NCBI GenBank assembly: GCA_964016885.1
Contig: OZ024741.1
Span: 377,270,001 to 377,334,000 of the forward strand
DNA: 64,000 nucleotides
Source of the DNA: Eledone cirrhosa
Lineage: Eukaryota
Direction: 5' to 3'
Shown: positions 1-64,000 of the stretch, piece by piece
How the letters are laid out: each line of letters starts with the position of its first letter
How positions within the stretch are numbered: the stretch's first letter is position 1
Made by a program: the position numbers and the translations under genes
Notes under the pieces: generated by a model
Database searches by the model: none
What the model saw: the letters and a program-made list of their open reading frames with translations, nothing else
Told to the model about the DNA's origin: nothing

Positions 1-408
1 AGAATATTAGTCTACGACTTCTTTTATACCATAAACGTGGTTTTGTCTTTGCGTAAAATTGTTTTTCACCGCTCCAAATAATGCCGTATTATATTCGTTT
101 TTTCCCGTTCTTTACCAGGGAACATTTCCACGAACCAAAGTATCGTCCTCCTGTCTTCCTGCGGTTGCAACGTTTTTTGAAATATTAACTTCTGCTTTCA
201 CAGATTGAGTTCGTTACTTTCAGAAGATTCCGTTAAGGGTGAAAGCAGCGATTCTTTGCTGAAACTTTAATCTGTTATTTTAATAAATAAATATATATAT
301 ATAAATATATAGATATATACTTATTTGAGCATAGCTGTATGCACATATGTATTCCTATACCATATTTCTAAAGAAATATGGTATGTTTACAAATAAACCT
401 TTAGAAAG

Positions 409-587
409 ACGTAGCTATGCAAAACACCGGCAGCTATCACCTGTTTTCAAGTCCGGCATTTGCAAGAGCGGGTGATATCGTGATGATGAAAACCAGTTCA
501 GTTTGAAATCCATCGACGATTGTCCCCATTGCTTCTGATGGACACAGCTAGGTGGCGACAGCTGCGGGGGTTCTTGCATAGCTATGT
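409..587. mobile_element. Putative MITE-like element with imperfect terminal inverted repeats
   Basis: acgtagctatgcaaaacaccggcagct (from 409) is an imperfect reverse complement of agctgcgggggttcttgcatagctatgt (ending 587); the outer 14 bp match 13/14. No coding capacity recognised. Confidence 0.4.
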
Positions 588-1897
588 ACCATTAATTATT
601 TGGAATAGCAATTGCCAACTTTATTTTTGCGGCAAATATTCCGTGTCAACATATTAAGGAATTGTTTAACGTACTATTCCATTTCTTTTATTGAGATATG
701 AGCGCGATTTGAATGTTGTATGATCGTAAATTCTACAATATCAACTAGATATGTAAATTATTCGTCAGTGAAGACGTCATCGAACTATATTACATCCATG
801 CAATTCAATGGGTTATTGTAAGCTAAATGCTATGTCTTCAACATAGATTTAGTTGGGAATCGAAACTTCGTTGACATCTCCGAGTGTTTGATTTTTAAGT
901 ATACAACGTTTCTCAGTTTATGGCTTGATGTTATATTGTCTTATTGCATTGTATCGTATGGTACTGTTATTTTGAATTCATATTTTGGAAACATATCTTC
1001 ATGTATTTGCATTAACTTAATTGCTATTTGCTTTTACTCTTTCGATTTCTTCCAGTCTTTCACTACGCATTAATAATGACATGAACATATTTTAGAAACA
1101 GAGCAACGCCCACTTTCGTTGCATTGTCATTCTCATAAGACGTAAAAACAAAGTAACAATAAATACATTATCTTATATATTGAAAGCACACATATAAATT
1201 GGAATTCTTAATTAAGAATTCATTAAGGTTAAAGAATTGTTTTGTAATTCAGCAAACAGATAAATGCATAAATAAATATAACTAATTTGCAGTGAATATG
1301 TCAAATAAGAAAATTCCTCCAAATATTCGAAAAATCACATTTATATAGGATCATATAACTGAAGCTAAAATGATCATTTTGTTCTCTGAAATATCTCTGT
1401 ATTTACGAACATTTATAATCTTTAAACACTTAAACCGAACAAGACTCTGCGCGGAAGAATTTAACAAAATCAAATAATAAATTGATTTTTTTTTTAATAA
1501 ACAAAGCAAACCTAAGATATAAAATTTACAGTAAAAAGAAACACACAAATATAATGAAATGAATATTTGCTGCAACATTATTAGATTATTAAATATGAAA
1601 TTATGTGGAAATATTTCAATTTAAAAGTCCGTCGAAGAGAAATATTTATCTGTCTGTATTCATGTCGTGTCTGTTTTTATTATTGTTTATAGTTGAGTTA
1701 TATATATATATATATCATCTATTTTATAGAGTAGATAGGAAACATTAGAACCGTCGGTTAGATGCTGGCAACAAGTCAGTCTCTGGTTCACCATCCAGAT
1801 GAAAATGGGGGACATGGGCATGTGGGTAACTTAGGGTAAACTAGTTATCACAATTGCTTATATTTTTCGTAGTTTTCAGTGTTTTAAACACACACAC

Positions 1898-1941
<44 letters not shown>

Positions 1942-1947
1942 ATAAGA

Positions 1948-2056
1948 AAAGATTCAGAATCCCAAGGGCTGAGCTCCGGCCGTTTCTACAGCTAAATTAG
2001 AGTTCGGATCTAGCTGTCGAAAAAGCCGGAGTTCAGAAGTTGGGGTTTTGAATCTT
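1948..2056. repeat. Imperfect hairpin; degenerate relative of the hammerhead-bearing palindromic element at 6.3-7.2 kb
   Basis: aagattcagaatcccaa..gctgagctccggc..tttctacagcta pairs with tagctgtcgaaa..gccggagttcag..ttggggttttgaatctt. It shares gctgagctc..gccgtttc.ac.gcta with 6363-6388 and sits directly after a (TA)n tract. Confidence 0.6.
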
Positions 2057-2201
2057 CTCATATTACGCATTCTGCTACCCATGTATCGAATAATCAGGTG
2101 TGTTATGGTCCATCTAGTATCTTAACAGACATCTTTTCTATGTAGAAGAGATCGGACAGCGAAATGAAAAACATACATTTTTAGTCCCTTCCTTCCCAGC
2201 A

Positions 2202-2236
<35 letters not shown>

Positions 2237-2242
2237 AAAAAT

Positions 2243-2590
2243 GCTTTCTTTATTAACCACAAGGGTTTATATAAAGTAGCCATTAAGTACAGTACAGGAG
2301 AATACAGGACGGTACAAATAGGCATTTCTGCGTGTAAAAAAAACAGAGGATGTAATAAAAAATAACAATGAAAAATTCCCCAATAGGGGGAGACGTCCGA
2401 GGGACATTTGTGGAGAAAGCCCATTAATTGGCCACAGTGACCCTGACCACCAGGGCAAGTGCCCTCTCCCAGTTTTTCACCTTCAATTTACAGGCATATA
2501 CTCAGAGTAGGTCCATTCACTCGAGCCATTCTTGCCTCTCTCAGCCACCTTTCAACAAAATGCTCGGTGGAGAGCACTTCCCTCTCTATT
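2243..2590 (-). mobile_element. L1/Tx1-like LINE 3' fragment (ORF2 end plus 3' UTR)
   Basis: Reverse complement matches the 3' end of the 35-40 kb element (cccttgtggttaataaagaaa, gggcacttgccctggtg). It abuts an (AAT)n tract. Confidence 0.85.
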
Positions 2591-2990
2591 TGGTAATTTT
2601 AAATCTGTAACAATATCATTAAAAATGTTATTGTTCCTCTTTTCCTTAGTAATATTTTCGTTTATATTTACCTCCGCTGGAACGCTGTCTTGTTGACATG
2701 CTGATACATTCTCCCTCTCTCTGTATTGTCTGACAGCGCTCTCACTCTTTCTTGTGTTATCCATGTTGAAATTTGTTTTCAAAAAACATGTTTACAGAAA
2801 TACGACACCCCGTAAAGGGTTGCCGTATTATTTACAAGTGAAACCCAGTATTAGGTGGGTCACTTCAAATCTTTTATCAAATTTAAAACTTGAATAAATG
2901 CTTTAGAACGGTTGAAAACGATGCAAAACGTTGAAAAAAACTGGAGGCGATAAGAAGCGTGGCTTCAACAACAATAATAATAATGATCAT

Positions 2991-3175
2991 AATTGTTTCT
3001 ACTTTTGGCATAAGGCCAGCAATACCCCAGTACATTACTGGTACTTTATTTTATCGACCCCGTAAGGATGAAAGGCAAAGTTAACCTGGGCGGGATTTGA
3101 ACTCAGACCCTAAGGGGACGTAACTATGCTAGAATGCATCGCGTCCAACCCTCTACCGATACTACCAATTCACCC
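2991..3175 (-). mobile_element. tRNA-derived SINE with Meta/MESC-like core, copy 1
   Basis: Minus strand has a B-box-like gagttcaaatccc, the core tttgcctttcatccttacggggtcgataaaataaagtaccag and an (ATT)n tail. The family recurs about 8 times in the window. Confidence 0.85.
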
Positions 3176-3183
3176 AATAATAG

Positions 3184-3997
3184 CACCTTCTTTAAGAAAA
3201 CGGAATTTAGAGATCCACAGACATGGAACTGGTTAAAAAGAGGATACCTTAAAAAGGCTACAGAAGGAATGCTAATGGCTGCGCATGATCAGACACTCAA
3301 AACGAGGTGGGTGAAACACCATATTTACAAGGAGGAGGCTAGCCCACTGTGTAGGATCTGTAGAGAGAGAGAGGAAACTAAGGCTCACATTGTATCCGAG
3401 TTTTAACACCTAGTTCAGACTCACTATAAAGGTTGGAGACATATTGTGATAGGCAGGGTGATTCACTGGCATCTATGCAAAGCAAACAATTTAACACATT
3501 CTGAGAAGTGGTATGAGTATAAGCCAGAGTCGGTGATAGAAAACGATCAGGTGAAGGTGCTATGGGATTTTAGGATACAGACGAACAAGAAATTAGAACA
3601 CAATAGGCCTGACCTTGTGGTTTTGGACAAGGAAAAATATCGTGCCTGATTGTAGATGTAGCCTGCCCATTTGGCACGAGAGTGCAAGAAAAGGAGAGGG
3701 AGAAAATTAACTGATACCAGGATTTAAAGTGGGAGTTGAAAAGGATTTGAAACTGCCATGAAATCAAGGTCGTCCCGATTGTCAAAGGTCTAGTAGGTAC
3801 TATCTCAAGGAGTTTCCAAGGATAGTTAAAGACGATTAGTCCAGTCCCGCTTTTTGGAACATTTCAAAAGGCATGCTTGCTGGAACATCAAGAACCCTCC
3901 GATACGTCCTGAATGTGTGAGACTGCAGGTAGTGGCTTGATATTCATTTCAACAAACCTTCCATTTCATTCACATCAATGACTGAGACTCAAAGAAC
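3184..3997 (+). mobile_element. R4/Dong-clade non-LTR retrotransposon, 5'-truncated decayed 3' fragment
   Basis: Broken ORFs give CRICREREETKAHIVSE (zinc knuckle) and HNRPDLVVLD (REL nuclease), homologous to ORF 45503-48892. It ends in an (AAT)n tail. Confidence 0.92.
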
Positions 3998-4305
3998 AAT
4001 AATAATAATAGTAGTAATAAACAAATGAGACGGTTACTTTAGTTCTTCCCTCTTTATTTTATTATACGTATTTCAATGATGAATGGCTTCTATATAAAAT
4101 CAGTTAAAAGTGTTCTCTCTGTCAAAGTGTATTTACATCTCCTGTGGAATTTATCTGAAGTGAACAGGTTTGACTGATGTTATACATAAGCCATTAATCT
4201 TTGAAATAGGTATAATAAAATAAATATATATTATTATTATAATAAAACTCCGGATAAACATAAAACGTTGAGTGCTTGACATTTGTTATATAAAAACCGA
4301 GGTCT

Positions 4306-5090
4306 TTATACATCGGACAAAGAGGACGCCGTATGGGGGACCGTTTTGCTGAACATTTAAGGGACATACGACTCGGTTTGGATAATCCTGTCGCCCGTAA
4401 TTTCTGTTGTCCTGGTCATTCTTCCCTACATATCTCAGTCATGGGTGTCCTTTTACATCATGGATTACAGGCCTCGCCCACCAGGGCTGAAAATAGTATG
4501 TTTCACTGCCTTGCGTCCAATCCCCTCTTGGACTCAACTCACCTCCACAATTCCTTTAATAGCCCGTGCATTATCACAGGCGCTTGTACATTCACCCATC
4601 GATTCCTATCGTTCTATCATGATCATAAACATCTGTTACAAATAATACAGACCGACAAAATATGCATACTCCACTGTTCCCTTCACTGTTAATATTAATA
4701 TACTTTTACTCATAGCTTCGTACGGACGTATAATAACACACATACATACACATACACACATACACACACATGCTAACGCACTTGCACAAGTATAGTTCTT
4801 TTACGAAACGGTCTTTTTCCATTTCAGGTCGAAGCGCTCCCTCATCCACTTATCTAACAAAGTATATCATACACAAAACGCCAGCACCAACATTTTCCCA
4901 AGAGATGTTAACATTTTTCCAATTCCAACCCGCCCGTCCCCTCAATCTATCTTATTTCTCATTCTTTCTCTGATGAAGGACTAGCGTCCGAAATATCAAG
5001 ACCCTCTTACTGCTATTTCAAGTGTTAACCTAATATATTCCTTCAATATACTGTACGATTCTGTTGTTATTTCTGTTTAGCTTTTACACA
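4306..5090 (+). mobile_element. Penelope-like element 3' fragment: GIY-YIG endonuclease remnant plus hammerhead-containing terminal repeat
   Basis: The frame from 4306 reads LYIGQRGRRMGDRFAEHLRDIR..NPVARNF..PGHS, the YIG...RF.EH motif of PLE GIY-YIG domains. A hammerhead core lies downstream at 4970, and the element ends at (CA)n. Confidence 0.8.
4966..5001 (+). ncRNA. Minimal type I hammerhead ribozyme (PLE type)
   Basis: CTGATGA (4970-4976), A, stem II GGAC-tagc-GTCC, GAAA, then T-ATC (minimal palindromic stem III, AUC triplet), then AAGA pairing loosely with the upstream TTCT. Confidence 0.65.
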
Positions 5091-5128
5091 CACACATTCT
5101 CACACACACACACACACGCATACACACA

Positions 5129-5167
<39 letters not shown>

Positions 5168-5240
5168 ACACACACACACACACACAAACGCACGCACACA
5201 TACGCGCGCATATATATGAATGTGTGTGTGTGTGTGTGTG
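5087..5240. repeat. (CA)n/(TG)n microsatellite
   Basis: Directly visible. Confidence 0.95.
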
Positions 5241-5867
5241 TATATATCCCCACATTATGTCCTTAGTGAAGTCATGCTACTCCTTGAAGCATTACGACCA
5301 ACCCCAGTCAGTCAGCCAGAGCTGCTGCCGTTTGCTGACCGAGTAGCAGTTAATGCTACACGTGGGATACCGAAAATGTAGTGATATGGTTGATTTTGCA
5401 AACCCCTGGCAAGACTGCTGGCCGATAATAGTTCCTTTGGCCGGAATTTGCTGTTTATGGATTTATTATTAGTCCATGATCATCGATTCCCCACGAAATT
5501 TGAAGCAGTACTGCAGCACCGTCGACATGGATTATGTACACCGGCGGAATTATGTGTGCTAAACGAAAAACGTACTGGCTGTTTCAATTGATGGGATTGT
5601 TAGCACTTTAATGTTGTCATATTTTAATCTGCTGATACACTAATTGCATAGTTCTTATAGCTTAGTCTTCTGGCAGGTAAAGATGTATTACAATTACTGC
5701 AATATCTGAGCTCCAGAGGAGTTTGTTGAAAACATTGCAAACAATGGGATCGAAATCATTATGTATCGATCTAAATAAAGCCTAGCTATACGTTTCCTAG
5801 ACGAAATGTAATTGATTGACTCATTATAATATGTATATATAAATAGATCTGTTATTTTTCTTTGAAA

Positions 5868-6060
5868 CAAACATTTTTTTCAAATTCCACCCCGACAGCC
5901 CATTCAATCTTTTTAATTTCTAATTCTTTCTTCTGATGAAAGACTAGCGTCCCAAACGTTAAGACACTATGGCTGCTATTTCAATAGTTAACCTAATATA
6001 TTACGTTCAAATACTGTACCGATTGTGTTGTTATTTCTGTTTACCTTTTACAAGCACACA
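5868..6060 (+). repeat. Second, diverged copy of the PLE terminal repeat (cf. 4908-5090) with a mutated hammerhead
   Basis: ttctgatgaaagactagcgtcccaaacgttaagac..ctgctatttcaa..gttaacctaatatatt..tgttgttatttctgttta.cttttaca aligns to 4908-5090. GAAA is mutated to CAAA. Confidence 0.8.
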
Positions 6061-6065
6061 CACAC

Positions 6066-6112
<47 letters not shown>

Positions 6113-6193
6113 AAATTAAGATAATCAAAATCTCATGTGATTATTCATGTTTATTTATATGTTAATCAATTTCTAGTTATTATATATATATAT

Positions 6194-6258
<65 letters not shown>

Positions 6259-6354
6259 TATAACGAAGGAAATGTGGTAAGGAACCAGGTGGACCATAAC
6301 GCACCAAAGTACTCAATACTTGAGGTAGTAGAGTGGGTAATAGGAACAAGTAAG

Positions 6355-6447
6355 ACCCGACAGCTGAGCTCAAGCCGTTTCGACGGCTAATTCTGGACTA
6401 AATGAAAATTTATCCTGCTATTTAAATAGCCGATCTTCTCAAGGGGT
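6355..6447 (-). ncRNA. Type I hammerhead ribozyme, U3-A8 core variant (minus-strand copy)
   Basis: Reverse complement of the 7127-7220 motif, with one fewer G in the 3' strand of stem I. Confidence 0.65.
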
Positions 6448-7126
6448 AATTCCATATATGGTCAAAGTGATTGTCAAAAATCAGTAGTAATTCTGTGGTT
6501 GCAAATTAGTAGGGGAGATGGTGGCTAAACCTGCCAGTAGGAGAAAGAGGGGAGGGGGTGGAGTAGACCCAATCAAGCGTTGGTAGTGCCAGCTACAGCT
6601 GGGCATGAGGTCAAAGAAGATACAGGGGAGGGGGAGGGGGAGGAAGTCGGAACGGTAGGTAAAACAATGGGGGGTAGAAATATATATGAAAGAAAAAATA
6701 CTGAGAGTGAAGAAAAGCAAATAAGTGTAAAGAAAAAGTAAAGTAAATTAAATTCTACGACCTAGGTCTCAGGCTATTGTTAGGCTAGCAATAGCCTCAG
6801 ACCTAGGTCGTAGAATTTAATTTACTTTACTTTTTCTTTACACTTATTTGCTTTTCTTCACTCTCAGTATTTTTTCTTTCATATATATTTCTACCCCCCA
6901 TTGTTCTACCTACCGTTCCGATTTCCTCCCCCTCCCCCTCCCCCTCCCCTGTATCTTCTTTGACCTCATGCCCAGCTGTAGCTGGCACTACCAACGCTTG
7001 ATTGGGTCTACTCCACCCCCTCCCCTCTTTCTCCTACTGGCAGGTTTAGCCACCATCTCCCCTACTAATTTGCAACCACAGAATTACTACTGATTTTTGA
7101 CAATCACTTTGACCATATATGGAATT

Positions 7127-7220
7127 ACCCCTTGAGAAGATCGGCTATTTAAATACCAGGATAAATTTTCATTTAGTCCAGAATTAGCCGTCGAAACGGC
7201 TTGAGCTCAGCTGTCGGGGT
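7127..7220 (+). ncRNA. Type I hammerhead ribozyme, U3-A8 core variant, long stem II
   Basis: Stem I ACCCC, core TTGAGAA (7132-7138), stem II GATCGGCTA...TAGCCGTC, GAAAC (7193), stem III GGCT-tgagctc-AGCT, GTC (7213-7215), stem I' GGGGT. Confidence 0.75.
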
Positions 7221-7233
7221 CTTACTGGTTCCT

Positions 7234-7264
<31 letters not shown>

Positions 7265-8422
7265 CATGTGTGTGTGTCTGTCTGTGTGTGTATATATATA
7301 TACACATATTTATACTTTGTTTCTTCCTATCAAATTCAATTCGCAGCTCTTTGGTAAAAGTACCTGCATCAGTTGTAGGAAACAGTAATTCAAGGAAAAA
7401 TGCAATGGTACGAAACTAGAATCTACCAGATTGAATGACATATCACTAACCACTACTTACAATCCTCATAAAGGGAATGGTCATTCAGACCACGTTAACA
7501 TGATTGTTATTCATATGAGCCTCATTTTATTTCAATGTATGTACTCGCAGATAGATTGTTCTGATTATACATTGATATTTATGGTGTCTAGTTAATTTGG
7601 GTTAAACTGTGATGCGTATGGTCTTCTCTTGTACAGGTTCTCATGATACCTAATTGGTATTTCCTGACCGATGGAGTTACGCTCACGACTCCTTAAACCA
7701 ATTCCGCATCTATAGTTTGGTTTTGACATTACATATCGTGAGAGGAATCAGAGATCTAGGAATATTATAATTTCCATTGTGTAATATAAATAGTGTTTTT
7801 GTTGTCCTTTTCTATATCTATTTAATAATACGTTCATATAATAATATCCATCTACATTTTCTTAATATGTTTTGTCAAACGTTCCGTTATATTTTCACAA
7901 GTTCTATTTATGTTTACTTTATAAATAAGGAAAGGTGTATTTATACTCATCGCCCTTTTCAGGAACGTCGAAACATTGCACGAGAGGAAGTTATCCTTAA
8001 ATAGGTGACAGAGCATGAATGCTTAAAACAGAGGGAATCTCATATAAAAGTAAACTATATAGGGTTTCGAACTCAGAACTGCATATGCAAGACAACATGC
8101 CGTAAACCAATGCGTACGATGCTTTAATAATTCTCTCACTCGGGAATGGTAGTTTACTTTATCTAAATTATGAAAGGCAAAAAATAGGTGATGTTTGATT
8201 GAATATGAATTTAGAATGAAATGTGCTACTAAAAATCGACAAGGGCATATTGTCCTACATTTTAACTATTTTACATTATATCGCCAACAATCTAAACGTG
8301 ACATGTATAGCACTTTTTATTCTTGTCACCCCTTGCCAATAATCTAAGTCAATATCAGGTAGACGAAATTGCTTTCAGACTTATATCTTATCCTTCCTAT
8401 TCCTTTCCATGTTCTCATAATT

Positions 8423-8470
8423 ATTGTTTCTACTTTAGGCACAAGGCCAGCAATTACCCAGTGCATTAAT
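8423..8470 (-). mobile_element. SINE 3' fragment (Meta-like family)
   Basis: attgtttctactttaggcacaaggccagcaattacccagtgcatta matches the 3' end of the other copies. Confidence 0.75.
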
Positions 8471-9732
8471 ACTGAGGTCAAGTTACATGCTTAACTTCAG
8501 AATATAATATGACCACCCACATAATTTACAAATCCAATCCAATACAATCCATATTCTGTCTCCAGTAGCTTTCGAAACAGAAATTGTCCTCGGTCTCGGA
8601 AGATTTAAAACACAATATCTCTGACTCCATCTGCCGTATTGATAAACGTACTGAATAAATATCCATTCATATCTAAAGCTTAAAACCGAATCTCTTGGGA
8701 AATTCAAATGTTTGTTCTGCACAAAAGAAAATGCATGGTACGTTATACTGAGTATAATAAGGATTCAAAGAAGACATGTTTTGTTTATATTTTGCTTTCG
8801 TTGAAGATAAGTATTATTAAATTTCTTTGTTATGAAATGAGATTCGTGGATACGTCGTGAAATGATATGTTTACTTGCATTACATATCAACTTTGAAACT
8901 TAAAATGAAATGTATTAGAAATATTATATATAAACGAATTGAATTTGAATGTTTCATATATAACGTATATGGACGTAAATTTTAACGTGTATGTCCACAT
9001 ATTTCATTCATTTCCAAGTAGAGAAATCACTCCATATGTATAAAATAAAATTATTTCCTGATGAAATACTAAAGAAACAATAAATTACAGACAGATAATA
9101 CTTTTTTATAGACAGATAATTCTTTCTTTATCATAAAGTGGGAAATTGGCTGACATGCAGAAAAGAAATACAAAAGTCAAAATTGATTTTCATTAAACAT
9201 TATGTCTTCTTCCAAGTGAAGGCTATTTTAAATGAAAACTATATCAAAAAGGCCATTTTTGCTTCTGTACAGACACTCTGAGGCTTCGCATCATTGTAAT
9301 ATTAAGTTATCGTTAATACCAACAAAGTTTGCGTAACTTAAACTCTTAGAATATGAACGGCTTAGCTGGTATTGTAATATTTCTTTCATAATCAATGATT
9401 ATAAAAGAAAGAAATGAGGAAACCATGAATAACAAACTTGTCGAATATTAGGTAAACAAAATGTAGTTGATACACACTACGTAATAAAGTTCACATTGGG
9501 GTCATAATATATTATTTATAATTATTTTAAAAAAAACTCTGTCTCCTAAAAATGAAAGGGTGATATTTTCTATTTTATTTGCTCAGCTAACTGTCGATTC
9601 ATTATATGACCTGAAATATATTACATTATCACCCCCTTAACAAAAGTAATTTAATATATATTGAAATATTCAAGCAGAATATACATGGTTGTGTTTGCTG
9701 AAATATTTATGGTAGGCATTACTGCCTTTGAT

Positions 9733-9916
9733 AATTGTTTCTACTTTAGGCACAAGGCCAGAAATTACCCATTACATTACTGGTACTTTATTTTATCGAC
9801 CCCGTAAGGATGAAAGGGAAAGTTAACCTCGGCGGGATTTGAACTCAGAATGGCAAGGGCCGTAACTCTATACGTCAAAGCATGGCGTCCGACCCTCTAC
9901 CAATACTGCCAATCCA
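9733..9916 (-). mobile_element. tRNA-derived SINE (Meta-like core)
   Basis: Near full-length copy homologous to 10708-10897. Confidence 0.88.
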
Positions 9917-10539
9917 ATGAAACTCAGTTGTAATGTAAGAATGAATCCTGCATTGATGTTTAGTCATATTGAATCATGGATGTTTATATGTTCCAAATAA
10001 TTATGGGCAATGATCTCTTCAGTATGCTTTATAGAACGGCCAACTAATACGGAAGGAAGTTAATTTATATCAACAATCTGTTAGAATAAGCTGCTCACAA
10101 TATAAAATATAAAATATATTGAAACGAATTTTGAATTCCAGAAAATATCTCTTGAAATGCATACACTATTTAACGGTTTTTATACTTTCTGAAAGTGTGT
10201 CAGTATTTTAACCAATTCTCAGTAGAAAATGATTAATTTCAAAACCTATTATACGATGTCATAGCAAATAAATCAGGAAGCAAAAACACGTCCTGTGTCT
10301 TTTCAAATTAAATAACATTCATTTGTGGGGAATATAATAATTTCCTACCATTACAGATCCATTATGCTGCATAGGCAGCAAATTCGATTTCTTAATTACA
10401 GAAAGATATCCACAGCAAGCACATTGACACATGTGATGTTACAAATAAATATTCAAAAGTTCAGGCGATGACAATTTACTCACGGAATATACGAGCGAAA
10501 GAATGATTAAATAGTTTTAAAATAAGTATTAGCGTTGTT

Positions 10540-10582
10540 GCTGCTGCTACTGCTGCTACTGCTGCTCCTGCTGCTGCTACTG

Positions 10583-10661
<79 letters not shown>

Positions 10662-10708
10662 CACTACTACTACTACTACTACTACTAATGATAATAATAA
10701 TAATAATA
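10540..10708. repeat. Compound (CTG)/(CTA)n/(ATA)n microsatellite
   Basis: Directly visible; the source of spurious poly-V/S/L ORFs. Confidence 0.95.
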
Positions 10709-10897
10709 ATTGTTTCTACTTTTTGGCACAAGGCCAGCAATTATCCCAGTACATTACTGGTACTTTATTTTATCGACCCCGTAAGGATGAAAGGCAAAGT
10801 TAACCTCGGCAGGATTTGAACTCAGAATGGCAAGGGCCGTAACTATGCGTCAAAGCATGGCGTCCGACCCTCTACCGATACTGCCAAACCCCCGCCC
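10708..10897 (-). mobile_element. tRNA-derived SINE (Meta-like core), full length
   Basis: Minus strand begins ggcgggggtttggcagtatcggtaga (A-box-like), then gagttcaaatcc (B-box-like), the core and an (ATT)n tail. Confidence 0.88.
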
Positions 10898-10909
10898 TTA
10901 ATAATAATG

Positions 10910-13627
10910 ATTTCATTTATTGGTCACAAGGGCCGACATATAGGTAACAATACAAAAGACTGGGACAGTGGAGTTTTACAGAAACATCGAGTAAACAATA
11001 TGAATAACAATAACAAATTAACAATAAAATTACAACAAGAAAAAATTCCCCAATAGGGGGGATGACCACCCAGGGTTCGCTCAGGTACCCCACAAATCCT
11101 GACCGACCCGACGCTTCGAGAGCATCCTGGAAGGGCACCCCGCTCCTCCTCAAATTTACCTACCTACAGCCGCATGACCAAAGTAGGCCCACTCACACGG
11201 GCCATTCTCGCTACATTCACCCACCTTTCCACAAATATACTGGGCGGCAGCCCTTCTCTCTCCACCCTCACCTCCCTTTCCAAGTGAAACTTGGAAAGGG
11301 AGGTGAGGGATTGGCCGAAGAGAAAAGCGTCTGTCTTCAGTCCTTTCAACCTCGTCCACCATACAACCTCTTTCGCTACTGCCACCAGACAGAGGAAAAT
11401 TGCCTGCACTTCCTGACCAAAAGAAGGCGGCGGGTCGATCTTCACTATGGACTCGGCCGATAGCCGGATCCGTTCTGCACGCGACAACAGCTGTTCGACA
11501 TAACTCCACAAGTCAGTAATGCACGGACACTGGACGAGTGCGTGCAAAACGGTTACGTTGCTCTGCGCGCATCTCGGGCAGGTCCGTCTGACAGCACTTC
11601 CATGCGTGTAGAGTTTATCTCGAACCGGCAGTGCCCTCCGGTAACACTGCCAATCGAGAGATTTCTGGAAATTATCCATCGTCCCCGGCTCGAAAGTCCT
11701 CCGGAACAGACTGGTTAGTTCGACTTCGTCGAATCCCAGAGCCTCTCCGAATGCGTCATCGCACTTGCCCACCACTAATCCTCTATAGAACTCTAGAATG
11801 GAAGTTCCACTGACCGCATTGCCAGTCACCCAGTCTCGGTCTCTTCTTAACCCCGGACTGCAGCTCAGTCAAAATAACGACCTGCGGAAAGGCCCGTTTG
11901 ACAACCGGCGTCCACACCTGTTCACCGTTTAGGCAGAATATTACATTAGCCACGGCATGCCCAGCCCTCCACGTAGAGTGTGCTGGCAGGAGATGGACCG
12001 CCTCACCAGCGGAACCTAACCGCTCCACAAGCATTTGAAGAGGTGCCGCTCCAAGTGGCGAGGCGCGAACGGGGACAAGGGACGACGGTCAGACGGTAGT
12101 AGATGACGGACGCAATGTACGCGTTTGCCACCTCCGCCCTAACTTTCCAGTCCATTTATGGGTGAGACTGGCTACACTGCCCGTCACCTCATCCCAATTC
12201 GTATCCACCTGGAGGTCTGGCCCGAACCAAACCCCGAGCAACTTTACCGGTCCGTCCGTCCAGCGCCTAACGGCTTGCCTCTCCAGGTGCCGACTTGCAA
12301 GCCCACCTACTTTTCCGGGTTAAGTTTTGCTCCCGTCAACCTTTCATATTCCTCCAATAATTGCCCACCACCTCGATTTCTGAGGTGTCCGACACCATCA
12401 CGGTGATGTCGTCCGCATAAGCCCACACCGCCCTTCCGCGTCCCGGTTCGAGCGGGTTGCCCTACAACAGCTCCAGCTTCCGCAGTAAAGGCTCGAGAGT
12501 TAATACCTACAGAAGGGAGGAGAGAGGGCACCCTTGACGGACCGATAGGGAGACCTGAAACGGTTCCGAGAGGTGGCCATTTATTTTGACCACCGAGCAG
12601 GAGCCGCTGTGCATTGCAGCGATCCAGTTTCTGAAGACTGGGCCGAAGTCAGCCGCCTTGAGGACAGCCTCCAGGTACCGATGGTCGACCCTTTCGAATG
12701 CTTTCGATTGATCTAAATTGATCAGAGCCCCACCGAAGCCAGGTTTACATCCTACGCTCTCTATGATGCATCGCATTAGGTGGAGGTTTTGCAAGGAGTC
12801 ATAGCGAGATTCATAGCGAGGGCTTCTGACTTGAACAGCACCGAAATGGTGCCGTACTGTCTGCCCCTCGCTATATATTCGGTGTCTTCTCTGATGCACC
12901 TCAGCGCGACTTCGACATCAGATTGTGGGATTAAAGCTGCCCCTTTGATTTGTCCTGAGATGCATCTATAATGCACCGTTTTGCGCTGCACTACCTCAAT
13001 AGCTTCTACCGGCACAGTTAAGTTGGCCCAGGTTTGCTCTTGCTTGATGAGCTTCCATGCCTGGGCCAACTTTTCATCTTTGTTTGAGAGGTCCATGTTG
13101 AAGCATGGCCTCTTTTTTGCTGCTGCTGCCGCAGCGAAGGTGTACTTCTTGTCGTTGGGGGTGCTATTGTCGTTGTCGTTGTTCTTGTTGGTGTTGTTGT
13201 TAGCACTGTCGCTGTTATCATTGTTGTCTTTGGTGCCACCGTTGTTCTCGGTGCAGTTGGTATTGTTGCTGTTGGTGTTGTGGCTGTTTGTTTTCATGTT
13301 AGTGGAGTTGATATTGTTGTTGCATTTGTCATTTGTTTTTGTTATCTGTTTTTTCGTTGTCGCTGTTACTGTCATCTTTTTCAAAATTAGAGTTCTCATT
13401 GCTATCATTGGTGTCTTTGTTTACATTGTTTGTGTTATCAATAACTGTTAATTTCGCCGTAGCGCTCCTCTCAACTTCTACGTCGTTGTCGAACGACAGC
13501 TCCCTCTTCACAGGGCAAAGTCCAAGGGCTTGTATGCCTTACACAACAACAACACATTCAATAAATCAGTTTTGATAGGTAAATAAGTGAACTACGGGAG
13601 CGAGCAAAAAGACGTCCGTTCAGACTC
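10910..13627 (-). mobile_element. Internally deleted L1/Tx1-like LINE (5' UTR, ORF1 N-terminus, RT and C-terminal CCHC remnants, 3' UTR)
   Basis: ORF1 part (DKDEKLAQAWKLIK) is homologous to ORF 50352-51245. RT motifs LDQSKAFERVDH, VRQGCPLS and AYADDITV (~12401-12423); C-terminal CPRC..HALVQC. (AAT)n on both flanks. Confidence 0.9.
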
Positions 13628-13643
13628 AATAATAATAATAATA

Positions 13644-13831
13644 ATAGTTTCTACTTTTGACACAAGGCCAGCAATTATCCAGTGTATTACTGGTACTTTA
13701 TTTTATCGACCCCGTAAGTATGAAAAGCAAAGTTACCTCGGCGGGATTTGAACTCAGAATGGCAAGGGCCGAAACTCTATGCTTCAAATCATGGCGTCCG
13801 ACCCTCTACCGATACTGCAAATCCACTGCCA
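13644..13831 (-). mobile_element. tRNA-derived SINE (Meta-like core)
   Basis: Homologous to 10708-10897; flanked by (AAT)n. Confidence 0.88.
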
Positions 13832-13836
13832 ATAAT

Positions 13837-13873
<37 letters not shown>

Positions 13874-13896
13874 TATTATTATTATTATTATTATTA

Positions 13897-14025
13897 TTAT
13901 TTCTACTTTTGGCCGGCAATTATCCAATTGCATTACTCGTACGTTATTTTATCGACCTCGTATGGATGAAAGGCAAAGTGAACATCGGCGGGATTTGAAC
14001 TCAGACCATAAGGGGCCGTAACTCT
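13897..14025 (-). mobile_element. tRNA-derived SINE, partial
   Basis: ttatcgacctcgtatggatgaaaggcaaagtgaacatcggcgggatttgaactcaga is a diverged core. Confidence 0.8.
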
Positions 14026-14032
14026 AACATTC

Positions 14033-16195
14033 CTTCATTTATTGGACACAAGGGCCGACATATAGGGGACAATAGATTGGACGGGGACAGTGGACTTTTT
14101 ACATACAATTCGAGTAAACAAGAAAGATACAAACAACAGATTTCCCACTAGGAAGGATAACCTGACATGGTCGACTCAGGTACCCAACAAATCCCGAAAC
14201 ACCTGACGCTTCGAGCGCACTCGTGATAGGTACCCCTCTCCTCCTCAAATTAGCCTAAATGTGCATGCTCATTCACACGGACCATCTCTCTCCACACTCA
14301 CCTTCCGTTTCAATTGAAACTTGAAAAAGGTAAGGTGGAAATAGCACAAGATAAAAGTGTTTGTATTCAGTCCTTCACTTTGGTCCATCAAACAACCTCT
14401 TTCGATACAGCAATCAGACAGGGAATTATTGTCTGTCCTCCCGGCCAAAAGAAGGCACTTGTCTATCTTCACTATGGGTTTGGGCTATTGCCAGATCCGC
14501 TCTACACGAAGCAGCAGCTGTTCAACATAACTCTACAAGACAGCAATGCACGGACACTGGACGAGTGCGTGCAGAACGGTTTCGTCACTCTCCGCACATC
14601 TCGGGCAGGTCCGTCTGACAGCTCTGCCAGTCAAGGTATTTCTGGAAGATGACCATAGTTTGCGGTAAGAATCTCCAGAACAGACTGGTCAGTGTGTTTG
14701 GTCAACGCCCAGGAGTGCGTCGTTGCTTTTGACAACCACTAATCATCTATAGAACACGAGGCTGGAAGTTCCACCGACCGTATTACCCGCCTCGTAAAGG
14801 GGAGTGAAGGTCTGTCAAAATTCCAGATGCCAGGCTCCGTCTCAGATTTTTCTTGACCGGAGTTTACAGCTGTCAAAGAAACGAGTTGCGCGATGGCCTG
14901 TCTCACAAAGCGTGATCTTATAAGGCGGAATATCCAGAGCCACAGCCTCAGCCTCAGCACATTTTTGCGCATCATTAGCCATGGCATGCCTAGGGCTCCT
15001 AGTAGAGAGTGTCTGGCAGCAGATGGAAGGTTAACCATCTGACGTATTCGAAACCATCATTGTTATGTCGTCCGCATAAGAAGACACAGCCTTTCCACAT
15101 CAGGACGCCCTGTAGCTACTCCAGCTTCCAAAGTAATGGCTTGACAGTTAATATGTACAGAAAGGAGGTGAGAAAGTACCCTTGACGGACCGATCAGGAG
15201 ATCTGAAATGATTCCGAAAGATGGCCATTAACTTTGACCACCGATCAGATACCGCTACTCATTGCACCAACCCACCCTCTGAAGAGGAGACCGAAGCCAG
15301 CTGCCTCGAGGACTGCCTCCAGGTACCGATGGTGGACCATATCTAAAGCTGTGTTTTACAGATTTATGGGGCTGAAGTAATCTAATCTATCGCACTTGTT
15401 CTCGTGTTGCCTTATCATCGTCACTACGGTCTAGCCGAGAGAACTGGGAATACTCCCGTTGCGATGCTAGTTGCAGTAGAGTGCTTCAAGGAGTCCAGAG
15501 AACACGTTTAGCATACCTACTTAAAGCTCGTAGGGCGGACCATCCAAACCGGGTGAGTTGCCCTCTGTGAAGCAGAGTCGGACATCCCGAATCTCGACGG
15601 AAGTTATCACCCTTACACATTATCAGGTATCTGCTGCTGGCAGACACTGTAAGGCATCGAGGTACGAACTGAAATCCCCTACCGTATGTAACCATCCATT
15701 GTCACCGGAAAGCAGAGTAACAGGCTGGGGAAACTACTCACGTATCTTCCTGGACAGATATGTGAGGACTTTCCCCAGAATTGGTGTTTTGTTACCACGC
15801 AAGCGTATCAAACATATTTCCCTCCCTGCCTTCTTAGAGCTCGCGCCTTAGCTCTGACAATGCAACGTTCGTGTTTCTCATTTAAGAAACGATCTAATGC
15901 CATTATCGCCGCTAGCATTTTAGTTGCAATGTCACTGCAAATCGTCTTGTTTAATTTAGTTCCCAGCTGCCCCTATTTTCTATTTCTGTCTAACACAACT
16001 TCTTTACTAAAACCTCTCGAGATTAATATCTCTCTTTTGAGAGAACCCGCCACCTGTTGTTGACGACACCACTACTGTCAACCTTTGCTTAACTAAGTTG
16101 TTGAACAGTTCTCTGGAGGCTTCAGGTGTCGGAAACGACATTTTCAGTTCCAGCAACGAGCAAATAACCTGTGTGTCGTATCTAGACCGACCTTA
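14033..16195 (-). mobile_element. Heavily decayed L1/Tx1-like ORF2 fragment with 3' UTR
   Basis: Minus strand gives GALGMPWLMMRKNVLRLR and SYADDIT (~15060-15082), plus the family 3' end cccttgtgtccaataaatgaa. Many deletions and stops. Confidence 0.85.
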
Positions 16196-16610
16196 CATAT
16201 CACAAACACACTCTCTCTCTCTCTCTCTCTCTCTCCCTCTCTCCCGCCTCTTTCTCTCTTTGTCTCTCTCTCTCTCTCTTTCTCTGTCTCCACATATTTA
16301 TAAGGCACCCACCCTTGCGTATGCTTTTTCAATTGTGATTAAAGCCTAATAAAATTTTCTAATATATATGGCATATATATATCCCAGACTTTTGTTCCCC
16401 AATATAATATGTCACAGAGATAATAATTGACATCTTATTAATGGCAAATTATATTGGCGGATGTGCGCACAAATTCAATATTACATATAATTCAATAATG
16501 CATAATGCCTTGGTAATACCAAATATGTATTAAAGGATACCTTTTTTACAAGTACCCATGGCTATGAATGTCAAACAACGGACTTTCTAGCTAGAGCGAA
16601 AGAACAAGTG

Positions 16611-16670
16611 TCTAGTAAATTCTAGATTCTAGTAAATTCTAGATTCTAGTAAATTCAAGAGTCTAGTAAA
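16611..16670. repeat. Short tandem repeat, 17-bp unit (tctagtaaattctagat) x ~3.5
   Basis: Directly visible. Confidence 0.85.
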
Positions 16671-16906
16671 CACCTTTATTGCCGAATAATTATCTTAGAA
16701 ATGTTTGTCTAATGACGAGTTTCTGTTAATTAACTATATTGAAATAATCAACGTTCAAAATGTTCTTTGTAAATTCTATACCAAAGAAATTGTCGATCCC
16801 TTACTTCCGTTCATGAATACTTATCTCCTTAATTCATTTATTTTATTTTCTGGTGAAATATTAGGGATAATTTACTCCGAAACCTGACAGTGTGATATAT
16901 TATATA

Positions 16907-17095
16907 ATTGTTTCTACTTTAGGCACAAGGCCAGTAATTACTCCAGTGTATTACTGGTATTTTATGTTATCGACCCCGTAAGGATGAAAGGCAAAGTTAA
17001 CCTCGGCGGGATTTGAACTCAGAATGGCAAGGGTCGTAATTATATGCGTCAAAGCATGGCGCCCAACCCTCTACCGATACTGCCAATCCACCGGC
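16907..17095 (-). mobile_element. tRNA-derived SINE (Meta-like core)
   Basis: Homologous to 10708-10897. Confidence 0.88.
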
Positions 17096-18081
17096 ATATG
17101 ATATAATGAACACAAGAAAAGTTTTGTGTATTTGTAAGATGATAATTGTATATTTTTGAAATTAGTAAAGAGAATATGTTGACGAACCTACCACAGATTC
17201 CGTCCAAATTACTAACCGCCATTTTGTTTCCTGCAATCTTCTGATACAAATAACCAAAGACCCCTGAAAAGAACAACGCATACTACTAACCTGAAACATT
17301 TCTCTCGGAGCAGAAGATATATGCAGTTTTCCAGGGGCAAATATCTACTCCCTACATCGTGTTGGTAAGAAGTAGGGTGCATTCCGAGCAGAGACATCTC
17401 CCTCCTCGAAAATCGGCTGAGAACAATTATTACTGAATCATTTGTCAGAAGTGGGAAACATGTCGCCAATTCATTGTATTATTACATTGCACGGTTATTA
17501 TATCACTGCACGGTTATAGGTTTTGTGAACACTGACCTGAAGAGCAAACAAGCTAGTTTTGTAAGGTTCACGATAAGTTTTCATACAAACATTAGACCAT
17601 TTTTTGAATTAGCTTTGATAAAAATTTATAAGCATGCATTATAACATTATCTGTATAATAGTACTACACTATAATACGAAAACAGGTAGACTATTAGTGA
17701 ATATAAATTTCGGAATTTGCATTGTCTAATTTACGATTGAGCCTAAATAAGTTCAACATTATACCATATCATATTGAATGATTAATAACATTATTAGCAA
17801 CAATTCTCCTTATTTCAGACTTTATAGTATACTTTCAGCAACATATTTCGGATGTTTCTAGCAAGCTCAGTAACTAGGCAGATGGTATTTCATACATTCA
17901 TAACATTGCGTCACATGCTGTATATAATGAAAGTTTCCTAATTATTGAAATGTATAAGTGAAAATGTATAATATAACATGTATATGTAAATTTCAACCGA
18001 AAATCAATCTTTGTAGATATATTTATTAATTTATAATTATTTCATTGTTTTCTCATTGTTTGTCTCACTCTGTCGTCCTAC

Positions 18082-18103
18082 CTATATATATATATATATA
18101 TAT

Positions 18104-18195
<92 letters not shown>
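18082..18195. repeat. (TA)n(GA)n microsatellite
   Basis: Directly visible. Confidence 0.95.
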
Positions 18196-18199
<4 letters not shown>

Positions 18200-18390
18200 G
18201 GTGCTCTGAAATAGCGATATATGAATGTATATATAGTGTATTTTGCAATACACTATATGCTTAATTAAAAGCATTTCGAAGACCTTACGCTATTGTTTTA
18301 GAGTAGTGACAGTCTCACTTACTTTATTTTCAGAAAACAGGGGAGATAAAGCTGACAAAGCTCTGTTTCGCACTTTTCGGCGGAGTAGTT

Positions 18391-18435
18391 ACCTTTGATA
18401 AGCACCAAACAGTGCGAAACAGAGCTCTGTCAGCT
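18391..18435 (+). ncRNA. Type I hammerhead ribozyme, U3-A8 variant (copy 1)
   Basis: acct-TTGATAA-GCAC-caaaca-GTGC-GAAAC-agagctct-GTC-agct; one mismatch in stem I. Confidence 0.75.
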
Positions 18436-18684
18436 TTATCTCCCCTGTTTGCTGAAAATTAAAGTAATTGAGACTGTCGATAATCTAAAACATAGCGTAA
18501 TCTCTTCGAAATGCTTTTAATTAAGCATACAGTGTATTGCAAAATACACTATATATACATTCATATATATATCGCTATTTCAGAGCACCAATTCTAATTT
18601 TCAATTTCTGCTTGACCGGCAACCGCTCTGTATAATCAGTTCCTGATTATTCCTAAAATTCTATAAGAATCAAACATTCCTGAT

Positions 18685-18775
18685 TTTCAGCAAACAGGCG
18701 GAGTAGTTAGCTTTGATAAGCACCACAAAGTGCGAAACAGAGCTCTGTCAGCTTTATCTCCCCTGTTTGCTGAAA
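18685..18775 (+). ncRNA. Type I hammerhead ribozyme, U3-A8 variant with extended stem I (copy 2)
   Basis: tttcagcaaacagg..AGCT-TTGATAA(18713)-GCAC-cacaaa-GTGC-GAAAC-agagctct-GTC(18747-18749)-AGCT..cctgtttgctgaaa. Confidence 0.85.
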
Positions 18776-18887
18776 ATTAAATTAAGTGTGACTGTAACTA
18801 CTGTAAAACAATAGCGTAAGGTCTTCGAAATGCTTTTAATTAAGCATACAGTGTATTGCAAAATACACTATATATACATTCATATAT

Positions 18888-18918
<31 letters not shown>

Positions 18919-21900
18919 CTTGTACATATACACACACACATGTGTGTGTTAGTGTGTGAGTGAGTTTTTTGTTGTTAGTTATATGGATTTGAAATAACTA
19001 CCAATTGATAATTATGCAAAATAGTTTTTTATTGGTTTGTTTTGTGTCCAAAAGCATTTACTAATTATGAGAAAATAGATTTAAAATCAATAATATATTT
19101 TTTTTGAATTGATATTCACCTTCAATTTCTTCTATTTCATATTTGTTATATTAATATTAATTATAAGTCTAAAATTGTTGAGTAAGTTTTGTTTATATTG
19201 CAACAATTCCCATGTTGAAAAAGTTCCTGAGACTTGATAAATAATCCTACTTGAAATATTAATTTCATATTTCAATTTACGTTGAGTTGAAAATTTAATT
19301 GCTTGTATATTTATAATGATATATTATTGAAAAGTTATCTGAAGACCGAGTCATGTGTTTAAAAACGATTTCAATTCTACGTGTACCCTATGGAAGTAAC
19401 TTAACATTTAATTTATGTGGACTCAATGCATTACATACGCGATAAATACTGGACTCGATTTAATTTCCAGCTATAGTTATTATTTACGTTGATATTGTAT
19501 ATCTACACGTCTGTAACCACTAAGAACAAGGTCTTAATTATTTAAGATATTTATTGAAGCGAAAAATAGAGGCGTAGATGGAGACTTCTTGCAATTATTA
19601 TGAAGGCTAAGCGTAAGTGAAATATATGCTGTGCAGATATCTCTAAAAATAAAATAGAAATAGAAATCCCATCCGATTTATATTTTTAGAATAAGAAAAC
19701 GAAACATTCAAACTTTCTATTCGTTTCTATCTCATTAGTTAATTGCGATTAGTCACCGTATTGTTCTTCTGTAATTTGCTATATTGTAAATTGAACATCA
19801 AACGATCAAAATGCACATGGCTGTTAACAAAAAATATATGTTACAAAATAACGTGTTGCCAAAACTATTGTATGATAATTCATTTACTTTAATAAAATTT
19901 CATTTTGAAAAGAAACATTCAATGAAATATACTTCGATAAAAAGACATGCCACAGTGTCAGAGTGTTGTTTAAACCCATTTTCCATGCATTTGGATATTC
20001 CTGGCGTATATTTCAGTATATAAGCAGCTTCATATCGTTTTATGGAAATAACATTAAACACATTTAAAAAAGCAATATTTAAATGTATTAGCTATTGTTA
20101 AATTTGACAACCCTTTTTGTCTTATATATTTTCTCACCCCTAAGTCTAATTATATCAGATTATATGGGTGTGATACGTCCCAATTACATGCTAGAGAGAA
20201 TATGCAAAATAGAAGGACCATACTGTTCACGTCACAAATAAGTTTTCTAAATTTCTCATGTGAAATTAAGAAACGTGCATCGAAATACTGGGCACGTGAA
20301 AATGCCAAATATGTTTGCTACTTTTCATGCACAAAATCAACATAATACCGAAACTGTTACCATATGTGGAACTGAGATTCGGAGAGAAAACTTTCGTCGT
20401 AGTCGCACAGTTACCGAATACTACCCTAAATTTAAGTTGTCTCACTAGAGACGGCATTCGATGAAGGTATATGAATTAAGAATCTAGAATATTGGAACCT
20501 TTTATTCCGTTGAATCCTTCTCCCACTTCAGTCCGCTTCAGGTCTAAGAAGAAATCACTAATCTCTACCGTATAGTAGTAGATTTTGGTGACATCTAATA
20601 TCTTCACATTCTACTGATGAAGGAAAATGTGTCTTACACTTGATCACTGCTCTATTGAAATGCCACTTCTACGACGTCGCAATGCTTCCCCCGTGCACGT
20701 ATGTGGACATTTATCCCAAGCCAATTACACTCGCGTTAGGGAGACAAATGATATTTGCTCATCTCATCAAAATCCTTAACGATGTCTGAAGACACCTGGA
20801 TGAAGTTGACAGCGAATCAAGAATTGAATTTATAAGCCAAGAACAACGTCCTGCTTAAGTCTGTATCGTGTTAGACGACAGTCCTTGAAGTCAGCATCTT
20901 CATACTCCTAGGTTACACATGGGTTTGAACAAGTAAAAGACATTTTATACCAACAAACATGAGGTTATTGTGAGTTTCTGTCATACATATGAGGAACGTC
21001 GATATTGACACTTTTCCTGTGAGTCATCAAGCATGCAATCTCTGTTGGCTACAATATTGCATCTACTGCTGATATACAAAATATGCGCCCATCGGCCCAT
21101 CTTTTTGCCTTTCGCATTGATGATGGCGGACAATGTATTCTTTACCGTTCATCGTTTGGCACATAGGTAGTATTAAATGCGACAAATAAGTATATGATGA
21201 AAGTTAATTCGTGTTGTTGTATTAAAAAAATTGGCCTACGTTGATTGAGATTAGACATGACTCATTGTACGATAGTAACAGACATGGCTGTGGGATTTCT
21301 TAAGAAAGCCATTCGAGACAGTTTGCCTGCCATATGAGAGGAGCTGGAATGAATGATACACTAATTACGCCCGTAAATAACATATTGTTCTCTTCTTTTG
21401 TTGAGAATCCCTTTACCATTCCTAAGTTGCCTGTTTCATTGACCACCTCAACATCATTTCTCCCTTTTGGATATTTCAACGAAATTGCAAGTATCATTTA
21501 ATCATGTTTATAATACACTTGCACATTCTCTCTTGCAGACACTGGTATAAAGTGAATCTTTCCCTGGGGTTCGTCACATTTGGCCTTATTACAAATGCAA
21601 ACCCACTTTCCTATATCGTCTTCAGCCGTGATTTCGATCAAGTCTGATTTGACCAGAAGTATAGACGGCTCAGATTATCTAGGTTTTCTACTGGATGCAG
21701 CCAATTATCACGGACAATATCAAACGTATTTCATACACCACCGTTTAACCTGTATTCAAACATTTTCGAGACTCAAATAAAAAATAACCTTCATCAATTG
21801 GAACGAACATGTACGCATACGAAATGTTCTGAACCCTGAACTTTGTGGTTTTAAGCCTTTTCAATTTCATTCGGGATTATAGCCAGGGGACTCGCCCTAC

Positions 21901-22365
21901 GGTTGCAATCTCGCTATTCCCTGTCTCGGGTGTTTTCTCAGTCCCGCTACTCTAACTATATTTTGTACACCTCTCACCAGTTAGCACTGTTACAATTGTG
22001 TAATAACGCCATGCCTTTCGTACACAATTATCACAGGCGATGTTGAGGTGATATGCATTTTGATTTCCATATTTCCAATTGCACTCACGAAATCTGTTGT
22101 TTAGTAGAGGCTGTTGAGTTCTGTTTTGGATTTATTTTCTTTGTTTTTTTCTCTGTATATGAAATGAACAAAACGGAGACAAATTCCATTGTTATTCTCT
22201 GTTATCAATATGTAAAACATATTTTCATATCTCGGGGGTAAAACCGTTCTTATCTGAAATAATCATTTCTCTTTATAATATCCCTTCCCTGAACTAATAT
22301 TATTTACATTAATTGCATACATTAAAATATAATAGTGTGAATATGTTGAATTTTCTGTCAATTTA

Positions 22366-22777
22366 TCACTACTCTAAAAAACAATAGCTTATGGTCTTCA
22401 AAATGCTTTTAATTAAGCATAAAGTGTATTGCAAAATACATTATATATACATCCATATATATATTGCTATTTCAGAGCTCCAATTCTAATTTTTAATTTC
22501 TGCCTGACCAACAACCGTTCTGCATAATCGGCTCCTGATTATTTACTAGAATTCTATAAGAATATAACATCAGTCATCTCGGTAGACAGGTGGGAGTAGT
22601 TAGTCTTGATAAGCTTCAACAAAAGCGAAACAAGGCCTTGTCGGCTTATCTCCCCTGTTTGCTGAGATCAAAGTAAGTGAATTTGTCACTACTCTAAAAA
22701 ACAATAGCTTACGGTCTTCAAAATGCTTTTAATTAAGCATAAAGTGTATTGCAAAATACATTATATATACATCCATA
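22366..22777 (+). mobile_element. Second locus of the retrozyme-like family (~1.3 copies of a 320-nt unit)
   Basis: Direct repeat tcactactctaaaaaacaatagc...catccatata at 22366 and 22686 (period 320). Homologous to 18380-18887 and ends in (TA)n. Confidence 0.8.
22576..22668 (+). ncRNA. Type I hammerhead ribozyme, U3-A8 variant (covaried copy 3)
   Basis: atctcggtagacagg..AGTC-TTGATAA(22606)-GCTT-caacaa-AAGC-GAAAC-aaggcctt-GTC(22640-22642)-GGCT..cctgtttgctgagat. Confidence 0.85.
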
Positions 22778-22789
22778 TAAATGTATGTT

Positions 22790-28072
<5,283 letters not shown>

Positions 28073-28283
28073 ATATACACATATATATATATATATATAT
28101 ATTAGTAAAAGGAAAAGAAAATGCTGACAAATTGTTCCCAGTGAAAAATAGTTTAATTAGGAATAAGTAAAATTTAGTAATAAGTATTGGTTAGTATTCA
28201 GTTTTAGTTTTAAGTTTTTACCGGTTGCGCATTTCTAATGCTTTTCAAAAATAATTTTGATATAGAGCGCCCGTGATGTTTGT

Positions 28284-28286
<3 letters not shown>

Positions 28287-28378
<92 letters not shown>

Positions 28379-28399
28379 TATATATATATATATACATAA

Positions 28400-28432
<33 letters not shown>

Positions 28433-28452
28433 CATATATATATGTTTATATC

Positions 28453-28505
<53 letters not shown>
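28287..28505. repeat. (TA)n microsatellite
   Basis: Directly visible. Confidence 0.95.
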
Positions 28506-28509
<4 letters not shown>

Positions 28510-28688
28510 GTTTGGAGTTAGAAGACCAGAACAATGCAGGTATAAGTGCGGTGGCGTTGTAATATATTTTATAAAATGCTAGTTCTAAGTAACATTATGG
28601 TATAACCACAAATAGTTAATGAAACAAACTACTGTTGAAAACCATAACAAATATACATTAGACAGACGATCGACTTTCGTCAAATCGG
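28506..28688 (+). repeat. ~185-bp direct repeat, copy 2
   Basis: Matches 23013-23195. Confidence 0.9.
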
Positions 28689-28760
28689 ACCGAGGAAACA
28701 ATGTTTCCATTGGTTTTTCTAATTGCTAATACACTCTACTTGTCGCAACTACAGGTAGAA

Positions 28761-28881
28761 GGAGCAACGCGAAATAAAGTGTCTTGCCCAAGGACATAAC
28801 GCATCACCCGGTCCGGGAACGGAACTCACAATCTCACGATTGCGAATCCATGTTTCTCACCGCTCACCCACGCGCCTTCAC
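28761..28881 (-). mobile_element. tRNA-derived SINE 5' portion (second family)
   Basis: Minus strand gtgaaggcgcgtgggtgagcggt..gtgagttccgttcccgg..tgtccttgggcaagacactttatttcgcgttgctcc: a tRNA-like head followed by a common SINE body motif. Confidence 0.75.
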
Positions 28882-30519
28882 AAATATATATTGTAACAGC
28901 TCAGTTGCACCGAACCTTTTCTGTTAAGAAGAGGACTTATTGAAATCTGGATAGATACCCCTCCAATTACCTGTATACAAATTCTATTATTTCGTATGAT
29001 ATTGACTATCATGGAAACTTCCTAAAGTTCTTGTGATTGTGTTAGTGATGTATTTCCTAAATGCACATCATTTTCGGCAAAATCTCTTGTAATAAGAGTA
29101 CTATTATATATAATGTGACTATTAGCATATGTACAAATAATAGTAAATATACTTTTATAAAATTGAAGCTTAACATAAAAAGATCAAATACACGAACATT
29201 GAAACATTCAGGATTTTATTTTCTATGTTCCTGTATTAAACAACCACTAACATGAAATCAGCTCAATGAACCAATATTATTACATGCTAATATCATGGAA
29301 ATTCTACTCATGAAAAGTTTATAAAGTTAAAGATTTTCACCAGGAAAAGACATGCTGTCTGCTATTCTAACACAGTTCGTGAACGACGTCGCAATATCAC
29401 AATTATATCCGTTTATGTCAGATAGTGTACCTAACACCGTAAACAGAACGTTTAGGATTTTATAGCAATTTACAGTTATTCGACATCCGCTTTCTTATTT
29501 CCTTTCCGAAATAGACGAAGAAATATTGTGCGTAAACCTAGGCTTTAAATCTTTTAATATGACCTGTGTGGGTGAGTATCAATTTATGATTGCTTGGAAG
29601 GCAAAGTAAATTTACTGTTAAATGATGCTGAATATATTTGTTTTGATTTGGTAATATATAATAATATACGATGATTATGATATGGCTAAGTACTTCAAAT
29701 GCTTATTCAATGGGTAAGTGTAATAAACAAATTTTTAGATGCATTTGGCATGAAACAATATTTTCCACCGACTAAATGATTTCATTTGCATTAGTGATCA
29801 TGTGTTCACGGTCATGGTATTGCATCAATATGACAGTTCAGAGATGAAGGAACGCCATTAATGTGATGAGTATGCAGATCAAGGGATATGCAAAAAAAAT
29901 TAGTGTACCTTGTTGTGATTTAGAAAGTTAACATTTTAAGTATATCCCTAGACCGAGGAAATGTTTCCGAGAAGCTAGTTGTAAGAATCTTGAACAATAA
30001 ACATAAAAGTTTATTGAAATTTGTAAGTACGGTTACTAGCCAGTTTCATGTTTTATTTAAGTTAATCACAGCTTCAGGTAAAACATTGCAGTCTATGCAA
30101 TATCCCGAGAAATTAAATTTCATCAATCTAAACTGACAGTACTTCATTACTTAGATTTATGATACGAAGAATTACAAACTTTTAGGTCTCTTTATTTCAT
30201 GAGAAATAAAAATTGATAAGGAATTTTAATTTGAAAGAATGACAGCAATATTGTTGAGTGAATTTCGAATACAACAATTCCGCAATCTGATTGGCAATTT
30301 ATTTTATCGATCGCAATGAGATTAAAGGCAAATATCACCTGGCTGGAATTTGAAATCAGAACAGAAAAAATACGGATTGAATACCGTATATACTTTATCT
30401 GATACTCTGCCAATTCAAATCAGGACATGATTTGTAAATACATGGGGACGTTTAATAACACAGGAAAATAGCAGTGGTATTAGTATTAATATTAGAATTA
30501 TCAATATTATTGCTCTTAG

Positions 30520-30716
30520 TGTTTTTTTATCTGGTAGATGTTATACCGGCATATACCAAAGGAGCGAATAATAGCCAAAATTCCATTGGCTCATCCCTTC
30601 TCCTTCAAATTTCCAACACACTCCTTAAAAACCTTGCTGTTCTTGGCAATGCTATTTTCTGCACCATCCTGTCCTGATGTTAATTCCAAGCTTCTCAAGC
30701 AATACATTCAACCGTC
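30520..30716 (-). mobile_element. Old R4-clade 3' remnant (distinct subfamily)
   Basis: Minus strand reads MVQKIALPRTARFLRSVLEI*, homologous to the R4/Dong C-terminus LQKACLLGTARTLRYVLNI*. Confidence 0.7.
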
Positions 30717-30732
30717 ATTGTTGTTGTTGTTG

Positions 30733-30770
<38 letters not shown>

Positions 30771-33700
30771 GTTCGTTGAGTCTCAGTCATTGATGTTATT
30801 TAACTGGAAAGTTTGTTGAAATGAATATCAAGCCACTACCTGCAGCCTCAGATATTCAGGACGTATCTGAGGGTTTTCGCTGCTACAAGCAAGCATGCCT
30901 TTTGAAGTGTTCCAAAAAGCGGGGCGGGACCAATTTTTTTAACCATCCTTGGAAACTCTTTGAGATAGTACCTAGTGCGCCTATGACAATCGGGACCACT
31001 TTGACCTCAGGGCATTTCCAAATCCTTTTTACCTCCCACTTTAAGTCCTGGTATCGGTTAATCGTCTCCCTCTTCTTCTCTTGCACTCTCGTGTCGAATA
31101 GGCAGGCCACATCCACAATCAGGCACGATCTTTTTCTCTTGTCCACAACCTCCAGGTCAGGTCTATTGTGTTCCAGTTTCTTGTCCGTGGGTATCCTAAA
31201 ATCCCACAGCACCTTCACCTGATCGTTTTCTATCACCGACACTGGCTTATGCTCATACCACTTCTCAGAATGTGGTGAATTTCTTACTTTGCATAGATGT
31301 CAGTGGATCACCCTGCCCATCACATCATGTTTCCAGCCTTTATAGTGAGTCTGGGCTAGGTGTTTACACTCGGATACAATGTGAGCCACAGTCTCCTCTC
31401 TCCACAGATCCTGCACAGTGGGCTAGCCTCCTCCTTGTAAATATGGTGTTTCACCCACTTCGTTTGAGGGCCTGCTCTTGCGGAGCCATTAACATTCCTT
31501 CTGTAGCCTTTTTAAGGTCTCCTCTTTTCAACCAGTTCCATGTCTGTGGATCTCTGAATTCAGTTTTCTCAAAGAAGGTACTATAAAGGGATGTTTCATG
31601 AAGGTTGCTCCTTCTCCTTGTTGTTATTTCCTCCTTGGACATCTCATGGTCTATTGTCCTCTCCTTCTGTACAATTCTGAGCATTGACTCCTTACTATCA
31701 GTCACGTATTTGTATAGGTTGTTTTTCTCCATCTGAACACTGTCGTCTATGCTGATAAGACCTCTGCCACCTTCAAATCTCCTTAAGTAGAGTCTATTGA
31801 CACCACTCCTCTTGTGGCACCAATTGTAGATAGTCAATAGCTTCCTAGTTTTCCTATCCGTTTTTTTTTGTTCAGCAACATTCCATCTCAGAATTCCCGC
31901 ACTGTACCTAATAATAGACACAGCTCGGGAATTTACTGCACTTATGGCATTCCTACTGTTAAGATGTGAGTTTAATACGCTCCTTATTCCTCGAATGTAT
32001 TCAGATCTTATCAATTCTTTCATTTTGTTGTTCTTGATGTCATCAGCCTCCAGAACACCTAAATATTTGTATCCTTCTTCAGTATCAATTTCCTTTATAA
32101 TCTCACCTGTTGGTACCTGGATTCCGTTGCTTCTGCTCAATCTACCGCTCTTCGTCACAAGGACTCCACACTTACTAATACAAAATTGCAAACATATATC
32201 ATTTGATGAAAATACGGACAGTGTCAATAAGCACATCCAACTCGTTCTCACTCTTCCCTAAGAGCTTAAGATCGTCCGTCAAGGGGATGTGATTGATGGT
32301 AAGCTCTCCCTTTCCCAGCTTGTATCTTGCTTTCACTTTTCGCTGTATAATGGTCAGGGGGATCAGGGGAAGGAGAAGCAATAGAGGGGACAAACTATCA
32401 CCCTGGAAGATACCTCTCTTGATCTTCACGCCTCCCGAGGATTCTCCACCCGATGTTAACTCTGGTTTCCAGGACTTCATACTTTTGCCCAACAACTGTC
32501 TGATGTTATCTGCCACCCTGAAGATCTCTAGGCTTTTGGTTATCCAAGAATGCGGTACCATGTCGAATGCCTTTTTGTAGTCTATCCATCCCATGGCAAG
32601 ACCAGTGTGTCTCCTGCAATTCCTCATTACCATCTTATCAATAAGTAACTGGTCCTTTGTACCACGGGACTTCTTTCGGCATCCTTTCTGTTCGTTCGGT
32701 AACAAATTGTTTATGTGGAGGTGATGGTAGATTTCCTCAGACACAATGCTTGTTAACAGTTTCCACATTACGGACAGACATGTGATAGGTCTATAGTTGG
32801 TAACATCCTTACACTTGGTTCGGTCTTTCATTACCAGAACTGTGGTATCTTTGTCAACCACTCTGGTACCTCATCTGACATCAAGCAGTCATTGAACTTG
32901 GTTGTCAGTTTCGGGTGGAGGGATGTTATATTTTTAATCCAATACCATCAGGGCCTGGTGATTTCCAATTTGTTGGTGTTCTTGTTCACTAACCTCCTTT
33001 TGTACTGTCTCATTCCACAGTGCCTGATCATTATGTTCAACAACCTGCTCCTATATTCCTCTCCAGAATGTCTTAGTCTGTTCCGCCTCAGGGATCAAGT
33101 CGTTGCCTCTTTCTTTCCCTTCAAGCTGTCCAAACAATATCTTCTGGTTTTTGGTTCTGTCTATACTGACTGACTCTGCTCTCATATCGCCTACTCTTTG
33201 CACTCTTTGCTACAATGTGTTGCTTCAGTTCCTCTATGATAATATTTAGCTTTTTCCTCATAGTGTTGTACTTTATTTCCAGTCTATTTTTAGTGTCTAT
33301 GTTTTGTAGTGTCCCAATCGGTCTGGACTCAAGCTTTCCAATGTCATTTCTCTTTTCCCTGATTTGAGCATTCAGTCGTTTCTTCCACCACGGTTCTGAT
33401 TTTTCTTGTTTTTATGCCAAGTAATTTCCTCACCGCATTTGCTGTTGCTTTGAGGACATTGTTGCATTGGTGAAGGTTCTTCGCCTCAATGTATGGGATG
33501 ACTTTGTTTACCTTAGCTGTTGTTTCCTTTAACTTTTTCCTGTCTACAAATCTTAGGTTTCCCACTATCATTGTTCATTTCATCTACCACTGCGTTTAGG
33601 ATATCAACCAAATCTTGTCCTAGCCCGTCAGCATTCATTTCCTCAATGGCCGTGTCTTGGTTGCAGTTATTATTTATTTCAGCATTCAGATCATTGTCTG

Positions 33701-34880
33701 CTTCGGATGCTTCCTCCTTTCTCTGAAACACTTCACCATCATTTCCCACTGCATCGTTTGTCTGGCATACTCCACTCTCCATTTCCAACCTAAACTCTCT
33801 GCTCAGTTCCTTTAGTTCCAGATCGCTTATCCACCCATTAGTTCTTATTACTCGATCCTGCCCGGCCAATTTTTGTTCATCTAATTTAAATAGACCAATC
33901 TCGTTCCAGATGTTATGAATCCGTTTCCTATAGCCTTTTTCCTTGGGGTTACTCTTCAGGTAACATTGCATAACAGTTCTATTCAATTCTTTCGTCCAGT
34001 TGGTTCTGGTCCCTTTCCTTCTTTTTCTTCCTCCAATATCAGCATTATTTGGATGACAGCCAGGTCCCTGCTGCGGGGCCAGAGAGCACCTGCTGGGTGA
34101 GAGTCTGTCACATAACGTTTCAGTCTTCACTTCACCGTTATTCGAACTGTTTAGGTTCGACATTTAAACACTCATATCGAGGATTGGTGAATGTATGGTT
34201 ACATAACCACCGGTGACTTTAGCGTGGCACCATCACGTTGTAGACGAAAATACATAAATAAACAAAGAAATAAATAAAAATATAAAAAATAAACATAAGT
34301 TTCATTGTAATGTTTGAATGTCTGACTTATTTTTTCTCCTTTTTGTTTTTCAATGCCAGTAACATCGGTATAAATATAGTAAAGTACCAGTAATGTACTG
34401 GGATAATTGCTGGCCTTGTGCCAAAAGTAGAAACAATTATTATTATTATATTACACGGGGTCGATAAAACAATGCAGTGGGTAATTGCTGGCCCTATTAT
34501 ATTATAGTTTAGATTTGACATCATTTAAACTAAACATTTTGAGAGAGTTTAGAGGCACAACAGCAATAATGTGTTTGGTGTTGTTGTTGCTTTTAGCTGT
34601 TTCACCGGGTCACCAAATCAGTCTATTTATAACTTTTGACACCTTCCTAGCTTCTTTTCATGCTTCGTGGGACTACTACCACCCTTCTCTCTCTTAACAG
34701 GAGGTAGTGAGAGAGAAGAGCGGCGGTAGCGATGATGATGCAGTTGTGATGTGATAGTAGTACTGTAGTGAAGGTGCTGATGTAGCCGCTGGTTTTGGTT
34801 TGTTTGTTTGGCTGGCTACATGTTTTGTGTGGTAGTGGTGATGGTGATGGTGGTGGCGATGGTGGTGGTGTTGGTGGTGA
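30771..34880 (-). mobile_element. R4/Dong-clade element, decayed near-full-length copy
   Basis: Fragmented ORFs 33513-34163, 32199-32861 ([17 protein letters not shown]), 31451-32251 and 30883-31242. The 5' UTR is interrupted by SINE fragments. (TTA)n on both sides. Confidence 0.93.
34373..34503 (+). mobile_element. SINE 3' fragments (plus orientation) within the Dong 5' UTR
   Basis: aaagtaccagtaatgtactgggataattgctggccttgtgccaaaagtagaaacaattattatt and cggggtcgataaaa. Confidence 0.75.
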
Positions 34881-34894
34881 ATTATTATTATTAT

Positions 34895-35037
34895 TATTTT
34901 CAATTTTCTATTATTACATCCTCTGTTTTTTTTTGTTTTTTTACACGCAGAAATTCCCATTTGTACCGTCCTGTATTGTCCTCTACTGTCCTTAATGACT
35001 ACTTTATGTAAACCCTTGTGGTTAATAAAGAAAGAAG
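34895..35037 (+). mobile_element. L1/Tx1-like 3' UTR fragment
   Basis: ..aaacccttgtggttaataaagaaag, closely matching the reverse complement of 2243-2370. Confidence 0.8.
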
Positions 35038-35343
35038 TAACAACAGCAACAGTATCAACGAAAACAACAACAAAAATACCAACAACTGTACCAACAGAAA
35101 CATCAACAATGACATCAATACCTGTAATACCGACATCAGCACCACCAGTAAGACCAGTAGCGGCAGCACTAGTAGTGCTGCTGAAAAGGGGACCACTTCT
35201 TTTGCAGGTGTCGCCCGAAATATCGAAACAGTGTTAGTCACAGAGGAGGAGAAGGCAGTCGCAAGGGCCAAGGTGACAAGAAGCGCCAATAGAGTCCCCT
35301 GAAACCTCCACCCGATTTTTTCAAGGACCAGCAGCTACGTACG

Positions 35344-36216
35344 GTGACTTACCGCGCCGTAAGCAAGATCTCACATCGGGTGGAGAGAGCCACGGAGGCT
35401 CAAATCCAAAAGGCCTTGGGTGCGTCTGGGCACGCAAAGCCCACATCACCCGAGGCAGAAGGTACGCCACAGCAGACGTACTTTTCGCCCCCCCCCCCCC
35501 CCCAAGAAGCAAGATCTCACTCTTTGGAAACCCTAAAGAGTGAGGAGATAGTCTTGGTGCCCTCTTACCGCGGGCAGAAAATTGTGAGGGTCAAAGTGAC
35601 CCAGGTCCCACCCGACGTGCCCATACCTTGGCTGGCCGCGTCTGTCCTTGCTGGAATCGAGAACAGGGCGACCATGCTGCAAGTAGAGGAAATAGGGAGA
35701 GAGAACTGGTCAGGTATAGGCATGCAAAAGCTTATACAAACTGACCAGGAATGTATCGACGCTATCCCCGATATCATAGATATCGAGGAAGGACACCAAC
35801 TCCCTATAAGTGTAGAAGGAAGGCGGCCAAAATGTTATCTCTGTGGGTCGAAGGGTCACCTCAGGTCCTTTTGCCCACAGAAGACAGCGAAGAAGAAGGC
35901 CCCTCTCCTTCCAATACCTGGTCCGCTGCTACCAAGAGCAGGGCAGGCAACAAACGCAGAAGCCCCTTCCACAGTGAGTAGGAGGGCAATGCCTGTATCA
36001 CCCGTACCAAGGCCACGGACAACTAAAGCATCATTATCTGTGGCGGCAACACCAGTAGCTACATTTGAAGTAGCTACATCAGCAACAAAATTGCCGGAGA
36101 GGGCTCAACTACCACCACCAAATGCCGTGGAGCATATACCCCTCCCAAACGCCTCGGAATCCGACATGGAGTTTGAGGCGGGAGTGAAGTGGCAAACGGT
36201 CTGCCACAAAAAATAA
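35344..36216 (+). pseudogene. ORF1 fragment (CCHC zinc-knuckle protein) of Tx1-like element A
   Basis: VEGRRPKCYLCGSKGHLRSFCP; homologous to IDGRRPRCFVCGEATHLQAIC in element B. Confidence 0.8.
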
Positions 36217-36783
36217 AAAAAATAAAAAAAATTAGATTCACCCTCCAAAAGCGAAGGCATACAAAGAGGGGTAAAGGCAGCAAGGAAACTCGCAGCAACA
36301 CCACCACCATCACCACCACAAACACCACTGACAACAACAACCACACCACCACCACTCCCTCCAAAAACACCAACAACGCAAACACAACACGACAAACACA
36401 GCAAACAGCAACAAGAAGAAAACAGTAACAAAATCACCCCTATTCCCCAAAACTACACAGCCATAAACATGGCAAAAAAAGAACTCATACAATATATAAA
36501 GCAGCACACAGACATCACAGAAAAAAAACTACTACACCCCACCAACACCAAGAACTCTCCCGACAAACATAAGCATCATTGAAATCTCAATAGAACAGTA
36601 CAAACCTTTAAAACAAAAATTCCCCAACGCAGTTGGAGACTTCAGTGGGTCGATTACCAAGAGGATATACACTGATATCCTCTTGGAAACACCCATGACT
36701 AGCGAAAGGGACGGTTCTACTGTCCCTTCACCAGACGATCAAGGTAAGTGACTCTTTCTCACTTGCCCCGTTTCTCATCCAAG

Positions 36784-39700
36784 ATGGCCGTACTCAGAAA
36801 TGGCAGTATAAATGCACGTGGCTCGGGGTCATCTTGGAAGCAGGGTCACCTGCTCAACGACCTCAGGTCACTAAACATAGATGTGGTGGCCATCAGTGAG
36901 ACCAGAATCTCCGAAGAACAAGCCTTCGCGCGGATCTTCGGCGGCTACGATGTATACGCATTTCCCAGCCGTCCAGGATCGGGGGAGGGGTTGCCGTCCC
37001 TTTTCGGAGAGGCTTGGATCTCGCCATACGGGCCATCTTCCTAAACCCAGAAGTTAAGTCGGTGGTGCAGGACGTGACCGGCAGCAAAGGCAATGCTTTC
37101 AGGCTAGTAGCCCTCTATGCCCCAACAGGGGCAGGACGGCCAGATTTCTTCAGACGTCTAGAGACCTTTCTTGGAAGGTCTTTAGTGTTAGTGGGCGACT
37201 GGAACGGTATCTTGGATGCACGCTCGGATTTTGTGGGGATAGTGGATAGGGGAGGAGGGTGCAAGAGCCTCACCAACCTGCTCAGACGTTTTAAACTGTC
37301 TGATAGGTATCGATTAGATCACCCGAATGTGCCAATGTGGACATGGACAAACCACATCACGTCATCTAGATCGTATCTCGATAGGGTATTCTGCCGAGAA
37401 CTAGATAAGGCTAGTATAAGTTGTCTACAATTTAAAATAGTCGACTACACAGACCACAAATTTGTGATCTGTGAGATCGACATAGACAGACTTCATAGAC
37501 AAGGGCCTAGTTACTGGAAGCTGAACGCATCTTTCCCGGCGCGCAAAGCCTACAGAGACCGGATTAGCGTATTAGTTAAGCGGGCGTTGACGGGAGCGGT
37601 CGTCAACAACAGGTGGTGGTTCGCCGTGAAAAGGGCAATTAAAGTAGAGTCGATTAGGTTTAGCAAGGAGTAGTGATAGAGGAAATAGAGTAGAGGGAGA
37701 GCTAGTTAGAAAGCTAGAAGAGGCGTTTAGGACAGGCATCGCACTCGACCAATTCTTCAACGCAAAACACGAAGGCTGCGTTGTCAGAGCTAGAGCGCGT
37801 GCTCTGAAACACGAGGGGGTAAAAGCCGTTCAATGGGCCCAGGTGGCAGAGGCGCGACGTGGCAACAAAGCCACAATTCGGTCTTTGTCTGACCAAAACG
37901 GGTGCGTGATGCTCGAACCCGAGCGGATCTGTGAAGCTTTTCAGCAGTACTTTGCTGAATTGTTCGGGAGCAGTGGCAGCCGGATCGGGGCATGGACTTC
38001 AGTGCATACCTCGACTGACTGCCTCGGCTCTCGACGACCGCAGCACAGTGTTGCGAAAAGCCAATAGCAGCCGGTGAAATACGGGAAGCGATGGCTAACT
38101 GCACAAGGGTTAAATCGCCAGGTTTGCATGGTCTGCCCTACGAGATTTATGCATTTATACCAGACTTGATCGGTGACCTCATGGCAGACGTCTACTGCAA
38201 CTGGCAGCAAAACGGGAGCATTCCCAGTTGTGTGAGCCGGGGAGCAGTTGCGCTGCTGAGAAAAGACCCGAAAAAGGGGGATGTTATCGATAATGTCAGG
38301 CCATAACACTGCTAAACGCAGAGATCAAGATTTTGACCAAGGTGTTAGCAACGAGGTTGGCGCTTGTCATCTAGGGTCTGGTGGGAGAGGCGCAGACATG
38401 TGCCATTCCGGACAGATCCATACACGACAACTTCCACCTCATGCGATACATCATAGAGAGGGTGGTTAAGGAACCTGGCACGGGTGGGGTCCTTATCAAC
38501 TTGGATCAATACAAAGCATGCGATAGGGTCGATCATCGGTACCTGGCGACAGTCCTCGCGGTCGGTTTCATGCCCGTTTTCAGGGTTTGGATCGCAGCAA
38601 TGTACAGCGACATCTGCTCAGTTTTGAGGTTGCCGGTCACTTGTTGCACCCGTTCAGCATCATGCGCTCAGTCCGCCAGGGTTGTCCCCTCTCGTCCCTC
38701 TTGTACGTATTGGCTCTCGAGCCGTTAGTGCACAAACTGGGTGCGATGAGGGGCGTCCGACGCGAACTAGGATGCGGGAAATCCGATGCTCGGCACCGCG
38801 CTCAAGGAATACGGAGCGGTGACAGGAGCAAAGATAAACCAAGAAAAGTCGGTGGGCTTGCAGCTCGGCACCTGGAGAGGCAAGTCCATGCCGTCCGACA
38901 GCGTCGTGGGGCGCTGGACGGACGAAACCGTTAAATTGCTCGGGGTCTGGTTCGTACCGGACATCCAGATGGAGAAAAACTGGAACGAGGTGACGAGCAG
39001 GGTGGCCTCCCTCACCCAGAAATGGGCCGAGAGGAAGCTGTCCCTGAAAGGTCCGGCGGAGGTGGCGAATGCGTACATCGTATCCGTCATCTGCTACCGC
39101 CGCACATTCGTCCATTGCTCCAGCCCAACTCTCACCAAAATGGAGCGCCTCCTCTTCCGCTTTTTGTGGAAGGGACGCGCTCCCAAATGTCAGACGATCC
39201 ATCTGCTGTCAACACGCGTTGCGTGGAGGACTCGGCATGCCATGGCTGATGATGCGCAAACATGCGCTGAGGCTGCGACATCTCTGGTGCTTCCTTGACG
39301 GTGAATAGGTGTGGTCGCCGTTCGCAAGGCACGTTTTCCCACAGTTCGTCTCCTTGACGGAGCTGATGTCCTGGGTCAGAAAAAGACCGAGGGATAGCGC
39401 TTGAAGATTAGAATTTCTCCAGGCGCTCACTAACCTCTGCCAGCTGGGCACCAGTATCGGTGGAACATCCACCTCGGCGTTCTATAGAGGACTAGTGGAG
39501 GGGAAGAGCGACGACATTCTCGGAGATCCTGTCGTCGAAGAAGATCAGCTGTTTGCTCTCTTCCGGAGAACTTTCAGCGCAGAGCCTATGGATAACTTCC
39601 AAAAATCCCTGGCCTGGCAGTGCTACCGGGGAGCGCTGACGATTCGAGATAAGCTCTACAGGCACGGAAGTCCCGTCAGCCGAGCCTGTCCGAGATGCGC

Positions 39701-40103
39701 GCTTAGTGACGAAACCGTCGTGCACGCACTAGTTCAGTGCCCGAGCATTGATGACTTGTGGAGCTATGTCGAACAGTTGCTGTCGCGTGTAGGACTGATC
39801 CGGTTATCGACTGAGTTCATTGTGCAGATGGTCTCAGCGTCTTCCTTCGAGGAAGAAGGGAAGGCGGTTTTCATCTGCTTGGTGGCCATGGCGAAAGAGA
39901 TTGTGTGGTGGACAAGGTTAAAATGGTTAAAGACAGACACTCTCCTCTTCGGCGAATCCCTAATTAACTTTTTCAAGTTTCACTTGAAGAGGAAAATCAG
40001 GGTGGAGAGGCAAGTGCTGACTTCTAGCAAGTTTGTTGAAAGGTCGGTGAAGTTAGCGAGAATGGTCCGAGTGAACGGGTCCGCTCTGAATATACATCTG
40101 TAG
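36784..40103 (+). pseudogene. ORF2 (APE endonuclease-RT) of Tx1-like element A, multiply disrupted
   Basis: Starts MAVLRNGSINARG. Many frameshifts and stops; the YADD segment appears deleted near 38785. Confidence 0.88.
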
Positions 40104-40441
40104 TTTGAGAGATGGAAAAATTGAGAGAGGGCACTTGCCCTGGTGTTCAGGGTGGCCGTTGTCTTTTGCGTGGTTTTTGCCACGAGTAACCCTCGGAGGT
40201 GTCCCCCGTATTGGGGAATTTTTCATTGTTTCAATTTTCATTTTTATTGTTTATATATATATATACATATATATATTTCTATGTCCATTTTTTTCTTTTC
40301 TTATATAAATAATAAAAATATTTACAAGCACGAAACCCACATCGTACCGTCCTGTACTGTCTTGTGCCGTCTGTAATGTTTTTCTTGATGGCAGCCCTTG
40401 TGGCCAATAAAGAAATCATTATTATTATTATTATTATTATT

Positions 40442-43400
40442 GTTCGTTGAATCTCAGTCATTGATGTTAGTTAACTGGAAAGTTTGTTGAAATGAATATC
40501 AAGCCACTACCTGCAGCCTCAGATATACAGGACATTTCGGGGGGCCTTGCTGTTCCCAGCAAGCATGCCTTTTGAAGCATTCCAAAAAGCGTCAAGGGGC
40601 CAATTTTCTTTAACCATCCCTGGAAACTTTTTGAGATAGTACCTAGTGCACCTATGACAATCGGGACCACTTTGACTTCATCGCAGTTCCAAATCCTTTT
40701 TACCTCCCACTTTAGGTCCTGGTATCGGTTAATTTTCTCCCTCTCCTTCTCTTGCACTCTCGTGTCGGAAGGGCAGGCCACATCCACAATCAGGCACGAT
40801 ATTTTTTCTTTGTCCAAAACACCAGGTCAGGTCTATTGTGTTCCAGTTTCTTGTCCGTCTGTATCCTAAAATCACACAGCACCTTCACCTGATCGTTTTC
40901 TATCACCGCCTCTGGCTTATGCTCATACCACTTCTCAGAATGTGGTAAATTGTTTACTTTGCATAGGTGCCAGTGGATCACCCTGCCCATCACATCATGT
41001 CTCCAGGCCTTATAGTGAATCTGGGTTAGGTGTTTACACTCGGATACAATGTGAGCCACAGTCTTCTCTCTCTCTCCACAGATCCTGCACAGTGGGCTAG
41101 CCTCCTCCTTGTAAATATGGTGTTTCAACCACTTCTTTTTGAGGGCATGCTCCTGCGCAGCCATTAACATTCCTCCTGTAGCCTTTTTAAAGTCTCCTCT
41201 TTTCAACCAGTTCCATATCTGTGGATCTCTGAATTCAGTTTTCTCAAAGAAGGTACTATGAAGGGATTTTTCATGAAGGCTGCTCTTTCTCATTCTTGTT
41301 ATTTCCTCCTTCGACATACCCTGGTCTATTGTCCTCTCCTTCAGTACTGTTCTGAACATTGGCAGTTTACCCTCAGTCACGTATTTGTGTAGGTTGTTTT
41401 TCTCCATCTGAACACAGTCCGCTATGCTGATAAGACCTCTTACACCTTCAGATCTCCTATCGACATCACTCCTCTTGTTTGAACATGTCAATAGCTTCCT
41501 AGTCTTCCTATCCATTTCTTTTGGTTCAGCAACATTCCATCTCAGAATTCCCGCACTGTACCTAATAATAGACACAGCTCGGGAATTTACTGCACTTATG
41601 GCATTCCTACTGTTCAGATGTGACTTTAATACGCTCCTTACTCTCCGAATGTATTCAGATCTTATCAATTCCTTCATTTTTTTGTTCTTGATGTCATCAG
41701 CCTCCAGAATACCCAAATACTTGTATCCTTCTTCAGTGTGAATTTCCTTTATCATCTCACCTGTTAGTACCTTGATTCCGTTGCTTCTGCTCAATTTACC
41801 CCCACTTCATCACAAGGACTCCACACTTACAAATACCAAATTGCATAAATATATCATTGCTGAAAATACGGACAGTGTCGACAAGCACATCCAACTCCTT
41901 ATCACTCTTCCCTAAGAGCTTAAGATCGTCCATGAAGAGGAGGTGATTGATGGTAAGCTCTCCTTTTCCCAACTTGTATCCTGCTCCCACTTTTCGCAGT
42001 ATAATGGTCAGGACCATCAGGGCAAGGACAAACAACAGAGGGGATAGACTATCTCCCTGGAAGATACCTCTCTTGATCTTCACGCCACCCAAGGATTCTC
42101 CAGCTGATGTTAACTCTGTTTTCCAGGACTTCATACTTTTGCCCAACAACTGTCTGATGTTATCTGCCACCTTGAAGATCTCTAGGCTTTTGGTGATCCA
42201 AAAATGAGACACCATGTCAAATGCCTTTTTTGTAGTATATCCATCACATGGCAAGACCAGTGTGTCTCCTCTTGCAATTCCTCATTACCATCTTATCAAT
42301 AAGTAACTGGTCCTTTGTATCACGGGACTTCTTTCGGCATCCTTTCTGTTCGTCCGGTAACAAGTTGTTTGTGTGGAGGTGATGGTAGATTTCCTCAGTC
42401 ATAATGCTTGCCAACAGTTTCCACATTATGGAGAGACATGTGATAGGTCTATAGTTGGTAACATCATTACTCTTGATTCGGTCTTTCATTACCAGAACTG
42501 TGGTACCTTTTGTCAACCACTCTGGCACCTCACCTGACATCAAGCAGTCATTGAACATGGTTGTCAGTTTCGGGTGGAGGGATGTTCTATTTTTAATCCA
42601 ATACCCCTGCACACCCTCTGGGCCTGTTGATTTCCAGTTGGTTAGATTTTTGGCCTGCCCCTTAAGAGTTTCAACTGTGATACTCAAATCAGTTTGTTGG
42701 TGTGCCTGTTCACTAATCTCCTTCTGTACTGTCTCAATCCACACTCTCTGGTCATTATGTTTAACATCCTGCTCCCATATTCCTCTCCAGAATGTCCTAG
42801 TTTGTTCGGCCTCAGGGATCAAGTTGTTGCCTCTTTCTTTCCATTCAAGCTGTCCAAACAGCATCTTCTGGTTGTTGTGAAACATGCGGTTCTGTCTATA
42901 CTGACTGACACTGCTCTGGTATCGCCTAATTGTTGCACTCTTTGCTACAATGCGTTGCTTCAGTTCCTCTATGATAATATTTATTTTTTTTGCTCCTAGT
43001 TTTGTACTTTATTTCCAGTCTATTTTTAGTGTCTATGTTTTTTAGTGTCCCATCCAGTAGTGACTCAAGCTTTCCAATGGCATATCTCATTTCCCTGATT
43101 TGACCATTCAGTCGTTTCTTCCACCAATGTTCTGATCTTTCTTGTTTGTTGTTTCCTCTTGCTTTTATACCAAGTAATTTCCTCACCGCATTTGCTGTTG
43201 CTTTGAGGATATTGTTGCACTGGTGAAGGCTCCTCGCCTCAAGGTATGGGATGACTTTGTTTACCTTAGCTGTTGTTTCTTTTAACTTTTTCCTTTCTAC
43301 AAATACTAGGTTCATAGGTTTCCCACTATCATTGTTCATTTCAACTTCCACGAAGTTTAGAATATCAACCAAATCTTCTCCTAGCCCGTCAGCATTCATC

Positions 43401-45378
43401 TCCTCAATGGCCGTATCTTTGTTCCAGGTATTATTTATTTCAGATCATTGTCTGCTTCGGATAGTTCCTCCGTTCTCTCAACCTCTTCACCTTCATTTCC
43501 CACTGGCTCGTTTGCCTAGCATACTCCACTCTCCATTTCCAAGCTAATCTCTCTGCTCAGTTCCTCCAGTTCCAGCTCGCTTATCCACCCATTAGTTCTT
43601 ATTACCCGAGCCTACCCGGCCAATTTTTGTTCATCTAATTTAAATAGACCAATCTCGTTCCAGATGTTATGCATCCGTTTCCTATAGCCTCTCTCCCTGG
43701 GGTTACTCTTCAGGTAACATTTCATAACGGTTCTATTCAATTCTTTCATCCAGTTGGTTCTGGTCCCTTTCCTTCTTCTTCCTCCGACACCAGCAGTATT
43801 TGGTTTTACAGCCAGGTCCCTGCTGCTGAGCCAGGGAGCAGCTGCTGGGTGAGAGTCTGTCACATGACATTCAAGTCTCCACTTCAACATTATTCGAACT
43901 GTTTAGGTTCGACATTTAAACACTCTTATCGAGGATTGGTGAATGTATGGTTTCATAACCACTGGTGATTTCATCACTCCCGGTGATTTTTGTGTGGCAC
44001 TATCACGCTGTAGACGAAGATAAATAAACAAATAAACAAACAGGCCAAAAAAAAAACCCCAAAAGAATAAGCATAAGTTTCAATGTAATGTAATGTTTGA
44101 ATGTCTGACTTAGTTTTTCCCTTCTCTTCTCTGTATGTCTGTTTGTTCTTCTCTTCATTTTTCTTTTCTTTACTTTTTTTGTTGTTGCTGTGCTGTTTTG
44201 ATTTTGATTTCTGGTTTTTTTATTTATTGACCGGGTCATCAAATTAGTCTATTTATATATTTTGATGCCTTCCTCTTTTAGTGGGGACACTACGAAGCAT
44301 GCCTTAGTAGGAGTTAGTGGGAGAGAATAGCAGCGGTAGTGATAATGAGGCAGTGGTGGTGATGGTGGTGGTGGTGCTGTGCTAGTAGTACTTAGCAGGA
44401 GGTAGTGGGAGAGAATAGTGGCGGTAGCGATAATGAGGCAGTGGTGGTGGTGATATGATAGTAGTACTTAATTCATGGTGTTGAAGTTGAAGTAGAAATA
44501 GAAGATGAAGTAACTTGACTAGAGTTTTCAGCGTGGTAGTGATGGTGGTGCTGGTGGTGAAATTATCTTCTCTGTCCACTTAGCCATTTAGCTATTTAGC
44601 TATTTAGCCATTTTGCCATTTTCCTCTTTTTCGACTATAACATTCCTGATCGAAAATTAAATATTAATATTGTCTAGTGATACGGCCACCTTCCCCTTTC
44701 GTAAGTTAACAGAAGGTAATGTGGGAATAGTGGTGGTAGCAATGAAGGATTGGTGGCGGCGGTGATGGTATAGTGGTAGCAATGATGGATGGAGTGGTGG
44801 CGGCGGTGACTATAGTGATGGCGTTGTCGTTACTGAGTTTTGTTGAATAGACTGTAGTTTGTTTGATCGGTGTATCTATGCGGTTTGTCGCGTATGTTTA
44901 ATATATGTGTTGACATATTAGCTTAATATTGGTATTAAATATTTTGTGAAAACTTGAGACAATAAGAATAGTAATTATTATTATTATGCTGGGATTGGTG
45001 GTGGTGGTGGTGAAATTGCCGTTATCTGGCTGTTGTATTTCGTGTACACAGAGGGGAGATGGGATAGGTGGTGTATCTAGTTTGTGGTGTTGGTGAAATT
45101 GCTGTTATTTGGCTGTTCTATATAGTATAGACAGAGGGGGTTTTCTTCCATTTATAACCATTTTCTTTTTTGAATATAAAATGTATAATACAATATTAAA
45201 TATTTGAGCGATATAACAGGATATTATGGATCCGAATTTTCTGAGAGTTGAGTCTGGTGCTTTATGTATCATTTGTACTAAGAATTGTTATTTCACAATT
45301 GATTTAAATATGTTAAAAATCAAAAACTTAGGGGAGGGATTTCATGACCTTCTATCCACCACGGGCGTCTTCTTCCCT
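40442..45378 (-). mobile_element. R4/Dong-clade element, full-length decayed copy
   Basis: ORF fragments 43612-43890, 42926-43399, 42244-42885, 41796-42254 (LLFMDDLK), 40790-41794 and 40467-40817. The 5' end (agggaagaagacg) matches that of the next copy. (TTA)n flanks. Confidence 0.95.
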
Positions 45379-45420
45379 TTTTCATTACTATTATTATTAT
45401 TATTATTATTATTATTGTTA

Positions 45421-48400
45421 TTGTTATTCCTTGAATCTCAGTCATTGATGTTGGTTAACTGGAAAGTCCGTTGGATTGAATATCAAGCCACTACATGCAG
45501 CCTCAGATATTCAGGACGTATCGGAGGGTTCTTGCTGTTCCAAGCAAGCATGCCTTTTGAAGCGTTCCAAAAAGCGTGAAGGGGCCGATTTTCTTTAACC
45601 ATCCCTGGAAACCTTTGGGGATAGTCCCCAGTGCGCCTATGACAATCGGGATCACTTTGACTTCATGGCAGTTCCAAATCCTTTTCACCTCCCACTTTAG
45701 GTCCTGGTATCGGTTAATTTTCTCCCTCTCCTTCTCTTGCACTCTCGTGTCGAACGGGCAGTCCACATCCACAATCAGGCACGATCTTTTTTCTTTGTCC
45801 ACAACCACCAGGTCAGGTCTATTGTGTTCCAGTTTTTTGTCCGTCTGTATCCTAAAATCCCACAGCACCTTCACCTGACTGTTCTCCATCACCGCCTCTG
45901 GCCTATGCTCATACCATTTCTCAGAATGTGGTAGATTGTTTACTTTGCACAGGTGCCAGTGGATCACCCTGCCCATCACATCGTGTCTCCAGCCCTTATA
46001 GTGGGTCTGGGCTAGGTGTTTACACTCGGACACAATGTGAGCCACAGTCTCCTCTCTCTCTCCACAGATCCTGCACAGTGGGCTAGCCTCCTCCTTGTAG
46101 ATATGGTGCTTCAACCACTTCCTTTTGAGGGCCTGCTCCTGCGCAGCCATTAGCATTCCTTCTGTAGCCTTTTTGAGGTCTCCTCTTCTCAACCAGTTCC
46201 ATGTCTGTGGATCTCTAAATTCAGTTTTCTCAAAGAAGGTACTATGAAGGGATTTTCCCTTAAGGCTGCTCTTCCTCCTTGATGTTATTTCCTCCTTGGA
46301 CATCCCCTGGCCTACTGTCCCCTCCTTCAGTACAGTTCTGAGCATTGGCTCCTTACTATAGGTCACGTATTTGTATAGGTTGTTTTTCTCCATCTGAACA
46401 CAGTCCTCTATGCTGATAAGACCTCTTTCACCCTCAGATCTCCTTAGGTAGAGTCTATCGACATCACTCCTCTTGTGGAACATGTTGTAGATAGTCAATA
46501 GCTTCCTAGTCTTCCTATCCATTTCTTTTTGTTCAGCAACATTCCATCTCAGAATTCCCGCACTGTACCTAATAATAGACACAGCTCGGGAATTTACTGC
46601 GCTTATGGCATTTCTGCTGTTCAGATGTGACTTCAATACGCTCCTTACTCTCCGAATGTATTCAGTTCTTAACAATTCCTTCATTTTTTTGTTCTTTATG
46701 CCATCAGCCTCCAGAACGCCCAAATACTTGTATCCTTCCTCAGAGTCAATTTCCTTTATCATCTCACCTGTTGGTATCTGGATCCCGTTACTTCTGCTCA
46801 ACCTACCCCTCTTCATCACAATGACTCCACATTTACCAATACCAAACTGCATACATATATCACTGCTGAAAATACGGACAGTGTCAACAAGCACATCCAA
46901 CTCCTTCTCACTTTTCCCGAAGAGCTTAAGATCGTCCATGAAGAGGAGGTGATTGATGGTAAGCTCTCCCCTTCCCAACTTGTATCCGGCTCTCACTTTT
47001 CGCAGCATAATGGTCAAGGGCATCAGGGCAAGGACAAACAACAGAGGGGACAGGCTATCTCCCTGGAAGATACCTCTCTTGATCTTCACGCTTCCCAAGG
47101 ATACTCCAGTTGATGTCAACTCTGTCTCCCAGGACCCCATACTCCTGCCCAGCAACTGTCTGATGTTATCTGCCACCCTGAAGACCTCCAGGCTTTTGGT
47201 GATCCAGGAATGAGGCACCATGTCAAATGCCTTTCTGTAGTCTATCCATCCCATGGCAAGATCAGTGTGTCTCCTCCTGCAATTCCCCATTACCATCTTA
47301 TCAATAAGTAACTGGTCCTTTTTACCACGTGACTTCTTTCGGCATCCTTTCTGTTCGTCCGGTAACAAGTTGTTTGTGTGGAGGTGATGGTAGATTTCCT
47401 CAGACACAATGCTCGTCAACAGTTTCCACATTACGGGCAGACATGTGATAGGTCTATAGTTGGTAACATCATTACCCTTGATTCGGCCTTTCATTATCAG
47501 AACTGTGGTACCTTTTGTCAACCACTCTGGCACCTCACCCGACACCAAGCAGTCATTGAACATGGCCGTCAGCTTCGGCTGGAGGGATGTTAAATGTTTA
47601 ATCCAATACCCCTGCACACCATCTGGGCCTGGTGATTTCCAGTTGGTTAGTTTTTTGGCCTGCCCCTTAAGAGTTTCAACTGTGATACTCAAATCAGTTT
47701 GTTGTTGTGCCTGCTCACCGATCTCCCTCTGTACTGTCTCAATCCACCCTGCCTGGGCATTGTGTCTAACATCCTGCTCCCATATTCCTCTCCAGAATGT
47801 TTTAGTTTGCTCCGCCCCAGGGATCAAGTCGTTGCCTCTTTCTTTCCCCTCAAGCTCTCCAAACAGCATCTTCTGGTTGTTGTCGAACATGCGGTTCTGT
47901 TTATACTGACTGACTCTGTTCTCGTATCGCCTGATTTTTGCACTCTTTGCTACAATGCGTTGCTTCAGTTCCTCTATGATAATATTTAGCTTTTTCCTCC
48001 TAGTTTTGTATTTTATTTCCAGTCTATTTTTAGTGCCTATGTTTTTTAGTGTCCCATTCAGTAGTGACTCAAGCTTTCCTATGTCATTTCTCATTTCCCC
48101 GATTTGCCCACTCAGTCGCTTCTTCCACCACGGCTCTGCTCTTTCTTGTCTGTTGTTTCCTCTCGCTTTTATACCAAGTAGTTTCCTCACCGTATTTGCT
48201 GTTGCTTTGAGGATATTGTTGCACTGGTGAAGACTCCTCGCCTCAAGGTATGGGATGACTTTGTTTACCTTAGCTGTTGTTTCTTTTAACTTGTTCCTGT
48301 CTACAAATCTTAGGTTCATAGGTCTCCCACTATCATTGTTCAATTCATCTACCACTAGATTTAGGATGTCAACCGAATCTTGTCCTAGCCCGTCAGCATT

Positions 48401-49973
48401 CATCTCCTCAGTGGCCGTATCTCTGTTCCAGGTATTATTTATCTCAGTATTCAGATCATTGTCTGCTTCGGGTGGTTCCTCCGTTCTCAGAACCTCCTCA
48501 CCTTCATTTCCCACCGGCTCGCTTGTCTGGTATACTACACCCGCCATCTCCAAGCCATTCTCTCTGCTCGGTTCCTCCAGTTCCAGCTCGCTTATCCACC
48601 CATTAGTTCTTATTACCCGAGCCTGCCCGGCCAATTTTTGTTCATCTAATTTAAATAAACCAATCTCGTTCCAGATGTTATGCATCCGTCTCCTGTAGCC
48701 CCTCTCCTTGGGGTTACTTTTCAGGTAGCATTGCATAACAGTTCTATTCAATTCTTTCGTCCAGTTGGTTCTGGCCCCTTTCCTTCTTCTTCCTCCAACA
48801 TCAGCAGTATTTCGTTGACAGTCAGGTTCCTGCTGCTGAGCCAGGGGGCACCTGTTGGGTGAGAGTCTGTCACATGACGTTCTAGTCTCCATTTCACCGT
48901 TATTCGAACTGTTTATGTTCGATATTTAAACACTCTTATCGAGGATTGGCGAATGTATGTTTACATAGCCATCTGTGGATCCGCCATCCCACTTGGCCCT
49001 TGTGTGGCATTATCACCACGCTGTATACGGACACACATAAACAAACAAACACACGGGCAGAAAGGGCCCCAAAAATGAATAAGCATAAGTTTCATTGTAA
49101 TGTAGTATTCGAATGTCTGACTTAGTTTTTTGTTTTTTAAGTTTTACTTTTTCCCCCCTCTTCTCTGTCCGTCCGCCTGCTTCTCTCTTCATTCTTATTT
49201 TCTTTACGTTTTGGGGGTTTCTTTTTTTGTTTTTGTTTTTCTCTGTTTGTTTTTCTCGTTTTTTGCTGTTGTTGCTGTGCTGCTTTGGTTTTGTTGTTTG
49301 TTTTTTCTTTTTTCTTTTGAGTCTATCTATATATTTTGATGCCTTCCTCTTTGTTAGTAGTAGGGATTCTATAATGTGGAAGTAGTAGTAGCAGCCAGCA
49401 GGGAGAAGTGGGAGAGGGCGGCGTTGGCGATACTGAGACAGTGGTGGTGGTGATGTCGATACCGAGGCAGTGGTGGCGGTGATGCGACCGTATTACTGTA
49501 GTGATGGTGCTGTAGCGGTGGCAGCAGCAGTGAAGGAGTCAAGGGGTGGTGGCGGCGGTGATGGGATAGTGGTGGTAATGATGGCCGTAGTGAGCGGTGG
49601 CGGTAAAGGTGAAAATGCTGTTGTGTTTAGTGTACACAGATGATGGGGTGGGTGGGGTATCTAGTTTCTGGTGTTGGTGAGTTTAGCTGTCCTATATAGT
49701 GTAGCCAGAGGAGAGGAGGGGGGGGGTCTTCTTCTTCCATTTATAGCCATTTTTTTTTTTGGATATACAGTGTACAATACAAAGTTGAATATTTGAATAT
49801 TTGAGCCTTATAACAATATATTTTGGGTCCGAATTTTTTGGGGCTCAAGCCGGGTGCTTTACGTAGCATTTGTACTAAGAGTTGTTAATTCACAAATGAT
49901 TTAAATATGTTAAAAATTCAAAACTTACGGGAGCGACTTCATGACCTCCGTCACCTCGTGCGTCTTCTTCCCT
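45421..49973 (-). mobile_element. R4/Dong-clade element, full-length apparently intact copy
   Basis: ~1.1 kb 5' UTR, single uninterrupted ORF, ~80-nt 3' UTR, (TAA)n on both sides. Confidence 0.97.
45503..48892 (-). CDS. Non-LTR retrotransposon polyprotein: RT, CCHC knuckle and restriction-like (PD-D/ExK) endonuclease, R4/Dong clade
   Basis: 1129 aa open: [94 protein letters not shown]. Confidence 0.96.
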   Translation of the reverse strand: METRTSCDRLSPNRCPLAQQQEPDCQRNTADVGGRRRKGARTNWTKELNRTVMQCYLKSNPKERGYRRRMHNIWNEIGLFKLDEQKLAGQARVIRTNGWISELELEEPSRENGLEMAGVVYQTSEPVGNEGEEVLRTEEPPEADNDLNTEINNTWNRDTATEEMNADGLGQDSVDILNLVVDELNNDSGRPMNLRFVDRNKLKETTAKVNKVIPYLEARSLHQCNNILKATANTVRKLLGIKARGNNRQERAEPWWKKRLSGQIGEMRNDIGKLESLLNGTLKNIGTKNRLEIKYKTRRKKLNIIIEELKQRIVAKSAKIRRYENRVSQYKQNRMFDNNQKMLFGELEGKERGNDLIPGAEQTKTFWRGIWEQDVRHNAQAGWIETVQREIGEQAQQQTDLSITVETLKGQAKKLTNWKSPGPDGVQGYWIKHLTSLQPKLTAMFNDCLVSGEVPEWLTKGTTVLIMKGRIKGNDVTNYRPITCLPVMWKLLTSIVSEEIYHHLHTNNLLPDEQKGCRKKSRGKKDQLLIDKMVMGNCRRRHTDLAMGWIDYRKAFDMVPHSWITKSLEVFRVADNIRQLLGRSMGSWETELTSTGVSLGSVKIKRGIFQGDSLSPLLFVLALMPLTIMLRKVRAGYKLGRGELTINHLLFMDDLKLFGKSEKELDVLVDTVRIFSSDICMQFGIGKCGVIVMKRGRLSRSNGIQIPTGEMIKEIDSEEGYKYLGVLEADGIKNKKMKELLRTEYIRRVRSVLKSHLNSRNAISAVNSRAVSIIRYSAGILRWNVAEQKEMDRKTRKLLTIYNMFHKRSDVDRLYLRRSEGERGLISIEDCVQMEKNNLYKYVTYSKEPMLRTVLKEGTVGQGMSKEEITSRRKSSLKGKSLHSTFFEKTEFRDPQTWNWLRRGDLKKATEGMLMAAQEQALKRKWLKHHIYKEEASPLCRICGEREETVAHIVSECKHLAQTHYKGWRHDVMGRVIHWHLCKVNNLPHSEKWYEHRPEAVMENSQVKVLWDFRIQTDKKLEHNRPDLVVVDKEKRSCLIVDVDCPFDTRVQEKEREKINRYQDLKWEVKRIWNCHEVKVIPIVIGALGTIPKGFQGWLKKIGPFTLFGTLQKACLLGTARTLRYVLNI

Positions 49974-49991
49974 TAATTATTATTATTATTA

Positions 49992-50031
<40 letters not shown>

Positions 50032-50351
50032 GGCCGCACATGTGTGAAGACAGTACAAATCTGCGGGGGAAAAGGTTCGTAACTTTAAGCTGTTTTAAAG
50101 TGTCATTTTTTGTATTTTCTTGTCGTTAACGAAACTTAAGGTACATATCTTGATTTAAAGCGAGGGATACCTCTCAATATTCGGGTTTTAAGCCCGAATA
50201 TTCAGATTTATTTTTAAAAACTTCGAAAAAAATCGCTTCCCCACCAAAAGAAAATTATGGAAATGTTCGACCTTGAAACGGTAAACAACGTTCAGGTCAA
50301 AAGTTTAAAGGCAGCCACTGTAGATTTCACGAAACTACGACGGCTACAGTC

Positions 50352-52250
50352 ATGCCTGTCATCCACTCTACTAAATGTGAAAGCAAAACTCAAAAGCTTC
50401 CGTCACAACCTTCTGTGATAGCAGCAGTATCATCTGAAAACGTCATCACCACCACCGCCACCACCACCACCGCCACCACCACCACCGCCACCACAACAAC
50501 AACAACTCAGAGCAATAACGACAATAACACCGACAGCTTCAATGTACACACGGATGGCGGTGGCAACACCAATAACAACAGCAAGAATGACAACACCAAC
50601 AATAAGAGCATCAGAAACACCACATTTGTTGCAGCAGCATCAAAAACAAAGCGCTTATTGAATATTGATATTGATATTAGCGATAAAGACGAACAGTTGG
50701 CCAAAGCGTGGAGGCTAATTAAACGGGAGGAGTCCTGGGTTAACCTGATCATCCCGGACGAGGCAATAGCGGCCATGCAAAGGAGGACGGTGTTATTTCA
50801 ATGTATTTCGGTGCAGACACGAAAAGTGGAACTTGCGAGCCAAGCAGAGGTAGAGGCTGCTTTGGAGTACATCGGAAGTAACATAGAGTACAAAGCAAGA
50901 GGCAAACAGTTCGGTACCATCTCGGTACTGTTCAAAACCGAGGCCCTCGCTATTAAGCACTCGGTGACACCCTGCAGAACGGAACGCATTATCATGCATC
51001 CGTCCTACATGGCTAAAAGGACAGTAAAGGTACGCATTCCCAGCATCCCACCAGGAATGAACATATGGTGGCTGCTGGGATGCGTAATGGAGGAGGGGAC
51101 AGACACTACCCTCCTGGATATCAAAAGGACAGAGAGAGAGGACTTGTCCGGAATGGATTTGGAGATTCTTCTCCAAATGAAACCGGAAGATATGAATAAC
51201 ATCCCGGATTTTGCCCGCCTGCAGAAGGGACAACAATGCAACTAATCATTGACGGAAGAAGGCCACGCTGCTTCGTCTGCGGGGAAGCAACGCATCTTCA
51301 AGCCATCTGCCGCTCAGCGCAAATATGCACGGGGACGCAAACATCCTTTGTTGCCAACGCCAGTGTCAGCACGGAAAGCTGCACCACCACCACCACCACC
51401 AAAAACAACACCAACACAAACACGGAAACCAACATCAAAAGCAACCGGATCACCACCAACAGCAAAACCAATCCAAGGAGAAAACGAGGAAAGCTCTCCC
51501 ACTCCCCCTACCCCCCCCCCCCAATTATACACATAGACAAAAGAATAAACGCACACACAGACACAGACCCGTTGTCTTCCAGCAGCGAAGATGAAGGAAA
51601 ACCCAAAATTACAAAAAAAACAGAGAAAACTCACAAAAAGAAGCCCCAACAAAACGCAAAACCATACACAACAAAAAATACAGACACCACTAACGCAAAC
51701 ACTTCCCCAATAACATCGTCACCAACAGCAACATCGACACCATCTCCACAATCCCCGAAACGCAAACAACCTAAACAAACACAAGTACAAATAAACACAC
51801 AAATACCTGAAATTGCAGACACCACACCTACAACAAACATAGACATACCCGAAACAACACCACCAAAACCATCGCCACCACAGTCACCAAAACGAAAACA
51901 AATAAAACCACACCAACAAAATGTTAAAAAATTCGTGCTTGTCAGAAGGGCCAACGATAAACTGATGGCCCTCTTAGCGCGAAGCGAGGATATTCAAACA
52001 GAGGGGGATATCTTTGAAATGAGCACATTTTGCGTGCCAGAAGATTTGCTTATGGTCCGAATGTCACTCAATTCCTTCAAAGAAATTCGAGAGAGCTTTC
52101 CTCAAGACGTGGGAACCCCGAATGTGAAACCCACATCAAGATTGTTAAAGGGGTTCCCAAAAGAAACCCCACCAATGGAGGTCGAACCACCCGACCTTCA
52201 CAAGACCCGTAAGGTAAGTAAACCTTCCCTCTCTCTCTCTCTTACCAATA
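50352..52250 (+). pseudogene. ORF1 of Tx1-like element B (frameshift near 51240)
   Basis: ORFs 50352-51245 and 51236-52435; knuckle CFVCGEATHLQAIC and T/N/P-rich linkers. Confidence 0.82.
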
Positions 52251-55200
52251 TGGCCATATTAAGAGGAGGAAGTTTAAATGTTCGCGGCCTGGGGGCCACC
52301 CTGGAAGCAGGGTCGCCTGCTCAACGACCTCCGGTCGCTGGAAATGGATGTGATTGCCGTAAGCGAGACCAGACTTTCCGACACGCGCGTTCTAGCCCCC
52401 ATTTTCGACGACTATCAGATCTTCGCATCTGTTAGCTGGCGGGGAATGGGGGGTGAGGTGGAAGTGCTGTTTAGGAAAGGACTGGATATCGAGGAGGGAT
52501 ATTTTTGAAATGAGCACATTTTGCGTGCCAGAAGATTTGCTTATGGTCCGAATGTCACTCAATTCCTTCAAAGAAATTCGAGAGAGCTTTCCTCAAGACG
52601 TGGGAACCCCGAATGTGAAACCCACATCCAGATTTTTAAAGGGGTTCCCAAAAGAAACCCCACCAACCATGGAGGTCGAACCACCCGACCTTCACAAGAC
52701 CCGGACGGTAAGTTGGTGGTCTTGGATGTGAGCACTAGCGAAGGTGGTGCCTTTAGACTGCTGGCCGTCTACGCCCCTACAGGGGCCGGACAACCTGACT
52801 TCTTTAGGCGCCTGGAGACCTTTCTAGGTACGTCTCGCCCTTTACTGGTTGCGGGGGACTGGAATGGCATCTTAGACGCACGCTGGGATTGTGTGGGAGT
52901 AGCCAATAGGAGCGGGGGATGCAAAAGCCTCAAGCACCTACTCAGCCGGTTCCAACTGTCTGACAGGTATCGACTAGATTTCCCCAATGTGCCAGTATGG
53001 ACATGGACCAACCGAATGGGGTCATCTAGATCGTATATAGACAAGATCTTCATTAGGACAATAGATAGAAATAGTGTGGGCTGTCCACTTTTTAAAACGG
53101 TCGCCTATTCAGATCACACATTTGTTATCTGCACGGTCGACCTAAATAAAACGCGTTGGTTAGGACCGGGTTTCTGGAAGCTGAACATGTCATTTCCGGC
53201 ACGTAAGGCTTACAGGGACCGAGTCAACAATTTAGTTAAGCAAAAGTTGACAGGGGGGATCATCAACAACAGATGGTGGGTGGCTCTCAAAAGAGAGATT
53301 AGAGTAACTTCGATAGAGTTCAGCAAAGAACTAGCGTTAGACAAAAATAGAAAGGAGGGGGAGCTGGTAGATAAGTTAGACGAGGCTATTTGTAGTGGCA
53401 TAACAATTGACGTGCTAGCGGCGAGAATGGCATTAGACCATTTCTTCAATGCCAAACACGAAGGTTGCATTGTCAGAGATAAGGCGCGTGCGCTGAGAAA
53501 CGAGGGAACTAAAGCTGTTCGATGGGCCCACGTGGCGGAGGCGCAGCGTGGTAATAAAACCACAATTCGGTCTTTGGCGGACCGAGATGGACACGAGATA
53601 AGCGATTCCAAGCGGATGTGTGAGGCCTTTCGCCAGCACTTTGCTCGATTGTTCAGGGAGAGTGGCGAGTCAGAGAGAGTAGCGGATTTCAGTCCCTACT
53701 GTGACGGCTTGCTGCGCATCTCGATTACTTCAGCCGAAATTCAGGACGCCCTTGTCGGCTGCATGAGGCGCAAGTCACCCGGTTTGGATGGCCTGCCCTA
53801 CGAGCTTTACGTAAATATGCCAGACTTGTTCTTCGAACTCCTCGAAGCACTCTACTGCAACTGGCAGCAGAATGGGAGTATTCCCAGTTCTGTGAGCAGG
53901 GTAGTGGTGACGCTGATAAGGAAAGACGAGAACAAGAGGGATACATTAGACAACTTCAGGCGCATAACTCTGCTCAACACAGAGTTTAAGATTTTGGCCA
54001 AGGTGTTAGCAAAGAGATTGGCGCTTGTCGTCGAGGATTTGGTTGGGGAGGCCCAAACTTGCGCAATCCCAGCCAGGTCCATACACGACAATCTCCACCT
54101 CATGCGATACATCATAGAGAGGGTAGGGTGTAAATCTGGCTTCGGTGGGGCACTGATCAATTTAGATCAATCGAAAGCATTCGATAGGGTCGACCATCGG
54201 TATCTGGAGTTTGTCTTCAAAGCAGCTGTCTTCGGCCCTGTCTTTAGAAGCTGGATCGTTGCAATGCACAGCGGCACACGCTCGGTGGTCAAGGTTAATG
54301 GCCACCTCTCGGAACCATTTCGGCTCTCCTGATCGGTCCGTTCTGTACGTATTGACTATCGAGCTTTTACTGCCCCCGTCCGCGCCTCGTCAAGTTGGAA
54401 CGGCTCCTCTTCAAATTCTTGTGGAGGGGACAAGTTCCGTTGGTGAGGCGGTCCCTCTGCTGCCAGCACCCTCTACGCGGAGGGCTGGGCTTGCCGTGGC
54501 TAAGGATGCGCAGACATGCGTTGAGGCTGCTACATCTCCAGATATTCTGCCTCAATGGTGAACAGGTGTGGTCGCCGTTTATCAGACGGGCCTTTCCGCA
54601 GCTCATTTCTTTGACTGAGCTGCATTCCTGGGTCAAGAAGAGACCGAGACTGGGTGACTGGCACCTGGAACGTTGCCAGGCACTCACTGCCCTCTACCAA
54701 GTGGGCAATGCAATCAGTGGAACTTCCACTCTCGAGTTCTATAGAGGATTAGTGGTGGGCAAGTGCGATGACGCATTCTGAGAATCTTTGGGCCTCGAGG
54801 AAGTCGAACTGACCAGTCTGTACAGGAGGACGTTTGAGCCGGGGACTATGGACAATTTCCAGATATCCCTCGCTTGGCAGTGCTACCGGGGGGGGGGGGG
54901 CACTGCCGGTTCGGGATAAACTCTACAGGCACGGAAGTGCTGTCAGACGGACCTGCCCAAGATGCGCACAGAACGACGAAACCGTTCTGCACGCACTTGT
55001 CCAATGCCCGTGCATTACTGACTTGTGGAGTTATGTCGAACAGCTACTGTCGCGTGTGGAACGAATCCGGCTATCGGCCGAGTCCATAGTGAAGATCGAT
55101 CCACCGCCTTCCTTAGGTCAGGAAGAGCAGGAAATGTTCCTCTGTCTGGTGGCAGTTGCGAAAGAGATTATATGGTGGACCAGGTTGAAAGGACTAAAGA

Positions 55201-55352
55201 CAGACAATTTTCTCTTCGGCCAATCCCTCATCAACCTCTTGGAAGGTGAGGGTGGAGAGAGAAGAGCAGCCCCCCAGTACATTTGCTAAAAGGTGGGTGA
55301 ATGTTGCGAGAATGGCTCGTGTGAATGGGCCTGCTCTGACCATGCACCTATA
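52250..55352 (+). pseudogene. ORF2 (APE-RT) of Tx1-like element B, disrupted
   Basis: MAILRGGSLNVRGL, VIAVSET, AGDWN, YIDKIF, YSDH, KSPGLDGLP, LDQSKAFDRVDH. The QGCPLS/YADD region is deleted near 54340-54370. C-terminal CPRC..HALVQC. Confidence 0.9.
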
Positions 55353-55647
55353 GGCTAGCTTACTTGAGGAGAGGGGTGCTCTCCCTGGGTGCCCTAGAAG
55401 CGCAGGGTGGTTCAGGATTGGTGGGGTACCCGAATCACCCCAGGGTCGTCCACCCCCTATCGGAGAATTTATTTCGTTATATTTATGCATAGTTTATTCT
55501 ATATTTTCATTGTTAAATTAGTCTTGCCATTGTGCACTTTTACTCAACCTTATTGTAAACCCCCACTGTCCCTGTCTTTGTATTGTCCCCTACATGTCTG
55601 CCCTTGTGGCTAATAAATGAAATCATTATTATTATTATTATTATTAC

Positions 55648-58135
55648 AGTTGCATTTATCTTGCTTTATGTTCATACGAGTTATCACCAAGTCACAACCA
55701 GTGACCTCAAGAGACAACAAGGTCCGCCATGTTCAAGAAAGAACATACATACTCACACATGCATCTTTAGTGTTTAGACTTGTGATGTACTTATTATATT
55801 GACAGAATCTTACTTGGTATATGGGCAGTTTCCATTCGAACTATCTTTTGTATTTCTCCTATACGCGGGTTTCCTGGGATTTGCGATAAGTAATCATTAG
55901 ACCCCTTAGGTATCATTCCCAGATCGCCCACAACCACTCGTATTGTTTTAGTTCTCAATTTCCACATTTTTCCAATTTCTATCTCCAGGTCCTTATACTT
56001 GCTCAATTTTTCAAATGCTTTTATAGATACATTCTTGTCTATTGGAACGGACATATCAATTAGCAGGCATACCCTCTTTTTAAAGTCCTTCAATATTATA
56101 TCAGGTCTATTTGCATCTATTTTTCGGTCTGTTTGGATGCTAAAGTTCCACAAGATTGAGATGTGATCTTTTTCAAGTATGGGAGATGGTTGATGTTCCC
56201 ACCAATTCTTTTGATGGGGCAGGTGAAAATGCTTACACATTATCCAATGTATGTATTGTGCAGCTCTGTCATGCCTGTTTAGGTATTCGGTGGGAGCTAT
56301 ATTGAAATTATATGGTCAATGGTCTCTGGTTGTTTTTTGCACACTGGTCATAATGGGCTGCATCCATTTTTTATTATGTTGGCTTGGTAATTTTTTGTTG
56401 GCAGACACTGATCTTGTGCTCATATAATCAGTCCTTCAGTCTCCGATTTCAGTCCAGAGGATGCCAACCACTGATGGGTTAAAGTTTTGTCAACATCAGG
56501 ATTGTTAGCTCGTTCTGGGTATTTTCCATACAGAGGCTTTTCTTGCCGTTTCTTAGCCAGTTTCTGTAGCAGTTCTTTCTTTGCAGTTACTTTTACCTGC
56601 TTAGCTTTTTCTGTGTTTTCCATTTCAGCAGTAAATGGGACTTCTGAAATGAGTAGTCCATTACTGTATCTTTGTGCATCTTCTGTAATGGTATATGATC
56701 TTGTGATGCTTTCGTGTTTCAAAACGAGTTTGATCATCCAATCATGTGATTCCCTTAGATAAGTAGTAATCCAATTGTTGCAGTTTTCAACGCAATGTCT
56801 AACTGGACTAACCCACGTCCTCCTTCTTTCCTAGGGAGATATATTCTATCTATATCTGCCTTAGGGTGATGCATTCTGTGCATGGTTAAGAATTTTCTCT
56901 GTGCTTGACCAGTTGATGACATTGTAACTGTAGGTTACTACTGGTATGGCAAGCGTGTTTATGGCATCGATCCTATTCCTTGCATTCAATTCCGTCCTTA
57001 AGATCGCTCTGACTCTGCGGTAACATTCCTTCCTTATCCTTTCCCTCATTGTCGAGTGATTGATTCCGTCTCCTTCACAAACACCTAGATATTTGTAAGT
57101 TTTTTCTTGATCAAGTTCTCTTATCACGTTCCCCCGATCAAGATTAATGTCTGAACTGTTCAGCAGCTTTCCTCTGGTGAACGTTGCTTTGGCGCATTTA
57201 TCTAGTGCAAACTCCATTTTAATGTCATCACTGAACTGCTCCACAGTGGATAATAGATCTTGCAATTGTTAATCATTTTTTGCAAATAGTTTCAGGTCAT
57301 CCATGTAGAACAAGTGATTAATGGTTTTGTCATAGACTCTATATCCATGTTTTGTTTCATTGAGCATTTTACTTAATGGTATAAGTGCGATGCAGAATAA
57401 AAGCGGTGATAAAGAGTCACCCTGAAAAATTCCACAATTAATATTAACTTCTCCAACTTCCAGTGATTTTGTTTCACTATTCAAAAGGAATGTCGTTTTC
57501 CATGTCTTCATACTGAATGACAAAAACCTCCTGACAACGGGGGATATTTTGAAAATCTCTAAACATTTTTCAATCCAACTGTGTGGCAAACTATCGAATG
57601 CTTTTTTTATAATCTATCCAAGCAATTGATAGATTTTTGTGTCTATTATGACAATCTTCCAGTATCATTTTGTTAACCAAAAGCTGATCCTTAGAGCCAT
57701 ATGAGCCTCGTTTACACCCTTTCTGCTCAATGGGAAATACGTCATTTGTTATTAGGTGGTCATATGTGTATTCAGTTAGGACTGATGTTAAAATGTTATA
57801 CATTGTGGTCAAGCAAGTTATCGGTCTGTAATTTTTGGGATTGTTTGTCTCATCATTCTTCGGAAGCAGGAATGTAATGTCGTTAGCTAGCCATGATGGT
57901 ATCTTTTCTGGCTCCTTAACTATTTCATTGTAAATTTTGGCTAACAGCTCATGAGACTCTGTGAAGGCATTTATCCAAAAATCTTGTATTTTGTCTTTTC
58001 CTAGGGATTTCCATTTGCTGGTTTTTCTTAGAGCCAAGCGCAACTATTCAACTGTTATGTTTTCCCATATTTGTTCCTCAAGGCGAGCTGTATCTTTCAT
58101 TTGTCTGTCTATCCATGGGGCATGTATGTTATGAA
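55648..58135 (-). mobile_element. Divergent R4-clade element (second subfamily), 5'-truncated and decayed
   Basis: [56 protein letters not shown]. Clearly different in sequence from the Dong copies. Confidence 0.92.
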
Positions 58136-58137
58136 CT

Positions 58138-58162
58138 TTTTCTTCTTCTTCTTCTTCTTCTT

Positions 58163-58252
<90 letters not shown>
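58138..58252. repeat. Compound (TTC)n(TTA)n microsatellite
   Basis: Directly visible. Confidence 0.95.
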
Positions 58253-58258
58253 GCCATC

Positions 58259-61200
58259 GTTATTCCTTGAATCTCAGTCATTGATGTTGGTTAACTGGAA
58301 AGTCCGTTGGATTGAATATCAAGCCACTACCTGCAGCCTCAGATATTCAGGACGTATCGGAGGGTTCTTGCCGTTCCAAGCAAGCATGCCTTTTGAAGCG
58401 TTCCAAAAAGCGTGAAGGGGCCGATTTTCTTTAACCATCCCTGGAAACCTTTGGAGATAGTCCCCAGTGCGCCTATGACAATCGGGATCACTTTGACTTC
58501 ATGGCAGTTCCAAATCCTTTTCACCTCCCACTTTAGGTCCTGGTATCGGTTAATTTTCTCCCTCTCCTTCTCTTGCACTCTCGTGTCGAACGGGCAGGCC
58601 ACATCCACAATCAGGCACGATCTTTTTTCTTTGTCCACAACCACCAGGTCAGGTCTATTGTGTTCCAGTTTTTTGTCCGTCTGTATCCTAAAATCCCACA
58701 GCACCTTCACCTGACTGTTCTCCATCACCGCCTCTGGCCTATGCTCATACCATTTCTCAGAATGTGGTAGATTGTTTACTTTGCACAGGTGCCAGTGGAT
58801 CACCCTGCCCATCACATCGTGTCTCCAGCCCTTATAGTGGGTCTGGGCTAGGTGTTTACACTCGGACACAATGTGAGCCACAGTCTCCTCTCTCTCTCCA
58901 CAGATCCTGCACAGTGGGCTAGCCTCCTCCTTGTACATATGGTGCTTCAACCACTTCGTTTTGAGGGCCTGCTCCTGCGCAGCCATTAGCATTCCTTCTG
59001 TAGCCTTTTTGAGGTCTCCTCTTCTCAACCAGTTCCATGTCTGTGGATCTCTAAATTCAGTTTTCTCAAAGAAGGTACTATGAAGGGATTTTCCCTTAAG
59101 GCTGCTCTTCCTCCTTGATGTTATTTCCTCCTTGGGTATCCCCTGGCCTACTGTCCCCTCCTTCAGTACAGCTCTGAGCATTGGCTCCTTACTATAGGTC
59201 ACGTATTTGTATAGGTTGTTTTTCTCCATCTGAACACAGTCCTCTATGCTGATAAGACCTCTTCCACCCTCAGATCTCCTTAGGTAGAGTCTATCGACAT
59301 CACTCCTCTTGTGGAACATGTTGTAGATAGTCAATAGCTTCCTAGTCTTCCTATCCATTTCTTTTTGTTCAGCAACATTCCATCTCAGAATTCCCGCACT
59401 GTACCTAATAATAGACACAGCTCGGGAATTTACTGCGCTTATGGCATTTCTGCTGTTCAGATGTGACTTCAATACGCTCCTTACTCTCCGAATGTATTCA
59501 GTTCTTAACAATTCCTTCATTTTTTTGTTCTTTATGCCATCAGCCTCCAGAACGCCCAAATACTTGTATCCTTCCTCAGAGTCAATTTCCTTTATCATCT
59601 CACCTGTTGGTATCTGGATCCCGTTACTTCTGCTCAACCTACCCCTCCTCATCACAATGACTCCACATTTACCAATACCAAACTGCATACATATATCACT
59701 GTTGAAAATACGGACAGTGTCAACAAGCACATCCAACTCCTTCTCACTTTTCCCGAAGAGCTTAAGATCGTCCATGAAGAGGAGGTGATTGATGGTAAGC
59801 TCTCCCCTTCCCAACTTGTATCCTGCTCTCACTTTTCGCAGCATAATGGTCAAGGGCATCAGGGCAAGGACAAACAACAGAGGGGACAGGCTATCTCCCT
59901 GGAAGATACCTCTCTTGATCTTCACGCTTCCCAAGGATACTCCAGTTGATGTCAACTCTGTCTCCCAGGACCCCATACTCCTGCCCAGCAACTGTCTGAT
60001 GTTATCTGCCACCCTGAAGATCTCCAGGCTTTTGGTGATCCAGGAATGAGGCACCATGTCAAATGCCTTTCTGGAGTCTATCCATCCCATGGCAAGATCA
60101 GTGTGTCTCCTCCTGCAATTCCCCATTACCATCTAATCAATAAGCAACTGGTCCTTTTTACCACGTGACTTCTTTCGGCATCCTTTCTGTTCGTCCGGCA
60201 ACAAGTTGTTTGTGTGGAGGTGATGGTAGATTTCCTCAGACACAATGCTCGTCAACAGTTTCCACATTACGGGCAGACATGTGATAGGTCTATAGTTGGT
60301 AACATCATTACCCTTGATTCGGTCTTTCATTATCAGAACTGTGGTACCTTTTGTCAACCACTCTGGCACCTCACCCGACACTAAGCAGTCATTGAACATG
60401 GCCGTCAGCTTCGGGTGGAGGGATGTTAAATGTTTAATCCAATACCCCTGCACACCATCTGGGCCTGGTGATTTCCAGTTGGTTAGTTTTTTGGCTTGCC
60501 CCTTAAGAGTTTCAACTGTGATACTCAAATCAGTCTGTTGCTGTGCCTGCTCACCGATCTCCCTCTGTACTGTCTCAATCCACCCTGCCTGGGCATTGTG
60601 TCTAACATCCTGCTCCCATATTCCTCTCCAGAATGTTTTAGCTTGTTCCGCCCCAGGGATCAAGTCGGTGCCTCTTTCTTTCCCCTCAAGCTGTCCAAAC
60701 AGCATCTTCTGGTTGTTGTCGAACATGCGGTTCTGTTTATACTGACTGACTCTGTTCTCGTATCGCCTGATTTTGGCACTCTTTGCTACAATGCGTTGCT
60801 TCAATTCCTCTATGATAATATTTAGCTTTTTACTCCTAGTTTTGTATTTTATTTCCAGTCTATTTTTAGTGCCTATGTTTTTTAGTGTCCCATTCAGTAG
60901 TGACTCAAGCTTTCCTATGTCATTTCTCATTTCCCCGATTTGCCCACTCAGTCGCTTCTTCCACCACGGCTCTGCTCTTTCTTGTCTGTTGTTTCCTCTC
61001 GCTTTTATACCAAGTAGTTTCCTCACCGTATTTGCTGTTGCTTTGAGGATATTGTTGCACTGGTGAAGACTCCTCGCCTCAAGGTATGGGATGACTTTGT
61101 TTACCTTAGCTGTTGTTTCTTTTAACTTTTTCCTGTCTACAAATCTTAGGTTCATAGGTCTCCCACTATCATTGTTCAACTCATCTACCACTAAATTTAG

Positions 61201-61376
61201 GATGTCAACCGAATCTTGTCCTAGCCCGTCAGCATTCATCTCCTCAGTGGCCGTATCTCTGTTCCAGGTATTATTTATCTCAGTATTCAGATCATTGTCT
61301 GCTTCGGGTGGTTCCTCCGCTCTCAGGACCTCCTCACCTTCATTTCCCGCCGGCTCGCTTGTCTGGCATACTACAC

Positions 61377-61378
<2 letters not shown>
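58259..61378 (-). mobile_element. R4/Dong-clade element, young 5'-truncated copy with one nonsense codon
   Basis: ORFs 60133-61239 and 58339-60132 are in frame, split by TAG at 60133-60135, and nearly identical to 45503-48892. Confidence 0.96.
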
Positions 61379-61436
<58 letters not shown>

Positions 61437-61440
61437 TGTT

Positions 61441-64000
61441 GTTATTCCTTGAATCTCAGTCATTGATGTTGGTTAACTGGAAAGTCCGTTGGAATGAATA
61501 TCAAGCCACTACCTGCAGCCTCAGATATTCAGGACGTATCGGAGGGTTATTGCTGTTCCCAGCAAGCATGCCTTTTGAAGCGTTCCAAAAAGCGTGAAGG
61601 GGCCGATTTTCTTTAACCATCCCTGGAAACCTTTGGAGATAGTCCCCAGTGCGCCTATGACAATCGGGATCACTTTGACTTCATGGCAGTTCCAAATCCT
61701 TTTCACCTCCCACTTTAGGTCCTGGTATCGGTTAATTTTCTCCCTCTCCTCTTGCACTCTCGTGTCGAAAGGGCAGGCCACGTCCACAATCAGACACGAT
61801 CTTTTTTCTTTGTCCACAACCACCAGGTCAGGTCTATTGTGTTCCAGTTTTTTGTCCGTCTGTATCCTAAAATCCCACAGCACCTTCACCTGATTGTTCT
61901 CCATCACCGCCTCTGGCCTATGCTCATACCATTTCTCAGAATGTGGTAAATTGTTTACTTTGCACAGGTGCCAGTGGATCACCCTGCCCATCACATCGTG
62001 TCTCCAGCCCTTATAGTGGGTCTGGGCTAGGTGTTTACACTCGGACACAATGTGAGCCACAGTCTCCTCTCTCTCTCCACAGATCCTGCACAGTGGGCTA
62101 GCCTCCTCCTTGTAGATATGGTGCTTCAACCACTTCGTTTTGAGGGCCTGCTCCTGCGCAGCCATTAGCATTCCTTCTGTAGGCTTTTTGAGGTCTCCTC
62201 TTCTCAACCAGTTCCATGTCTGTGGATCTCTAAATTCAGTTTTCTCAAAGAAGGTACTATAAAGGGATTTTCCCTTAAGGCTGCTCTTCCTCCTTGATGT
62301 TATTTCCTCCTTGGACATCCCCTGGCCTACTGTCCCCTCCTTGAGTACACTTCTGAGCATTGGCTCCTTACTATAGGTCACGTATTTGTATAGGTTGTTT
62401 TTCTCCATCTGAACACAGTCCTCTATGCTGATAAGACCTCTTCCACCCTCAGATCTCCTTAGGTAGAGTCTATCGACATCACTCCTCTTGTGGAACATGT
62501 TGTAGATAGTCAATAGCTTCCTAGTCTTCCTATCCATTTCTTTTTGTTCAGCAACATTCCATCTCAGAATTCCCGCACTGTACCTAATAATAGACACAGC
62601 TCGGGAATTTACTGCGCTTATGGCATTTCTGCTGTTCAGATGTGACTTCAATACGCTCCTTACTCTCCGAATGTATTCAGTTCTTAACAATTCCTTCATT
62701 TTTTTGTTCTTTATGCCATCAGCCTCCAGAACGCCCAAATACTTGTATCCTTCCTCAGAGTCAATTTCCTTTATCATCTCACCTGTTGGTATCTGGATCC
62801 CGTTACTTCTGCTCAACCTACCCCTCTTCATCACAATGACTCCACATTTACCAATACCAAACTGCATACATATATCACTGCTGAAAATACGGACAGTGTC
62901 AACAAGCACATCCAACTCCTTCTCACTTTTCCCGAAGAGCTTAAGATCGTCCATGAAGAGGAGGTGATTGATGGTAAGCTCTCCCCTTCCCAACTTGTAT
63001 CCTGCTCTCACTTTTCGCAGCATAATGGTCAAGGGCATCAGGGCAAGGACAAACAACAGAGGGGACAGGTTATCTCCCTGGAAGATACCTCTCTTGATCT
63101 TCACGCTTCCCAAGGATACTCCAGTTGATGTCAACTCTGTCTCCCAGGACCCCATACTCCTGCCCAGCAACTGTCTGATGTTATCTGCCACCCTGAAGAT
63201 CTCCAGGCTTTTGGTGATCCAGGAATGAGGTACCATGTCAAATGCCTTTCTGTAGTCTATCCATCCCATGGCAAGATCAGTGTGTCTCCTCCTGCAATTC
63301 CCCATTACCATCTTATCAATAAGTAACTGGTCCTTTTTACCACGTGACTTCTTTCGGCATCCTTTCTGTTCGTCCGGTAACAAGTTGTTTGTGTGGAGGT
63401 GATGGTAGATTTCCTCAGACACAATGCTCGTCAACAGTTTCCACATTACGGACAGACATGTGATAGGTCTATAGTTGGTAACATCATTACCCTTGATTCG
63501 GTCTTTCATTATCAGAACTGTGGTACCTTTTGTCAACCACTCTGGCACCTCACCCGACACCAAGCAGTCATTGAACATGGCCGTCAGCTTCGGGTGGAGG
63601 GATGTTAAATGTTTAATCCAATACCCCTGCACACCATCTGGGCCTGGTGATTTCCAGTTGGTTAGTTTTTTGGCCTGCCCCTTAAGAGTTTCAACTGTGA
63701 TACTCAAATCAGTTTGTTGTTGTGCCTGCTCACCGATCTCCCTCTGTACTGTCTCAATCCACCCTGCCTGGGCATTGTGTCTAACATCCTGCTCCCACAT
63801 TCCTCTCCAGAATGTTTTAGTTTGCTCCGCCCCAGGGATCAAGTCGTTGCCTCTTTCTTTCCCCTCAAGCTCTCCAAACAGCATCTTCTGGTTGTTGTCG
63901 AACATGCGGTTCTGTTTATACTGACTGACTCTGTTCTCGTATCGCCTGATTTTTGCACTCTTTGCTACAATGCGTTGCTTCAGTTCCTCTATGATAATAT
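61441..64000 (-). mobile_element. R4/Dong-clade element, young copy running off the window end
   Basis: Nearly identical to 45421-47980; preceded on the plus strand by (TTA)n 61379-61436. Confidence 0.96.
61521..63905 (-). CDS. R4/Dong polyprotein, partial (frame continues past the window edge)
   Basis: 794 aa open with RT, CCHC and REL motifs. Confidence 0.88.
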   Translation of the reverse strand: MFDNNQKMLFGELEGKERGNDLIPGAEQTKTFWRGMWEQDVRHNAQAGWIETVQREIGEQAQQQTDLSITVETLKGQAKKLTNWKSPGPDGVQGYWIKHLTSLHPKLTAMFNDCLVSGEVPEWLTKGTTVLIMKDRIKGNDVTNYRPITCLSVMWKLLTSIVSEEIYHHLHTNNLLPDEQKGCRKKSRGKKDQLLIDKMVMGNCRRRHTDLAMGWIDYRKAFDMVPHSWITKSLEIFRVADNIRQLLGRSMGSWETELTSTGVSLGSVKIKRGIFQGDNLSPLLFVLALMPLTIMLRKVRAGYKLGRGELTINHLLFMDDLKLFGKSEKELDVLVDTVRIFSSDICMQFGIGKCGVIVMKRGRLSRSNGIQIPTGEMIKEIDSEEGYKYLGVLEADGIKNKKMKELLRTEYIRRVRSVLKSHLNSRNAISAVNSRAVSIIRYSAGILRWNVAEQKEMDRKTRKLLTIYNMFHKRSDVDRLYLRRSEGGRGLISIEDCVQMEKNNLYKYVTYSKEPMLRSVLKEGTVGQGMSKEEITSRRKSSLKGKSLYSTFFEKTEFRDPQTWNWLRRGDLKKPTEGMLMAAQEQALKTKWLKHHIYKEEASPLCRICGEREETVAHIVSECKHLAQTHYKGWRHDVMGRVIHWHLCKVNNLPHSEKWYEHRPEAVMENNQVKVLWDFRIQTDKKLEHNRPDLVVVDKEKRSCLIVDVACPFDTRVQEEREKINRYQDLKWEVKRIWNCHEVKVIPIVIGALGTISKGFQGWLKKIGPFTLFGTLQKACLLGTAITLRYVLNI

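What the first reader, a model, noticed from the sequence alone, without database searches (positions are those of the whole stretch)
18194..22777. Retrozyme-like family with a U3-A8 variant hammerhead, supported by covariation in all three stems
Seen: three copies (cores at 18395, 18713, 22606) of stem I-TTGATAA-stem II-GAAAC-stem III-GTC-stem I'. Between loci, stem II changes GCAC/GTGC to GCTT/AAGC, palindromic stem III changes AGAGCTCT to AAGGCCTT, and stem I changes AGCT/AGCT to AGTC/GGCT. The distal stem I changes tttcagcaaacagg/cctgtttgctgaaa to atctcggtagacagg/cctgtttgctgagat, with differences that are compensatory or G-U. The core stays invariant, and unit periods are 318 and 320 nt. 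Known: the canonical core is CUGANGA with a C3-G8 pair, U3-A8 is a rare compensatory variant, and metazoan non-LTR retrozymes are short tandem units with type I hammerheads that give circular RNAs. Inference: this is a non-autonomous circular-RNA retroelement family that CUGANGA-only searches would miss.
Basis: partly seen in the sequence, partly recalled or inferred. Interest (0 to 1): 0.88.

Follow-up and report, generated by a model that had tools for sequence, protein, structure and literature searches.

The report
Retrozyme family with swapped hammerhead core
A 320-base non-coding repeat with thousands of copies in this animal genome carries a predicted self-cutting "hammerhead" RNA whose core base pair swapped once from the usual C-G to a rarer, already published U-A, and its insertions have the shape left by the Penelope-type jumping genes that likely copy it; it is a new variant of a known kind of element, and cutting and RNA circles are untested.

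Summary
Observation confirmed. Three U3-A8 type I hammerhead cores lie at 18395, 18713 and 22606, in two insertions of a non-coding 318-320-nt unit (3,269 genome matches against 33 control). New here: sister subfamilies of the same unit keep C3-G8, and a tree built without those two columns needs one switch (98/92), so the core pair itself covaries. Thirteen of 33 pairs show two-sided changes. Insertions carry a Penelope (PLE) footprint: 5' truncation, 5' inversion, (TA)n targets and two fixed 3' ends, about 141 and 167 nt past the cut site, one on each arm in 46 of 53 two-armed insertions. Hydra-clade PLEs of this genome follow the same rule (10 of 10) and also come with U3-A8 or C3-G8 hammerheads, but share no detectable sequence with the unit. 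Folding predicts a hammerhead that is off as a monomer and on in tandem. Cleavage, expression and circles are untested. Animal retrozymes, their proposed PLE link and natural U3-A8 are all in print, and this scan noted similar elements on other DNA. New variant of a known kind; interest 0.42.

The parts
18083..18196 (.). (TA)n then (AG)n microsatellite at the left end of insertion 1
   Evidence: Sequence; TRF (AG)45 at 18106-18196
18194..18380 (-). Inverted, 5'-truncated arm of insertion 1 (reverse complement of 18405-18595). Holds GAAAC, stem III and the cut site but not the UUGAUAA half; ends at the distal end site (B, unit position 164)
   Evidence: blastn 91% over 192 nt
18379..18887 (+). 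Forward arm of insertion 1: 1.6 tandem units, period 318, ending at the proximal end site (A, unit position about 137-141) in (TA)n
18391..18435 (+). Hammerhead copy 1, U3-A8 core at 18395, predicted cut after C18431; damaged (C-C mismatch in stem I, distal 5' arm lost at the inversion junction)
18432..18749 (+). One full unit, cut site to cut site: 318 nt, 35% GC, non-coding (longest stop-free run 43 codons), folds better than shuffles as a circle (z -7.9)
18683..18777 (+). Hammerhead copy 2, complete: 16-bp distal stem I, internal loop, 4-bp proximal stem I, U3-A8 core at 18713, stem II, palindromic stem III, predicted cut after C18749
18869..18918 (.). (TA)n target at the right end of insertion 1
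   Evidence: TRF
22357..22782 (+). Insertion 2 (young subfamily B): single 5'-truncated arm of 1.3 units, period 320, ending at site A
   Evidence: (L031 1283-1708)
22576..22668 (+). Hammerhead copy 3, complete: U3-A8 core at 22606, predicted cut after C22642
22762..23013 (.). (TA)n target at the right end of insertion 2
   Evidence: TRF
24100..28070 (+). Not part of the finding, approximate ends: a broken Hydra-clade Penelope-like element (RT and C-terminal GIY-YIG, in pieces at about 25176-27239), with an inverted 5' arm and an end in (TA)n; its family carries a putative U3-A8 minimal hammerhead in the pLTR (decayed in this copy, near 27900-28010)

Best explanation
This is a non-coding 312-322-nt repeat family with a predicted type I hammerhead ribozyme, present in thousands of copies, that is likely a non-autonomous non-LTR retrozyme copied by the enzyme of a Penelope-like element of the Hydra clade. 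Shown: the unit, its copy number, the covariation, the C3-G8 and U3-A8 subfamilies, the insertion anatomy, and the presence of Hydra PLEs with the same anatomy. Inferred mechanism: (1) read-through transcripts of tandem copies fold so that two palindromic stems III pair with each other and form a double hammerhead, which cuts after GUC; (2) a released monomer, probably ligated to a circle by a host ligase, refolds so that core bases 3-5 pair with the 5' half of stem III and the ribozyme is off; (3) a Hydra RT/GIY-YIG protein nicks (TA)n and primes cDNA at one of two fixed sites about 141 or 167 nt past the cut site, reads across the cut site (so the template is a circle or an uncut multimer) and stops at random, giving 0.6 to more than 6 units; (4) the other target strand primes a second cDNA at the other fixed site, giving the inverted arm. 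The core pair most likely switched once from C3-G8 to U3-A8, and the U3-A8 lineage then became the majority. My odds: non-autonomous PLE-mobilised element 0.9; U3-A8 copies cleave, at least as dimers, 0.75; circular RNA is the template 0.6; a Hydra family is the partner 0.65; the off-helix is selected 0.35.
For: Copy number: 3,269 against 33 control. Core read without conditioning on it: of the first 100 of 2,200 matches, 86 U3-A8, 8 C3-G8, 6 mismatched (hand count); in the most divergent subfamily E, 89 C3-G8 and 0 U3-A8 of the first 100 of 217 (hand count). Tree with columns 3 and 8 masked: all 19 U3-A8 rows lie on one side of a branch, 98/92. Structure on 56 copies: 95.5% of cells paired against 39-50% for slid controls; 13 of 33 pairs with two-sided changes, including all 4 of stem II and the 3-8 pair (U-A 41, C-G 12, other 3). 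Non-coding. Ends: 134 of 143 outer 3' ends in 82 insertions fall at two sites, 1 at the cut site; 110 of those 134 run into (TA)3, against 2 of 21 5' ends and 234 of 1,886 flank positions. Two-armed insertions: 46 A+B, 4 B+B, 3 A+A of 53 (binomial p 4e-8). Local PLEs have the Hydra motifs RWK, DKT, CxCX5C and no CCHH, end in (TA)n at two alternative sites, A+B in 10 of 10 two-armed copies that could be called among 30 loci, and one family is 98-100% identical between copies with a 784-codon open frame. Folding: the off-helix or another inactive fold beats the hammerhead fold in 14 of 14 monomers (0.7-7.2 kcal/mol); in 3 of 4 tandem pairs the best fold pairs the two stems III with each other. 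U3-A8 ribozymes were active in vitro according to PMC3088659 section 8.
Against: No cleavage or RNA data. In a related study only 1 of 9 genomic retrozyme dimers cut in vitro, and PLE minimal hammerheads cut poorly. The covariation counts copies, not events: the 3-8 swap is one event, and the measure 'pairs with a change on both sides' does not beat the shuffle (340 of 500). A small U3-G8 offshoot has itself spread to at least two loci (4 of the first 100 of 171 matches, with a linked loop change), so a Watson-Crick 3-8 pair is not strictly needed for an insertion. No sequence homology links the unit to three PLE pLTRs (scores 79, 50, 69 against shuffle maxima 96, 81, 74); Naiad PLEs also prefer (TA)n and were not examined here. 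The window's own tandem pair does not fold into the double hammerhead (13 kcal/mol worse), because copy 1 is damaged. The direction of the swap rests on rooting with subfamily E; a tree without E needed 2 changes. The loci are best BLAST hits and first pattern hits on one contig, not a random sample, and at least two duplicate pairs remain among the 82.
Confidence: 0.8

Rival explanations
1. Same element and same PLE mobilisation, but through linear read-through transcripts; the hammerhead only trims 5' ends or cuts weakly, and no circle is involved. Tandems come from tandem donors or from template switching.
For: Most insertions are short (median about 550 nt) and could be copied from a linear 1.5-2-unit transcript. 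Weak in vitro activity is common in this class. Naiad PLEs were reported to give tandem and inverted insertions without canonical hammerheads.
Against: A run of at least six near-identical 320-nt units (98-100%) sits in one insertion that ends at sites A and B (L033-L037), as rolling reverse transcription would give. Circles are shown for coral, mussel and axolotl retrozymes. The long distal stem I holds the two cut ends together.
Confidence: 0.3
2. The hammerhead is a dead relic in the U3-A8 lineage; the stems are kept for another reason (RNA stability, RT binding), and U3-A8 is two neutral changes that hitch-hiked.
For: The swap is one event. A U3-G8 offshoot spread a little. Monomer folds hide the core.
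Against: Across at least six U3-A8 sublineages that changed stems I, II and III, no sublineage lost a catalytic base: departures in the first 100 unconditioned matches are scattered, apart from the small U3-G8 offshoot. The two changes fall on exactly the tertiary pair known to tolerate them, and the same swap separates local PLE families.
Confidence: 0.12
3. The unit is only the terminal repeat (pLTR) of a coding PLE not yet found, and these copies are its truncated ends.
For: Most PLE insertions are 5'-truncated and keep only a terminal repeat; the anatomy is that of PLEs.
Against: In the 110 loci mapped, the sequence upstream of the hammerhead is unit sequence up to the truncation or inversion point. 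PLE protein matches occur in 10 of 82 loci, as diverged pieces at no fixed place. Three PLE pLTRs do not align. A descent from a pLTR long ago is not excluded.
Confidence: 0.05
4. A DNA-level repeat (minisatellite, MITE or Helitron-type element) in which the hammerhead-like fold is incidental.
For: Local tandem runs exist.
Against: Fixed 3' ends with random 5' ends and inversions are the pattern of target-primed reverse transcription. The structure covaries on one strand and includes the catalytic pair.
Confidence: 0.03

Closest known systems
Metazoan non-LTR retrozymes (Cervera and de la Pena 2020, PMC7229834; parts 2 and 3 of 6 and keyword passages read, supplements not read)
   Same: Short (150-450 bp), low-GC, non-coding tandem units with a type I hammerhead, no LTR, PBS or PPT; thousands of copies; PLEs proposed as partner; dimer-dependent cleavage in axolotl.
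   Different: Majority core is U3-A8, with C3-G8 sister subfamilies; mostly 1-2 units with an inverted arm in (TA)n; two fixed 3' ends; RNA and cleavage not shown here. In the parts read, that paper does not describe U3-A8, microsatellite targets or inversions.
Animal retrozymes as non-autonomous PLE derivatives (Li, Clavereau, Pollet 2026, bioRxiv 10.64898/2026.07.22.740005; parts 1 and 3 of 5 read, supplements closed)
   Same: Co-occurrence with PLEs; hijacking of PLE enzymes proposed.
   Different: There the link is sequence homology to pLTRs in Xenopus; here no homology was found and the link is shared insertion anatomy with Hydra PLEs.
U3-A8 hammerheads: Perreault et al. 2011 (PMC3088659, section 8 and keyword passages read); Schistosoma mansoni Cercyon PLE minimal hammerheads (Cervera and de la Pena 2014, PMC4209133, parts 1 and 2 of 4 read)
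   Same: The same compensatory core pair; about 1,300 motifs in one animal genome.
   Different: The Schistosoma motifs are minimal hammerheads, mostly single; here the motif is a full type I hammerhead with a long stem I in a tandem non-coding unit, and both states occur within one family.
Hydra-clade Penelope-like elements (Craig et al. 2021, PMC8557442 section 11, keyword passages, supplement parts 1 and 2 of 59; preprint passages)
   Same: (TA)n targets, 5' truncation, partial tandems, inverted 5' copy, a tail at one end only, hammerhead in the terminal repeat.
   Different: The unit codes for nothing. The Hydra hammerheads listed in their File S2 all begin CUGA-N-GA; two Hydra families here read UUGA-A-AA.

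Membership tests
Type I hammerhead ribozyme | Core (C/U)UGAN(G/A)A, GAAA, UH with three stems in type I order | tested here: met
   U3-A8 variant
Type I hammerhead ribozyme | Watson-Crick pair between positions 3 and 8 | tested here: met
   94 of the first 100 unconditioned matches are U-A or C-G; one switch on the tree; a small U3-G8 offshoot exists
Type I hammerhead ribozyme | Covariation in stems I, II and III | tested here: met
   two-sided changes in stem I (1 proximal, 5 distal), stem II (4 of 4), stem III palindrome (2); few independent events
Type I hammerhead ribozyme | Tertiary contact between loop 2 and the stem I loop | tested here: inconclusive
   Loop 2 and the stem I bulge align to Rfam HH9 but the score is below gathering, and a C3-G8 copy got no HH9 match
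Type I hammerhead ribozyme | Self-cleavage after H17 | not testable with these tools
   needs an in vitro assay
Non-LTR retrozyme | Non-coding unit of 150-450 nt, GC under 50%, one type I hammerhead per unit | tested here: met
   318 and 320 nt, 35% GC, no frame over 43 codons
Non-LTR retrozyme | Head-to-tail tandem copies, dispersed in the genome | tested here: met
   up to six or more units at L033-L037
Non-LTR retrozyme | Expressed as linear and circular RNA | not testable with these tools
   no RNA holder listed
Non-LTR retrozyme | Target-site duplication longer than 4 bp, when present | tested here: inconclusive
   hidden by (TA)n flanks
PLE-mobilised non-autonomous element | 5' truncation, inverted 5' arm, tail at one end only, microsatellite target | tested here: met
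   definition
PLE-mobilised non-autonomous element | Sequence shared with the pLTR of an autonomous partner | tested here: not met
   no alignment above shuffles to three Hydra pLTRs; other PLE families not examined
Autonomous Penelope-like element (for the unit itself) | RT plus GIY-YIG reading frame | tested here: not met
Hydra-clade PLE (for the candidate partners) | RWK and DKT motifs, CxCX5C linker, C-terminal GIY-YIG without CCHH, (TA)n target | tested here: met
   proteins of L142 and L151 read by eye against the definition; no tree with published Hydra proteins was built

The most novel reading that the evidence does not exclude
A natural experiment on the hammerhead core: one retrozyme family swapped C3-G8 for U3-A8 once and the swapped form took over, because base 3 has a second job in a helix that silences the monomer circle, so that a weaker or better gated ribozyme spreads better. 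The same swap in co-resident Hydra PLEs, and the shared rule of one proximal and one distal end per insertion, would name Hydra RT/GIY-YIG as the enzyme that copies retrozyme circles by priming twice at two defined sites.
Probability: 0.25. Interest if true: 0.68.

Novelty: new variant of a known kind. Interest (0 to 1): 0.42.

Why it matters
Which enzyme moves animal retrozymes, and whether through a circle, is open in the papers read (PMC7229834, PMC8557442, the 2026 preprint). This family gives a countable footprint (two fixed priming sites, one per arm, in (TA)n) that matches Hydra PLEs of the same genome, one of which is very young with an open frame, so the question can be tested with a named pair. 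It also offers matched natural C3-G8 and U3-A8 ribozymes in one scaffold, and shows that descriptors that demand CUGANGA would miss most copies of this family (3,269 against at most 619 with one pattern shape) and the motif of two Hydra families (870 matches). None of this is a new kind of system.

Tried and rejected
Rfam at gathering scores: 0 matches in the window; at E up to 10 on four loci, only HH9 fits the hammerheads, the other 113 of 116 rows are microsatellite or inverted-repeat noise. RNA evidence: no RNA holder listed; laying four contig runs showed no ends or levels; neither counts for or against. Pfam on four PLE frame pieces of the window: 0 families; clade assigned by motifs instead. 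I first took the window's PLE for a Naiad; rejected because its endonuclease is C-terminal. Homology of the unit to Hydra pLTRs: not above shuffles; the blastn matches in PLE loci are retrozyme copies inserted there. A shared CTAAT before (TA)n at the distal end of the unit and of the youngest Hydra family, and an 11-nt match across the core between that family and subfamily C, were seen after the fact and are not counted as evidence. Target-site duplications could not be read. No covariance model or R-scape run was made; pattern searches and pair counts were used instead. Two papers recalled as relevant (dimeric PLE hammerhead variants; kinetics of 3-8 exchanges) were not held, so nothing is taken from them; one mistyped id fetched an unrelated paper. 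Literature searches for a prior description: 'hammerhead'+'U3-A8' gave 1 paper, 'hammerhead'+'U3A8' 0, C3U/G8A none on this point, 'retrozyme'+'cephalopod' and 'hammerhead ribozyme'+'Penelope'+'octopus' 1 paper each, on PLE clades; Dfam and Repbase could not be searched, so the repeat may be catalogued there.
Full report
1. The observation. The window holds three TTGATAA cores on the + strand at 18395, 18713 and 22606, each followed by a 4-bp stem II, GAAAC, an 8-nt palindrome and GTC. The copies at 18713 and 22606 are complete type I hammerheads with a 4-bp proximal stem I, an internal loop and a 15-16-bp distal stem I. The copy at 18395 has a C-C mismatch in stem I and has lost its distal 5' arm. 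Periods are 318 and 320. Rfam gives nothing at gathering scores, but Hammerhead_HH9 aligns end to end to all three copies at about 23 bits.

2. The family. The genome (G000, 3.0 Gb, an animal by its repeats; the host was not determined) holds 3,269 matches to the U3-A8 pattern against 33 for the reversed control. DNA searches gave 1,067 and 1,982 first-look candidates, of which 40 each were scored; subfamily B copies are 97-99% identical in the hammerhead, so it is young. The same pattern with a canonical core gave 619 matches against 187 control; 17 of the 20 loci fetched were the same unit at 73-88% identity with CUGA-N-GA. A still more divergent subfamily E (about 76% identity, period 312) turned up inside PLE loci and has 217 matches, control 0.

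3. The core pair. Reading the core between flanks, without asking for it, gave 86 U3-A8, 8 C3-G8, 3 U3-G8, 2 C3-A8 and 1 C3-U8 among the first 100 of 2,200 matches (hand count). In subfamily E the first 100 of 217 gave 89 C3-G8, 0 U3-A8 and 11 singly changed (hand count). A tree of 31 copies chosen across subfamilies, with columns 3 and 8 masked, puts all 19 U3-A8 rows on one side of a branch (98/92), with E among the C3-G8 rows; an earlier tree of 53 of 103 copies without E needed 2 changes. So the pair switched once; C-G to U-A is the likely direction if E roots the tree. Against strictness: a U3-G8 haplotype with a linked loop change sits at two separate loci (4 of the first 100 of 171).

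4. Covariation. On 56 of 111 complete copies, picked by hand to cover the subfamilies, 95.5% of cells pair, against 39-50% when partners are slid; 13 of 33 pairs have two-sided changes: all four of stem II, one of proximal and five of distal stem I, two in the stem III palindrome, and 3-8. Cells count copies, not events, and the number of such pairs does not beat the shuffle (340 of 500).

5. A predicted switch. In all 14 monomers folded, an inactive fold beats the hammerhead fold by 0.7-7.2 kcal/mol; in 11 of them G5 pairs with C15.2 at probability 0.9 or more. This helix joins bases 2.3 to 5 with the 5' half of stem III; 93% of its cells pair across the 56 copies, and base 3 meets G or A so that no subfamily has a C-A mismatch. 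In 3 of 4 real tandem pairs the best fold instead pairs the two palindromes with each other, within 0-2.2 kcal/mol of the full double hammerhead; the window's own pair fails because copy 1 is damaged. Dimer activation through palindromic stem III is established. These energies ignore tertiary contacts, and the helix may be a by-product of two palindromes, so it is a hypothesis.

6. How it inserts. Of 110 loci, 105 had a unit cluster at the centre and 82 remained after removing overlaps (at least two duplicate pairs remain; the sample is best hits and first hits on one contig). Of 143 outer 3' ends, 69 fall at site A (126-148 nt past the cut, 57 at 141) and 65 at site B (160-180, 33 at 167); one falls at the cut site. 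(TA)3 follows 110 of these 134 ends, 2 of 21 5' ends and 234 of 1,886 flank positions; 5' ends are spread from 5 to 263. The exact figure 141 is partly an alignment effect, because the unit is TA-like there. Of 53 insertions with both arms ending at A or B, 46 are A+B, 4 B+B, 3 A+A (p 4e-8); 19 are single-armed and 10 could not be classed. Partial tandems, an inverted 5' copy and a tail at one end only are the described marks of PLE insertions. Because cDNA starts well past the cut site and reads across it, a cut linear monomer cannot be the template; a circle or an uncut multimer can. Circular templates for PLEs were proposed in PMC4209133.

7. The likely partner. A broken PLE lies at about 24100-28070 in the window; its protein finds 21,123 first-look candidates. 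Twenty longer loci fall in three families at 61-68% protein identity with the Hydra motifs RWK, DKT, CxCX5C and no CCHH. All three end in (TA)n at two alternative sites about 130-145 nt apart, A+B in 10 of 10 two-armed copies that could be called among 30 loci. Two families carry a putative minimal hammerhead with UUGA-A-AA in the pLTR, with covarying stems II and III (870 matches, control 0); its layout, with an extra U on each side of stem II, matches published Hydra hammerheads, whose listed cores are all canonical. RNAfold does not give this fold as its best, so it is less sure than the retrozyme motif. The third family, 98-100% identical between copies and with a 784-codon open frame, has a C3-G8 motif (read by eye). 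No pLTR aligns to the unit above shuffles, and Naiads also prefer (TA)n, so the partner is inferred from anatomy only.

8. What is known. Animal non-LTR retrozymes are short non-coding tandem units with type I hammerheads, expressed as circles in coral, mussel and axolotl (PMC7229834). A 2026 preprint derives them from PLEs and found cleavage in 1 of 9 dimers. Natural U3-A8 is reported in PMC3088659 and in about 1,300 Schistosoma motifs. My searches found no paper on a U3-A8 retrozyme family or on a 3-8 switch within one family; subscription journals, Dfam, Repbase, the supplements of PMC7229834, PMC3088659 and PMC4209133 and those of the preprint were not seen and may bear on this. Earlier notes of this scan describe U3-A8 retrozymes in TA microsatellites in this and other genomes; none matched this unit by sequence. 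They are unchecked and were read after my own reading was set.

9. Verdict. It works like a retrozyme and meets every sequence criterion of one that could be read; cleavage, expression and circles are untested. It is a new variant of a known kind. Its value lies in the in-family C-G to U-A switch, the parallel state in Hydra PLEs, and an end rule that names a testable partner. Interest 0.42.

Noticed in passing
window 24100-28070; L141-L170: Hydra-clade PLE families of this genome carry putative minimal hammerheads with a long stem II insert: U3-A8 in two families (870 matches, control 0), C3-G8 in a third, very young family with an open frame. The published Hydra list has only canonical cores.
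   Followed up: partly
L061, L080, L087; A sublineage (171 matches to one pattern) has an extra A between stem II and GAAA; within it a U3-G8 offshoot occurs at two loci.
   Followed up: partly
L027:1913-2014 (-): A U3-A8 copy with the short loop 2 and flanks of the C3-G8 subfamily: it sits next to the switch on the tree and may mark the earliest U3-A8 form.
   Followed up: partly
L150 (minus strand 347, 813, 1278), L151 1-1387, L154, L160: Other, unrelated hammerhead repeats with canonical cores in flanks, one in tandem with a period of about 465 nt: the genome holds several retrozyme-like families.
   Followed up: no
L128, L129, L137-L139: A subfamily E copy inserted in a PLE copy, repeated in a segmental array on contig C4 at 120-155 kb spacing.
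   Followed up: no
window 30800-63900: Many non-LTR retrotransposon frames (by eye: RT with a C-terminal restriction-like endonuclease, one open for 1,140 codons at 45503-48925 on -, and AP-endonuclease/RT pieces at 36900-40100 and 52500-55300); labels are recalled, not searched.
   Followed up: no
window 4294-4692: A GIY-YIG-like frame piece of another PLE type (by eye; Pfam gave no match).
   Followed up: no
window 18194-18595: The inverted arm and the forward arm form a near-perfect hairpin of about 190 bp if read through; with most sampled insertions two-armed, the family could be a large source of double-stranded RNA.
   Followed up: no
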